Shown here: one piece after another, positions 1 through 64,000 of the stretch
How the letters are laid out: every line of letters begins with the position of its first letter
Position numbering within the stretch: position 1 is the first letter of the stretch
Origin: Anthoceros angustus
Taxonomy: Eukaryota; Plantae; Anthocerotophyta
DNA length: 64,000 bases
NCBI GenBank assembly: GCA_010909165.1
Contig: VJWM01000011.1
Location: 372,001-436,000 of the forward strand
Direction: 5' to 3'
Notes under the pieces: model-generated
Told to the model about the DNA's origin: nothing
Databases searched by the model: none
What the model saw: only the letters and a program-made list of their open reading frames with translations
Program-made: the position numbers and the translations under genes

Positions 1-294
1 AATTATGACACGCTTGCGTCCGTAGTTTTTTGGCAAAGTGTACAATTATTTTTTATTTTTAATAAATAATAATAAAATTATAAAATTTGATGAAAATAAA
101 AAGGATTTGATTTTCGCCGAAAAGTGTAGGCCTATAACATTGTTTTCTTGCCCCTTGCAGTCTCGCAATAAAATTTTTGAATTAGATTAAGGTTTGATAA
201 AAATAATAAATAATAAAAATTATTTTTATTTTGACCTGTGTGTTTTAGAATTTGAGAAGTATATCTAAAATTGTATTTTTTTTAATTAATTTAA

Positions 295-576
295 TTATTT
301 TCTAAAGATGCACCCCAGGTTTTCGACACCATGGCCACAAAGGATGTGCTGCCATGGTATGCCCTGAGGATGTAAAATGTGGTGAACAAGATAGATTGAC
401 TGATGGGCATGGATCCAAAACTGATAAGTAATTGGAATAAGACCATCTCTAGAGACATCCCGTAACCCTTGCTCATTCCCAGCGTGCGTGCATGCATAGT
501 GGAGCAGTAAGAAGGTAACCACGCTCGGCTTCACGCCTGCCCTGAGCATCTCCTCAAACCCTAGCAAGCTTCGCAT
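295..576 (-). pseudogene. Degenerate PPR (P2-L2-like) fragment
   Basis: Translation FEEMLRAGVKPSVVTFLLLHYACTHAG and nucleotide blocks (gccacaaaggatgtg, ttttcgacaccatgg) similar to the adjacent PPR units; frameshifted. Confidence 0.65.
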
Positions 577-1014
577 GTGTAAAAGTGCTCGTTCGCACTA
601 AGAATGAATCCAGAACGTAACGATCCACTGTTTCATAGCTAGACCCTGCCTCCCCCCTCCCCCTGAGACCGTTTTACGGCTAGACCCGACTAGGAAGTAG
701 GTTGATTGTCACGGGGCTCCTGCTTGTTCAAACATGCTCTGGACATGGCTGAAAAGTTTCAGGTCCCACACGATTTACTTGTACGGTTCTCATATTGTAC
801 CGATGGGTATTCTTTTCGAGAGTTGCATCGGAAGTCCTGACAGGTAGAAAATGCCATCTATACGTGCCCTCAGCAACATTTCCTTCGTAGGTGTCCGAGG
901 AAATACTTTCTCAGTATCTGATGCAGCCTAACACCGTTTGCTTTTATCATGGTCATGATGAATTATTTTATCCCTTTCTATCACACTTGAGCACTGGCTA
1001 CTCCTTCATTCTTC

Positions 1015-4000
1015 TCACGGTCGACCTTTACAACTGCAAGAACCAGTTGCGAATCGATGCACACGGTACCCATCCCTTACAACAATGTCTCTATGTTCAA
1101 GCTTTGACATGATCTCCGTGGAACTGTGGCAGTCACTGCACATGCGTAGATTCTTCGTGACCACTAGAGGTGTCCCACTTGGAGTGTTCAAGAGACCAAA
1201 CGCCAGAGCTAGCTTCTCAGCATGCCCACAAAGGACATCTTCCTTTTCAATCTCACACACTGGCTTCAACACCAACTTTGTGTGAGGTACGTGGCCTCCT
1301 TCCTGCTTCAGAAGTGCATTTGTGCTCTCTACCTTAAGTGCAACATCCTCTCTTCTTTCTCCCACCAAAAATCTATGTACCTGCTTATTCACCTCAATGG
1401 ACGCCACAGCAGGTTTCTTGTTAGCTCCTGCTATCTTTCTCTGTGTTTCAATCCTCTCTACATCAGTCCACCTACCTGCATCTGCATAGGCATAAGCCAT
1501 GAGCACATATCCCGATGCATGCTGAGGCTCCAGTCTAACAGCGCTTTCAAAACACCGAATCGCCCTCTCTAAATCCCCGTGATTTTTGCAGGAATTCAGC
1601 AAAGACCTCAATCCCACAACATTACCTTGGTCTTCACATGTTAATAGCATGTTCTCAGCCTCATCTAAATGGCCTGCACGCCCAAGAAGATCAATCATGC
1701 AATTGTAATGCTCAACAGTAGGTTTGATGCCATGCTGTTTAGCCATGGACCCAAAGAGCTTACGACCCTCGTCCACCAGTTCCTCATGACTGCATGCTAC
1801 TAAAAGGCAGGTAAAAGTAGCACCATCAGGCTGAATACCTGCAACTAACATCTCCTCAAAACAAGCTAGTGCTCTGTGACCTCATCACAAGTACCATACC
1901 CAGATATCAGGGCATTCCATGTCACCACATCCTTTGTGTTCATGCTGTCAAAACCTGGCGTGCATCTTCCAGTTCACCACATTTTGCATACATGTCCACC
2001 AGGCAGGTGCCCACCAGTTATCCAGCAGTCCTCTTTCACAATCTGAGTGCAGCTGCCTGCCTTCTGTAAGGCACCAGTGCTTGCACAGGCCTTCAGAAGG
2101 CAAGCAAAAGTAACATGGTCAGCCAAATCAGGCCCTGCTCCATTTGTCCATACACAAGCGCCTCTTGGCCAAGTCCTTGCTGTGCATACCCAGCAATCAG
2201 GGTGGTCCATGTCACCACATCTTTGTGGCCAAGCTGTCAAAACCTGGCGTGCATCTTCCAGTTCACCACATTTTGCATACATGTCCACCAGGCAGGTGCC
2301 CACCAGTATCCAGCAGTCCTCTTTCACAATCTGTGAGTGCAGCTGCCTGCCCTTCTGTAAGGCACCAGTGCTTGCACAGGCCTTCAGAAGGCAAGCAAAA
2401 GTAACATGGTCAGCCAAAATGAGGCCCTCCTGCTCCATTTGTCCATACAACAAGCGCCTCTTGGCGAGCCCTTGCTGTGCATACCCAGCAATCAGGGGTC
2501 CATGTCACCACATCCTTTGTGCCAAGCTGTCAAAACCTGGCGTGCATCTTCCAGTTCACCACATTTTGCATACATGTCCACCAGGCAGTTGCCCACCAGT
2601 ATCCAGCAGTCCTCTTTCACAATCTGTGAGTGCAGCTGCCTGCCCTTCTGTAAGGCACCAGTGCTTGCACAGGCCTTCAGAAGGCAAGCAAAAATAACAT
2701 GGTTAGCCAAAATCAGGCCCTCCTGCTCCATTTGTCCATACACACAAGTGCCTGTGAGCCCTTGCTGAGCATACCCAGCAATCAGGCGTCCATGTCACCA
2801 CATCCTTTGTGGCCAAGCTGTCAAAACCTGGCGTGCATCTTCCAGTTCACCACATTTTGCATACATGTCCACCAGGCAGTTGCCCACCAGTATGTCATCC
2901 AGCAGTCCTCTTTCACAATCAGAGTGCAGCTGCCTGCTGTAAGGCACCAGTGCTTGCACAGGCCTTCAGAAGGCAAGCAAAAGTAACATGGTCAGCCAAA
3001 ATGAGGCCCTCCTGCTCCATTTGTCCATACAGAACAAGCGCCTCTGGCCAAGTCCTTGCTGCATACCCAGCAATCAGGGCATTCCATGTCACCACATTCT
3101 TTGTGCCAAGCTGTCAAAACCTGGCGTGCATCTTCCAGTTCACCACATTTTGCATACATGTCCACCAGGCAGTTGCCAACACAACGTTATCCAGCAGTCC
3201 TCTTTCCACAATCTGAGTGCAGCTGCCTGCCCTTCTGTAAGGCACCAGTGCTTGCACAGGCCTTCAGAAGGCAAGCAAAAGTAACATGGTTAGCAGCCAA
3301 AATCAGGCCCTCCTGCTCCATTTGTCCATACACACAAGCGCCTCTGGTTGAGCCCTTGCTGTGCATACCCAGCAATCAGTCCATGTCACCACATCCTTTG
3401 AGGCCATGCTGTCAAAACCTGGCGTGCATCTTCCAGTTCACCACATTTTGCATACATGTCCACCAGGCAGTTGCCACCAGTATGTCATCCAGCAGTCCTC
3501 TTTCACAATCAGAGTGCAGCTGCCTGCCCTTCTGTAAGGCACCAGTGCTTGCACAGGCCTTCAAGCAAAAGTAACATGGTTAGCCAAAATCAGGCCCTCC
3601 TGCTCCATTTGTCCATACAGAACAAGCGCCTCTGGCCAAGTCCTTGCTGTGCATACCCAGCAATCAGGGTTCCATGTCACCACATCCTTTGTGGCCATGC
3701 TGTCAAAACCTGGCGTGCATCTTTCAGTTCCACATTTTGCATACATGTCCACCAGGCAGTGCCAACAAACAAGTTAGGAGGAATGCCACTGTGCAACACA
3801 TCACAGTGCACTTTTCTGCCAGATTCCAAGTCGGCGGCAAATGCACAAGCTTGAAGGGCAGCTACAAAGACGTGAGCATCCGCCTTCACTCCTGACCTAC
3901 GCATCTCATGGTACAGTTGTATGGCCTCATTAGGTTTCCCATGTTTAGCATGTGCAGAGATTATGGAAGACCACATGAAGGCATCTGGTTTGCCACCCTG

Positions 4001-5473
4001 GTGAACACATCCATGGCCTCCTCTAGCCTACCTCCACATGCATACATGCGCCTCTGGCCAAGTCCTTGCTGTGCATACCCAGCAATCAGCCGTCCATGTC
4101 ACCACATCCTTTGAGGCCATGCTGTCAAAACCTGGCGTGCATCTTCCAGTTCACCACATTTTGCATACATGTCCACCAGGCAGTTGCCCACCAGTATGTC
4201 ATCCAGCAGTCCTCTTTCACAATCAGAGTGCAGCTGCCTGCCCTTCTGTAAGGCACCAGTGCTTGCACAGGCCTTCAGAAGGCAAAAGTAACATGGTCAG
4301 CCAAAATGAGGCCCTCCTGCTCCATTTGTCCATACAGAACAAGCGCCTCTGGCCAAGTCCTTGCTGCATACCCAGCAATCAGGGCATTCCATGTCACCAC
4401 ATCCTTTGTGGCCATGCTGTCAAAACCTGGCGTGCATCTTTCAGTTCGCGACATTTTGCATACATGTCCACCAGGCAGTTGCCAACAAACAAGTTAGGAG
4501 GAATGCCACTGTGCAACACATCACAGTGCACTTCTGCCAGATTCCAAGTCGGCGGCAAATGCACAAGCTTGAAGGGCAGCTACAAAGACGTGAGCATCCG
4601 CCTTCACTCCTGACCTACGCATCTCATGGTACAGTTGTATGGCCTCATTAGGTTTCCCATGCTTAGCATGTGCAGAGATTATGGAAGACCACATAAGGCA
4701 TCTGGTTTGCCTACCCTGGTGAACACATCCATGGCCTCCTCTAGCTCACCTCCACATGCATACATGCGCAATATATGGTTCCCCACGTAAGCATTCGATT
4801 CGTACCCAAGTTTGACACTGAGATCATGAACGCGTCGCCCCACAACCAAATCCTTCTTAGCTGTACACAGTTTCAGCACAGTGCCAAACAGGGACTGAGA
4901 AATAGCAGAGTCTGTCTGCGCCAGAGATTCCAAGGCTCCAACGGCCTCTGAAAGCTTCCCCTGCTGACATAACATGCTCACGGTTCCACCCGTTACAACG
5001 TCCATTTCTGATCCAGCAAGCCTTCCAGCTTCAGGCTTATCGAGAAAGCTAGATGAAGGAGAGTCACCATGACCCATCTGCATATCCAAGGAAACAAGCC
5101 TCTCATCAACCCAAGCAGGCTTAAACATGCTGTTTAACCACAGGACCTCGCCGGACCCCTTACGCCGGAAGTCAGGCGAACGGGAGCTCTTCTTGTCTCG
5201 TCTGTTGTCCCACCACATGGTAGGGTCCAGAAAAAATTGTTGCCACAAGTGCTCCTGCTCCTGGCGACGACCATTGCCGACTAACCCGTCCCCATCCACA
5301 CATTCTCTCGGAAGTGGAAGTGCTGGGCTCCTTACACTGCTGCACCTGGAGGATTGGTTGTTTGCCAGGGATTGACTCCCCAAGATGAGGTGAGCGGGAG
5401 CTCCTCGTCGAATCTCTGTGCTCCCACCAATTTGTTGGGTCCACAACGGGTCCGGTTGCCATACTGTGGCCAT
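1015..5473 (-). CDS. PLS-class PPR protein with DYW:KP (GRP-ending) deaminase domain, copy 1; PPR tract frameshifted in this sequence
   Basis: Intact ORF 1015-1851 has E domains, KKPAVASIEV (KP box), HAEKLALAFG, CSDC and terminal SCKGRP. Repeated VTW-ALIAGY / HVTFACLLKAC / DMYAKCGEL motifs at 1900-4480 in shifting frames. N-terminal ORF 4679-5473. A possible upstream targeting exon (~5810-5968) is not resolved. Confidence 0.85.
1900..4480 (-). repeat. Tandem near-identical ~300 bp P-L-S triplet coding units
   Basis: Blocks such as gctgtcaaaacctggcgtgcatcttccagttcaccacattttgcatacatgtccaccaggcag and gtaaggcaccagtgcttgcacaggccttcagaaggcaagcaaaagtaacatgg recur about every 290-300 bp. Confidence 0.9.
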
Positions 5474-5513
5474 CGTTCAGGAACCCCTGACGGAAGATGA
5501 GTCTTAACACCAG

Positions 5514-5730
5514 ACAATGGCAGGATGCCCAGCTGCATACCGTGTGTGACCACATCTTACGGGCGGGCTCAGAAGCTGGAGGTCTTGAATGCAAACAGGA
5601 CTTATGTAAATGCAATATCGACAATAATGGCAGGATGCCCAGCTACATACTGTGTGTGACCACATCATACAGGCGGACTCAGAAGCTGGAGGTCTTGAAT
5701 GCAAACAGGGCTTGTGTAAATGCAACATGC
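5514..5730. repeat. Tandem duplication, ~107 bp unit x2
   Basis: acaatggcaggatgcccagct...tcagaagctggaggtcttgaatgcaaacagg starts at 5514 and again at 5621. Confidence 0.85.
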
Positions 5731-6759
5731 AACTACCGTACACGAAAAAATAATACCCGACTTTTGTATATTCACACCTACATGTAAAATAATGTCGAGG
5801 ACACATTGTACCTGACATGTGAAATTTGAACAGACGTGGGACAAACATCAGTCCAGAAGGCCAACATCTTCGAAGTATGCGAATCTGAAAAAGCTTTTCA
5901 TTTCTCACACCTCTCATATCACCGAGCGTAGATGTCAAGCCAATGCTACTTGAAGCAATAGTGCGCATAATGCGGCATGTACTTCAATCCATGGGCTCTA
6001 AACAGGACTCAAAGGACAATCTAAGGTGACTAAGGCGGCCAAGTGCCCTGTTGCAGAAGTCCGGGGTGCGACAGTATTGACAGATCTGGGAAGGGGGCAC
6101 TAATTGATCAGATGTTCTTTACTGTGTATGGTGTGTACTAGCTTTATGGTTGAAGAATCCCAAATATTCACCTGCAATAGCAAGGATCAGGTTAAATCTG
6201 ATCAAGACGAGTCCAATAATCAGCAACCTAAATGTTTCACACATCCACCAACTCAGTGCACACCTCCTTTTATCTACACAATTCGATGGTCCAAAAGGTG
6301 CTACACTAAACATGGACAAGCAGGACACCGAGGTTACCACAAAAGTCTCCAGAAGAGAATGGACGACAGCAAGCTGCCTGACTTGAGACCTGGGCCCTGG
6401 CTGTCAGGCCAATTTGACACCACCACTAGCAGTGAGGCTTGTATCTCACATAAAGCCTTGCAGGGTCCTGACCGATGAAAGCTCCTGTCTCCAAATTTGG
6501 GGCCTGTTGAGAAGCGTGTCGGTTTGCTGATCCAAACCTTGATTAGGAAGCAAACTGTCATGACATAGGAACCGGCTTCACTTTCACTTCAACCAATATT
6601 GGCGTAACGCTAAGTCGACAAGCAGCTACATGCAGATCTCATTTCCAGATTGCATGACAAATAGCTGCGGCAGATTATACCTGAGATAAGGATTTTTCAA
6701 CTTTCAGGCGTCCACAAGCAAGTGCCCACGGCCTTTCTTTTTTATGTGTCCCCTTTCAC

Positions 6760-6960
6760 AATCGGAGAGTGCAGCTGCTTGGCACTCTGTCAGGCACAAG
6801 CACTTGCACACGCCATCAGAAGGCAAGAAAAAGTAATGCCGACAGCCACAACGAGGCCCTCCTGCTCCAGTTTTTCATACACAAATGCCTCTTGGCCGGG
6901 CCCAAAATCTGCTTACCCAGATATGCATAGGGTGGGCATGTTACCCAGATATGCCAAGGG
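6760..6960 (-). pseudogene. Degenerate PPR (L/P motif) relic
   Basis: gagtgcagctgcttggcactctgtcaggcacaagcacttgcacacgccatcagaaggcaag is a diverged version of the L-motif block of the flanking PPR genes. Confidence 0.6.
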
Positions 6961-7235
6961 GCGGGCGTGTTACCAGTAGTGGCAAACAGTCAAATATCCG
7001 GCATCTTACCGTTCGCTACATTTTGCCAATACACATGAGTTTATTGTACACGAGATCATGGCATTGGAGAATCATTGGACAGCTGATCCCGCCACCCTAA
7101 GCAACACCCTAACAGATGTGTGCGAGAAATGGAGTACCTTGATTGTGGAAAGCCTTGCCTCTGATCCGGTTGGACAAGCACATTCACCCGAGAAAGAAAG
7201 CAATTTTCTCTGGCTTTCACACTTCTTCATTCTTC

Positions 7236-10200
7236 TCATGGTCGACCCTTACAACTGCAAGAACCGGCCGTGAATCGATGCACACGATACCCATCTCTTA
7301 CAACAATGTCTCTCTGTTCAAGCTTTGACATGATCTCCGTGGAACTGTGGCAGTCACCACACATGCGTAGATTCTTCGTTACCACCAGAGGTGTTCCACT
7401 CGGAGTGTTCAAGAGACCAAACGCCAGAGCTAGCTTCTCAGCATGCCCACAAAGCACATCTTCCTTTTCCTTTTCACAAACTGGCTTCAATACCAACTTT
7501 GTGTGAGGTATGTGGCCTCCTTCCTGCTTCAGACGTGCATTCATGCTCTCTACCTTAAGCGCAATATCCTCCCTTCTTTCTCCCACCAAAAATCTATGTA
7601 CCTGCTTGTTCACCTCAATGGTCGCCACAGCAGGTTTCTTGTTAGCTCCTGCTATCATTCTCTGTGATTCAATCCTGTCTACATCAGCCCACCTACCAGC
7701 ATCTGCGTAGGCATTGGCCATGAGCACATATGCAGCCGCCCGCTGAGGTTCCAGTCTAACAAGGCTTTCAAAACACCGCATTGCCCTCTCAATATCCCCG
7801 TGACTTTTGCACGCATTCAGCATAGATGTCAATCCCACAACATTACTTTGGCCCTTGCATGAGAATAGCATGTTCTCTGCCTCATCTAAATGGCCTGCAC
7901 GACCAAGAAGATCAATCATGCAATTGTAATGCTCAGTAGAGGGTTTGATGCCATGCTGTTCAGCGATGGACCCAAAGACCTTACGACCCTCATCCACCAG
8001 TCCCTCATGACTGCATGCTACTAGTAGGCAAGTGAAAGTAGCACCATCAGGCCGCATACCAGCAACTAACATCTCCTCAAAACAAGCTAGTGCTTTGTGA
8101 CCATCATCACAAGTACCATACCCAGATATCAGGGCATTCCATGTCACCACATCCTTTGTGGCCATGCTGTCAAAAACCTGACGTGCATCTTTCAGTTCAC
8201 CACATTTTGCATACATGTCCACCAGGCAGTTGCCCAACACTACATTATCCAACAGTCCTCTTTCAACAATATGCGAGTGCAGCTGCCTGCCCTTCTGCAA
8301 GGCACCAGTGCTTGCACAGGCCTTAAGAAGGCAAGCAAAAGTAACATGGTTAGCCAAACTCAGGCCCTCCTGCTCCATTTGTCCATACAGAACAAGTGCC
8401 TCTTGGCCAAGCCCTTGCTCGGCATACCCAGCTATCAGGGCATTCCATGTCACCACATTCTTTGCGTTCATGCTGTCAAAAACCCGGTGTGCATCTTTCA
8501 GTTCACCACATTTTGAATACATGTCCACCAGGCAGGTGCCCAACAGTACATTACCCAGCACTCCTCTTTTGACAATCAGTGAGTGCAGCTGCCTGCCCTT
8601 CTGCAAGGCACCAGTGCTTGCACAGGCCTTCAGAAGGCAAGCAAAAGTAACATCATTAGCCAAAATGAGGCCCTCCTGCTCCATTTGTCCATACACAACA
8701 AGTGCCTCTTGGCCGAGCCCTTGCTCGGCATACCCGGCTATCAGGGCGGTCCATGTCACCACATTCTTTCTTTCCAAGCTGTCAAAAACCTGGCGGGCAT
8801 CTTCCAGTTCACCACATTTTGCGTACATGTCCACCAGGCAGGTGCCCACCACTGCGTTATCCATAAGTCCTCTTTCAACAATTCGTGAGTGCAGCTGCCT
8901 GCCCTTCTGTAAGGCACCAGTGCTTGCACAGGCCTTTAGAAGGCAAGCAAAAGTAACATGGTTAGCCAAAATCAGGCCTTCCTGCTCCATTTGTCCATAC
9001 ACAACAAGCGCCTCTTGGCCGAGTCCTTGCTGTGCATACCCAGCAATCAGGGCATTCCATGTCACCACATCCTTTGTGGCCATGCTGTCAAAACCTGGCG
9101 TGCATCTTCCAGTTCACCACATTTTGCATACATGTCCACCAGGCAGGTGCCCAACAGTACATTACCCAGCACTCCTCTTTTGACAATCAGTGAGTGCAGC
9201 TGCCCTTCTGTAAGGCACCAGTGCTTGCACAGGCCTTCAGAAGGCAAGCAAAAGTAACATCATTAGCCAAAATCAGGCCCTCCTGCTCCATTTGTCCATA
9301 CAAGCGCCTCTTGGCGAGCCCTTGCTGTGCATACCCAGCAATCAGGGTCCATGTCACCACATCCTTTGTGGCCATGCTGTCAAAACCTGGCGGGCATCTT
9401 CCAGTTCACCACATTTTGCGTACATGTCCACCAGGCAGGTGCCCACCACTGCGTTATCCATAAGTCCTCTTTCAACAATTCGTGAGTGCAGCTGCCTGCC
9501 CTTCTGTAAGGCGCCAGTGCTTGCACAGGCCTTTAGAAGGCAAGTAAAAGTTACATGGTTAGCCAATATCAGGCCTTCCCGCTCCATTAGTCCATACACA
9601 ACAAGTGCCTCATGTCCGAGACCTTGTTGGGAATACCCAGCAATCAGCACGGTCCATGTCACCACATCCTTTTCGGCCATGCTGTCAAAAACCCGGCGTG
9701 CATCTTTCATTTCGCCACATTTTGCATACATGTCCACTAGGCAGTTGCCAACAAACAAGTTAGTAGGAATACCACTCTGCACTACATCACAGTGCACTTT
9801 TCTGCCGGCTTCCAAGTCGGCGGCTAATGCACAAGCTTGAAGGGCAGCTACAAAGACGTGAGCATCCGCCTTCACTCCTGACCTACGCATCTCATGGTAC
9901 AGTTGTACGGCCTCGTTAGGTTTCTCATGTTTGGCGTATGCGGAGATTATGGAAGACCACATGAAGGCATCTGGCTTGCCCACCCTGGTGAGCACATCCA
10001 TGGCCTCCTCTAGCCTGCCTCCACATGCATACATGCGCAAGATATGGTTCCCCAGGTATGCATTTGTCTCGTACCCAAGTTTGACAGCTATATCATGAAC
10101 TCGTCGCCCTATAACCAAATCCTTCTTAGCTGTACACAGTTTCAGCACAGTGCAAAACAGAGACTGAGAAATAGCAGATTCTGCCTGAGCCAGAGCTTCC

Positions 10201-10733
10201 AGGGCTCCAACGGCCTCAGAAAGCCTCCCCTGCTGACATAACATGCTCACGGTTCCAGCAGTTACCACGTCCACTTCCCATCCTGCACGCCCCCCAGGAG
10301 AGCTCGACTTGGAAGGAGAGGCACCACGACCCATCTGCACATCCAAGGAAATCAGCTGCTCATCAACCCCAGCTCGCTTGAACTTGTTTAACCACAGGAC
10401 CTCGCCGGACCCCTTACGCCGGAAGTCAGGCGAGGGGGAGCGCTTCTTATCTCGTCTGTTGTCCCACCACAAGGTAGGATCCCGGAAAAATTGTGGCCAC
10501 AAGTACTCCTGCTCCTGGCGACGACCATAGTTGGAAAACCCGTCCCCACCCACACATTTTCTCCCAAGTGAAAGTGCTGGGCTCCTTACACTGCTGCACT
10601 TGGAGACATGGTTGTTTGCCAGAGGTTGACTCCCTGAGGTGAGGTGAGCGGGAGCGGGAGCTCCTCGTATAATCCCTATACACACAGCAAATTGTTGAGT
10701 CCACAACGGGTCTGGTTGCCATGCTGTGGCCAT
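7236..10733 (-). CDS. PLS-class PPR protein with DYW:KP (GRP-ending) deaminase domain, copy 2
   Basis: ORF 7236-9083 (615 aa): P-L-S triplets, P2-L2-S2, E1/E2, KKPAVATIEV, HAEKLALAFG, CGDC, SCKGRP. ORF 9354-10733 supplies the N-terminus and first PPRs. A frameshifted triplet at ~9083-9360 joins them. Confidence 0.92.
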
Positions 10734-11256
10734 CCTTCAGGGACCGCTACCGGAAGATGAGCCTAACAACATAGTGTGGCAGGGTGCCCATGTACATAGA
10801 CTACTGTCCATAACCAAATGATACGTGGGCTGGCTCCGATGAGCCCGAACCCGGAGGCAGCCGCTTTCACTCCATACCGGTAGCCATCCAACATGTAGAC
10901 CCATCTTCTATATCCATCAAATGGGTATACATACAGGTTGGATTGTTCGGGAAGGAAGGCCACGTCACCATCTGTAGATCCATGTTTGAGTCCCCTTTGC
11001 GGGAGTTGGCTCCGTGTGCACGTGATCCCAAACACTGAAGGTTTTTATTTTATTGCAAACGTCATGGGACGACAAGGCTGGGTAAGAATCATCCCCAGCA
11101 TCAAATGTCTACGGGCTAAGGTAGTGACAGGCGCGTCCACAATGGTGGTAAGGACGTTGTCGTATATAAGTAACACTAATGTACCTATTCACAGCCACAG
11201 GCCAGTCGAATCGCAAGGCTTGGTTGGTGCATGTTCCTAGAATCTCGAAACAAATC

Positions 11257-13572
11257 TCAAGGCAATACGCTTGTCAGGTAGTGAGGTAAACCCATCTCCT
11301 CCAGAGGAATTCCAAACTCTGCCAGCTTTGCCTCGAAGGCTTTGACCACATCATTGTGTGCCTGTTGGTGAGCATCAATGACGAGGATCAGTGAAAGAGC
11401 TGACGGGCGTGAGAAAGGTTCAGATGCATTCGGTTTTGGTATGTGCTTGCCTTGGTGACCTTGCCGATGTCATACAGGAGGGACCTGATTTGCGAGTTTT
11501 TGGCTTCCAGCACGTTCTCAATGTCATCAAGCATGCCAGGTTCAAGTTTTGCCTTCTTCAACGCTTCACCCAGTTGTAATTCCTGCTTGGAGTTATCAAC
11601 CCAGTAAGCCACATAAGAAGACTATTCCTGCTTGATTGTACCAAGCACGTGATGCGGTGTAGTTTTTACCTTCGACTCAAGCTTTTCTCCAAGCACCTGC
11701 ACTTTTCGTTGTAACAGCATACTCTTGAGTCCGCACTTCTGTTGCACTTCAAATATGCTGTTCTCGAATCGTGCATGAAGTTCATTCCGCTCTGCTGTTA
11801 CCTGATTCAGAGGACCAGGGATGTATGAGGCACTGATGTGTTCTGGGATGCGATGTGGGGGCCCTGTACTGCAGCCCCTCCTCTTACCTGATCGAACTTC
11901 TCTTGAAGAACAGCCATGTCCCATTCAAGGTTCTTAGCCTGCTTGATGGTGTCTAGTAGCTGCACCCTGGTCTGGTGCAGCTGCTTCTTATCCTGTCCAA
12001 AGCAGACTCATGAGCTAAATGCTCACCTGTTCGTTGTGAAACTGGCTCCCTTCACAAAGCTGTATTTACCTTCTCATGATCGACCAACTGTTTCCTGAGA
12101 GTCTCAACCTCTCTCAGAGCTTTAGCCAAAGGCTCCGTCAGCCTTTTGTTCTCTTGAGCAATTTCGTACATTAGCTTCTCGTTCGCTGCCTCCTTCTTCT
12201 TCATGTCAGTCACATCTTCCTGCTCACGTGTCAGACAGAAGGTCAGCTGTAAGGCCTCACTGAACCCACTTTTACAAGAAACAATCCTTAAAAGAGAAGA
12301 GCACCTTCAAAGTCTTGATAAGATCAAGATTATTATGGGTGATATCGTTGTAGTAGCATTTGATCTCTGTAAAAGCCTCTTCATGTTTCCTCATCAAGTC
12401 ATTGATATGGACGTTCTTCCTTTCCTCTATCTCGAGGATCTCATTCTTACGTCGTAGATCTGCTTCCTCCCTCAAGATCCTCATCTGCTTCGACACTGTG
12501 TACCTTTCTCAGACACCCTTTCAGATTACAACGAAGTACACAAGAAAGTCCAGCATTTTACCTGTTTGTCACACTTCTGCACCAGCTCCTTAGACGCCAC
12601 TTCAAACTCTTGTCTCATTTTAGTTATCTCTTTAGCGTTATCCTGTCAAATAACATCACCCTGCTGATGATCAAATGTCTGTAATCAACTCCAATCTGCA
12701 CCTACTTATAGTGCATTCGTTGCAAGATTTCGATACCAGCTTGAATTGCCTAATTGTTTCATCGTACGACACCTCCAACTCCTTGTTTTTTTCCTTCAAG
12801 GACCGTTTGTCTACCCTGCATTTTGTGCCCCAGAACTGCATCAGAGCAGTGAAAGCAGTTAGACCTCCTGTTCTCTGATGCCCATACATGAACTAAGACA
12901 AACTCTAGCTAGGAAATAGAGGATGCAACACCTGCAATAAATCACAACAAGAGCTGGACATGGGACATACAGGTGTTCTTGTTCACGCTTTGCAGCCAGT
13001 TCCCTTTGCACCTTCAGAGCCATTTCGTGCTCTGTTTTAAGTGCAGCTATTGTATGTTGTTGCTCGAATAAGAGATGCTTCATCTTCTGGTTGTAGACCT
13101 GCAAATGAATTCCAGAAAGCCTCATGCTCCCCGAATGTTTTTGTTGGGGGGCCACTCTTCTTCGAAAGGAAAATTTTCGTACCTTCAATTCAACCTGTTG
13201 CTGTTCCTCCATACGCTCCAGCTCACGCTCTCGATTTCTGATCTCTGCCTGTAAATTCTCATTTTCTTTCTTCGTGATCTCCCAAAAGGCCGCAATCTTA
13301 TCCTGAACAATCGCACAGATGCCACATCCATCACCTCCATGAAAGTGCGACCGCCGGAGCCTGTGAATTGACAAAAATTGAACAATTGCTCATTTCCTCA
13401 CCCTTTCAAGTTGCATGTAATTCCTGTCCTGTTCCTCTTTGGTCTTCTCAATTGTGAGATTCGCAATTTTCAGATTTAGCTCTTTAGGAGTCGGCCCTTT
13501 GGGACCATCATCCTTCTTCTTGCCCTTCCCTTTCTTCCCCTTCCCCTTCTTCCCGTCCTTTTTGGGCCCCAT
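11257..13572 (-). CDS. DRC4: Dynein regulatory complex subunit 4 / growth arrest-specific 8 (multi-exon)
   Basis: Exon translations [14 protein letters not shown]...[77 protein letters not shown] and [19 protein letters not shown] match the GAS8/DRC4 family. The stop position is approximate (11237-11257). Confidence 0.9.
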
Positions 13573-13787
13573 AGTTGCAAACGCCGCTCCTCGCGCACCG
13601 CAAGCGGATCAAGAAGAAAGAGTTGACGGGGATCACGAACAGACCGTATTTGCAGGCATCAATTCGTTGAAATCGCAATCTGAGGATGCAGATGCGGAAT
13701 GCAGCACAAGAGATACAAGGCAGGAAGACGCTGAAATTTCGCTTGCAACTGTCGGCAATCCTGAGACTCTGAAACGAATATTAAAAG

Positions 13788-16467
13788 TTAGGGTTCAAAG
13801 ACTTGCAATACTGTTGTGTAGTTAGTTGAGCGTTCAGCCGATCGCCGACACGACAGAAGGGAGAGGGCAGAAGCGACTGCGTGCATCGAGCCCGTTACGC
13901 AGATGATTCCCTGCCCTGCCGAAGCTTCACAAGCGGCTTGAATTGCAGTGGCAACAGAACCTGAAGAGCTTAGGACACTGAGAGAAACTCCCGCTCTTTC
14001 GGCCTCTCTCGTCCACAGTTGAGCCAGTAGGGAAGCAGATGCGGATCGTTTCTCACTCCCAGCTACAAGAGTCTGCGTGGTGATAACCAACCGAGGTTTC
14101 CTCCTCGAGCCTGCACCACAATCAGCTGTCAGCTACCGTTGCACTCCACACAGAGAGCTGTGATGTGTTATCCGAGAGCTGTACCGGAGAGAAACGCAGA
14201 TGCAAATCCCGCGTGATCCTTATCAGATGCCATTGCCACGACAAGTGCCAGGTGTTCCTCGGGGACAGCCTGCAAAGTATTTGCCAGAGCTGCTGCGGAT
14301 TCGGCAGTGTGAGCTGGGAGGATGTACAGCAACAAAGAAAATTTCAGCATGCAAGCTGTTAACAACCTTGCGCGTTCACACGTTGAGCGCAATCTGCATT
14401 CTTTGTGTGTGTGAGGAGTACCTCCATCCAGAACAATGGTGAAGCCAGCACAACCCAGTTGCTCCGCTTCCTTTCGAGTGAGGACTTGGAACCTTCCAGG
14501 CATGTGAGCAGTCTCTAGGCCAGCCTTTATGGAATGGTCCGTAATGTTCCAACCTGAACAGCAACCACTGACATAACCTGAATGTTTCCATCATGGAAAG
14601 AAAAATGGGTGAACACGAACCATGGCGATCCTATACCTTGACTACGAAGGACCAAGGCTGCACAAACAGAAGTGACGGCGTTATCAAGCTGTTGGACTCC
14701 AAGCAAGCGTAACCTCAGATCGGTTGAGCTGAAGTTCTGTTCATCCGAATCTTGTCAGAAATTTGGCGATGCAGCTAAGAGGTCCTGTGCTCACAGCGTG
14801 CTTACTTGATGTGCACCTAGATGCATGCAACCCGCTGAGGCATTCTTTACGCACCTTTCTTGTTGCTGACAAGCACTCACTCTTTCCCTCCAGGTTCACG
14901 GTCAGATCACATATCTGAAAAGTATCTTCATTCTCGAATACTACATCTTTGACAGAATGAGCAACATCCGGGCCAAAAGCCTTTATCACAGAGGACTGCT
15001 TGCGAGCTGCTACGCTGTATATTGTCTCCTCGGCCACTCTATGTGGTTGGTGTCCCACTATGACCTGCAAGACCTTATGTATCACATTTACTGGTCCCGA
15101 AGCACTGGTTGCCCATTTCATACTCCCAAGATATGGACGATGGAAAGACCACATACCGGACGACCCTCTTTGATGATGCCGGCCTTAGCAAGTGCAATGT
15201 TTTCTAAGCAGCCACCCAAAGCTGCCATATGCTCTTCACCGATGCTCACAATGACAGACGCTGCTAGTCCAGCAGGTGGCACCACATTGGTTGCATCCCG
15301 CGCACCACCTAACCCAACCTGCTATCATTTGAGTCAGTGGCTCTTCATGGAGGCAGGAAAAGACGGCACAAACACTGAATTCGCCATACCTCAATCACTG
15401 CCACATCAACTTTCTCCCTGGCAAAGTGCGTAAAAGCCAATGCTGTCAACACCTGCAAGCAACTTCATCTGAAAAGGATAAGCTGCTAGCTCTCCACCAC
15501 GGCAGATATGGATGGCATAACTCCCAGACTCAGTATCCACAAGACAACTGGTTTGGCACCTGGTAGGACCTCAAAATGCGTCAGAGCCCCCGACTCAAAA
15601 GCCACTGCCTCATGGAGAGCGCATCTCGTGTCGTCAAACAGCTTCCCTAAAGAGGCCTCAGATATGGGCTCTGCCGTTCTTCCTGATACTATTCTTTCAC
15701 GAATGGAGAGGAGATGTGGACTGCCGAGCCAGCAACGCCAGAATTCTCAGAACTGAAAGAAAGCAGTGCTCCCAACATACCTAAATGATTGGTCCGAGCA
15801 ACAGCGTACCTGGTGTAAGTCCCTACAGAAAATCCGGCTGCCCGTAGGATGCTGCTGATGAAGGTAACGGTGGAGCCCTTGCCCTTGGTGCCAGCGACAT
15901 GCACAATCTGCCACAAGGGTAAGTCAGCTTTCTGGGCAGATGTCGTGTCCAGCAGGCCAGGGCAAGCTGGAGACGTGAATTTAGATTTGCACATACTGGG
16001 TACTGGAGATGAGGATCATTCAGGCGTGCCAGTAACCGCCTCATTGGATCAAGGTCAAAGCCATGTTTAGACTCTGTGCCTGCTCCCTCTGGCACCCCCT
16101 GTTTCTCGAAATTCTTCAGGGAGTCCAGGAATTGAATCAGCGGCTTGGAGAGTTCATGGTCATGGCAGTCTGTGCCTCGTTGCACCGCAGGGTCCTTCTT
16201 GTCCAGGAAGCCGGTCATCCTCTCCACAGGGACATGAGATCCCCCGCTAAAAGCTGAACACAGGAAGCTTCTTCCCACCTCCAACCTCAGGGACCCCAGA
16301 GAAGACCGGTCTTTCGACGTGAATTTGCTCCGCACAGGGACAGCAGCAGAGCGGGCGACCTGTGTGGACGAAAGCCAGCTCAAAATCTCGTGCCCAATTC
16401 TGGGCCAGCCCCGGTACCGCATGGATACCGCAGGTCTTCGCCACAGGGAGAGAAAAAGGAAGAGCAA
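13788..16467 (-). CDS. DHFS: Dihydrofolate synthetase / folylpolyglutamate synthase family (multi-exon)
   Basis: [67 protein letters not shown]; resembles Arabidopsis DHFS/GLA1. Start codon uncertain. Confidence 0.85.
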
Positions 16468-16660
16468 TTGAAGGGCCGGATAGCGCCTAATAGCAGCCCA
16501 ACCGGATGTTTCCTTTTGTTTGCTCAGAGGAGCTCTATTGCTGGAACAGTCCAGCTACAAGGCGAAGGTGGTCCTCCCTGACCAATGTGGCAGAAGGCAG
16601 CAAAATTAGCCTAACAATTCAGGAAGTCTAACAATACTAGATTTATGTAACAGGACTTGA

Positions 16661-18064
16661 TCAACCCAGAGTCTGGATGGCTCGATCAAACGCTGACTCC
16701 GCATGTGAAGCACGCTGGACAAGGACGTGATCTGGGTGGGATGCCTTCAATTGACTGCAACAAAAAAGGGTAGCACACATGAGAAATTCATATACAGAAA
16801 CCTTGGGGCCCCTGGCATTCAACCGGCATGTGTTCTGGTGTTGTTGGAACAAACCTGAGATATCGGCTTGTAGGCTTTCCCAAATGAAGACCACATACGA
16901 TCAGATTTGCAAGGGTGTCTGGATTTTTGGAATCCTGCATACAACAGAACAGCTGCCACCCGTTCAATTTACTGGGGTTTGGGGAAGGAAGGCAGGTGAA
17001 GTGCTACTGAAGCGAGAGCCTTGCCTTGTTCAGAGCATCCAGAAGCGTCTGCTCAGCCTCCTCGAAGTGGCCCATATGCATGTTGCAGACAGCACTGCCG
17101 TTCATGATGGGAACGGTGAGGGCATACTTCTCGCACAGCTCCTGAAAAATGTAGAACGCTTCCTGTATCTTGGACCCGCCCTACATGTTCCATAAGCAGT
17201 GCGCAAGTCAGGTGAAACCCGAGCACCTTGCTTCCAAACTGACGCCAGCCAGGGGTGAAAACCCACCACCGCCAGATTGAGCCAGGCATTTGCTAACTGC
17301 GTCAAGGTATGGTCTTCATCAATCTGCTGCATAATCTTGAGCTGCTTTTCAGCAAAATCCGTCCGGTACAGCTTGAGATACAGCTGCAGGTTGAGAGCAT
17401 TTCTGCACAAACAAGGCCAGGCCTCCCTCCAATCAGATCAGATCACCACAAGCCAACAAGACTCTCCAAGGTCAGCCCACTCACAGTTCCAGCGTTCCTC
17501 CGCCATGCGTCAGCTTCAGAGCAGCGTTGTAGTCTTGCTCGCCGGCATAGATAGTCCCAGCAATCAGCAGAAGCGTGGGGTTCGTGGCAATTGCAGCATC
17601 CGCTAGCCACTCTCGCAGGCTCTCCAGCGCCTTGGCCTGCACGTACAAACCAAAAACCCTAAAACTGGCCATCCCTCCTTTCCGCATCCAATCACACCCA
17701 TTCGACCCCAGGAGCCAGACACCATACCCTCTTGTCTCCCCCCAACAGATACTGCGCTAGGAGCTTCACCGCTTGCAGCGCGGTGGGAGCTGAGATGCTG
17801 ATCTCATCGATGACTAGCTGCAAACACAGCGCAAGCGTCAGAATCCATCATCCCACCATGTGACCCAACCCGGAAGCCCATCTGGTGTACCTGGTAGCTC
17901 CCGAGGGCCACATAGGAGCGATAGACGAACACATCCCTCTCCACGCTCTCCGCCTCCGTCAAGCCACCACCATGGGACTCGTTGATGGCTGCCTGGTACG
18001 CCCCCAGGTAGAAGTAGTTGCGCAGCGAGAAGAGCGCATCCGGCCCAGCCCCGGCCCCGCTCAT
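16661..18064 (-). CDS. COPE: Coatomer subunit epsilon (multi-exon)
   Basis: [29 protein letters not shown]...[17 protein letters not shown]; [18 protein letters not shown]; C-terminal [31 protein letters not shown]. Confidence 0.93.
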
Positions 18065-18219
18065 CCTCGCTCCCTGCAATCTGCAACCTGCAAGATCCCT
18101 TCCTTGCAAATGCAGATGCAAATGCAAATGCACTCCCGTCGCCCGCAACAGACTCCGATCTCTCACAGCTCGCCCCTTGCTATGGTCTTCTCCGGCTATC
18201 GTGTTGTCAATTCGACGTT

Positions 18220-18263
18220 GTCTAACTAATTTGACGCCGTCTAATTAGACGGCCGTCTAATTA
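18220..18263. promoter_or_regulatory. Overlapping perfect palindromes in the COPE/BUD13 divergent intergenic region
   Basis: ccgtctaattagacgg (18237-18252) and taattagacggccgtctaatta (18242-18263) are self-complementary. Regulatory function is inferred only from position. Confidence 0.4.
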
Positions 18264-18366
18264 CACTGCTCTGGACAGCACCATTTTGCGTTGTTCTAGG
18301 GTCTACCTATGTAGCGAAGTGCAGCTGGAAGGGAGGGGCCGGGGCGCGGATCAGCAGCCCGTAGGG

Positions 18367-20532
18367 ATGAAGCGCATCAGTAGCGCGGCAGCCCAGGCGC
18401 TAACGTTCGGGCCCGGCTTTGATGACGGCGATGAGGAGCCATCGGAATTCGGCCTGTCCGGGGAGCTCTCACCGCAGCGGAAGAGGAAGGTGTTTTCGGA
18501 CTACGCGTCTCCTCCGCGACGGAAGAAGAAGAAGGTGAAGGCTGTCGAGGGCCAGGGCCAGGGCCTTTCCCCTCCTCGGAAGAAGAGCAGTGGTTCCTCT
18601 CCCTCGGGGCACAGGAATGGCGTCGGTGCGAGGGAAGGTCGGGGCGATGGCGGACATGTGGAGCGCTCGGAGCGGAGTAAGGACGGGGATGCGGGGAGGA
18701 GAAGGAGGAGTCGAGAAGGGAGTCCTGATGAGCGTGATTTGTCCCCTGCAAGGAGAAGGAAGAACGACGGCGACCGGGAGCGTTTGTCGCCGCCGAGGAA
18801 GAGGCAGAATGGCTTGGAGGACTTGTCACCGCCTCGGCGAGGGAAGCGGAGCGGTGTGGAAGATTTGTCGCCTCCACGGAGAGGGAGGGAGTCTGGTGGA
18901 GTCCAAGATCTGTCGCCTCCGCGGAGAGGGAGGGAGTCTGGCGGAGTCCAAGATCTGTCGCCTCCGCGAAGGAGGAGGGACGGTGTTGCTGTGGAGGATT
19001 TGTCACTTCCGCGGAGGAGGAAGGGCGTGTCGCCTCACCAAAGAATGAGGGAGAGTGTTCGTGTGGAGGATTTCTCATCGCCGCGGAGGAGGAAGCCGTC
19101 ACCTCCTGAGCGAAGGAGGGACAGTGTTCGTGTGGAGGATGTATCACCTACGCGGAGGAGGAAGGAGAGTGGGCGTGCACAGGATCTGTCACCTCCGCAG
19201 AGGAGGAGGGATGCGGGTGGCCTCGAAGATCTGTCACCTCCGCGAGGGAGGAAAGAAAGTGGAGGTGCACAGGATCTGTCGCCTCCGCGGAGGACGAAGG
19301 AGGCTGGTGGAGTCGAAGATCTGTCACCTCCGCGAGGGAGGAAGGCGAGCGGACGAGCACAGGAGCTGTCTCCTCCGCAGAGGAGGAAGGATGCCGGGGG
19401 ACTCGAAGATCTGTCACCTCCGCGAGGGAGCAAGGAGAGTGGACGTGCGCAAGACCTGTGGCCTCCGCGGAGGGCGAAGGATGCCGGCGGACTTGAAGAT
19501 CTGTCACCTCCGCGAGAGAGGAAGGAGAGTGGACAATCACAGGATCTGTCGCCTCCACGTAGGAGGAAGGAGGCCGGCGGGCTCGAAGATCTATCACCTC
19601 CGCGAGGGAGGAAGGAGAGTGGACGCGCACAGGATTTGTCACTTCCACGGAGGAGGAAGGATGCGGGCGGACTCGAAGATCTGTCACCTCCGCGAGGGAG
19701 AAAGGAGAGCGGACGTGCACTGGATCTATCACCTCCGCGGAGGGGGAAGGAGAGCGGCGGAGTTGGAGATCCGGTGGATCGTTTTCCTTCGAGGCGGGGT
19801 GATAGACAGGATCAGGAGACTGTTGTGAGGAAGGACGACAGAAATGAGCGTGGTGGCGGCGAGAAGCGGGGAAAGAACATGATGGATGGGGCTGCCGCCG
19901 GACTCAGGGTAGATCAGGACATCAAAGCGGATATAGAGCGGAAGAGACTGGCGGACATGAAAGAGCTAGCGTCGATGGATGCATCTCAAAGTGGACGTGG
20001 TGCGCAAACTGTGTATCGAGATAAGCGGGGAAGGAGGCTGGAGGGCCTGGAGGAGTTGCTACGGCAGCAGGAGGGCACGAAGAAGCCTGAATCGAAGCCC
20101 TTGGAGTGGGGCAAAGGCTTGGCTCAGAAGAGGGACGCTGAGATTAAGCAACAGGAGCTGGAAGCGGAAGCAAGTAAGCCCTTTGCGCGGTCCAGGGACG
20201 ATCCTGAGCTGGAAAAAACACTCCGGGAGAGGGTCAGATGGGGCGATCCCATGGCACACCTTGTCAAGGGCGGGGCGGAGCCTGAACTTGAGGACTTCGG
20301 GGCACGGGAGGACTTGAAAGAGTCGGGATTCAATATTCCTCAAGACATACCCCCGCATAGTTGGATCAAGAGGAAGATTGCGCCACCTGCTAATCGCTAT
20401 GGGATCAAACCGGGCAGGCACTGGGACGGAGTGGACCGTAGCTCTGGGTATGAGAAAGAGTTGGTCAAGCAGCAGAACGAGAGACGGGCCAACGAGAAGG
20501 AAGCTTATCGTTGGTCTGTAGCCGATATGTGA
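18367..20532 (+). CDS. BUD13: BUD13/CWC26 RES-complex splicing factor, intronless
   Basis: DLSPPR repeat tract, then the C-terminal Bud13 domain: SGRGAQTVYRDKRG, WGKGLAQ, RWGDPMAHL, PPANRYGIKPGRHWDGVDRSSGYEK, YRWSVADM. ATG at 18367 within ORF 18286-20532. Confidence 0.95.
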   Translation: MKRISSAAAQALTFGPGFDDGDEEPSEFGLSGELSPQRKRKVFSDYASPPRRKKKKVKAVEGQGQGLSPPRKKSSGSSPSGHRNGVGAREGRGDGGHVERSERSKDGDAGRRRRSREGSPDERDLSPARRRKNDGDRERLSPPRKRQNGLEDLSPPRRGKRSGVEDLSPPRRGRESGGVQDLSPPRRGRESGGVQDLSPPRRRRDGVAVEDLSLPRRRKGVSPHQRMRESVRVEDFSSPRRRKPSPPERRRDSVRVEDVSPTRRRKESGRAQDLSPPQRRRDAGGLEDLSPPRGRKESGGAQDLSPPRRTKEAGGVEDLSPPRGRKASGRAQELSPPQRRKDAGGLEDLSPPRGSKESGRAQDLWPPRRAKDAGGLEDLSPPRERKESGQSQDLSPPRRRKEAGGLEDLSPPRGRKESGRAQDLSLPRRRKDAGGLEDLSPPRGRKESGRALDLSPPRRGKESGGVGDPVDRFPSRRGDRQDQETVVRKDDRNERGGGEKRGKNMMDGAAAGLRVDQDIKADIERKRLADMKELASMDASQSGRGAQTVYRDKRGRRLEGLEELLRQQEGTKKPESKPLEWGKGLAQKRDAEIKQQELEAEASKPFARSRDDPELEKTLRERVRWGDPMAHLVKGGAEPELEDFGAREDLKESGFNIPQDIPPHSWIKRKIAPPANRYGIKPGRHWDGVDRSSGYEKELVKQQNERRANEKEAYRWSVADM
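18740..19745 (+). repeat. Coding minisatellite, ~45 bp unit (DLSPPRxxxxxxxxx)
   Basis: gatctgtcacctccgcgagggaggaaggagagt-type units repeated about 20 times. Confidence 0.9.
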
Positions 20533-21350
20533 AAGCAATCCCCTTGGTGTGGAGCTGCTTGGATTTTTTTTTGTGTCTGGTGACGGCACAAGGTATGTCA
20601 CTGATCACCTACCTGAGAAATCCAGGCAGACGAGTGTGCTGGTTGTCGACTTCTCTTGTGCTCCGGTGAGAGAGTCCTCACTTGCCTCAGCTGTATGAGG
20701 CGCCGCTGTGCGTTTGGCCAGCAGCTTTACAGAAGACAGCCACGGATGGGTAGCAGCAGATGGAGTTGTGGCAGGCAACTGTGGGTTTTTTGTTCTCCTT
20801 GGCACGACAGGACTCCTGCTTTGAGAGATTCAGAGGATGGACATTTTGATCGGGAGTCGTTTTCACATTGTTGTCTTCGACGATGCTTGAGCCTGTTGGT
20901 GTAAGGCATGGCGAACTGCTGTGTAACATCAGAATTGTTAATGGAGTTCTGCAGGACGGGGGAGCGACTGAGGATCCACGCGTTTGACTGACGAAGATGT
21001 AGTACGATGCATCCAAGAGGAAGCTTCCTAACGTTGTTCCTTTTCCCGCCTTATTCAAATGAGCACAGCCAGCTCCCTCTTCAAGTTCTGTCAAGCTGGT
21101 GGAACAAAGCACCTCTGTAACCTTGGGAAAAACCGTTCTGTAGCCGGGTGGGTTCTTGTTGTTGTACCATAATAGAGCTACTTCCTTACTTCGGAAAAGG
21201 TTCGTACTTTCAGATAGTGTAAGTAATGAGAATGTACTATAAGATCCTAAATTTACATAAACTGCTCGTAATTTCATTATTCATTTCACAAGATGTGGTC
21301 TCAGGCACACAATCCCCCGGCGGAGTCAAGCGTAGGTACCCTCAGTACTC

Positions 21351-21482
21351 AGGGATGACACCAGTTTTAGGGGTGACACTAGTTTTAGGCCGGTACCCTA
21401 TACCATGCCTTCCTTTAGGGATGACACCAGTTTTAGGGGTGACACTAGTTTTAGGCCGGTACCCTATACCATGCCTTCCTTT
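21351..21482. repeat. Perfect tandem duplication, 66 bp x2
   Basis: agggatgacaccagttttaggggtgacactagttttaggccggtaccctataccatgccttccttt at 21351 and 21417. Confidence 0.9.
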
Positions 21483-21599
21483 AGGTTTTACACTCGGCTG
21501 GGAATTTAGACCTTAGCTGCATAGAAGGTAGATTGCAATGGGGTTGTTCACTTGGTTGCAGTAAGAGCACCCTGTCGGTTGTTATCCCCACTCAAGAGT

Positions 21600-23050
21600 T
21601 TGGTGGCTTTGACAAAGAACTTACCGAGTTGCAGTGGCGGCACATTCAATATGGCCCTGACAAATTAGCATCAAATGCTAGGCAGCACAGGAGGAAATGT
21701 GCTTCATCATCCACTGGCCCAGTTGTGCACTGTTGGCAGATGCGCACTTCCCTGGACAAGAGTTATAGATCAAGGACCACCCTCAGTTAATGTGCCCTGG
21801 TGTAGAATCGAGCAATTAGCCTGGTGAGATGGAATTGGAGGGGCCATTGGAGATATTGTTGGATTTGGTAGGTGGTGCTTCGGTGGACATGTTGCAAGTA
21901 GTGCAGCTTATGTGTCCCTGGCGTGCTTGTAGGCCATACCTTTCTAAGAAAAGCATTCTCAATATTGGTATTGGTTCTGTTGGCAAATGTCAAGATACCT
22001 TGATGGCATCTAAGTACTCATGAAGTCGATCTAAAGCTTGTTTATTTGCTCCTAGTGTCCTTTACAGCATTTCGGGCCCCAGATCTCGACTCCATGGAGT
22101 GCTATGCTTGCAATTGAAGCTGTAAAGACTGCCGATTGCAGCCAGGATAACATGCAACATTTTCAGCTATCATCATGTTGTGTAGAGTGAATAGCCTAGA
22201 CTAAGTGGCCTAGAGCAGTAGTTCTCTATTTATTAGGATTGGCTTGTTGTTGAAGATAAAAAAGTCTAGATACCTGTATGGCGATGTGGCCTCAATTTCT
22301 TGCCTATCATACATGGAGTTCTTCCATTAAGCTTTTAAAATACCTATATGAGAGTGACTTGGTTTTGCCAAAGTTGACAGTCGAGTGGCGCTCCCTGTAG
22401 AAGAATTCAAGTGCCTTGAGTAGTTTTTGCATGCCCCATTTCCTGGTAGACAATAGCACCAAGTCATAGGCAAGGAGAAGGTAGCACAATCTGTTGGCGA
22501 GGTAGTCGACGATCCAATTCCCCGGATTCCATTCTGCCTTGCATTGCTTGGATGTAAATACAAAACAGGAAGGGGCTCATAGGGCAGCCTTGTTTGACAC
22601 CAGCATGGCTAAACAAAGCCCTTGTTCTATCGTTTGTTAGGCGCTTGATAGATAGCTCGTTATACTAGTATGCGACCTACATGGCTCTAACCAGATGGGC
22701 TGGGACACCTTCCTCTTTAAGAACTTGCCAGAGCATGGGTGTGGGCACCTTATGAAAAGCTTCTGGAAGTCGATGAAACAGTAGTGCAAGGTACGTTTGG
22801 TGGCCTTGGCATGGTCAATAACTGTTGTTGTGAGCGTGAGGACGTGGTCCATGTATCCCATACCCTTATGGAAGCCAGCTTAGCTTATATTCCCTTGTTG
22901 GATACTGAGCTCCCGCAGCCTGGTATCATAACACTTACTGAAGACCTTAAGAAGAAGGTGGTTGATATGTATCAATCAGCTTGTAATTGTTGACCAACTC
23001 CTTGGAGTCACCTTTATGAAAAGGTTGGGCATGTGAATGGTCCCACTGGG
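21600..23050 (-). mobile_element. Degenerate non-LTR retrotransposon (LINE) reverse transcriptase
   Basis: DHVLTLTTTVIDHAKATKRTLHYCFIDFQK (RT domain 2-3 like) and CYLLLAYDLVLLS...STVNFGKTK (YADD-region remnant); many stops and frameshifts. Boundaries approximate. Confidence 0.75.
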
Positions 23051-25884
23051 TGAGAAGCTGGCCAATGTTATGACAAGGTCTCCTCAAGAGTAGTGACGTA
23101 CTCCATTTTTCAAAGACGGCCAAACATCGAACAAATTTTATTGTTTTTAAAATGGAAACGTTGATTTTGAGAGTTTTTGGAAAACAGGGCTAAAAAAACT
23201 GCACAGTTCAAATCCAAAACCGGCCCCCTACATCATCCACGAGATTATGTCGTCCATTTTCCCACCCTCAGATGGAGCATGGTTCAATAAAATGGCCTTT
23301 TCAGGGATAGAAAATAAGCATTCTTACAAATATGAGTATTGCAAGCCCTTTTACTTTTTTTTTTTCCATGTATTTTAATCTGTGCCACTATTTAGGAGAC
23401 ATTGCAAAAAAAACTAGTTGTACAAATAACGACTAATATGGAAAAATGCATATCATCAAGTGACATATTTGAGGGAGAATGTGTCTAGAGATGCTCGACT
23501 GTTTCGAGCCATACGCCCTCTTTGTAACAAAATCAAGGAACAATATTGTTAAAATACCTCTCAGAGTATATAATATCATATGTCATAAACATTCCTCACA
23601 TATAAACTATTCATAGAATAGAGTGAAGAGTTCAAACCTGAGGGCAGTGCTCTGTCCACCGATAGGCTTACTGAAGTCCTCTCCGAACCAAGCGAGATGG
23701 TCACCCATCACATGGCTCTATAACTGAAAAGAAAGGTATCGTTGAGTTAAAAAAAAATCGACGCTAAAGTTCACACTATCATGGCGGCTCGACTCAGTTT
23801 CAAGTTCCCCCAAACTGACGCCGTACCCGGAAGAGGACACGTTCATTCAAATGCCACTAGACATTCTGGTGGCATTCGACCCATAATAATAGCTATTCAA
23901 GGCACCTATGCTACCATAGAACCTCCCTACCCTTGAACTCCTAGGCTACAGATTGAAGCCTCTGCAAAACTCTAGCCCCTCCAAGCTCCGACTTTGGTCC
24001 TCTAGTGTGCAAAAAAGGTGTTCCAAAATCCAAGTTCAGGGTGTCCTTGCTAAAAAACCATTCCATCGATGCCTGTGGCATCCACCAACCTCACTACTCA
24101 AGGGCAAAAATAATAGAGCAAGGTGGAAAAACTTGGCTCCTCCTTCACTTCCATCCAACTTTGCGCTCCAAGTGCGAGAGCCGCCACCTATGTAGCAACC
24201 TTCATCCTCGTCAGCTATCGCAGGACTCCCGGGCAGCTGCAAGCGTCCGGGAAGCTGAGAACAACTCTATTGACAGGAATAAGTCCCCGGGCTCTTCCTT
24301 GACCTCTCCTTGCTTTGCCATGCTTTGCCGAAGCAGCTTTATCCTGCTCCTCGCCTTTGGAAACTCCGCCTTTGCAATCCCGAAGTCCTTGGACAGGTCC
24401 CTCGGCTTTGGCGTGCCCCTCCCTCCTCCTTCCGGAACTCTAAAGGGCTTGAGCCTCGAGCTTGAGCTTTGGGTTGGTTTCCAAACCTGATGTTAACAAG
24501 GGGCCCAAAAAGTATAGCAAGGCCCCAAAATTGCAACATAGTTGCAACATCATGGGGTCCAAATCTTAACCTAACGTGTATCATGGCTGCCCTTTTGAAT
24601 AGTAGGGATTGTTAATGACGGCCACATTGTGTGACAAATTTGCCAAATTTTGGGCAATTTGGTCGAAACTTGCTGGGACATGTCGCGCGGTGGCAGCATA
24701 GCGCTCATGACAAGGGGCCATGTGCCATGCTAATCAAGACGAAATTGCACTCACAACCCTGATTAAGACAAATCGTATTACCGGGCTAACAAAACGACAG
24801 TGCCGACACTTTCAAACTGCGCAAATCGGCAGGTTTCTCTCGTTGTTTGTAAACCAGAAATCCTTCTTGAGGCCAGTGATCAAAAACCTGGTGCATGAAG
24901 AGGTGATGCTCCAACTTTCGAAACGCTCCCTCACAGTAACTGGTCCAGACAAATGTTTGTCTATTCATACCTTGCCCTGCAAGCTCAAACAAATCCCTGT
25001 GATCATACGGGAAGTTCTCGATGTTACATGTCTCATGATGAGACTCCACATATAGCAAAACGCTTAGCTCCAAGAATGTTTCGGCCTCCGGTTTTCCTCG
25101 ATTGTATTTGCGGACCAAAGGAACCCGCCACTTGTCCTCCCAAGGACATTGAAATTGAGGAACACTATCTTTGCGATCTTGACGGGTTTTGCGAGTGTAA
25201 TCCGCCTCTGGATCCATAACAAGCCAACTATCTCACGGAGTAGGTTGTTCTGCATGCGACCAAGCCTAGTGCATCGACCACAACAAAGCGCTGCTCCCCT
25301 TGGCAATCGGTGACGCCCGCATGAGTCAATTTCCCTTAGCGCCGGTACCAAAAGCGAACCACGCTATGCGACAATGAATGTCGGCGGCGCACGATTGCAC
25401 CATGGCGCCTTAACAACTCTTCACTGGAAACCTCCCACGCTCTCACGTTAGCTAGGCCTTTCACCGCTGGCCACAACAGCAATTTTGAGATCCGTGACAC
25501 AACGCTGGATACGCCTTGAAAACACAAGAATCGCCAATCGATGCTTGCGCCTTTACCCTTTTCGCTAGCTTGCTCCTTCGAGATCGGTGGATGCGCCTTG
25601 TTGGCGCCTACGCAATCCCTTACGAGTTGTGCAATCCTCGATTAGGTTTTGACCGTCACCCGTGCTTCTTCGCCCCAAGACCTTTTTGTCACTCCACCGC
25701 ACTTGTCCCTTCACCACCGGCCACACCCGTGACGGCCCGAGACCCCACTTTAGACAAGGAGCCTGGTTCTTCAACAAATCTCACACTCTCCCTCGTGTCA
25801 TCCGCTTCAGTCACCCCTTCACTCTCCACACGCTGTCGCGCGTTTATTGCCCAGACAACGACGACCGGGCTTTTGTGGGTAACC

Positions 25885-27079
25885 CTAATTTCTGGTGGCG
25901 GAGCCCGACTCTCGGGCGGGTGACATGCGGAGCTCCCCAGCTCGAGAATTTTGTGAAAGGCACCGATGGCAAAACCAATCTCCATCCGGAATCTCTTTGA
26001 GCGGTGGACGCAAACAAAAGATGTGATACCCACCGTTACACTGGTCACAGAGGAGCATTAGTTCAGGATCTGTGATGTGGCCACAAGAACCGCAAGGTAG
26101 GTCAACTGGTGGCCTCCACGCTTGTGGTTGCGTCCTTGTGTCAAGGTTGGGGAGGTGACAAGGCGCCAGATGCCGCATGTGCTCTTTGCATCGGCGACCA
26201 TCCCGCCCTCCACCATAATTTGCTCCGACACGCACTACGCGTAAGATTAAGCGACTGTACACGCCTAAGTGCCGGACGGTCGATGTCAGAATACACGAAA
26301 TCTCCACTTCAAACTTTCTTGCTTTTGGTTTCCACGAACCGCCTCTTGTGGCATACCTAAGTTGATCCGGTCTTGTGCTATGGCGGATTGTCCATCGCCA
26401 TTGGCATTACCCGTTGGAATAACTCGCTCTGTTGCAACTCTAAAGGCACACCTCGGGATCCCGTGCCCGCCCACCTGCTTGAGTATGTCCGCCACAATGT
26501 TTGGCATCACCGCTCCGACCGAACATGATGTAATATGGGCTGAAGTTACCCAAGGTCAGACGCTTATCCTCAGAACCCAATGCCACATATGGCGGCAACT
26601 CATCCCAACAACTAGGCTCAACTTCGCATGATTTGGGTTTAATCCTTGAAGGTTTGAACCAACCGCCCGCCAACCCGCCTACCAGGATGATCTCGTGATG
26701 TCCGCCTGTGATCAATCGAGCTACGGTCACACAATATTGAAACTCACCTCCCATTGCCTCGTCCACAATACTCAAAGACAACTCCCATACCTACTAAGAA
26801 CACCTGCAAGAAGGCTCGCGGCGTATCGTGGAGCTCCTCACCGAAGGAAGGCCAGCTCAACCCACTTTGAAAAGTGTTCTATCATGAGCATCTGATTGCC
26901 GATTGCCGCTTGGTGGCCGTGACTCGAGCATCAAGTCTGGACCATCGAAGAAAAGCCCCACGATAGGTAATGAGTGCGGCATGACATCTTGACTATTAAA
27001 CACAGGCCTACGGCATCTGGCGCGCGCAGCCACCTTCTCCGCACGCATACATACTGGACAGTATGTGTTCTTAAGCATG
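25885..27079 (-). mobile_element. Outer Ty3/gypsy element, 3' part: integrase core + C-terminal PHD finger
   Basis: MLKNTY (continuation of the integrase zinc finger), GGEFQY/HHEII core remnants, LILRVVRV..GGRDGRRCKEHMRHLAPCHLPNLD, then CGSCGHITDPELMLLCDQCNGGYHIFCLRPPLKEIPDGDWFCHRC. Confidence 0.8.
25959..26094 (-). other. PHD finger (C4HC3) in the retrotransposon polyprotein
   Basis: C-x2-C...CDQC...YHIFC..PPL..IP.GDWFCHRC, all eight ligands present. Confidence 0.9.
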
Positions 27080-30000
27080 TGTGGCGCGACTTTTTGATGG
27101 CGGTAGCGCTCCCGTGTCGTTATGGGAAGAAGTCGTTCCCAAGGGAATGATAGGCTCCGTTTGCGTTTGAGTGATTCTTACCTCGCTTTCAACGTTCATC
27201 GCCTAACTACTGTAGCGTTCACCGTCAGGGTATGGCCAAGCGTTTGAGACCGTTAGCGTCCGTGCTCGTTCGTCACTCACACTTCGTCCTTTCCTCTCTC
27301 CACTCACTCGCTCATCAGAGGCGCGCGGGTTACCGGCCGGACCTCCTCCGTCGTTCAGGGCCTCTCCGTCCGGGCTCTGCCCTCCGGAGTTCCTCCGGCT
27401 CACGTTCTCGATTCGGTCTTTGGGTCGGCTCGGGCGAGCACGGGTCACGATCACCCTTCTGCACACACCACAACCCGTTAGGTCGTCACGGGACCACGAT
27501 CAATCTCCCGGTGCCGTGCACCTTTCGGTGACTCGGGACTCACGTTAGCAGAAGACACACAAAGGTGCAGAGCGGCATCAACACCAAGAAGATGATTTAT
27601 TGAGGCCTTGCCTCTTATACTACGCCGAAGGTCGGCGTCTTTATTACACCCTATTACGGTGAGGCCATTTCGGTATGCCCTAATCGGCCGCCTACCATCC
27701 TATTTCCCTCCTATCTCCTTGCCGGTGGTGGAAGGTGGGTTCATGATTGGTGGTCAATCTCCGTCGACCCTTGGCGCACCCAATCGGATGATCCGCGGTA
27801 GACCCCTCCTTTCCCGGAATCCTGCCGGGTTGGGCTGCGTGGCGGCCGACCCGTTACCACAGTCATCCTCCCGGCCTTCCTGGGTCCCCCCCTCGTGGGG
27901 CCATGTCGGCTCCCCTAGTAAGTCGGGACTCCTCCTTCTGGGGTCCGGACCTCGGGGTCGGTCTCGACTCGAACTGAACTCAGGTCGGTTTATTTCCGGT
28001 CGGCCGGTGGGTCGGCCTCTCTCGGGTTCGGACCTCGGGGTCCGTCTTGGTCCGATCTCCAAACTCGGACCCCTTCACATGGACCTCGTCGCTAGGTCCT
28101 CCTCCTTACCCCGACCCTTGTCTTGGTTGGGTTGGCTCCCCTTGCACCCTCGGGCCCTCACCCCCCTCGGATCGGGTGGTGGTGAACTTACCTTGGGGTC
28201 AGCTGCGTCCTCCTCCTCCGGGCTCCCTCCTTGCTGTCGTCTCAAGCAGGGCCCCTAGGGTCCTGTCTTGTCCGTGCCCTTCCCCTCAGGGCCTTCCAGG
28301 GGCCGTCTTGGCGGCGAGGCCTCCGCCAGGAGCTCGGTGTGGTAATAGGCAAAGTCCGAATCCACTTCTTTGGATTGCCTCTTCCACGTGTGCGGAGCAC
28401 CCGATCTCGCCATGTGCTCGGGGCCGCTGCCCGCTTGTTGCTCCACCTCCCGCCTTGGGTGCGGTGCCTCGGTCACCTCCCATGATCGTCGGCATGCTCA
28501 CTCCCCCTCCCCGTTTAGTTCAGCCGACACGCCTTAGCGTTCCCCTTCCTCGGTGGACGGCGGCTTCTTATGCCTTCCGGCGCCCTCGCCTCCTTGTCCA
28601 TTGGCTTAACTCGCCATCTCCGCTCGGGCGGTGAACCTGCGGCGTGCGGGCTTCCGCCCTTTTCCATCTCGGCGGCGTCCTCCACTTCCATGTCGCTCGT
28701 CATGCAGGCCGGAGCCGCTCTATCTCCTGCGTTCGCGACCATGTCCTGACTACCATTCCTCTCAATGATAGTTTGGGCTGCTCAAAGTCTCCTTGAGTCC
28801 TCCATCTCCCTGCTGCTCCACCTCCGGGGAGTCGGAATCCTCCACCTCCTTGTGGCACTTCTTGGGCTGGTTGGTCCGCTCCGCCTCCTCCATCTTGAGG
28901 CGGCGCTCTATCTCGCTCGAAGTCTTGGATTCTCCCATTGAGAATTCCTTGCTCCGTCGTCTTGGGTTGTAACTCCAAGGTGTCCTTCTTGTCCTCCAAC
29001 TCCTCGCCTCCCTTCTACCTCTGCATGCGCCACAGGGTCCCCGATTTCCGGGTCTCCTCCAGTGTTTGCCTCGCTTGGCCGTGTGCTGCTCCAGCACTTG
29101 CTCGGCCTTGATTGGCCGTGGCTCTCTCGGCCGCCTCCCTCCAGTTCGATCACGCCGATAGTGATCGCGATCGGCTCGCCGTGGCCTCGCCTCCTTGGCC
29201 ACCTTCACAGCCTCTCCGGCTTGGCTCTGGTCGGTCAGCCTCCTCGCCCATCCGCCCGCTCGCCGGGCGTCCTCCTTCTGTGCGCTCGCCCCTCACTGCG
29301 AGGTCCTCCGGCGCTTGGGCCTCCTTGCCCCTTTGTTCCTCCGGTGAAGGAATTTGTCCGGTCCTTGCGGATGGACGGACCTCCCTCTCCGCTCCGGCGT
29401 TTCCCTTCCTCAATCCGAGCTTGGCCTTCCTTCTCCTCCCTCCAAGCTCACGGAGGAGTACCATGCGCCTCGGGTGGCTTCTACCTCCAGGTCTTCTCGG
29501 CCATCCGAGACCCCAGGCAGTCCATGGCGGTAGCAGGACCACGTGTTTCTTCCACGGCTGATGAGGCTCCACAAAGTCCGTGGCGGGGGGCATCTCCGGT
29601 CCCAGGACCTCCATCCCATGTCGAAGTCTGGGTTCTCCGGACCTAATCGGGACCCTTAGGTCACGAGTCTTCTCGGGCTTCCCCTCCTTGGCCCTTTTGG
29701 CGCGAGCTCCTTCTCGCCCTTTTCCTCCACAGGGCTCGGAGGAGGTGAGGGGTCAGAGCAAGCCTTTGCCCCTTCACGGCGGCAGGACCCGGCTCGGGGA
29801 TGCTGTTGCGGTGTCCTCCGCTCCACAGGCGTCCTTTACGCCCTCCTTCTTCTTCCTCCGCTTCTTGCCACTCGTGGCGGGGAAGAAGTTGGCACCGGGG
29901 TGCCCGTTGGTAGCCGTGGTCTTGCGTCTCTTGGCTCCTCTCACAGTCCGTGGGGCTCCTCGGTATGGCGTGGCGGCTGGAGGGGTCGGGCGCTTCTGCT

Positions 30001-31393
30001 GGGGGCTGCTGGTTGGGGCACGAAGGAGGAGGCGGGGAATTTCTTCCATACTTCCACAGGTGGTGAGGGGTCCGTTCAGCGTATGGAGTCAGGAATCCTC
30101 GATCGTCCTCCTCCGTCCGTTTGGCTTTGACGGCCTCCTCCCTCGGCGCCCTTGCCGCTCCACTTCCGGGGGCCTCGGTCCTTTCGGCGCTCGCTCAAGC
30201 TCTCCTTCCTTGAGGAGCTCGAAATGCCCCATACATGGATCGGTATGGGGCGGCCCAGATAAGCGAGGCTTCGGTCACGAGCTTGCGAGCCTCACAGCTA
30301 AGCCAGGCGAAGATAATCCTTCCGGTCGCCCTCTTCCCCGCTGCGTGCGGGGAATACTAGATTATCACCAAGGTGATCCACCTTGGTGAGTAGGTTCGAT
30401 GGACAATGATCCGGGCCACCCTTACTCGGCATCGGCGGGTCGGATGTCCAACCGTTGGTGGTCGTTCGTCGAGCCTTAGCATTCTGGCGGCTGGCCCTAT
30501 CTTCCCCTTCGCCTTGAGGGCTCGGCACCACTCCCCTCTTCCTCCTTGGGCGGTTGTAGGCGCCTCGGGACCTCAAGGTCCATCGCCTTGGGTCCTCCGG
30601 AGGTTCTTGGACCGCACCTCCTTGTTGACCGCCGGCATCTTCGGGCAAACTCCGGACGGTGACTGTCAAATGTCGGACCATGGAACATCCAAATGCCACT
30701 CCACCAATTCTCCCGCTTCCGGGCCGGGCCCAAAGTCCGGATAGCGCGGGTCACAATGTTGCGCTCCACAAGGTTCCATGGCTCCCAAACTTCCGCGGGC
30801 TTTTGGGTGCCATCGCCTTCTCCTCCTTGGTTGCTGGCAGCCGAGGCTGGCACGTTCTTGCGCGTTCGCTCCGCCTCAGCGGTGAGCGCGCCGAGCGTCA
30901 GTGTCCCAGATACCGGAGCGGTTGCGGGCGCAAGAGATCGCGGTGTCTCGCGCGGTAGACCTTCTTGCGACCACGCCGGGAGGCCGGCGGCGGGCGCCTC
31001 TTCCACTGTCCGTAGCGCAGTGCGCTTCACTCGGCCCCTCGCTGCCGCGTACTGCGGCCCACGCCGTGCTGCGCCCTCGGCGGCGGCGTGAATACTGCCT
31101 GGCTGGATTCAGTCTGACGGCATGCCGTCCTCCACTCGGTCGTCCGTGGCGTCGCCTGTCGTCCCACGGCTCAACTTCTAAGTTACTTTCCAGGCGTACT
31201 TATCTGCTCACGGAGTGGGTCCGGACTTATCCGTTACCGCGCGCCATAGTAGGTCTGATGCGTTCCTCACTCTCGGGAGTATACTCAGTGCGTCCGAGTG
31301 CTATCATGCTTATTTCCTCCTTTTTTCCTCATTTTATCCTTCTCACAAAAAACAAAACCCTACCTAATTTCTAACCCCGAAGTCCAGTCCACA
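27080..31393 (-). repeat. 3' LTR of the inner element (~4.3 kb)
   Basis: Starts tgtggcgcgac, ends gtccaca; colinear with 36641-42076. Minus-strand TATAAGAG followed by AATAAA near 27600-27620. Confidence 0.8.
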
Positions 31394-31407
31394 TACTCCC
31401 TTCTCAC
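31394..31407 (-). promoter_or_regulatory. Polypurine tract of the inner element
   Basis: Plus tactcccttctcac = minus gtgagaagggagta, immediately before the 3' LTR TGT. Confidence 0.65.
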
Positions 31408-31849
31408 TGTTGGCGTCTCGCCAACACTAAGCGTGTACTTTTCACCCGCCATCCGTTCAGTGGGCGGCAATTCACCATCCAAGCTGCCGGTGAGCGGACC
31501 CATTGGGGAATACCGTCGACTTGGTAAGGTCCCATCCATCGTGGGTGGAGTTTACAGGAAGTGCATATATGTATCGTAAAGGGGCGGATCTCCCTCCTTC
31601 ACATACTCCACGATTCTAAAACGCTCATGCCACTTGCGTTGATTACATGCAGATTGCATTATTGCGCCTCTTCCGGTCCTCCGTGTCTTGCACAAACCCT
31701 AGCAACGCTCCGGTTGGCTCTCTTCATCCGTTAAGCGCCTTTCCATCATGACCGGGTGTTGGCACCTCAAACTCGCCGGCATAGCGGTGAGTGCCCATAG
31801 GTCGAATGTCTGGAGTTCGTTGCGTGGTTACCTTCTGCCGTTACGAGCG

Positions 31850-34800
31850 CCCATAGCGCGATGGCGACTTTGTATCGATCGTGCGCATAGTTAACCGTCG
31901 ACTTATTGAGGATCGGCGAGATAAGTCCATTGGTCTTCTCCGTCGATCCGTTGGCCTTGGTTAGGGGCGTTTTCGATGTGTGATGCGAAATAGTCCGTCA
32001 TTGCGGTTATCACATCATTGAGGAAATGGGTTCCCGATCGCTTACAGCGGACACCCATACCTTGTGATGATGTTTCGTGAGGAATTTGGCCACCGTGCTC
32101 GCGGTCCGTTCGTAGCGCTTCAACCCACAGGTCGATGGTCGTTGCCACCAAGATGTACCGCTTGTGTGCAGTGGTTGGTATATAGGTCCAAAGTCGATGC
32201 CCACTTCTCAAAAGGCGCTAGTGCTAGTATGGGCACTAACGGCCATTGAGTTGTGATCGGCTTCCGATCCGACAAGCATCACACTTCTTCACAATTGGTG
32301 TGTTTCCCCATACATGGTGGGCCACGGTACCCGACCTCAAGATTTTCTTGGTGGTGACTGCTGCATAATGTCCACCACCTAGTCCTTCGTGCATCCCTTT
32401 ATTACCACCTCCGTTTCACTTTGTTGGGTACCTTCGTTCCACCGTCGGCCACCTTAAAGATGCACCGTTATACTCAAAAGGCGGCGTAGTGCACAAAGGC
32501 TGGACCAGTTCGATTCGTTGGTAGCTCCATCTCCCATAGGTACCGTTCCAACTCCGTAAGAGGCCGCCCGTCGCTCCCTTCTCCCGCGTGGGTCGTCACC
32601 GACGGGTTTGTCCGTGTGCTCCTCTACCTCCTCCTCTATCGCGCCACCAATTCCTCATCAGGAAGGCGTCCTCTTGATCCTGCGGGGCGGGCTCGTCTTT
32701 AACTGGACAAGAAGTCGTTGGTGTTGCGCCTTGCCTAGTCTCCACCTCAAATGTGAACTCCACAGCAGAATCCACCTAATCCGTCGGGACAAATGCCTTG
32801 TTCACCAAATGCTTGGTAGCAGTGATCAACATAGAACACAAACTCATTGGGCGGAAGGTAGTGTCAATTTTTCTTAGCGTATACCATTCCAATGCCTCTC
32901 GCTCCGTAGTAGTGTACCTCAGTTCGCGTCGTGGTGTCTTCAGTAGTAGATTGGGTGATCCCTCGTTTATCATCTTTTGGTGAGCACTACTCGATGGTGA
33001 CACATCCACGTACACATGGAATCGCTTCCCCGGTCCAGGTCCTTTGAGTCTTGGGGCCGACAGTGCAGAGGTCTCTGAATCGCCTCCCCTTTACGGCGTC
33101 GGGTCCATTCCTCCTCCTTCTGAGTAGCTCAGTGCTGGAGGCCCTTTGCAAAATCTTGTATGAAAGCCTATAGTAACCCACCATGCCGGAATCCCGTAAC
33201 TCCTTCAAGTTCGTTGGTGGGCTGCGAGGGCGGATGACTTTCACCTTGTCTTGGTCCACCTCTATCCCTCTCTTGACACTCGGTGCCCCAACAAGATTCC
33301 CTCTGTCATGCAGTAGCATTTCTCGGGATGCGAGCCGGTTGAGTCTCCTACATCGTTCCAAACACTTCCGCAAATGTCACGTGTTTGTCCTCCTCCGTGC
33401 ACAGTCGTCCAAGAACACCTCCATGAAGTCCCTCGGAATTCCGGAAGACATTGGTCACCATCCGCATAAATGATCCGGGTGCTCTGTCATCCGAAGGCAC
33501 TCCGTTTGTAGGCAAGCGTCCCCACTCCGTGGTGAATGTTGTCTTATCGGTCACTCCCTTAGGTGGTTGTAGCCGAATGGCCGTCAAGAAGGAGTAGGTA
33601 CTCGGCTGCCACCTTTGTCAATATGTCGTCCACAAAGGGCATGGGAAATGGTCCTTTTAGTGGCGGCGTTAAGCTCCGATCTCGAGACCCGAATCCCTTC
33701 TTTGTTTCTTGCGACCACAATGGCGCCACCCACTCCATTCACGATTGGGAAGATGATGTCGCTTCCGGATACTTATCCGGGACTTCCTTGACCTTGGCGA
33801 GTGCTTGGGATTGATTTATCTTGCCCTAATCCGAGCAGGCACGCTCACGGCTTCAGATCTATCCGGTGTTAGCTTGTTTGAATGCCTTCATATGTGACCT
33901 TGAAAGCGAACACCTCATTCCCCAACAATCGCGTGAGGTCTTGTTTAACTCATGGCATGCCCTTGCGAATTTTAGGAATTTCCTGGGCGAACCTCCACGT
34001 CTTCCACATCGTCGGGTTGGTCTCTCTTTCCTCGCTTCGTCCGCCATCATCCTCCATCAGGGTTCATCTTCACGCATTCCCCATTCTCGGAAGAGTTCGT
34101 GAGTGAAGCAGTTACTTCTTGGGTCCTCCTCATCGAGGGTTCCCCTCTTGTTGTCCTCCGCGACTTCCACTTGACGGTGATCACCTCGCTCCAAAGGTCC
34201 CCTCGATAGTCCATTTCTTCCCCACCAGATTTTGGGAAAGGGTAGTCCTCATTCGTATCCTCGCGTTCATCGTCCCCCTTGTCTTGAGGTGTACCCCTCT
34301 GGTCTTGTGGTTTCCACAGTATGTGTCCTTACTCAGTGTCGCTACCGTCCTTCCCTCACCTTGGATCCCAGTCCAGCGGCAGTGTATTTCCTTCCGTCAA
34401 GTGTAGTTTTTTGTCGGCGAGGCCCAAGGCCGCTAGCAGGACCTCATACCCCGGTCCCGTGTCGAATGAAATCTAATGTATAGGGGCTCCGCTATGGTGG
34501 CTTGGACTCGGACAACTCCCCTGCTGGCGCTCGCGCGACATGTCCGCCATCCGAGGGTTTTGGTGGATGGCTCGAAGGTGGTGAACCCGGCCGTCTTGCG
34601 GTGGCCTCGGTGATGAGGTTCACTCGACCCGTGTCTAGAGCACGTTTTTAATTACGCAATTTCCACTGCTGGCGGTCCGTATGAGATCGACCCTTACCTC
34701 CACGTTCTTGCCCTTAGGACCAAGGAGTTCCGGCGTGGTTGCGTTTCCACGATGGCCTTCCGGACTTCACAGCCGATGCCGGGTTGTCTTTTAACAAGCG

Positions 34801-36560
34801 CCTAAGGGACACCAAGTGTTGTTGGTCCATCATCAAGTCGGCCACCTTGAAAGGGCGGGTGGTTCTCCTGCGTCGCGTCGCCTTGTCTCCTCGGCGTTTG
34901 GCCCTTCTTGTGTGGTGGTCGGACCCAGGTCTGTCGGAGTTCTTCTTGAAGCATCTCGGTCACTTCGACCACATCCGGTGGAAGCGTTGCCGTGGGTGAG
35001 TCCGCTTCTCGGAGACTCCGGTGGCTTTTGGGGTTCTTCTCTGGCGGGGCTGCCGGTTAACTCGTCCTCTTTGGCGGGTTCGGCTTCAGTGTTAGTCCTC
35101 CGATCCGTGGGACTATCCCATTTTCTTCCTCTTCTGTCTCCTTTCCTTCGCTCCTTGGCGACTCGGGTTGACACTTCCGGTACCTCGGTCCGCCTTCTTC
35201 TCCTTGGCGAACTTGCCCGTACCACCTCGTTCGAGCTCCTCGGTGCCTCCTCCCACTCCGATTGTCGTCTTCAATTTTATGCGCCTTAGGGAGGGCGTGG
35301 TGGTCGCGGCTCCCAGTGGGGTGGCGTGGCGTACCGTCCTCGGCGAGGATTCGGACCCAGTCTGCATGTGCCCTTCTGATCTCCACCGCGTTCAAAGTCC
35401 CGTTGCCTTGCGGTGGGGTATGGGCGTTGGAGTAGTGTCCGGGGTTCCACAGTTCCAGACCACGCCGCCGAGAATTCTGGAGGCTCCCATGCGTTGCGCA
35501 TCGGAGGGGTGTATGGATGGACTCGTAGGATACGTCTTGTACGCGGGGTCTTCTTGGTATGCATCCTCCCCCCCGGGTCCTCCTCCCTCTCACAGTTCCG
35601 GGTGCGGAGGCGTTGGCCCATGTTGACACACACACCGCATAAATGAGTCACCGTGGTGGCCACCTTGCGTCTTTATCCTTTACGTTGATCGTCAACTCTT
35701 CACCTCTTCATTACCCGTTCTAGATCTCTCGGTCCCTCCGCTACCTCTTTCAAAGGGCGGGGTCGGACCTCTCTTTGCATCACCTCACTCTCCTTTTTTC
35801 CAGGACTTCTTCTTGTTTTCGGTTCTTCTTCATGACTTCGGATTCTTGAGTCCTCTTCCTCTTCCTCCGTGCCTCGGTCTCATCCTCCTCTCCAGGGTTC
35901 TTCATCTTGATTCCAGGCCTTCTCTTTCTTCTTCTTTCCTCCTGGAGAGTCCTCGGCGTCGTTGGTGCATCGATTCTTCATAGTTTTCCGCGCACTTGCT
36001 CACATCTTCTCTGCAACAGCGGCACATGCTTAGCCATTGGCTTGGATTGCTGCGAACCAGTCTTTGCATGGTAGTGTGGGTGGGGTGCCGTCCGGAGGGC
36101 ATAGAACCGTTCGATGTGATCCCAACTTCTCCGTCTTCCTCTTTGGTTCTCAAGTTTGGACAAGGCGTAGCCTTCTTGATCGATTCGCGGAATCTTTCTG
36201 AAGGCATCCTTCAATCTTGAAGGTTGCGGGGAGTGCGTTCGGTCGGTATTTCCTCGATACCAGCGGGCGGCAGGACCCCTTGGAGCAATTTGAATTAGGT
36301 GCATCCGAACCTTCTCCGTTGAAGTTTGCGGGACACGAAATCCTCCACGAAGGTTTGCATCCTCCTTCTTACCTCCAAAGAGAATCGCTTGCTTGGTCGG
36401 CGTTGTTGCCATCGTCGGAGGTGAGGAACCGCCTCTTGCCACTTGCACTGCTTCCTCCTCTCGATCAAACTCCACCACGCACTTACCGGTGTGACCTCGC
36501 CTCGAGCTCGTCGTCTCTCACGTGCTGCGCTCGGGCGCTCGGCGATCTGGCGTCCGACTC
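31850..36560 (-). pseudogene. Frameshifted gag-pol of the inner element
   Basis: gag (RGPAARWY ~36250); protease (NV-LDTG-SVNLI ~34600-34665, across indels); RT (DKTTFTTEWG...FMRMVTNVF 33350-33590); RNase H (RELRYTTTEREAL 32900); integrase (GIDFGPI, RYILVAT, WVEA 32000-32200). Confidence 0.85.
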
Positions 36561-36621
36561 TCTTGGCAATTCTTCCTTAACTACCTCCGTCCTCCACGCA
36601 TCCACTTGCTACGGGCGATTT

Positions 36622-36637
36622 CATTCCCAGCGCGCCA
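36622..36637 (-). promoter_or_regulatory. Primer binding site of the inner element
   Basis: Minus strand TGGCGCGCTGGGAATG begins 3 nt after the ...CCACA end of the 5' LTR; cognate tRNA not determinable by eye. Confidence 0.55.
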
Positions 36638-36640
36638 AAA

Positions 36641-39600
36641 TGTGGCGCGACTTTCGTGATAGCGGTAGCGCACAATCCGTGTCGTTGTAGGAAGAAGTCC
36701 GTTCCCAAAGGAATATAGGCTCCGTTTGCGGCGTTTGGTGATTCGTCTTCACTGCGCTCGTTCGCCTCAGCGCACATCGCTAACTACTCGCGCGTTCACC
36801 GTCTGGGCCGGTATGGCCAAGCGTTTGAGACCCGTTCGCGTCCGTATCGTTCATTCGTCTCTCACACTTCGTCCTTTCCTCTCTCCCTCACGCTACACTC
36901 TCGGTCTTAAGGAAAAGGCGCGGGTTACAGTCGGACCTCCTCCGTCGTTCAGGGCCTCCGTCCGGGCTCTGCGCCCTCCGGAGTTCCTCCGGCTCACCGT
37001 TCCGGTCCGTTCGGTCGGGCTCGGGCGAGCACGGGTCCCCGATCACCCTTCCACACACCACAACGTTAGGTCGTCACGGGACCACGATCAATCTCCCGGG
37101 CTCGTGCACACCTTTGACTCGGGACTCACGTTAGCAAGAGACACAAGGTGCAGCAGCGGCATCAACACCAAGAAAGATGATTTATTGAGCGGCCCTCTTA
37201 TACTACGCCTAGGTCGGCGTCTTTATTACCTATTACGGTGGCGGCCGGCTCGGTGTACTAATCGGCCGCCTACCATCCTATTTCCCTCCTCCTATCTCCT
37301 TCCGTGGTGGGAAGGTCCGATTCCGCCTTGGGATTGGTGGTCCAATCTCCCTCACGGCATCTGGCACCCAATCGGATGATCCGGCGGACCCCTCTCCCGG
37401 AATCACAGCCGGGTTGGGCTCGGCGCGTCGCCGCCGTTACCTGTCATCCCCTCCTGGCCTCTGGGTCCCCTCGGTGGGGCCACCATTGTCGGCTCCCCAG
37501 CGTAAGTCGAGGGACTCCTCCTTCTTGAGTCCGGACCTCGAGGTCGGTCTCGACTCCGAACTGAACTCCAAGGTCGGTTTATTTCCGGCCGGTGGGTCGG
37601 CCTCGTCTCAGGGCGGACCTCGGGGTCCGTGCTGGGTCCGATCTCAAACTCGGACCCCTTCACCTGGACCTCGTCTGCTGTCCTCCTCCTTACCCACCCT
37701 TGTCTTGGTCGGGTTGGCTCCCGGTTGCACCCCTGGGGCCCCTCACCCCCCCGCCGGATCGGGTGGTGGTGAACTTACCTCTGCGTCCGCTCCTCCACAG
37801 GCTCCCTCCTTGTGCCGTCGTCTCAAGCAGGGGTCCTGTCTTTGTCCGTGCCCTTCTTCCTCAGCCTTCCGGGGCCGTCCCGGCGTGGCGGCCGAGAGGC
37901 CTCACTTGGGAGCTCGGTGTGGTAATAGGCAAAGTCCGAATCCACTTCTGGATTGCCTCTTCCACGTGTGCGGGCACCGTACTCCCTTAGCCATTGATGC
38001 TCGGGGAGGTGAGCTGTTGCCCGCTTGTTGCTCCACCTCCCGAGTTGGATAGGCGGTAGGCTGCTTCCTTGTGCCGAGGCCTCGGTCACCTCCGATCGTC
38101 ATTGTTGCTCCACTTGCTCCAACTCCCTCGTTTCCGTTCTTGCCCCGCCATAAGGCGTTCCCCTTGCTTCCTCGGTGGACGGCTTCTTATCCTTCGGCGC
38201 CCTCCTCCTTGTCCATTGGCGTTAACTCGCCATCTCCCTCTCCAGACGGTCGGGCAACACGGCGGTGCGGGCCCCGAGCCTTTTTCCATCTCGGCGGCGT
38301 CCACTCCTTCCATCGCCCTTCCTCCGTCCGCCAGCAGGCCGGGCCGCTCTATTTCGGTCGCGTTCGCGACCATCTGAGACTACCATTCCTCTCAATGATA
38401 GTTTGGGCTGCGGCTCAAAGTCTCCTTCGCGGTTGGGGGGTCCGGGTTCCGCTTGGGATTGGTGGTCCAATCGCTCGACTGCGGCGACCTAATCGGATGA
38501 TCCGCGAGGCGGACCCTCCTTTCCCCCGAATCGCCAGTTACACGGCGGCGGTCGACGACGCTACCACAACGTCATCCTCCCCTCGGCCTCCTGGTCCTCC
38601 GGGCCAGGCCGCCTCCCCTAGAAGTCGGGGGACTCCTCCTCATCGCGGAGTCCCGACTCGAGGTCCGCCTCGACCCCGAGCTCGAACTCCAAGGGTCCGG
38701 TTATTTCCCCACCTCTGGGTCCGCCTCCGGGTTCGGACCTCGTGGTCCGACCGGGTCCGATCTCCAACTCCGGACCCCTTCCGTGGACCTCGACGCTAGG
38801 TCCTCCTCACCCGACCTTGTCTTGGTCCGGTTGGCTCTGCTGCACCTCAGCCCCTCACCCCCTCCCGGATCGGTGGTGGTGAACTTGGGGTCCGCCCGCC
38901 TCCTCTGCCTCCTCGCTGTCGTTTCCAAGCCCCTAGGGTCCCTGTGCCCTGCCCTTCTTCCCCTCCGAGCCTTCCGGGCCCGCCTATTGCGCTGGCCGAG
39001 GCCTCTACCTGAGCTGTGGTAATAGGCAAAGTCCGAATCCACTTGCGGATTGCCTCTTCCACGGTGCCCGAGCACCCGATACTCGCCATTGATGCTCCGG
39101 AGTCGAGCCTGCTGCCGCTTGTTGCTCCACCTCCCGCCAGTTGATAGCCGGAGCCGGCCTCGCGAGGCCAGTGCCTTGGCCACCTCCTCAGCCGCCTGCT
39201 CCACTTGCTCCAACTCCTCCGCCTCCCGCTGCCGCCTTGCTCGCCATAACGCAGCTCCCTTCCGACTTCCTCACCGACAGCAGCTTCGCCGCCTCCTTGT
39301 CCATTCCGTCTCTCCGCCATCTCCCGCCTCCAGACGGCGCAACACGGCCAGCTGCGGCTTCACCTTCTTTTCCATCTCGGCGACGCCCGCCTCCCTCCAT
39401 CGCCATCGACTCCAGAGCCGGAGTTTATTCCGCTGCCCGCGACCATGTCCGCACTACCATTCCTCTCAATGATAGTTTGAGCTCCAAAGTCTCCTTGGTC
39501 CTCCATCTCCCGCTGCTCCACCTCCGGGGAGTCAGATCCTCCACCTCCTTGTGCGAGCTTCTTGGGCTGGTTGGTCGCTTGCTCTGCTCCATCTTGAGGC

Positions 39601-42076
39601 TGGCGCTCTATCTCTCACGAAGTCTTGGATTCTCCATTGAGAATTCCTTGCTGCTCGGCATCTTGGGTTGTAACTCCAAGGTGTCCTTCTTGTCCTCCAA
39701 CTCCGCCTCCCTTCTACCTCTTGTGCATAGGGTCCCCCGATTTCCCTTGGCCTCATGTCCGGCTTGTCAGGCTTGCTCATGACCACTTGCTCGGCCTTGA
39801 TTGGCGTGGCTCTCGGCCGCCTCCCTCCACCGGTTCCGATCACGCGATAGTGATCGCGATCGGCCGTGGCCTCCGCCTCCTTGGCCACCTTCACGAGCCT
39901 CTCGGCAGCTGGTCGTCAGCTGCCTCGCGGATCCGCGCCTTCGGCGTCTCGCTTCTGCGCTCGCCCCTCTGCGGAGGTCCTCCCGCCGCTTGGGCCTCCT
40001 TGGCCTTGTGTTCCTCCGGTGAAGGAATTTAGTCCGGTCCTTGCGGATGGACGGACCTCCCTCTCGCCTCCGGCGTTTCCTCCTCAATCCGAGGCTTGGC
40101 CTTCCCGCCTCACAGGCTCCCTCCAGCTGCTCACTGGAGGTACCATGCGCCTCGGGTGGCTTCTACCTCCAGGTCTTCTCGGCCATCCGGACCCAGCGAT
40201 CCATGGCGGTGGCAGGACCCCGTGTTTCTTCCACGGCTGCTGATGAGGCTCCCACAAAGTCCGTGGAGGCGGCATCTCACGATCCGCCGGACCTCCATAC
40301 CATGTCCGGGTCGGTGGGTTCTCGGACCTAATCGGGACCCTTAGGTCACGAGTCTTGGCTCGAGCTTCCCCTCCTTGGCCCTTTTGGCGCGAGCTCCTTC
40401 TCGCCCTTTTCCTCCACAGGGCTCGGAGGAGGTGAGTCGGGAGCAAGCCTTTTGCCCCTTCGGCGGACGGCTCGGGTGGGTGTCCTCCGCTCCACAGGCG
40501 CGTCCCTACGCCCTCTTCTGCTTCCTCCGCCTTCTTGCCACTCAGGTGGGGAAGAGTCTTGCCGGCCCAGGGGTGCAGCGTTGAGTGGTCTTGCGTCTCT
40601 TGGCTCTCTCACAGTCGTGGGCTCCTCGGTAGGAGTGATGGCGGTGGCGGGGCTGCTGGGTCGGGGCAGCTTCTGCTGGGGCTCAGTTGGGGCACGGAGG
40701 AGGCGGAATTTCTTCCATACTTCCACAGGTGGTGAGGGGTCCGTTCAGGGCGTATGGAGTCGGAATCCTCGATCGTCCTCCTCCGAGTCGTTTGGCTTTT
40801 CGGCGGCCTCCTCCCTCGGCGCCCTTGCGCTCCACTTCCGGCGGGGCCTCGGTCCTTCGGGCGCTCGCTCAAGCTCTCCTTCCTTGAGGAGCTCGAAATG
40901 CCCCCATACATGGATCGGTATGGGGCGGCCAGGCTTCTCGGTCTGAGCTTGCGAGCCTCACAGCAGGCGAAAATAATCCTTCCAGTCGCCCCTCTTCCCC
41001 ATTGCGGCGTGCGGGAATACCAGCATTATCACCAAGGTGATCCACCTTGGTGAGTAGGTTCGATGGACAATGATCCGGGCCCGCCCTTACTCGCAGGTCG
41101 GATATCGACCAACCGTTGGTGGTCCGTTGCGTCGAGCCTTAGCACTGTGGTGGCCCTATCTTCCCTTCGCCTTGAGGGGCTCGGCACCCTCCCCTCTTCC
41201 TCCTTGGGCGGTTGTAGGCGCCTCGGGACCTCAAGGTCCTTGGCCTCCTCCGGGAGGTTCTTGGACCGCACCTCCTTATTGACCGCCCGGCATCTTGGGC
41301 GAACTCCGGACGGTGACCTCAAATGTCGAGACCATGGAACACATCCAAATGCCACTCCTGCACCAATTCTCACCTTCACAGGCCCAAAGTCGGATAGCGG
41401 GTCACAATGTTGCGCTCCACAAGGTTCCATGGCTCCCAAACTTCGCGGGCTTTTGGGTGCCATCGCCTTCTCCCCTTCTTGTTGGCCGCAGCCGGAGGCT
41501 GGCATGCGCCTTCTTCGCGTTGCTCCGACCTCAGCGGTGAGGCAGCGTCTGAGTGTCCCAGACCGAGCGGCTGCGGGCGAGATCGCGAAATTGTCTCGGT
41601 GTGTGACCTTCCTTGACTCCGTCGGGAGTAACAGGCGGGCGCCTCTTCCTGTCCGTGGCAGTGCATGGCTTACCTCGCCTCGCTTACTCGGCCTTACGCG
41701 CGCGTACTACGGCTTCGCCGCCCGCGCGATCCGCGGCGTGAATACTGCTATAACGGCCTCACGGCAGGTTACGGTCTGACCGTGCATGCCGTTCTCACTC
41801 GGAGTTGCCCGCGTGGCGGCGCTGGTCGCTCCGCGGCTCAACTCACGAGTTACTTTTGGCGTACTTATCACTGCAGGTCTTGGAGTGGGTCCGGACTTAT
41901 CATTGCCGTGGCACCTACCATAGTAGGTCTGATGTTCCTCACTCGGTCAGGAGAATACTCCAGTCGTCGGGAGTGCTACCATGCTTATTTCCCTTTTCGC
42001 CTCATTTTGTCCTTTACTCCTACAAAAAACAAAACCCTACCTAATTTCTAACCCCCGAAGTCGTAGTCCACTGACG
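36641..42076 (-). repeat. 5' LTR of the inner element (~5.4 kb, includes a ~1.1 kb internal tandem duplication)
   Basis: Starts tgtggcgcgac as at 27080. Segment ~37320-38420 is repeated at ~38440-39490. Ends gtccactgacg next to the TSD. Confidence 0.8.
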
Positions 42077-45000
42077 GCATGTGATGCGTCGTTTAACACC
42101 AAAGTGGTTGGCGTCTTATGCACCTTGGTCAGCTCATCTTCCATAGGTGGAACTTCTTTGAGAATCCGTGATCGTTTACGAATACCTTGCGTCCAGAAAT
42201 GGCCCAGCCGGCTTATTTTGCATAGTTTCTTGGCGTGACCATGTCGGCCGGCCACATGCCCTTATTGCGGTGCATGGCTTCTTTGGTGTTTCCATATGTC
42301 TCGCCCTCCTTGACGGTTGCCCTCCACCTTTCTTGACGGACATTAATGCCATGAAATTTGGGCAAACTTTGTGTGAGTCCGGTCGTGCCTTGGTCATATC
42401 TCTTTTGTTGCACACGGGTTCGGTGAGCCATCGGCATTGAGATGCACCTTGCACCTTTCGATGCGATTTGCACATCGTATTCGAAAGCGGTGCCCACCTA
42501 GCAAGCTTTCCGCTTTCATGTTCGTCATTAGCCAATGTAGTGGTTGATGGTCCGTGACAATTTGGAAGCTCGTCAAACAAATACACCACGAAATGCAACA
42601 CCGCCCTGCTCGCTAAGCATTCGCCTTCATAGGGCGAATAATTTTCCTGGCATGTTGTTGGACCTACTTGCGTGTCGACAACCGCTCCTTCCCTCTTCAT
42701 CTGTTTGTGCCAACCTTTGCTCCAATCCGTGCACTCCGGTCAGGTATATAAGATGAAAAGTTTGTCAAAGTTGGGTCTTGAGCATTGGTCTCTCCGTCAG
42801 CTGGTTTTTAGCTCGCCATGCTTGTTCTGCGCGCATGCCGGTGGGCACCTTTCTTGAGCAAGTCATACTGACGCTGCGAGTTCCACTCATGTTTACGATG
42901 AAGGCGATAGTAGTTGACAAGCCCGAAGGCCCTCAAGGTGGCAACATCTTTTGGCTGGGCATAAGGTTCTTGCTGCACCTTGGCCAGGCGAGGCACACCC
43001 ACGGACAATCTTATGTCCCAAATACTCTATCTCTTTGTAGGCAAACTTGCACTTTTTGGGATGTGCTTTCAAACCCGACTTGGCCAATCTGCAGCGGGAC
43101 TTCCGGTGTTCAAGATGTTCTCCCAATGTGTTACTAAACACGAATATAAATCTATGTAGCACCTTACAAAGGGCAACCCTTGTAGCTCTAAGTCGACCAC
43201 CCGAAAGTATATAGGTCGTTCTTCAAGAGCGCATCGTTTCCCATTCCCAAAGTTGATCCTTGCCCCAAAAGCGCTGTCTTACACTTGTCTCCCTCTTCAA
43301 TGACAATCTGGTTGAACCCGGATCGAAAGTCCGATGTAGTGAAATACTTGGCTTGCCCTATGGCATCAAAAATTTCATCGGAGTGGGCATGTCGCTCCAT
43401 AGTGTGACTTCGTTCAAGCGGCGATAATCCCCTTCGCTGTCCTTCCATTCACCATGCTCATCCTTCTTCAGCGGCAACAGTGGCGGCGTATTGAGAGTTT
43501 GACTTCACGATTAGCCACCTCGCCAACTCCTTGCATCGCTTGTCACAATCTCACTCCATGGGACTCAACTTATGCCTTCGTCGAAATATGGGCTCTTGGT
43601 GGTGGTGGTGATCTTGAATTTTACTTTGTCATACCGCCCGGCTGTTGACTAAGCAGCTTCCGGTTGTGTTGCAGCATATCCCGAATCTTTTGCCGATCGT
43701 CCTCCTGCAGCTCTTCACAAATCTGCCATTCATGTGTTTCCCTTAGATCATTTTTGTCCCCAGGTCGTTTACATTGCGGCGCTCATTGCGCGTGCCTTGC
43801 TTGGTTCTTTGGAAAATCGCCTTGACAAGCACGGCAAAAGCTATTATCCAGTTGGGTGGCCATACCCTGCTAACAACCATTGTATGGCGATTAAGGTCAA
43901 AAGCACCACCGGTTTGCATCGATATGCTTGAATACCGTGCGTGAAGTACGCGCCGAATCCCATGGCCCGTTCTCGCTCCCTTATGGTGGGTTCCCGATTT
44001 CATTCCGTTCACATCCGGCACCATGCCATCCCTCCCCGCATATGATTGTGCGGTCCTTACGGTGTGGGCGGGCCCTTGGCGGCACCTGCCGTTGGGGAAG
44101 TGGCGGTCTATCCTTTCGTCTTGTTGCTGTGCCCTTCCTCAATTTCATCCACATATTTTTCCACGGAATCGTCAATGCCAATCTTTGAGAATTTCCACTT
44201 CAACCATGTTTGTCCAAAAGCTCCGTGTTCGGTGAGCATATGACCCGATGGCTGCATCGATGATGAACTCTTGCCCCAACCATCGCTTTGGCTCATAGTC
44301 CCTCCGGATGTTCTCACGTTTATCAAATGCCCCATACATTCTCCAAAATGTACCAGCTTGGATTGCGCACTTCCCTTAAGATTCGGATCACCTCGCCATC
44401 TCTGCCGTTGCCATAGCGCCCGGCTCGGAAAAGTCGACACTCCCATCCTGCGATTAGCACGTCCACAGGTGCCTCTCGCCGTTTCCCCACCAACATGATG
44501 TCGGGGCTGCTTTGACAACCCTTGATTGCTTCAGCTCGGTGAGGATACTTCCTTTGCAACGACAATTCTTGCTTTGGCCCGCGCGTGTCTTCTCATCCGA
44601 CTCGGCCTTGCGTGTATTTCTTTACCATAGCCACTTTTCAACACGGCTTCCAGGCTGGCGATCTTGGCGCATAGCTCCATGAGGTGGATCCACGCGTCGC
44701 TTGCCTCGTACTACTTCATTGTTGATCGCGGCTCCGCCTTATTTGTGGCGGTCTTTGCGCGTGACCCTCCGGCGCATCAGCCGCCATGCCTTGGATTGTC
44801 CTTTCGAACATGCTCTCTTGCCAAGCGCTAGAATAGCGAGTGTTCTTGATATACATACATCCCTTACGCCTTCGTCGCACTTCTTCCCTCCTCATGTTCT
44901 TGGGTTTCTTCCCATATCTCGCTTGTGATTTACGCTTTGTGAGTGCCATCATGGCCCCAGCTCATCACGTCGTCGCATGTCCGGTATCCACGGCTACATC

Positions 45001-46900
45001 GTAAAATCTCCCTCTTGCCATCGCGGCACGTAAGCGCTCACGGGTGTAATGGTCCACCCCCATCGCGGACCATGAGTGGCATCCGCAGCGAGCAACGTCG
45101 TAGTTTACATCGGACACCAAGCATCGTGCCGATGGCGGTGGAATCTTGATCGGGTTTGAGCTCAATCCGTATTGGATCGCGGGTTATGCCCATCACATTC
45201 CTTAGTCCTGCGGAGGTGGTGATGCGCACCTCGCGCTTACTTCCATACGGTGGCGCTGCTGCCTGCCCCGTAACACCGGATCCGCGGTGTCAACTCACGC
45301 GTGCAGTGCGAAACCATTAACGGTGATTTCCGGTTACGGTTGTTCATCGCGATGCCTCCTTTGCCTCGCGGGTTTCATGCTCCTTTAGCAATAGCTTGGA
45401 TAAAGGAGTCTCGAGATCTGACTCCCTTAGCATAAAAGCTTGAAAGGTTGTGCTCTTACTCCAGATCTCGCGGGCTCACCATGGGTGCATCCATTGCCGT
45501 TCAAGGAGGATTTGACGCCAGCGCCTTCAGCTTGCGGCGACACTCCTTCATTCTCCTCACTCTGCTGAAGGACTTGGGCATCTTGAGTTGGTTTCTTTCC
45601 TCGGACTTCTTTCTTGAGCGAATTCCCCAAGCTCATCGTCCGGCCCTTGGGGCCATCTATACTTAGTGTCAAGTCGTATTCTTGGCCAGGCACTCGTACC
45701 CAGTACTCATGCCAATTGCCATTCTTGCTGTGTGCCCTAAGCAAGGCTTTAGTGTACCTCTTGCGCCTAGCTTTATCGGCGACCCGCTCACGACGCCCTA
45801 GGCTTAAACTCGGGGTGGGCACATGCGCCTCCGTGTGTCTGTCTTGGCACAAGCTCACTGCGCCTCCTTTTCCTTAGCTCCACCCAGTCGATATTCGCAC
45901 TCGTAAGCTTTGTGCGGCCTCGGCGTAGGCACTTCACCTTGCCTTGGTGGTGGCTGCTTTGTGCGCTCTCCTTAGCGGGTGAACTCCTCCTCTGCGCGTT
46001 TGCTGCGTCGTCTCCGAGGCATATTTCTTCCTTAGCCGGTGCGTGTTCGGGGTTGATGCGTCACGACGGTTATGTTCTTCCCGAGTCTGCGCTGGTCACG
46101 GCATCACCTTTCATGACCCTTCGCCATCTCGTAGGCTGCTCCAACTCATAATCAGCATGCATCATGTGAAGGAAGTTGGCAATTACTCTCCTTTTGCCGG
46201 AGCGGCTATGTATATTTAGGCGGCTTCGCATCGTCTTCACCGTGTGTCCTTCACGTTGCCTTAGCCTCGGATAGGCGGACACGAGAGGTTCATTGGGCTT
46301 GATGACGAACTTTGGAGTTCTTGGATCTTTTCTATGGAGGACAGGAAACATCTCCCCAAACTTGGCAAACATTTCATCCACCAAATCGTGATTGCATCAC
46401 CTTGCAGGAGCTTGACGCCTCTTCCTCTTCGCTTCCCTTTCGCCTTCTTGGCCCTTCTACTCGCCAAAGTCAGGGCATCCTGCAAAATTTGGTCCTTGGT
46501 CCACAGCAACAAGTCGGTAGCTTCTCACGCTAGGAAAGTGCTCATTTTCTCGATGCCATCTCGGTGTGAACTCGGACTTGTATTTGAGCACCATCTCATC
46601 GATTGCCCACAGACTTCTCTTCAAAGTCGGCAAGAGACATGCTACCGTCGTCGGTGAACACATCGTTTTCTTTGGCGGCGACTGTACTCCATTCTTGCCA
46701 TGACACTTTCTTCAAATGCGATGGGGCGAATGGGACTTTGACTCCACTCGAATCGACCTCCTAATCGGTAGGTGGATCTTTGAATAGCGGACTGGGCTTC
46801 TTGGATGGGTGTATTCTCGTTTGTCCACCAGGCGCGAACACCATCACCTTTCACTCTCTTCCCCTGCGAGAGACTATGCGGCATTCCATCAAAGTGAGTG
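42077..46900 (-). mobile_element. Outer Ty3/gypsy element, 5' part: gag-protease-DNMT-RT-RNaseH-integrase N-terminus (degenerate)
   Basis: gag-like (AWWT, LQDALTLASR); protease (ITVNG...VDT, DVNYDV..., 45000-45340); RT (YFTTSDFRSGFNQIVIEEGDKCKTA, HPKKCKFAYKEIEYLGHKI, GLVNYYR); RNase H (FQIVTDHQPLHWLMTN); integrase DANHFGVKR. Terminal LTRs not identified. Confidence 0.8.
43870..44700 (-). pseudogene. C5 cytosine DNA methyltransferase domain embedded between protease and RT of the gypsy polyprotein
   Basis: Ordered motifs across frameshifts: I-like WIHLMELCAKIASLEAVLKSG (~44692-44630), IV PVDVLIAGWEC.(F).RAG (Cys 44437-44439), VI WYILENV (44335-44355), VIII IIDAAIGSYAHRTRSFWTN (44208-44265), IX EPTIRERERAMGF (43955-43993), X GAFDLN (43890-43907). 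Confidence 0.8.
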
Positions 46901-48279
46901 TTGGTGCCTCCCATCCGGTCACTTGAGCCGACTTGTCAATCACGCCGTCCCACAATCCTGCACTTGCAGTGCGGGTTCTAGTTCCGGCTAGGTGAAGAAT
47001 GGACCGACCCGCATAAAACGGCATGGAATAATCTATAGCATTCTCGCAATCTCCACCATTGACTTATCTCGAGTGGGTCACGGTTCTTAGTCGGTGTTAC
47101 TGGATGCTCGCCGCTCTTTCACGCCGCCTGCGCGGTGAGCTTTGTAAAGGGATTCTGATGTGCAAAATGGGAGTCCTTATCTAGGCAAATCGCTGTCCCT
47201 TTACCAAAGCTCGTCGGAAGAACCCCTTGGGATCCGTATGGCTTCAATCGAACAAACACATCGCAATCCGGTTTTCTCGTGACCTATGCCCCTTTATCTA
47301 CCTCGCGCGTTCTTGCTGAATCGCGGGCGCCCGCGCCAGTGGCGCTCAACCAATCGTGCATCATTGCCCGCTGCCGGTCGTTTGGGCAATAATGCCGCCC
47401 GTGACTCACAATCGATTCGTTCCTTGATGCCCGCTGTCTTCTCACCATTCACATACACCACATATCGCATGACATACATGCTCCGCGAGACACATACCAT
47501 GCCGACCATGCGCATGGTGCACATACACACATTAATCCGGACATCTGTAGATGCTCCACGCCGTGTCATGACAGACACCTTATGATTCATACCTAGATAT
47601 ATATTTTATATGTTACAAGGTTCTTGTAAGGACATGGTTTTCCGAGTCTTATAAAAACTAAAGTCTTTTCATCCTCTGGCTTAGGCCTCAAATAATCTTC
47701 CTACCTATGGCTTCACCCAGACTCGACCCAAAACCTTTCCTGTATTAGAAGGAAGTTGTGAGAATCAATTACACCACGAATACTCCATGAGTTCACTCGC
47801 ATTTAGTGAACACGATTATCCTCCATCAAAACTTTAACTTAACACGACTCATAGTTTTCATCTACATAACAATTTTGGAGTTTCTTTGGTATATATTTAA
47901 AATTATAAATAAATATATAAAGACATGAGGTTGTTGTCCTTGCAAAGATGCAAAGAGCTGTATGTTAATATAAAAACTAATATAAATTGTTAAGTGAATC
48001 ATTATAGAGTTGTTCCAATTTTAACTATTTTGTATTACAATGTTTGTTTCGTATACTTTGTTTGGGAGAATCGGACCGCATTTTGGCATTCAGTTTCATG
48101 ATTTTGTTTAGGCAGCTCTTTTTAGTGAATCTACCACCAAAGTTGGCGTGAATTGAATGTATCGTGGTTCGGTCCCCCATGCGGGAAATAAACGCGTTCT
48201 AAAACAGCGGGGATTGACAGTAATCAACGGAAAGACTGTTCGAGCTTTCTTTTAACCATAAAGAGAAGAGTAGATGAGA

Positions 48280-48790
48280 TCCCCAACCCCATCCCGATCC
48301 CGATCCCGATCATGATACAGATCCATACAAGAAATTTAAAATAAAGTAAAATAAAATAAAATAGCTCCGTGGGCATTTTGAGACCCCGACATGCCTAGAC
48401 ATTGCTACGGAATTGAGCCATAAAGCCGGTTTGCCTAATAGCCCATAACAATATACAAGAAAGTTACAATTGTATGGTTCCAACCATTCACAATAGGAAT
48501 GAGGAGGAGGATGAGATATAGTAGGTCTCACTCACACTCCATGGGATGCCCGGCCTGACAATGATATGGAAGGGATGCGAGGCCTGTGGTGAGAGTGCGG
48601 GGCGCCCTGCCCACGATATTTTTTTATTTGATGCTGCTGAAAGAAAACTGTTAAAAAACGGGACGTGGAGAAGTGCACTTGACGAAGAACCGGGAGCCGC
48701 AAATCGCTATGTGTTGCTTGGCAATTGGGTAAATATAGACTAGAGTCGGGGACCGGGGCCGGGGCCGGGGACAGGGACGGCGGCATCAGC
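48280..48790. mobile_element. Possible MITE-like element
   Basis: AT-rich core flanked by (cccgat)n at ~48288-48310 and (cggggc/cgggga)n at ~48745-48780 in roughly inverted arrangement; no TSD identified. Confidence 0.3.
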
Positions 48791-49344
48791 GTTCGCCTAG
48801 GTGTTTTCAATTTTGAACTTGTTGTCTTTTGCCACCATGCGCGCCACGATGGCCATAAGAGAGCGGGAAGCGTCTTCCATCATGTGCAGGAAGCGGCCTC
48901 CTTCCCACAGCTCTCCCTTGGGAGCCTCCGCCACTCCAGCCTCTCCCACCTCCCTCCTGTTCACTGAGTCGTGAAACGCGACTCGAGTCGTGAAGCTCCA
49001 CTTTGAGACGTGAAGCAAAGCTCCGTTTCTAGCTCCCGCCCGCCCCGCCCTGCTGCATGCGATCGGCTCGCATTTTCTTCTCCCCCTCGTCGGACCATGC
49101 TGCTCTGCTCTGCTTTGCTCTGCTTTTGCTCACCCTGTAAGAGCTGGTTGAGCGGGGCTGGAGGAAATTAAATGCATGGCATTGGAGCTGCCGTACTTGC
49201 TCGGGTTGGTGTGTGGTGCTTTTCGGTCACCATCAGCTGCTGCTGCTGGTTTGTGAGTGGCCGGATCTTATAATTTCTGTCCGCTCAAAGGCATCTGGCT
49301 GCGGCTTGGGCTGCCGGGAGGATTGTGAGGCCATTTCTTCCAGC

Positions 49345-52300
49345 ATGAGTTCGGTTTCAGGGCAAGAAGCGAGAGCCGGAGTGGCGGAAAGATGGATATC
49401 GTCGCAGGCCGTGAATCCCACGGGCTCGCAATCTCCGTCGCCTAGGCAGTCGGAGACTTCGTCTGGCAGAGCTCCGGTGTGGATGGGGAATTCTCCGGCT
49501 GACGGCGGCGCAGAGCCTCCCCAGCCGTCTCTCGCTGTTTCCGCTCCTTCTTCGTCCTACAGTTTTGCCCCTTCGGTAGGAGAGAGCAGCGCCGGGAGCC
49601 GCACTGAGCCTGTGTCTTACTCTGGGTTTCTGGGGGCTTCCCATCTAGCATCTTCGTCCACATCTCACAATGTGGCTGCTTTTCCGGCCTCGTCCCCTGT
49701 CTATTCCTTTCCCAGGTCTGCTGTGCCTGCAGTTGTGCCACAGTCTTCTTTTCACTTGCCATCTCCGCAAATCGTTGGCTTGAATTATCTTCAGATCCCG
49801 TCGCAGAGTTCCGTGCTGGCGGGGGCACATAGTGGTATCGGTAGGCTGAGTCTTTTTCCGCGGGAGCCGGTGAAATCCGCAGCTGCGGCTGATGCATCCA
49901 GAACGTTCTCCGGATCGCCGGAGAATTTCTACCCCTCGGCAGGGAATGAGAAGCTGTATGAGGCCTACAATGATCTGCACAGTCTTGCTCAGGATTTCCA
50001 CAAGCCTTTCGACGCCCCGGCTATTCTGGTAGTTGGTCATCAGACTGATGGGAAAAGCGCGTTGGTGGAAGCGCTCATGGGTTTCCAGTTCAACCATGTT
50101 GGCGGGGGGACCAAGACAAGAAGGCCAATCACGCTTCACATGAAGTATAATGCATCGTGTGCGGAACCGGCATGTTTCCTGGTGACAGAAGATCGCCCGC
50201 CCAAGGAGGAAGAGAAGAGCTTGGAGGAGCTTCAGGTTGGTTTCCTTCTATCATCTTGCTGGCATGCAATTGTTCACTATGCATGTTTGGTTGACGTTCC
50301 CTGACGAGATGCTTTGGCGTGTAGGCCTACATTGAAGCGGAGAACATGAGATTGGAGCGTGAAGCGTGTCAATTCTGGGCAAAGGAGATTGTGGTGAAGA
50401 TTGAGTACAAGTACTGCCCCAATCTCACCATCATTGATACTCCTGGCCTTATTGCTGCTGCACCAGGCCGCAAAAATCAATCGCTGCAGGTTGTTCTTCA
50501 CTTTCTCTTTATGCTCCAAAATCTTTCTGTAGCATCCTGTGTTGGTGCTCTTGCACTTGCCAGACGGTGTAGGCTGACTGTCTGCACCTCCAGACTCAAG
50601 GACGAGCAGTAGAGGCACTGGTGCGCTCAAAAATGCAGCAGAAAGAGTTCATTATCCTGTGTCTCGAAGACTGCAGTGATTGGAGTAATGCAACAACAAG
50701 GCGGGTTGTCATGCAAGTAAGTCCAAGATCCCACTTCTTTCCCGAAGCTCCATTTCCACTGTGAGACCTGAAGCAGGAGCTTATTTGTGCTCGGTGGCCT
50801 GGCTTTGTTCGTCGGCAGATGGACCCAGACCTTTCTAGGACTGTGGTGGTTTCAACAAAGTTAGACACACGTATTCCTCAGTTTGCAAGGCCTGCAGACG
50901 TTGAGTTGTTCTTACGTCCACCTCCTCGGTTGTTGGATGGGAACCTTCTCGGAGAGACACCATTTTTCACTTCCGTGCCATCTGGAAGGGTTGGCAGTAC
51001 ACGGGATGCTGTGTACAGATCAAATGATCACTTTAGAGAGGTATCGTCTTTTCGCCACTGCTGATCCTTCAACACTCCATCCTCATTGGTGTTGAGAAAG
51101 ATGAAGTCATCTTGGTCTGATATGTGTTGAACAGGCTGTGGCATTAAGAGAGTCGCAAGACGTTGCTTCATTGGAAGAGAAACTAGATCGACCCCTTGTG
51201 AAGGAAGAGCGTAGCCATGTGGGAGTAAGCAGGCTACGGTGGTTTCTTGAGCAGCTCTTGCAATGGAGGTTGGGCCTCGCTTGTGTTTATGCGATTGCTT
51301 GGCTGAAACCTGTTTGCTACACACCATGCAGTCAGTAGGTGTACATTCTGCATCCCCAAGCTTATTTGTTGTGATATTGGGGCCTCGGCTGTGAATTTCT
51401 CAGGTACATGGAAAGTGTTCCAACAATCGTGCCGTTACTGGATAAGGAGTACCGCAACGTTACCATCAAATTGCAGCAGACTATTCAGGAGCTTGGGTAC
51501 GCTTGTTATGCCTCTGCTTCCTTTCCTTTCAAGGAACATCTGCACGGATGACTGCTCTAATCTTATGCCTCTTCAGAAATCTGGATGAAACGAAGCTGAA
51601 AGAACGAGGGCGTGTATTCAGAGACTCCTTCTTGGCAAAGGTATTTGTTTTGCAAGAAAGAAGAAATTCCCTCACCTCGATCTGTCCGTTGTGTTAGTAC
51701 TGTTCCCAGACTTGATTCCTGTTTATTGTTCCCATTGTTCAGCTTTCCTTGCTTCTGAAAGGGACGGTAGTAGCACCACCAGAAAAATTCGGTGAGTGAA
51801 AATTGCTGTGTACCATCTTCCATCAGCGAGTGATCCTGGCTGGAGTTCCAACTTTGCTGGCCTCAAATGCCGTCCTGTTCTTAGCCAGTCTTTGTTTTTC
51901 AGGAGAAACTCTTCAAGACGAACGGGTGCATGGTGGCGCCTTCGTAGGTTCGGATGGTCAGCAAATGCCCTACAAACACATGCCGGTAAGCTAGCTGAGC
52001 AATGCCAGTGCGAACTTTGAAAATCGCAAATCCACTCACACAAGGGTCATGCCATAATCTGCTGACTAAGTGGACTCTTCCCTTAGAATGCCACGATGCG
52101 GCTGTACGGAGGTGCCCAATACCACCGGGCTATGGCGGAGTTCCGTTTCATTGTGGGAGGAGTGAAATGTCCGGCTATCAGCAGAGAGGAGATAGTGAAT
52201 GCCTGTGGAGTGGAAGATATTCATGACGGAACTAACTACTTCAGGTACTTGCTTTACGCTTACCTCAATACGCCAAGCATTCGCATGTGGATACTAACCC

Positions 52301-53766
52301 GGAGTCCTATTGACAGAACTGCGTGTGTAATCGCTGTGGCCAAAGCCCGGGATGTCTTCGAGCCGTTCTTGCATCAGGTGCACCAGTGAGCTATGCTGTA
52401 TTTCTTAAGCGGTTTGACAAGTATCGTAGCCTGGATCTAAACGATGTTTGCGGTATGCAGCTAGGATTTCGGTTATCGCATGTTCTGCGGCGGCTTCTTC
52501 CCATAGCGCTGTACCTCCTGCAGGTTGCTCTCCGACTGAAACTCGTTATGGACAATTTTTATATACCTTGTGTTTGGTATCTCTTATCGTTGAATCGTGT
52601 CTAAATGTCCTTCCAACCCTTGGACATGTCAGAGGGATGGAGCGTATCGGCATGATATGTTCATGAAGCGTGTCTCAACTGCTTTTCACATATTTGTCGA
52701 GGCAACAGAGCGTGCGTGCAGAGAGAAGTAAGAGGGCTGCAGTGATGAATGCCTACAGTCGGACTTGCCAAATTATCGGTCAAGAACTAAATGGTGGAGT
52801 CTGTCACGCAGATGCATGGAGGATCTTTTAAGTACAACGCGGTACGTCACATGGTCGCTGCACAATAAGGTTAGCCGTCCCTCTGTAATCCACATTTCTC
52901 CATTTGCTGGAAATCGGCTTGCATCGACAGCTTGACAAGAGTACAGCGTCTTACCCGTTCAATCCGTACTGTCTGTGTTGACTGCAGAATCGGTCAGGTC
53001 TTCGGCAATTTTTGGATACGTTTTCAGCTCGAGAGCAGCCTGCGACATCCAATACAAGTCCTGTCTGTTCGGAAACCGGTGCTGCTGCTGGGAATAGCAA
53101 CAAGCAAGACAACAAAAGCCGACAAGATGTGAAGCCTCAGCCCATTTCCGCAGGAGAAGCGGGCACTGTCAGCAGTCAAACCACGCAAGGGCGATTGGTT
53201 GACCTCCTGGAGAGCACATTGTGGAACAGAAGACTGGCTCCGTCATCTGAAGAAATCGTGAATGCTCTTGTCGCACAAATCTTCGAAGGCATCAGGGACC
53301 ACTTTGTGGCTGCAGCGGAATTGAAAGTGAGCTTTGTTTTGTGTAGGACTCTGCCAGAAGCATGAGTCTCCTTTTCCTCCTATGCCTACTAATCAGTGGC
53401 ATCCTGGTGCAGTTCAACTGCTTCTTTCTGATGCCCGTGGTGGATAAGTTCCCCACGTTGCTGCGAGAGGACTTGGAGTCCGCCTTCGACGAGGACATCG
53501 ACAACGTCTTCGACGTCGCCCAAGCCAGGCGAACTCTGGAGCAACAGAAGGGTGACCTGGAATTCGAACTTCGAAGGGTAAGTCCATCATCCCTTCTCCC
53601 GCTGCGGCTGCCAGCCTTCATGTTTGCGTTGCCTCACATGCTTTGGTTGCTCCAGGTTGAGAGGTTACAGGAGAAGTTCGCCAGCATTCACCACAACCTC
53701 AGCACCTCCCAACCGGTATCTCTACCTTCTAAGGACTCGTCCGAGGATACGCTGTTTGCTGCTTAG
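49345..53766 (+). CDS. ARC5: Chloroplast/peroxisome division dynamin ARC5 / DRP5B (multi-exon)
   Basis: LYEAYNDLHSLAQDFHKPFDAPAILVVGHQTDGKSALVEALMGFQFNHVGGGTKTRRPITLHMKY; CPNLTIIDTPGL; MRLYGGAQYHRAMAEFRF; LWNRRLAPSSE; FNCFFLMPVVDK. All match Arabidopsis ARC5 closely. Confidence 0.93.
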
Positions 53767-53811
53767 GGAGAGAGATTGGCCCACCTGATAGTTATAGTTT
53801 ATTAGTCCCTA

Positions 53812-56170
53812 CTGGACAGAAGGATCGCATGCGACATGCTTTTGTACACTACTTTAGATAGGCTGAAGCCTCGCAGGACGAGTCCCTATTACCTCATCAG
53901 AAGACTCAAATTTGTGCTTCTGAATGGATTGTATGCAGTAAAGGGAAACTGTGGGCCCATACTGGGCCCGTCTGTCTGTGCTCTGCAATTTGTCAGAAAT
54001 GTGTGGCACGTGACATGTGGGTAGCAGGGAGCTTGGTTTCGAAGAAAAACAACTGGAATGGCTTGGCTAGGGATTTTATTGGCGCCCAATGGGACCCAAA
54101 GCTGACCCGGTCTTAGCTCGGGACCATCGACCTTGTTTGCGAGAGAACGCGGAAGCCTCGCGGAGCTCTGCTACAGAGGCCTTGGGCCCTGCCTGGTCAC
54201 GCTCTTGTTCTGCTGTGGCAAAACAGCAGCAGCCCCAAGTCCCCAACTTGGTTGTCTGCTGCGTTTGGGGACAATGGGCGAGGATCCAACTCATAGCCCA
54301 CAGCTGTCGCAGGAGCACAGCAGGAGTCCCTGAGAAGATCCTTTCTTGCTCTGTGGGTGACATGTTTGTGGCGGAATTCAGGCAGTCTGATCTGGACGCT
54401 CGCACAATCAGGCCACCAGCAGTATGATGGCGTCCTTCTTCAAATCGGCCAAAAATAAGGTGAAATCAAAATTTCAAGGGCATTCCTCCAAGGACGACTT
54501 GCATATCAGGCGAGGTGGAGATGGTGGTGGCTTTGGGAGGCAGGCAGCCGTAGCGGCACCGGGAAGTCCATTGAGGGCATCTTTCTTCCCTGCCGCCGGG
54601 GAGGTGCTGCTGTGGCAGATCGGAAGGCCTTCTCCGACGCTGGTATTAACATGGCGGATTTCCGCAGTGCGGAGGAGTTCAACCTTGCGGCTATGCGTTT
54701 GCAGAGGGAGAGTGAGGGAAAAGCCGGAGCTCTGGTGTCGTACACCGACAAGACCCATGTGCATTCCCCAGGTGCCACCATGGCGATGGAGGCGAGCTCA
54801 GATGCAGGGACCGCTCCTCCCAGGGATGAGTCTGTCATGGGTATGCACCCAAATCCTCCCCTCCCTCCTGTAGGTGTGAGGGTGGGCTCTGGGCTCACTC
54901 CAAAGGGACTGGCCTTCTCCATCTCACTCGTTTGAGTTCCTGTTGCAGGAAACACGTCCTCAGCCTGGATACCATCCAGTCTGCCCTGGACAGAAGGATC
55001 GCATGCGACATGCTTTTGTACACTACTTTAGATAGGCTGAAGCCTCGCAGGACGAGTCCCTATTACCTCATCAGAAGACTCAAATTTGTGCTTCTGAATG
55101 GATTGTATGCAGTAAAGGAAACTGTGGGCCCATACTGGGCCCGTCTGTCTGTGCTCTGCAATTTGTCAGAAATGTGTGGCACGTGACATGTGGGTAGCAG
55201 GGAGCTTGGTTTCGAAGAAAAACAACTGGAATGGCTTGGCTAGGGATTTTATTGGCGCCCAATGGGACCCAAAGCTGACCCGGTCTTAGCTCGGGACCAT
55301 CGACCTTGTTTGCGAGAGAACGCGGAAGCCTCGCGGAGGCTCTGCTACAGAGGCCTTGGGCCCTGCCTGGTCACGCTCTTGTTCTGCTGTGGCAAAACAG
55401 CAGCAGCCCCAAGTCCCCAACTTGGTTGTCTGCTGCGTTTGGGGACAATGGGCGAGGATCCAACTCATAGCCCACAGCTGTCGCAGGAGCACAGCAGGAG
55501 TCCCTGAGAAGATCCTTTCTTGCTCTGTGGGTGACATGTTTGTGGCGGAATTCAGGCAGTCTGATCTGGACGCTCGCACAATCAGGCCACCAGCAGTATG
55601 ATGGCGTCCTTCTTCAAATCGGCCAAAAATAAGGTGAAATCAAAATTTCAAGGGCATTCCTCCAAGGACGACTTGCATATCAGGCGAGGTGGAGATGGTG
55701 GTGGCTTTGGGAGGCAAGGGGCAGCCGTAGCGGCACCGGGAAGTCCATTGAGGGCATCTTTCTTCCCTGCCGCCGGGGGAGGTGCTGCTGTGGCAGATCG
55801 GAAGGCCTTCTCCGACGCTGGTATTAACATGGCGGATTTCCGCAGTGCGGAGGAGTTCAACCTTGCGGCTATGCGTTTGCAGAGGGAGAGTGAGGGAAAA
55901 GCCGGAGCTCTGGTGTCGTACACCGACAAGACCCATGTGCATTCCCCAGGTGCCACCATGGCGATGGAGGCGAGCTCAGATGCAGGGACCGCTCCTCCCA
56001 GGGATGAGTCTGTCATGGGTATGCACCCAAATCCTCCCCTCCCTCCTGTAGGTGTGAGGGTGGGCTCTGGGCTCACTCCAAAGGGACTGGCCTTCTCCAT
56101 CTCACTCGTTTGAGTTCCTGTTGCAGGGAAACACGTCCTCAGCCTGGATACCATCCAGTCTGCCCTGGAC
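53812..56170. repeat. Direct tandem duplication, ~1.17 kb unit x2
   Basis: ctggacagaaggatcgcatgcgacatgc at 53812 and 54986. The units are near identical and differ mainly by 1-bp indels; CTGGACA recurs at 56165. Confidence 0.92.
54424..54992 (+). pseudogene. Truncated 5' copy (exon 1 + start of exon 2) of the IRG-like GTPase gene
   Basis: MMASFFKSAKNKVKSKF... identical start to 55598, frameshifted, ends at the duplication junction. Confidence 0.8.
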
Positions 56171-57295
56171 AAGAGTTGCTTCAATGTGGCTGTGCTGGGC
56201 CGCGATGGGTGTGGCAAGTCGTCTCTGATCAATGCCTTGTCTGGCCTCAGAGACAATGAGCCAGGTAAACTCCTCAGCAGGTTGATTGCAGCAGGATCCA
56301 GGAAGGGTTGGTGAGAGTTCCCCTGGGCTTACCTTTGCTGCTGATGTTCAGGGGCAGCTCCAGTGCGAGAGATGAAGCACCTAGCTATCCATCCGCAGTT
56401 CATCTTCCGCATGCCCAATCGTAGGTATCCTGACTTCATATTCTATGACATTCCTGGAGCGGACCGGTTCGACACAGAAGCATCTGCCCTGGGGTTGGTG
56501 CCCAAGCTCAAGCCCTTCGATTGCATTCTACTGGTGTCAGCAGAAAGGTTCTTGGACATGGAGCTGATACTTGCCAGAGAGTTCGCCGCAGACGCTACAA
56601 CAGAATGCCTGCTGGTGAGAACCCAGGCGGACGTAGCTGCCACGGCCCTGTCCGAGGCCTCCTCTATCTCCATGAAGGAGGCCGGAGACCAGCTTCGCGA
56701 ACTTGTGGAGGCCGAGATCCGCTCTAGGTTCACCAGGCCATCCGACGACGCAGCCTTGCCCAGCGTCTACTTCATGTCATCCAGGTTCCAGGCCAAGGCT
56801 GCCAGGACGTATCAGCGTGCCATCAGCCAGAGGGGTCGCTTCGACAAGACCTTGGAGAAGATGGATGAAGATGCGGTGCAGAGCAGGCTGCAGGAGATAT
56901 ACGATGCGTTTCAGAGACGGAAGGTGGCAGCCAGAGTTCCCCGTGCCAAGGCAACACCCCAGGGAAGCAGACAAGGGCAAGGAGCGGATTCTGGCCTAGT
57001 GCACCAGCCCAAGGACGTCTCACCCGTCCGTCCCTTGCCAACTAAAGGTCGGTGGCAGCCAAACCCTGGAGTGCAGGAGGTCCCCCAGAAACTTACCACT
57101 ATCGCTGAGAGCTCAGTCGATAAGGAGCAAGCACCTCAAACCAGAGCCCTGCCCTTTCATTCTGGACAAAACTCCTCTAGCACCGTCATTGTGAAAATGG
57201 GGTCGGAAGTGAAGATGCCCATCAACAAGACCGTCAAGTCCATTTCCGTATCTGTATCTCAGGAAGCTGCAACCCTCCAGGTCATTTATGCTTGA
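55598..57295 (+). CDS. P-loop GTPase resembling immunity-related GTPases (IRG / IIGP, p47 family); predicted exons 55598-56051, 56127-56264, 56352-57295 (~511 aa)
   Basis: Spliced translation: FNVAVLGRDGCGKSSLINALSGLRDNEPGAAPV...YPDFIFYDIPG...PFDCILLVSAERFLDMELILAREF...LLVRTQAD...VYFMSSR. GT-AG junctions are phase-compatible (both phase 1). Confidence 0.75.
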
Positions 57296-57599
57296 TCCAT
57301 ACTGTATCTACTGCCAAGTCTCAGTCTGTTGGGTGCAAGGTTCACATTTATCTGCGTCACCCTAATGGTCTGTCGAGAAGGAGGGTACATGCCGCATTCC
57401 ATGACTGGCAAATGCTCAAAGGCATCCATCTCGTTTCTGTTTGTTCCCCGTGTAAGAGTGTAAGCGAAGAAACATATATCCACTGCGCGGGATGGGATTT
57501 CTTCATATCCTTCATTCACATGATACGTATCCAGTACATCTTCGTTCTCTGTCTAGTGTACAACTGAACGGACTTCAGATTAAACGCCTGTACAAAGCA

Positions 57600-57790
57600 C
57601 AGGCTCCCAAGTACAGTAGTACAAAACAGGTTCCCAAGTAGAACAAGGCAAGAGGTCCCCAAGTAGTATGAAACAAGATATTCCCACGTAGTACAAAACT
57701 AAAGGTTCCCAAGTAGCCTACATAAAGGCTTTCACTTGGTTGTTCCCCGAAGAGTACAAAACAAAGGTTCCCAAGTATAAACACCAAGTG
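57600..57790. repeat. Irregular short tandem repeats with core (AAAC/AAAG)GGTTCCCAAGTA
   Basis: Core ggttcccaagta or variants recur about 6-7 times at ~22-30 bp spacing. Confidence 0.6.
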
Positions 57791-58329
57791 GCATACCTAA
57801 ACATAAAGGGCTTCACTTGGTTGAAACACCATACAAAGAAAAGGTCCTCAAGCAAAAACAAAGTAAAGGACTTAACTTGGTGTTACTCCCACTTGGTGTT
57901 TCTGCATGTTTCCCGGGCTATACAAAACATCAATCTTGGCAGCAATCCAAGTGCATATATGAATATTGCTGTTTCTTTCAGCAATTCTAAAATACATACA
58001 CTAGGACAACTGCCAGGACCGATATTTAGATATTATACAATTAATTTTCAAGACGTCTGTTATAGCAATCCAAATCTTGGCCATTAGAAATGCAAATTAT
58101 GAGAAGCGCCGAGGATGCCCTTCACCTATCAAGTGAACTCAGATACTTACTGTCGGAGCTGATGACAAGCTTCACAAAACCTTCAACTCGAACACGTTTA
58201 ATGATTATGTTCAGAGTGTTTGCACCGGTACCTCTTCCCATGGGTCAGGTCGAATATTCTACACGCTTTGTTTCCCTGTCCTTCAGCACTTTGAGGTAAA
58301 TCACTTTCAATTTGAGGCCCTCACAATTT

Positions 58330-59890
58330 GGTGAGCTCACTTCATAAAGGATGCTTCCCTTGCTCGCCAGCTCCCAGTCGCTCTCTTTATCAAAAAACAA
58401 TTGCCTGCACAGTTCTTTTCATGACAAGTCTGCTTTGTTTGGGACTACAACAATGCTAATGCCTTTTCAAAAAAACCTCCTTACCAGAAGACGCCACCTG
58501 AAATAGTGGTTGCGTCAGATGTAACGACGTCTCTCCTCCCAGGACAATTGACACATCCATCAACATGCTAGACACATCTGCAAGGAGAGCACCAAAGGTG
58601 AGATATTGTGCCAGTCACACCTGCCCGACATGACGAAACCTTAAAATGGTAAGCAACCCTCCACAACCAGGGCTTCATGAGGACGCCTATGTCTGAGTAA
58701 CGAGAAACCATGTGCCACAGTGTCTAACATCAATATGAACCGGTGATTCTTCCAACTCAACATAACAGGGTCTGCCCAAATCAACTTTCTCCTTTCTCCA
58801 GGGTTAGAAGTCCAGCGCTATGTGATCTTTCAAACAAAGTAGACCACAAAGGACCACAACAAGTCAGTTGTCGATGTCAAAACAGAGCACCTGCTAGTCA
58901 AGAACCTAGTGAGCTGGTCCCATAAATCGAAGGTGATGGAGGATTGGATGGGAGTCACTTCCACCAGAGTTTTAACACTGAGGAGAGCCCAAACAAAGAC
59001 TTGTATAGAATACTTCAGTCCAAGACTAACTCTGTCAGAAACAGATCATATCTCCATTGGACATAACTGGATTAGAGAACATTCATTGACAGGAAAAAAC
59101 TGCATCCTCAATCACAAGACAGCCAGAAAAGTCGCTATCCATTGTAGAGGAAGTGAGAATGACTTGCCCAACTGCACAAGTCTACTATCAGGCACTCAGG
59201 TCAGGATCATCTCACAGAACAACGTACCATCCACAGATGCATCGAATGTCTGCGGCCTATCAAGGCCAGAAAGTGTAGCAGCAACCAAAGGATGTGCGGC
59301 CAGCACTGGACCAAGCCCCCGGCATCAGAACACAGACATCCATCAGAAGGCTTTTTCGCGCCTAATGTCCAAAGACGAGAGCGATACATTGGAACCAAGC
59401 TACCCACCCATTAGTTATACACAACCAGCTTGTGAAAGGTCGGATCACCTGAAAGTCAACAAAGTCACTCCGAATCCTATGAGGTGTCACGTTCATAGCT
59501 TGGATAAAGAAACTAGAAGGATTCAACCATATGGCAATCATTCAAGGGGTCTGTAACTGCACCTTCTCACGGAATTCGAGAGACCCATTATTAAGAAATG
59601 ATGCGAGGACGGTAAAGGCATCTGGTACTGCTGCAACCAGATCCCTTTGAAACTGTCGTCGCTGCTCTGGCCTGACAGCAATCTTGTAGCTGGTAGCTTC
59701 CTGCAAGACCAATTCTGTAAGCTTGAGCACAGTGGCAAGAACACAGACGATCTTTACTCTAAAGAACAACCACAAGACCTGCCTGAGGAAGAACTGCAAT
59801 CAGCTCCAGAAGTGCAGGAATCGACTCAGGATGAGAGCCGATATGTATGTACCGCTATTCGCAACTTGCGTTGCGAATAGCGGTACATAC
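58330..59890 (-). pseudogene. Inverted, internally deleted partial copy of MOS14/transportin-SR
   Basis: 58960-59880 is the reverse complement of ~61830-62770, introns included. 58880-58970 matches 63480-63590, 58770-58830 matches the 63900 exon, and 58500-58600 encodes ALLADVSSMLMDVSIVLGGETSL (a later MOS14 exon). No N-terminal exons. Confidence 0.8.
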
Positions 59891-59981
59891 ATATGTAGGT
59901 AATTACAAATATTGTAGTCCCCGTCGAGAGACTGAAGCCAATAACTCGAGGTGAGCCCTAAGACGGAGAAGATCGTGAGCG

Positions 59982-60802
59982 ATGGAGTGTGTGTTCGGCC
60001 TAGTGGGGGATGGCTTTGCGTTGCTGGTGGCAGACACTTCTGCAGTGCAGAGCATAGTGGTGCAGAAGACAACAGAAGACAAGATTCTGGCGCTAGACTC
60101 CTCTAAGCTGCTTGCCACTACCGGCGAGAATGGAGACAGAGTGCAATTCTCGGAGTACATCCAGAAGAACATCCTTCTCTACCAGTACTGCAACGCCACG
60201 CCTCTTTCCACGGCCGCTGCTGCAAATTTCACCAGAAATCAGCTGGCTCAGGCTCTTCGCAAGGTAGGTCGGAAAGCTTTTCAGACGCAAAAGAAGCTGT
60301 GCTTTGCAAGTATCTGCATTGATCTGGAATTTGCTTCGCGCTTGTGCAGAGTCCCTATTTCGTGAACATGATGATCGCAGGCTGGGATAAGGATGCAGGC
60401 CCGTCTCTTTACTACTTGGATTACATCGCCACGCTCCATAAATTGGAGAAAGGAGCCTTGGGATATGGTACGGATTGTGGTTTTCTGAGGGTTTAGGACA
60501 GCTGGTTCGTCAAGATTTTGAAATCTGAGATTGATGTTTGCTGCTTGCTGCTTGCAGCTGCGTACTTCATGCTTTCGTTGATGGATAAGTACTACAAGCC
60601 AAACTTGTCTCTCAAGGAGGCGCTGGAGCTGGTGGATAAGTGCATCGCTGAAATCAAGACCCGCCTCATTGCTGCTCCACCGAACTTTGTTATCAAGATT
60701 GTGGACAAAGACGGTGCACGACTTCTGGAATGGCGAAAGACTGTTGAAGACAACACGGGGCCGAGCACTCCTTTGCCTGTTGCCGTAGAAGCGCAAGGGT
60801 AA
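59982..60802 (+). CDS. PBD1: 20S proteasome subunit beta type-2 (3 exons)
   Basis: MECVFGLVGDGFALLVADTSAVQSIVVQK...GDRVQFSEYIQKN...LSTAAAANFTRNQLAQALRK / SPYFVNMMIAGWDKDAGPSLYYLDYIATLHK / PPNFVIKIVDKDGAR. Confidence 0.95.
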
Positions 60803-61110
60803 TAGGAAACCAGACTAGATTAATGTTTACTTTTTAAAGCGTTAACCCACATATAACCCTATGGAAGCGCGTCAAAGTCGTTCAAATATTGTTTTCGCAC
60901 TCCCTTCTGGTGGGTGGAACACGAACCGGAGGAGACGATGGCAGCTGCGATTGTGAATTCCGACTGAGATCTCGTCCCCATCTTAGGGCTTTTATCGCAC
61001 GTAGCAGCTGGACGGAGCCGCGTCTGAGCTCCACTTTGGACCATGGAGTCGTCGAGCAAGCGATCAATTGGCATGATGTGTGTGGATCAGTGATATACAG
61101 ACAAGGCAGC

Positions 61111-64000
61111 ATGACTTCATCCAGCCCCAAAAAAACCTTGTTGGACGCTCTGCAAGCTCTCTATCACCACCCTCAGCCAGACATCCGAGCAGATGCCAAC
61201 GCCTGGCTGGACAAATTTCAGCGCACCAATGAGGCCTGGCAGGCATGATTTTCTTTTTCTAAGTTGCTTTCAGCTTTTGTTGCAAATGCGCTTATCTGAG
61301 CGAAGGCCTGTTTCCGTTTCTCATCTCAAGTGCCCGGTCTGAAGAAAAGAAGTCCTTGGTGTGCAGATCGCCGACAGCTTGCTGCACGAACCCAACGACA
61401 ATGTTGAAGTTCTATATTTCTGCGCTCAAACAATCCGCACCAAGGTATCAGTTTGGATCCCATAGCTTTGATTATCAGCTGCCCGCATCTGCTACGGACT
61501 GTTCTTGTCGATTTCTCTTCATTTTGTTGCGTACATCTACCTGTGCAGATTCAGCGGGACTTTGAGGACTTGCCACCAAATGCTCCTCTGTTTCTGCGTA
61601 GCTCGTTGCTGGTAATTGTTTGCGCTCGCCCTAGGAGTTTCATTCGCTGCCTTGAATTTGGGTTACGTTTACAGTGCCGAGTGTTCGTTTGGGCAGGCCC
61701 TGATTATTAAATTTCGGCAAGGACCAGCTTCTGTGCGAACCCAGGTGCTTGCATAGTCTGAGAAAACCAATGTCCAATCAATTCCTCAGATTTTCATGTC
61801 GTTCTAACTTCAGTGATCTGGCAGCTATGCCTGGCTATGGCAGCTCTTGCAACTCAATTGTCTGCAGACGAGTGGGAGGGTGGAGTAGTGAAGTGGCTTG
61901 GGAATCAACTCGGCTCTCATCCTGAGTCGATTCCTGCACTTCTGGAGCTGATTGCAGTTCTTCCTCAGGCAGGTCTTGTGGTTGTTCTTCAGAGTAAAGA
62001 TCATCTGTGTTCTTGCCACTGTGCTCAAGCTTACAGAATTGGTCTTGCAGGAAGCTACCAGCTACAAGATTGCCGTCAGGCCAGAGCAGCGACGACAGTT
62101 TCAAAGGGATCTGGTTGCAGCAGTACCAGATGCCTTTACCGTCCTCACATCATTTCTTAATAATGGGTCTCTCGAATTCCGTGAGAAGGTGCAGTTACAT
62201 ACCCCTTGAATGATTGCAATATGGTTGAATCCTTCTAGTTTCTTTATGCAAGCTATGAACGTGACACCTCATAGGATTCTGAGTGACTTTGTTGACTTTC
62301 AGGTGATCCGAGCTTTCACAAGCTGGTTGCGTATAAGTTATGGGTGGGTATCTTGGTTCTAATGTATCGCTCTTGTCTTTGGACATTATGTGCGAAAAAG
62401 CCTTCTGATGGATGTCTGTGTTCTGATGCCAGGGGGCTTGGTCCAGTGCTGGCCGCACATCCTTTGGTTGCTGCTACACTTTCTGGCCTTGATATGCCGC
62501 AGACATTCGATGCATCTGTGGATGGTACGTTGTTCTGTGAGATGATCCTGACCTGAGTGCCTGATAGTGGACTTGTGCAGTTGGGCAAGTCATTCTCACT
62601 TCCTCTACAATGTATAGTGACTTTTCTGGCTGTCTTGTGATTGAGGATGCAGTTTTTTCCTGTCAATGAATGTTCTCTAATCCAGTTATGTCCAATGGAG
62701 ATATGACCTGTTTCTGACAGAGTTAGTCTTGGACTGAAGTATTCTATACAAATCTTTGATTGGGGTCACTGGTCCTCGTATTTCTTTCTTGGGGTGGGTC
62801 TTTGTGGTGATTCTCTTGCTTGACTGGAGACTTGGGATCATCTTTTCTCTGGCCAGGTTTCGGTGGCAGCATGTTATTGGTACAATGTTTTAACCAGGGG
62901 TCTCTGATACAGGTGTATGCGAGCTCATCCGTTATACTGTGAGTGGAACTCCTGTGGACTTGGCAGCGCAAATGCCCCTTGTACAAGTCATTGTGCCAAA
63001 AGTAATGGCACTGAGACCACGGTTTGCTGTTGCTCTTAAGGTGGGTTCCCAGGTACACTTCATTCTTCCATGTTCTCCACGATTGGCCGTGACAACATGC
63101 GCTTCCATTGTAGGCGGCTGTTGCTGAACAGGAATCCCGGCAAGGAGAGGATGATATCAGCTCAGAGGAGGTATACTGGTGAAAAACAATGTGGATACTA
63201 CCGCAATTAGCCATCTTGTTGCAGTTCTCTATCACGACCTTTTGGGATGTTCTTGAATGGAAATAATATATGCGTTTCGGCAGGATGAAGAAGTCACAAA
63301 AGGCATGGCGTATCTATTTACAGAGATGGGGGAATCATATGTTGACCTTATTGCAACTGGTATGTGTAGTGTTTAGTGGACAGTTTGATAATTGAAGTCC
63401 CTCATGAGACTTCAGTCTGTTTAATGTATTGTTTTTCTGCATAAACTGTTTCAGGTTCTTCTGAGGCTCTGCTCATTGTTGAAGCTCTGGTGGAAGTGAC
63501 TTCTCATCCAAGCTTCCACATTGCTTCCATCACCTTCAATTTCTGGCACCGGCTTAGTAGGTCCTTGACTAGCAGGTGCAGCTGCTCTCTGTTTGAAATC
63601 TAATAGTGACCTGTCGTGGCTCTTAGAAGGTGATCTGTACTGTCCCTGCTTCATTGAGGAATCTTGACTGTTTGTCCATCCAGAGACACTATTGAAGAAG
63701 GTAAATCAGCCGAAGGGGAGTCAGCAGTTGAAGCGGAGAAGGAGCGGCGGTTGCAAGCCTTCAACTCTACATTTAGGCTGCTTGTATCTCTGGTAAAGAA
63801 ACGGTAGCTGTACTGATCACATTGGATGGTCAAGCTGAGGTAGTAACCTCTGTAGCAGTAACCTGCACAGTAACCTCTGTAGTCTTTGTTGTAGGTGAGC
63901 TTTCGGGTGAGTTACCCCCTTGATTTTGAATCCTGGAGAAAGGATGAACGTAGTGATTTTAAGCAGACCCGCTATGGTGAGTAGGAGGAATGGCACGGGT
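61111..64000 (+). CDS. MOS14: Transportin-SR / MOS14 (importin-beta family), runs off the window end
   Basis: MTSSSPKKTLLDALQALYHHPQPDIRADANAWLDKFQRTNEAWQ / IADSLLH...FCAQTIRTK / IQRDFEDLP / QLCLAMAALA / LLELIAVLPQE / VSFRVSYP..F......DFKQTRY. Confidence 0.92.

Follow-up and report, generated by a model that had tools for sequence, protein, structure and literature searches.

We describe here a gene of the hornwort Anthoceros angustus whose product carries a G domain of the IRG (interferon-inducible GTPase) type. The window analysed, a stretch of 64,000 nucleotides of the genome, holds at 55598-57295 on the + strand a real three-exon hornwort gene of about 500 codons, and the earlier observation of such a gene, made in a preliminary description of the sequence, is confirmed. 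The explanation that we favour, and consider probable, is that this is a resident nuclear hornwort gene, transcribed and spliced, whose product of about 500 residues has an IRG-type G domain from a branch of short IRG proteins, is without helical domains, and would bind nucleotide, hydrolyse it poorly and serve as an adaptor or scaffold. As the helical parts of the animal proteins are absent and two catalytic residues have been lost, the protein counts as a novel plant form within an established family. In the literature searched, no characterised plant IRG member was found, in agreement with the preliminary description, which knew of none.

Gene structure and expression

The gene has three phase-compatible exons, as originally read from the sequence, and its parts are collected in Table 1. 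Both junctions are in phase 1, each splitting a GGG (Gly) codon, and the introns of 108 and 87 nt are skipped at their exact GT..AG borders in the transcript contigs of four out of four runs (X1, X2, X16 and X20), of which X1 has 0 differences from the window and X2, X16 and X20 come from other organisms and are about 95% identical. Since contigs from four organisms skip exactly both introns, the gene is transcribed and spliced, and the RNA evidence that had been called for supports both predicted junctions exactly. Transcript contigs were found in 23 runs belonging to 7 studies with no known challenge, as would be expected of constitutive expression. A uORF opens within the 5' untranslated region at an ATG at 55537, its stop overlapping the main ATG, as read from the sequence. 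Inside the 3' untranslated region there is a 25-nt tandem repeat (57615-57716).

Table 1. Features of the gene and its surroundings, in coordinates of the window
Feature	Position	Strand	Remarks
Partial upstream tandem copy	53812-54992	+	Promoter, 5'UTR, exon 1, intron 1, first 45 nt of exon 2
5' untranslated region	55314-55597	+	X1 and X2 contigs both start at 55314
Exon 1	55598-56018	+	Hornwort-specific N-terminal region, 140 codons
Intron 1	56019-56126	+	108 nt, GT..AG, phase 1
Exon 2	56127-56264	+	Helix before strand 1, strand 1, P-loop G1
Intron 2	56265-56351	+	87 nt, GT..AG, phase 1; in-frame TGA at 56312-56314
Exon 3	56352-57295	+	Stop TGA at 57293-57295
Exon 3, first part	56352-56953	+	Remaining predicted IRG-type G domain, then closing helix with conserved MDE motif (56861-56869)
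Switch I region	56354-56416	+	4-residue insertion; translation, alignments
G3 DIPG, intact	56447-56458	+	Translation of exon 3, phmmer alignment
G4 TQAD	56621-56632	+	Gln replaces usual Lys, Asp kept; translation, phmmer alignment
Predicted disordered linker	56954-57169	+	pLDDT <50 in AF2 model
C-terminal motif, hornwort-specific	57170-57295	+	Three strands, then stop codon; SSSTVxVKxGSEVKMPINxxVKSxSxSVS...
3' untranslated region	57296-57700, ~0.8 kb more beyond	+	X1 contig extends past 57700

Among the relatives of about 95% identity, the only indels within the coding sequence are one compensating pair (57116/57118) and the reading frame is kept, in a check confined to frame-shifting indels. 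Exons 2 and 3 diverge by 3-5% in these relatives, compared with 7-10% plus indels in the untranslated regions, and the listed inter-species differences in exon 1 fall on 9 third, 7 second and 4 first codon positions, which is little third-position bias. The upstream tandem copy, compared with 54986-56171, shows 6-7 single-base gaps in G runs and 0 substitutions, and its exon 1 is frameshifted. From its sequence, this copy reflects either a duplication of very recent date or an error of the assembly.

The gene is also found in other hornworts. A Nothoceros aenigmaticus transcript (P0011/P0001) is 46-58% identical per exon and shares the N- and C-terminal motifs, and a genomic contig (L001) has introns 1 and 2 at the same positions and phases, together with a coatomer-epsilon neighbour that is also present in this window. 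A. angustus, L001 and the Nothoceros transcript all have an uninterrupted reading frame of about 500 codons. Conservation in exon 1 takes the form of short blocks, namely MASFFKSAKxKVK, an EEFNxAAMRxQ helix and SYTDKTxVHSP, which are kept in P0011 and L001. The C-terminal motif is kept in P0011, P0002 and L001, and an exhaustive search of 1.84 billion proteins returned no relatives of it beyond hornworts. The N-terminus is Ser/Ala/Lys-rich and acidic-poor. An amphipathic helix in its conserved first 18 residues was considered and is not supported, the hydrophobic moment of 0.35-0.39 being reached by about 10% of shuffles.

Family assignment of the G domain

Sequence profiles and structural models support the assignment of the core G domain to the IRG type (Pfam IIGP, PF05049) and not to MMR_HSR1, Toc34 or AIG1. 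In Pfam, IIGP is the best match both for exon 2 (23.7 bits, positions 26-61) and for exon 3 (15.9 bits, positions 83-183, colinear with the match of exon 2), the exons being scored singly and each lying below the PF05049 cut-off of 24 bits. MMR_HSR1 matches only the P-loop of exon 2 in this protein, and AIG1 reaches E 0.29 on exon 2 with no match on exon 3. The sole other Pfam match of exon 3, ASXH (E 0.049), we put down to chance similarity in a helical stretch of low complexity. Exon 1 belongs to no family in Pfam or NCBIfam; in NCBIfam, exon 3 likewise has none and exon 2 has generic P-loop matches only. The Nothoceros orthologue P0001 scores 31.4 bits for IIGP, above the cut-off of 24, and MMR_HSR1 likewise passes its own cut-off there, at 24.3 bits.

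Exon 3, which contains no P-loop, is especially informative in searches against individual proteins. Its nine best phmmer matches in the PDB are all IRG chains, and the alignment with IIGP1C pairs PDFIFYDIPG with PNVVFWDLPG, FDCILLVSAERF with YDFFIIISATRF and LLVRTQAD with YFVRTQVD. An exhaustive HMMER search of 1.84 billion proteins returned 10 matches, one of them a fragment; all nine non-fragments pass the IIGP cut-off, eight clearly and the ninth just. Comparison by hhalign with the fern-type clade described below gave 98.8% for exon 3 (E 1.4e-16, 173 columns) and 97.1% for exon 2. The profile of that clade finds Irga6 at E 7e-39 and Era, the next family, at 6e-8; its alignment, A2, contains one hornwort row, a tardigrade domain and P0009 as well. 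A word-index protein search gave no match for exon 3 and, for P0011, returned only the two hornwort entries.

The preliminary description had proposed an HMM comparison of PF05049 with other TRAFAC families and a structural comparison with Irga6, and had named best matches to MMR_HSR1, Toc34 or AIG1 as the outcome that would count against it. In the profile searches IIGP is best for both exons and those families are lower, and in Foldseek searches IRG crystal structures rank first with Toc34 and EngB clearly lower; since the G domain is thus of IRG type, the assignment stands.

Predicted structure and architecture

Structural comparisons were made with models of one orthologue and of the exon 3 fragment without the P-loop, both of them predictions. 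The AF2 model of exon 3 has a pLDDT of about 90 for its part of the G domain, and its top 27 Foldseek matches are all IRG, as are the top 38 of the Nothoceros orthologue model; Toc34 first appears at 4e-7, compared with 7e-11 for IRG. In VIA, the orthologue model superposes on Irga6 residues 68-258 with Z 19.4 and an rmsd of 2.9 A over 184 residues at 24% identity, compared with Z 16.2 for mitofusin and 15.8 for YsxC, so that the margin of IRG over other TRAFAC GTPases is only about 3 Z units. Toc34/AIG1 and EngB/YsxC (MMR_HSR1) share the common TRAFAC fold (Z 14-16, Foldseek E 4e-7 and weaker) and lie clearly below IRG in both profile and structure tests.

The G-domain fold is shared with Irga6/IIGP1 and its kin (GM4951/IIGP1C, Irgb6 and Irgb10; PF05049), as are the helix and strand before the P-loop (xxALDKSCFNVAVLG in the hornwort protein, ISDALKEIDSSVLNVAVTG in the Irga6 group), the GKS-type G1, a DxPG G3 and the FDxxxxxSAxRF and VRTxxD blocks. 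The Irga6 group, on the other hand, has an N-terminal three-helix unit and a C-terminal helical domain, which make up half of a p47 IRG, and the hornwort protein has neither. The helical domain is absent from both models, in which the G domain is followed by a single helix, then a disordered linker and finally three short strands, these strands forming the C-terminal motif at a pLDDT of 70-80, and the Pfam IIGP match spans only positions 26-183 of 375. The myristoylation signal MGxxxS of Irga6 is not present, the hornwort protein beginning MMASFF, whereas the N- and C-terminal regions of the hornwort protein have no counterpart in the Irga6 group. Of the description as an IRG/p47-like protein, the G domain and one helix therefore hold, while the N- and C-terminal helical domains of a p47 IRG do not. 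Interferon control does not apply to plants. A homodimer prediction for the orthologue G domain (residues 140-400, two copies) scored 0.00 and is evidence neither way.

Nucleotide-binding motifs

Exon 2 encodes NVAVLGRDGCGKSSLINALSGLRDNEP, which contains the G1 motif GRDGCGKS (56198-56221), a GxxxxGKS P-loop of the 'GKS' class; G-AAP spans junction 2, and YDIPG, the block aligned above and LVRTQAD all lie in exon 3. The motifs quoted from the first reading are thus all present in exons 2-3 or across junction 2. The switch I stretch PVREMKHLAIHPQFIFRMP, which runs from GAAP to strand 2, contains 0 Ser/Thr, and the G2 threonine is therefore absent; the corresponding threonines of Irga6 are T102 and T108, the latter being the G2 residue. 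Four extra residues in switch I and a G4 that reads TQAD, not TKxD, further set the hornwort protein apart from the Irga6 group. The suspicion that the catalytic motifs are altered proves well founded, in that switch I is without any Ser/Thr and the G4 Lys has become Gln. The pattern differs among hornworts, the orthologues having DIPA at G3 and NKAD at G4 where A. angustus has DIPG and TQAD, and the fern-type kin retain E-T-T in switch I.

Relatives and origin

By sequence comparison, the protein falls, together with a fern protein, into a distinct 'short IRG' branch outside the vertebrate p47 IRG group. The short IRG-type GTPases comprise Adiantum nelumboides MCO5609024.1 (P0003) and the transcripts P0004, P0006 and P0010 (from Logan runs SRR2103685, SRR32617110 and SRR33208241), with tardigrade, Suillus and rotifer proteins as more distant kin. 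At 25-30% identity, these fern-type proteins are the nearest non-hornwort relatives, and they too have a G domain that ends in a single helix bearing the MDE motif. They differ in being 220-310 residues long rather than about 500, in starting with MG where full-length (P0003, P0006 and P0010) rather than MMASFF, and in keeping the switch I Thr and TKxD, motifs that are degenerate in the hornwort protein; on PF05049 they score 84-110 bits.

In a tree of small sampling, chosen by similarity, hornworts group with the fern protein and the three transcripts with support 88/94, on a long hornwort stem branch (1.74). An AU test rejects hornworts in one clade with animal IRGs (fish, lizard and coral) at p-AU 6e-5, for a group that was named after the tree was seen. 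The phylogeny that had been proposed thus yields IRG-type relatives, although a position within the animal IRGs is rejected. For the suggested horizontal acquisition from fungi or bacteria no donor was found: the scan of bacterial and archaeal genomes with A5 patterns gave 98 pattern matches, 0 of them confirmed by tblastn, while alignment A2 was too diverse for pattern-making. The method is sensitive to close relatives only, so that it says little about bacterial origin. IIGP-type domains occur also in fungi, rotifers, tardigrades and bacteria, and the domain by itself is therefore no great surprise. A plant branch of IRG-type GTPases uniting hornworts and ferns was not described in the literature searched.

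As a tentative possibility, hornworts and ferns may share a plant IRG-type branch, either as an ancient relic lost in seed plants or through hornwort-fern horizontal transfer, a route known for the neochrome photoreceptor; in hornworts the protein would then have been remodelled as a nucleotide-locked scaffold, equipped with new interaction motifs at both termini, for a process peculiar to hornworts (e.g. symbiosis, plastid/pyrenoid biology or immunity).

Proposed mechanism

Judging from its motifs, the protein is most likely a nucleotide-binding, poorly hydrolysing switch or scaffold. Members of the short-IRG branch have a G domain and a single closing helix with the MDE motif, and hornworts would have added to the G domain the conserved N-terminal region of about 140 residues, the four extra residues of switch I and a disordered tail with the three-strand motif at its end. 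In the A. angustus protein the P-loop, DxxG at G3 and the aspartate of G4 are all kept, while switch I offers no hydroxyl residue for holding Mg2+ and sensing the gamma-phosphate and Gln stands in for the G4 Lys; in sister hornworts it is instead the G3 glycine that is replaced, by Ala. Solely from these motifs we infer that guanine nucleotide may still be bound, with slow or no hydrolysis. Its role would accordingly be that of an adaptor or scaffold loaded with nucleotide and not that of a membrane-attacking IRG effector, with partners recruited via the conserved N- and C-terminal motifs; this role, and with it any cellular process, we likewise infer. IRGM (the 'GMS' regulators) and IRGQ (a 'quasi-GTPase') have non-canonical nucleotide motifs and are regulators or adaptors rather than effectors, and may thus serve as a model for the proposed scaffold role, although, as vertebrate proteins, they retain the helical domain and their likeness to the hornwort protein is one of motif state and role, not of sequence. 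Against a loss of activity it can be said that unusual G2 or G4 motifs do not preclude hydrolysis by a GTPase. In a chlorarachniophyte, IRG-like GTPases are active (PMC10927497).

Alternative explanations

If the IRG matches merely reflected shared P-loop features, the protein would be a generic TRAFAC GTPase (EngB/YsxC, Toc34/AIG1 or dynamin-like), and the MMR_HSR1 score of the orthologue, the Z values of 15-16 for EngB and mitofusin and an Atlas language-model feature search, in which the clusters nearest to exon 3 are bacterial MMR_HSR1 with scores <0.9 (a lead only), point that way. However, the P-loop-free exon 3 comes near significance only for IIGP in Pfam and IRG in the PDB, its matches among the 1.84 billion proteins are IIGP members, the clade profile separates IRG from the next family by 30 orders in E-value and Toc34 is four orders weaker in Foldseek; this explanation, in our view largely refuted already, has a very slight chance of being correct. 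The loss of different canonical motifs in different hornwort lineages, the weak third-position bias of exon 1 and the broken partial copy upstream would also be expected of a decaying gene, a transcribed remnant on its way to a pseudogene, in which altered motifs are damage. Such drift is hard to reconcile with a frame of about 500 codons intact in all three sources named above, with conserved intron positions, terminal motifs and G-domain core, and with a divergence in exons 2 and 3 that is two to three times slower than in the untranslated regions, and we consider it highly improbable.

The G domain, the GKS P-loop and the intact DxxG would also suit an active IRG effector in defence or symbiosis control, which hydrolyses GTP and forms oligomers on membranes around intracellular microbes (e.g. 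Nostoc colonies or pathogens) in the manner of Irga6, and hornworts do host cyanobacteria. We nevertheless hold an effector to be unlikely: the helical domains, which in Irga6 mediate membrane binding and oligomer contacts, are absent, as is the myristoylation signal, the G2 hydroxyl residue and the G4 Lys are lost, the contigs from runs without known challenge fit constitutive expression, and Nostoc sits between hornwort cells and not in a vacuole. Finally, the protein could be a plastid- or pyrenoid-associated IRG-like GTPase that uses its N-terminal region for targeting, parallel to PPAP3, PPAP6 and PPAP8 of the chlorarachniophyte pyrenoid matrix, which combine a C-terminal IRG-like G domain with a lineage-specific N-terminal region and plastid-targeting signals, GTPase activity having been measured for PPAP8 (PMC10927497). 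The likeness is one of published description and not of sequence. The Ser/Ala/Lys-rich, acidic-poor N-terminus would be in keeping with it, but distant hornworts strongly conserve the first 18 residues, as transit peptides usually do not, and the hornwort pyrenoid studies examined mention no GTPase; we consider a plastid role very unlikely.

Implications

Among vertebrate defence systems, the IRG proteins are a textbook case. An IRG-type G domain in a stable, expressed and conserved hornwort gene, whose nearest relative is a fern protein, extends the range over which the family is known, and the gene offers a case for asking what the IRG-type domain does outside animal immunity, one that is tractable because Anthoceros is transformable. 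Furthermore, the loss of catalytic motifs differs by hornwort lineage while the protein as a whole is conserved, which makes these genes a natural experiment in how a GTPase may turn into a non-catalytic switch.

Gene structure and expression

The region 54800-58300 was read and three exon pieces were translated, which gives a gene with two introns (see table) and a product of about 500 residues. Both exon-exon junctions are in phase 1, with a split GGG codon at each, and the motifs quoted in the preliminary description (GRDGCGKS, DIPG, FDCILLVSAERF and TQAD) are all encoded as described.

Exons, introns and G motifs of the IRG-like gene
Feature	Position	Strand	Basis or detail
Exon 1	55598-56018	+	read from sequence and translation
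Intron 1	56019-56126	+	108 nt, GT..AG
Exon 2	56127-56264	+	read from sequence and translation
Intron 2	56265-56351	+	87 nt, GT..AG, in-frame TGA at 56312
Exon 3	56352-57295	+	read from sequence and translation
G1 GRDGCGKS	56198-56221	+	translation
G3 DIPG	56447-56458	+	translation
G4 TQAD	56621-56632	+	translation

Contigs of public sequencing runs were aligned to window 55200-57700. Those of runs X1, X2, X16 and X20 lack 108 nt and 87 nt exactly at the predicted GT..AG borders; they are thus spliced transcripts, since introns would remain in genomic DNA, and the junctions predicted from the sequence are borne out, with expression, in four runs. X1 contigs show zero differences from the window, and those of the other three runs, from other organisms, are about 95% identical to it. 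X1 and X2 contigs both start at 55314 and an X1 contig extends about 0.8 kb beyond 57700, so about 284 nt of 5'UTR precede the start codon and the 3'UTR is long. Divergence in the relatives' contigs is 3% in exon 2, 4.9% in exon 3, and about 6-7% in exon 1 plus 5'UTR; the 3'UTR differs by at least 10% and has indels as well. The only coding-region indels are one compensating pair at 57116/57118. Portions of the transcript occur in 23 runs belonging to 7 studies; this agrees with steady expression, although levels are not derivable from contigs.

Several further features were observed at this locus. A uORF in the 5'UTR (55537-55601), whose TGA (55599-55601) overlaps the main ATG (55598-55600), may be a translational control element. 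The 3'UTR contains about four copies of a 25-nt unit (AGTAGTACAAAACAAGAGGTTCCCA) at 57615-57716, with looser copies to about 57870, and related species' contigs are divergent and carry indels here. In X20 (related organism D), contig record 8 is a further transcript, about 2 kb long, that matches only window 55598-55626 and 57206-57264; since just the conserved N- and C-terminal motifs are matched, its sequence suggests a diverged paralogue sharing both gene ends. A tandem duplication with a unit of about 1.18 kb (53812-54992 versus 54986-56171) takes in the upstream region, the 5'UTR, exon 1 with intron 1, and the first 45 nt of exon 2. No substitutions separate the two copies; their only differences are 6-7 single-base gaps, all in G runs. 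Exon 1 of the upstream copy is frameshifted. The duplication either arose very recently or is an artefact of assembly.

Assignment to the IRG family

Exons were searched separately, by profile and sequence, and the family scores are per exon rather than for the joined protein. The top Pfam family for exon 2 is IIGP (PF05049; 23.7 bits, model positions 26-61, cut-off 24 bits), with AIG1 at E 0.29. Exon 3, which is without the P-loop, matches IIGP colinearly at positions 83-183 (15.9 bits, below the same cut-off), the sole further listed match being a weak ASXH (E 0.049). The IRG-like G domain originally proposed is thus the leading match for exon 2 and has no near rival in exon 3. In the PDB, the best nine sequence matches of exon 3 are IRG chains (IIGP1C/GM4951 and Irga6; E 0.05-0.5). 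HMMER with exon 3 against 1.84 billion representative proteins returned ten matches in all: two hornwort entries, the fern Adiantum nelumboides protein MCO5609024.1 (annotated only as hypothetical), four transcripts, and proteins of a tardigrade, a fish and a lizard whose annotation is interferon-inducible GTPase. IIGP scores of 31 to 862 bits put nine of them above the cut-off, and the remaining one is a fragment without P-loop. With hhalign, exon 3 aligns to the fern-type clade profile at a probability of 98.8% (E 1.4e-16); the 173 aligned columns are colinear and extend from switch I to the closing helix. Exon 2 aligns just upstream of these, at 97.1%. A profile of the fern-type proteins, P0009, one tardigrade domain and one hornwort row finds Irga6 at E 7e-39 and, as best non-IRG, Era at 6e-8.

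Structural comparison gives the same ranking. The AlphaFold2 model of the Nothoceros aenigmaticus orthologue has a G-domain pLDDT of about 90, and its first 38 Foldseek matches in the PDB are GM4951, Irga6, Irgb6 and Irgb10 (best E 7e-11), ahead of Toc34 as first non-IRG family (4e-7). VIA-align superposes it on Irga6 residues 68-258 with Z 19.4 and rmsd 2.9 Å over 184 residues (24% identity), followed by mitofusin (Z 16.2) and YsxC/EngB (15.8). For the exon 3 model built from the window itself, the first 27 Foldseek matches are IRG chains. The nearest ESM Atlas cluster by shape is a 233-residue fungal IIGP family (TM 0.76, by cluster length), with chordate IRGs and some bacterial IIGP-positive GTPases next in line. 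In both HMMER and Foldseek comparisons IRG is therefore ahead of other GTPase families, and MMR_HSR1, Toc34 or AIG1, which the preliminary description had named as the best matches that would refute it, do not emerge as best match.

A resident hornwort gene and its origin

The Nothoceros orthologue was found by exhaustive search and cluster look-up as an EukProt transcript (P0001; full isoform P0011, 517 aa), and shares with the window protein the N-terminal MMASFFKSA(K/R)NKVK, the P-loop context and the C-terminal motif. A second orthologue (P0002) is encoded on a 9.3-kb genomic contig, L001, where the exons read show two introns with the same positions and phases. A coatomer-epsilon gene (L001 5770-7388, +; window 16661-18049, -; 70-88% protein identity) is separated from the IRG-like gene by about 1 kb in L001 and by 38 kb in the window, where it is inverted and retroelements lie between. 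Directly upstream in the window is a multi-exon dynamin-family gene (49213-53766, +; Dynamin_N 43.6 bits in the first long ORF), whose exon peptides read like the plastid-division dynamin ARC5/DRP5B, a putative identity; downstream is a proteasome-subunit exon (59982-60362, +; PF00227, 49.8 bits). Upstream of the L001 orthologue lies a gene with a plant-type Stress-antifung domain (PF01657; 816-1280, -), with no counterpart seen adjoining the IRG-like gene in the window. Given the orthologues, shared introns, coatomer-epsilon neighbour and plant-gene setting, the gene is resident in the plant nuclear genome and is conserved between distant hornworts; it is not a contaminant.

In a maximum-likelihood tree of 35 G-domain pieces (250 columns; a small sample, picked for resemblance to the query), the three hornwort rows make up one clade (100/100) on a long stem (1.74), nested with the fern protein and the short transcript-derived proteins P0004, P0006 and P0010 (88/94), separate from a tardigrade and fungal group and from fish, lizard and coral IRGs. 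Grouping hornworts with animal IRGs lowers the log-likelihood by 29.5 units (p-AU 6e-5; the group was named after the tree was seen). Exhaustive search found no bacterial protein among exon 3 matches at E up to 0.001, and a pattern scan of prokaryotic genomes confirmed no relatives; a recent bacterial origin thus finds no support in sequence searches, which are weak for distant relatives. Descent may have been vertical with losses, or by transfer between hornworts and ferns.

Functional implications

Compared with p47 IRGs, the IRG-like part of the hornwort protein is limited to the G domain plus the single helix after it, and the protein starts with MMAS, not MG. The closing helix carries an MDE motif in common with the short relatives, and is followed by a linker predicted to be disordered and a conserved three-strand motif; the 140 residues N-terminal to the G domain contain short blocks that are conserved, and a single predicted helix. 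The proposal of an IRG/p47-like protein thus holds for the G domain but not for the N- and C-terminal helical domains of Irga6, which are absent. Their absence makes Irga6-like membrane attack unlikely. A plastid or pyrenoid role is only an idea, by analogy with the IRG-like GTPases in the chlorarachniophyte pyrenoid (PMC10927497), and two hornwort pyrenoid studies do not mention such a protein.

The altered motifs noted earlier were confirmed. Switch I has a 4-residue insertion, and no Ser or Thr occurs from GAAP up to strand 2; under any alignment of the insertion the G2 threonine is therefore lacking. The G4 Lys is also absent (TQAD); the P-loop, DxxG and G4 Asp are intact. In the Nothoceros and L001 proteins, on the other hand, G4 is NKAD and a Ser or Thr lies close to strand 2, but G3 reads DIPA. 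Different canonical residues have thus been lost in different hornwort lineages, across which frame, introns, G-domain core and terminal motifs are kept. TRAFAC GTPases use their switch I Thr to hold Mg2+ and to sense the gamma-phosphate, and their G4 Lys for packing against the guanine base. Read against these roles, the motifs suggest that nucleotide binding is probably retained, with hydrolysis and switch movement probably impaired. The protein would then be a nucleotide-loaded adaptor recruiting partners via the motifs conserved at its N- and C-termini, in a manner comparable to those IRG members that have non-canonical motifs and act as regulators.

The IIGP-type domain itself is known and widespread, in fungi, rotifers, tardigrades and bacteria, and the literature searched does not describe IRG-type GTPases from hornworts or any other land plant. 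The novelty therefore lies in the variant form rather than the domain: a short IRG-type G domain combined with hornwort-specific extensions and degenerate catalytic motifs.
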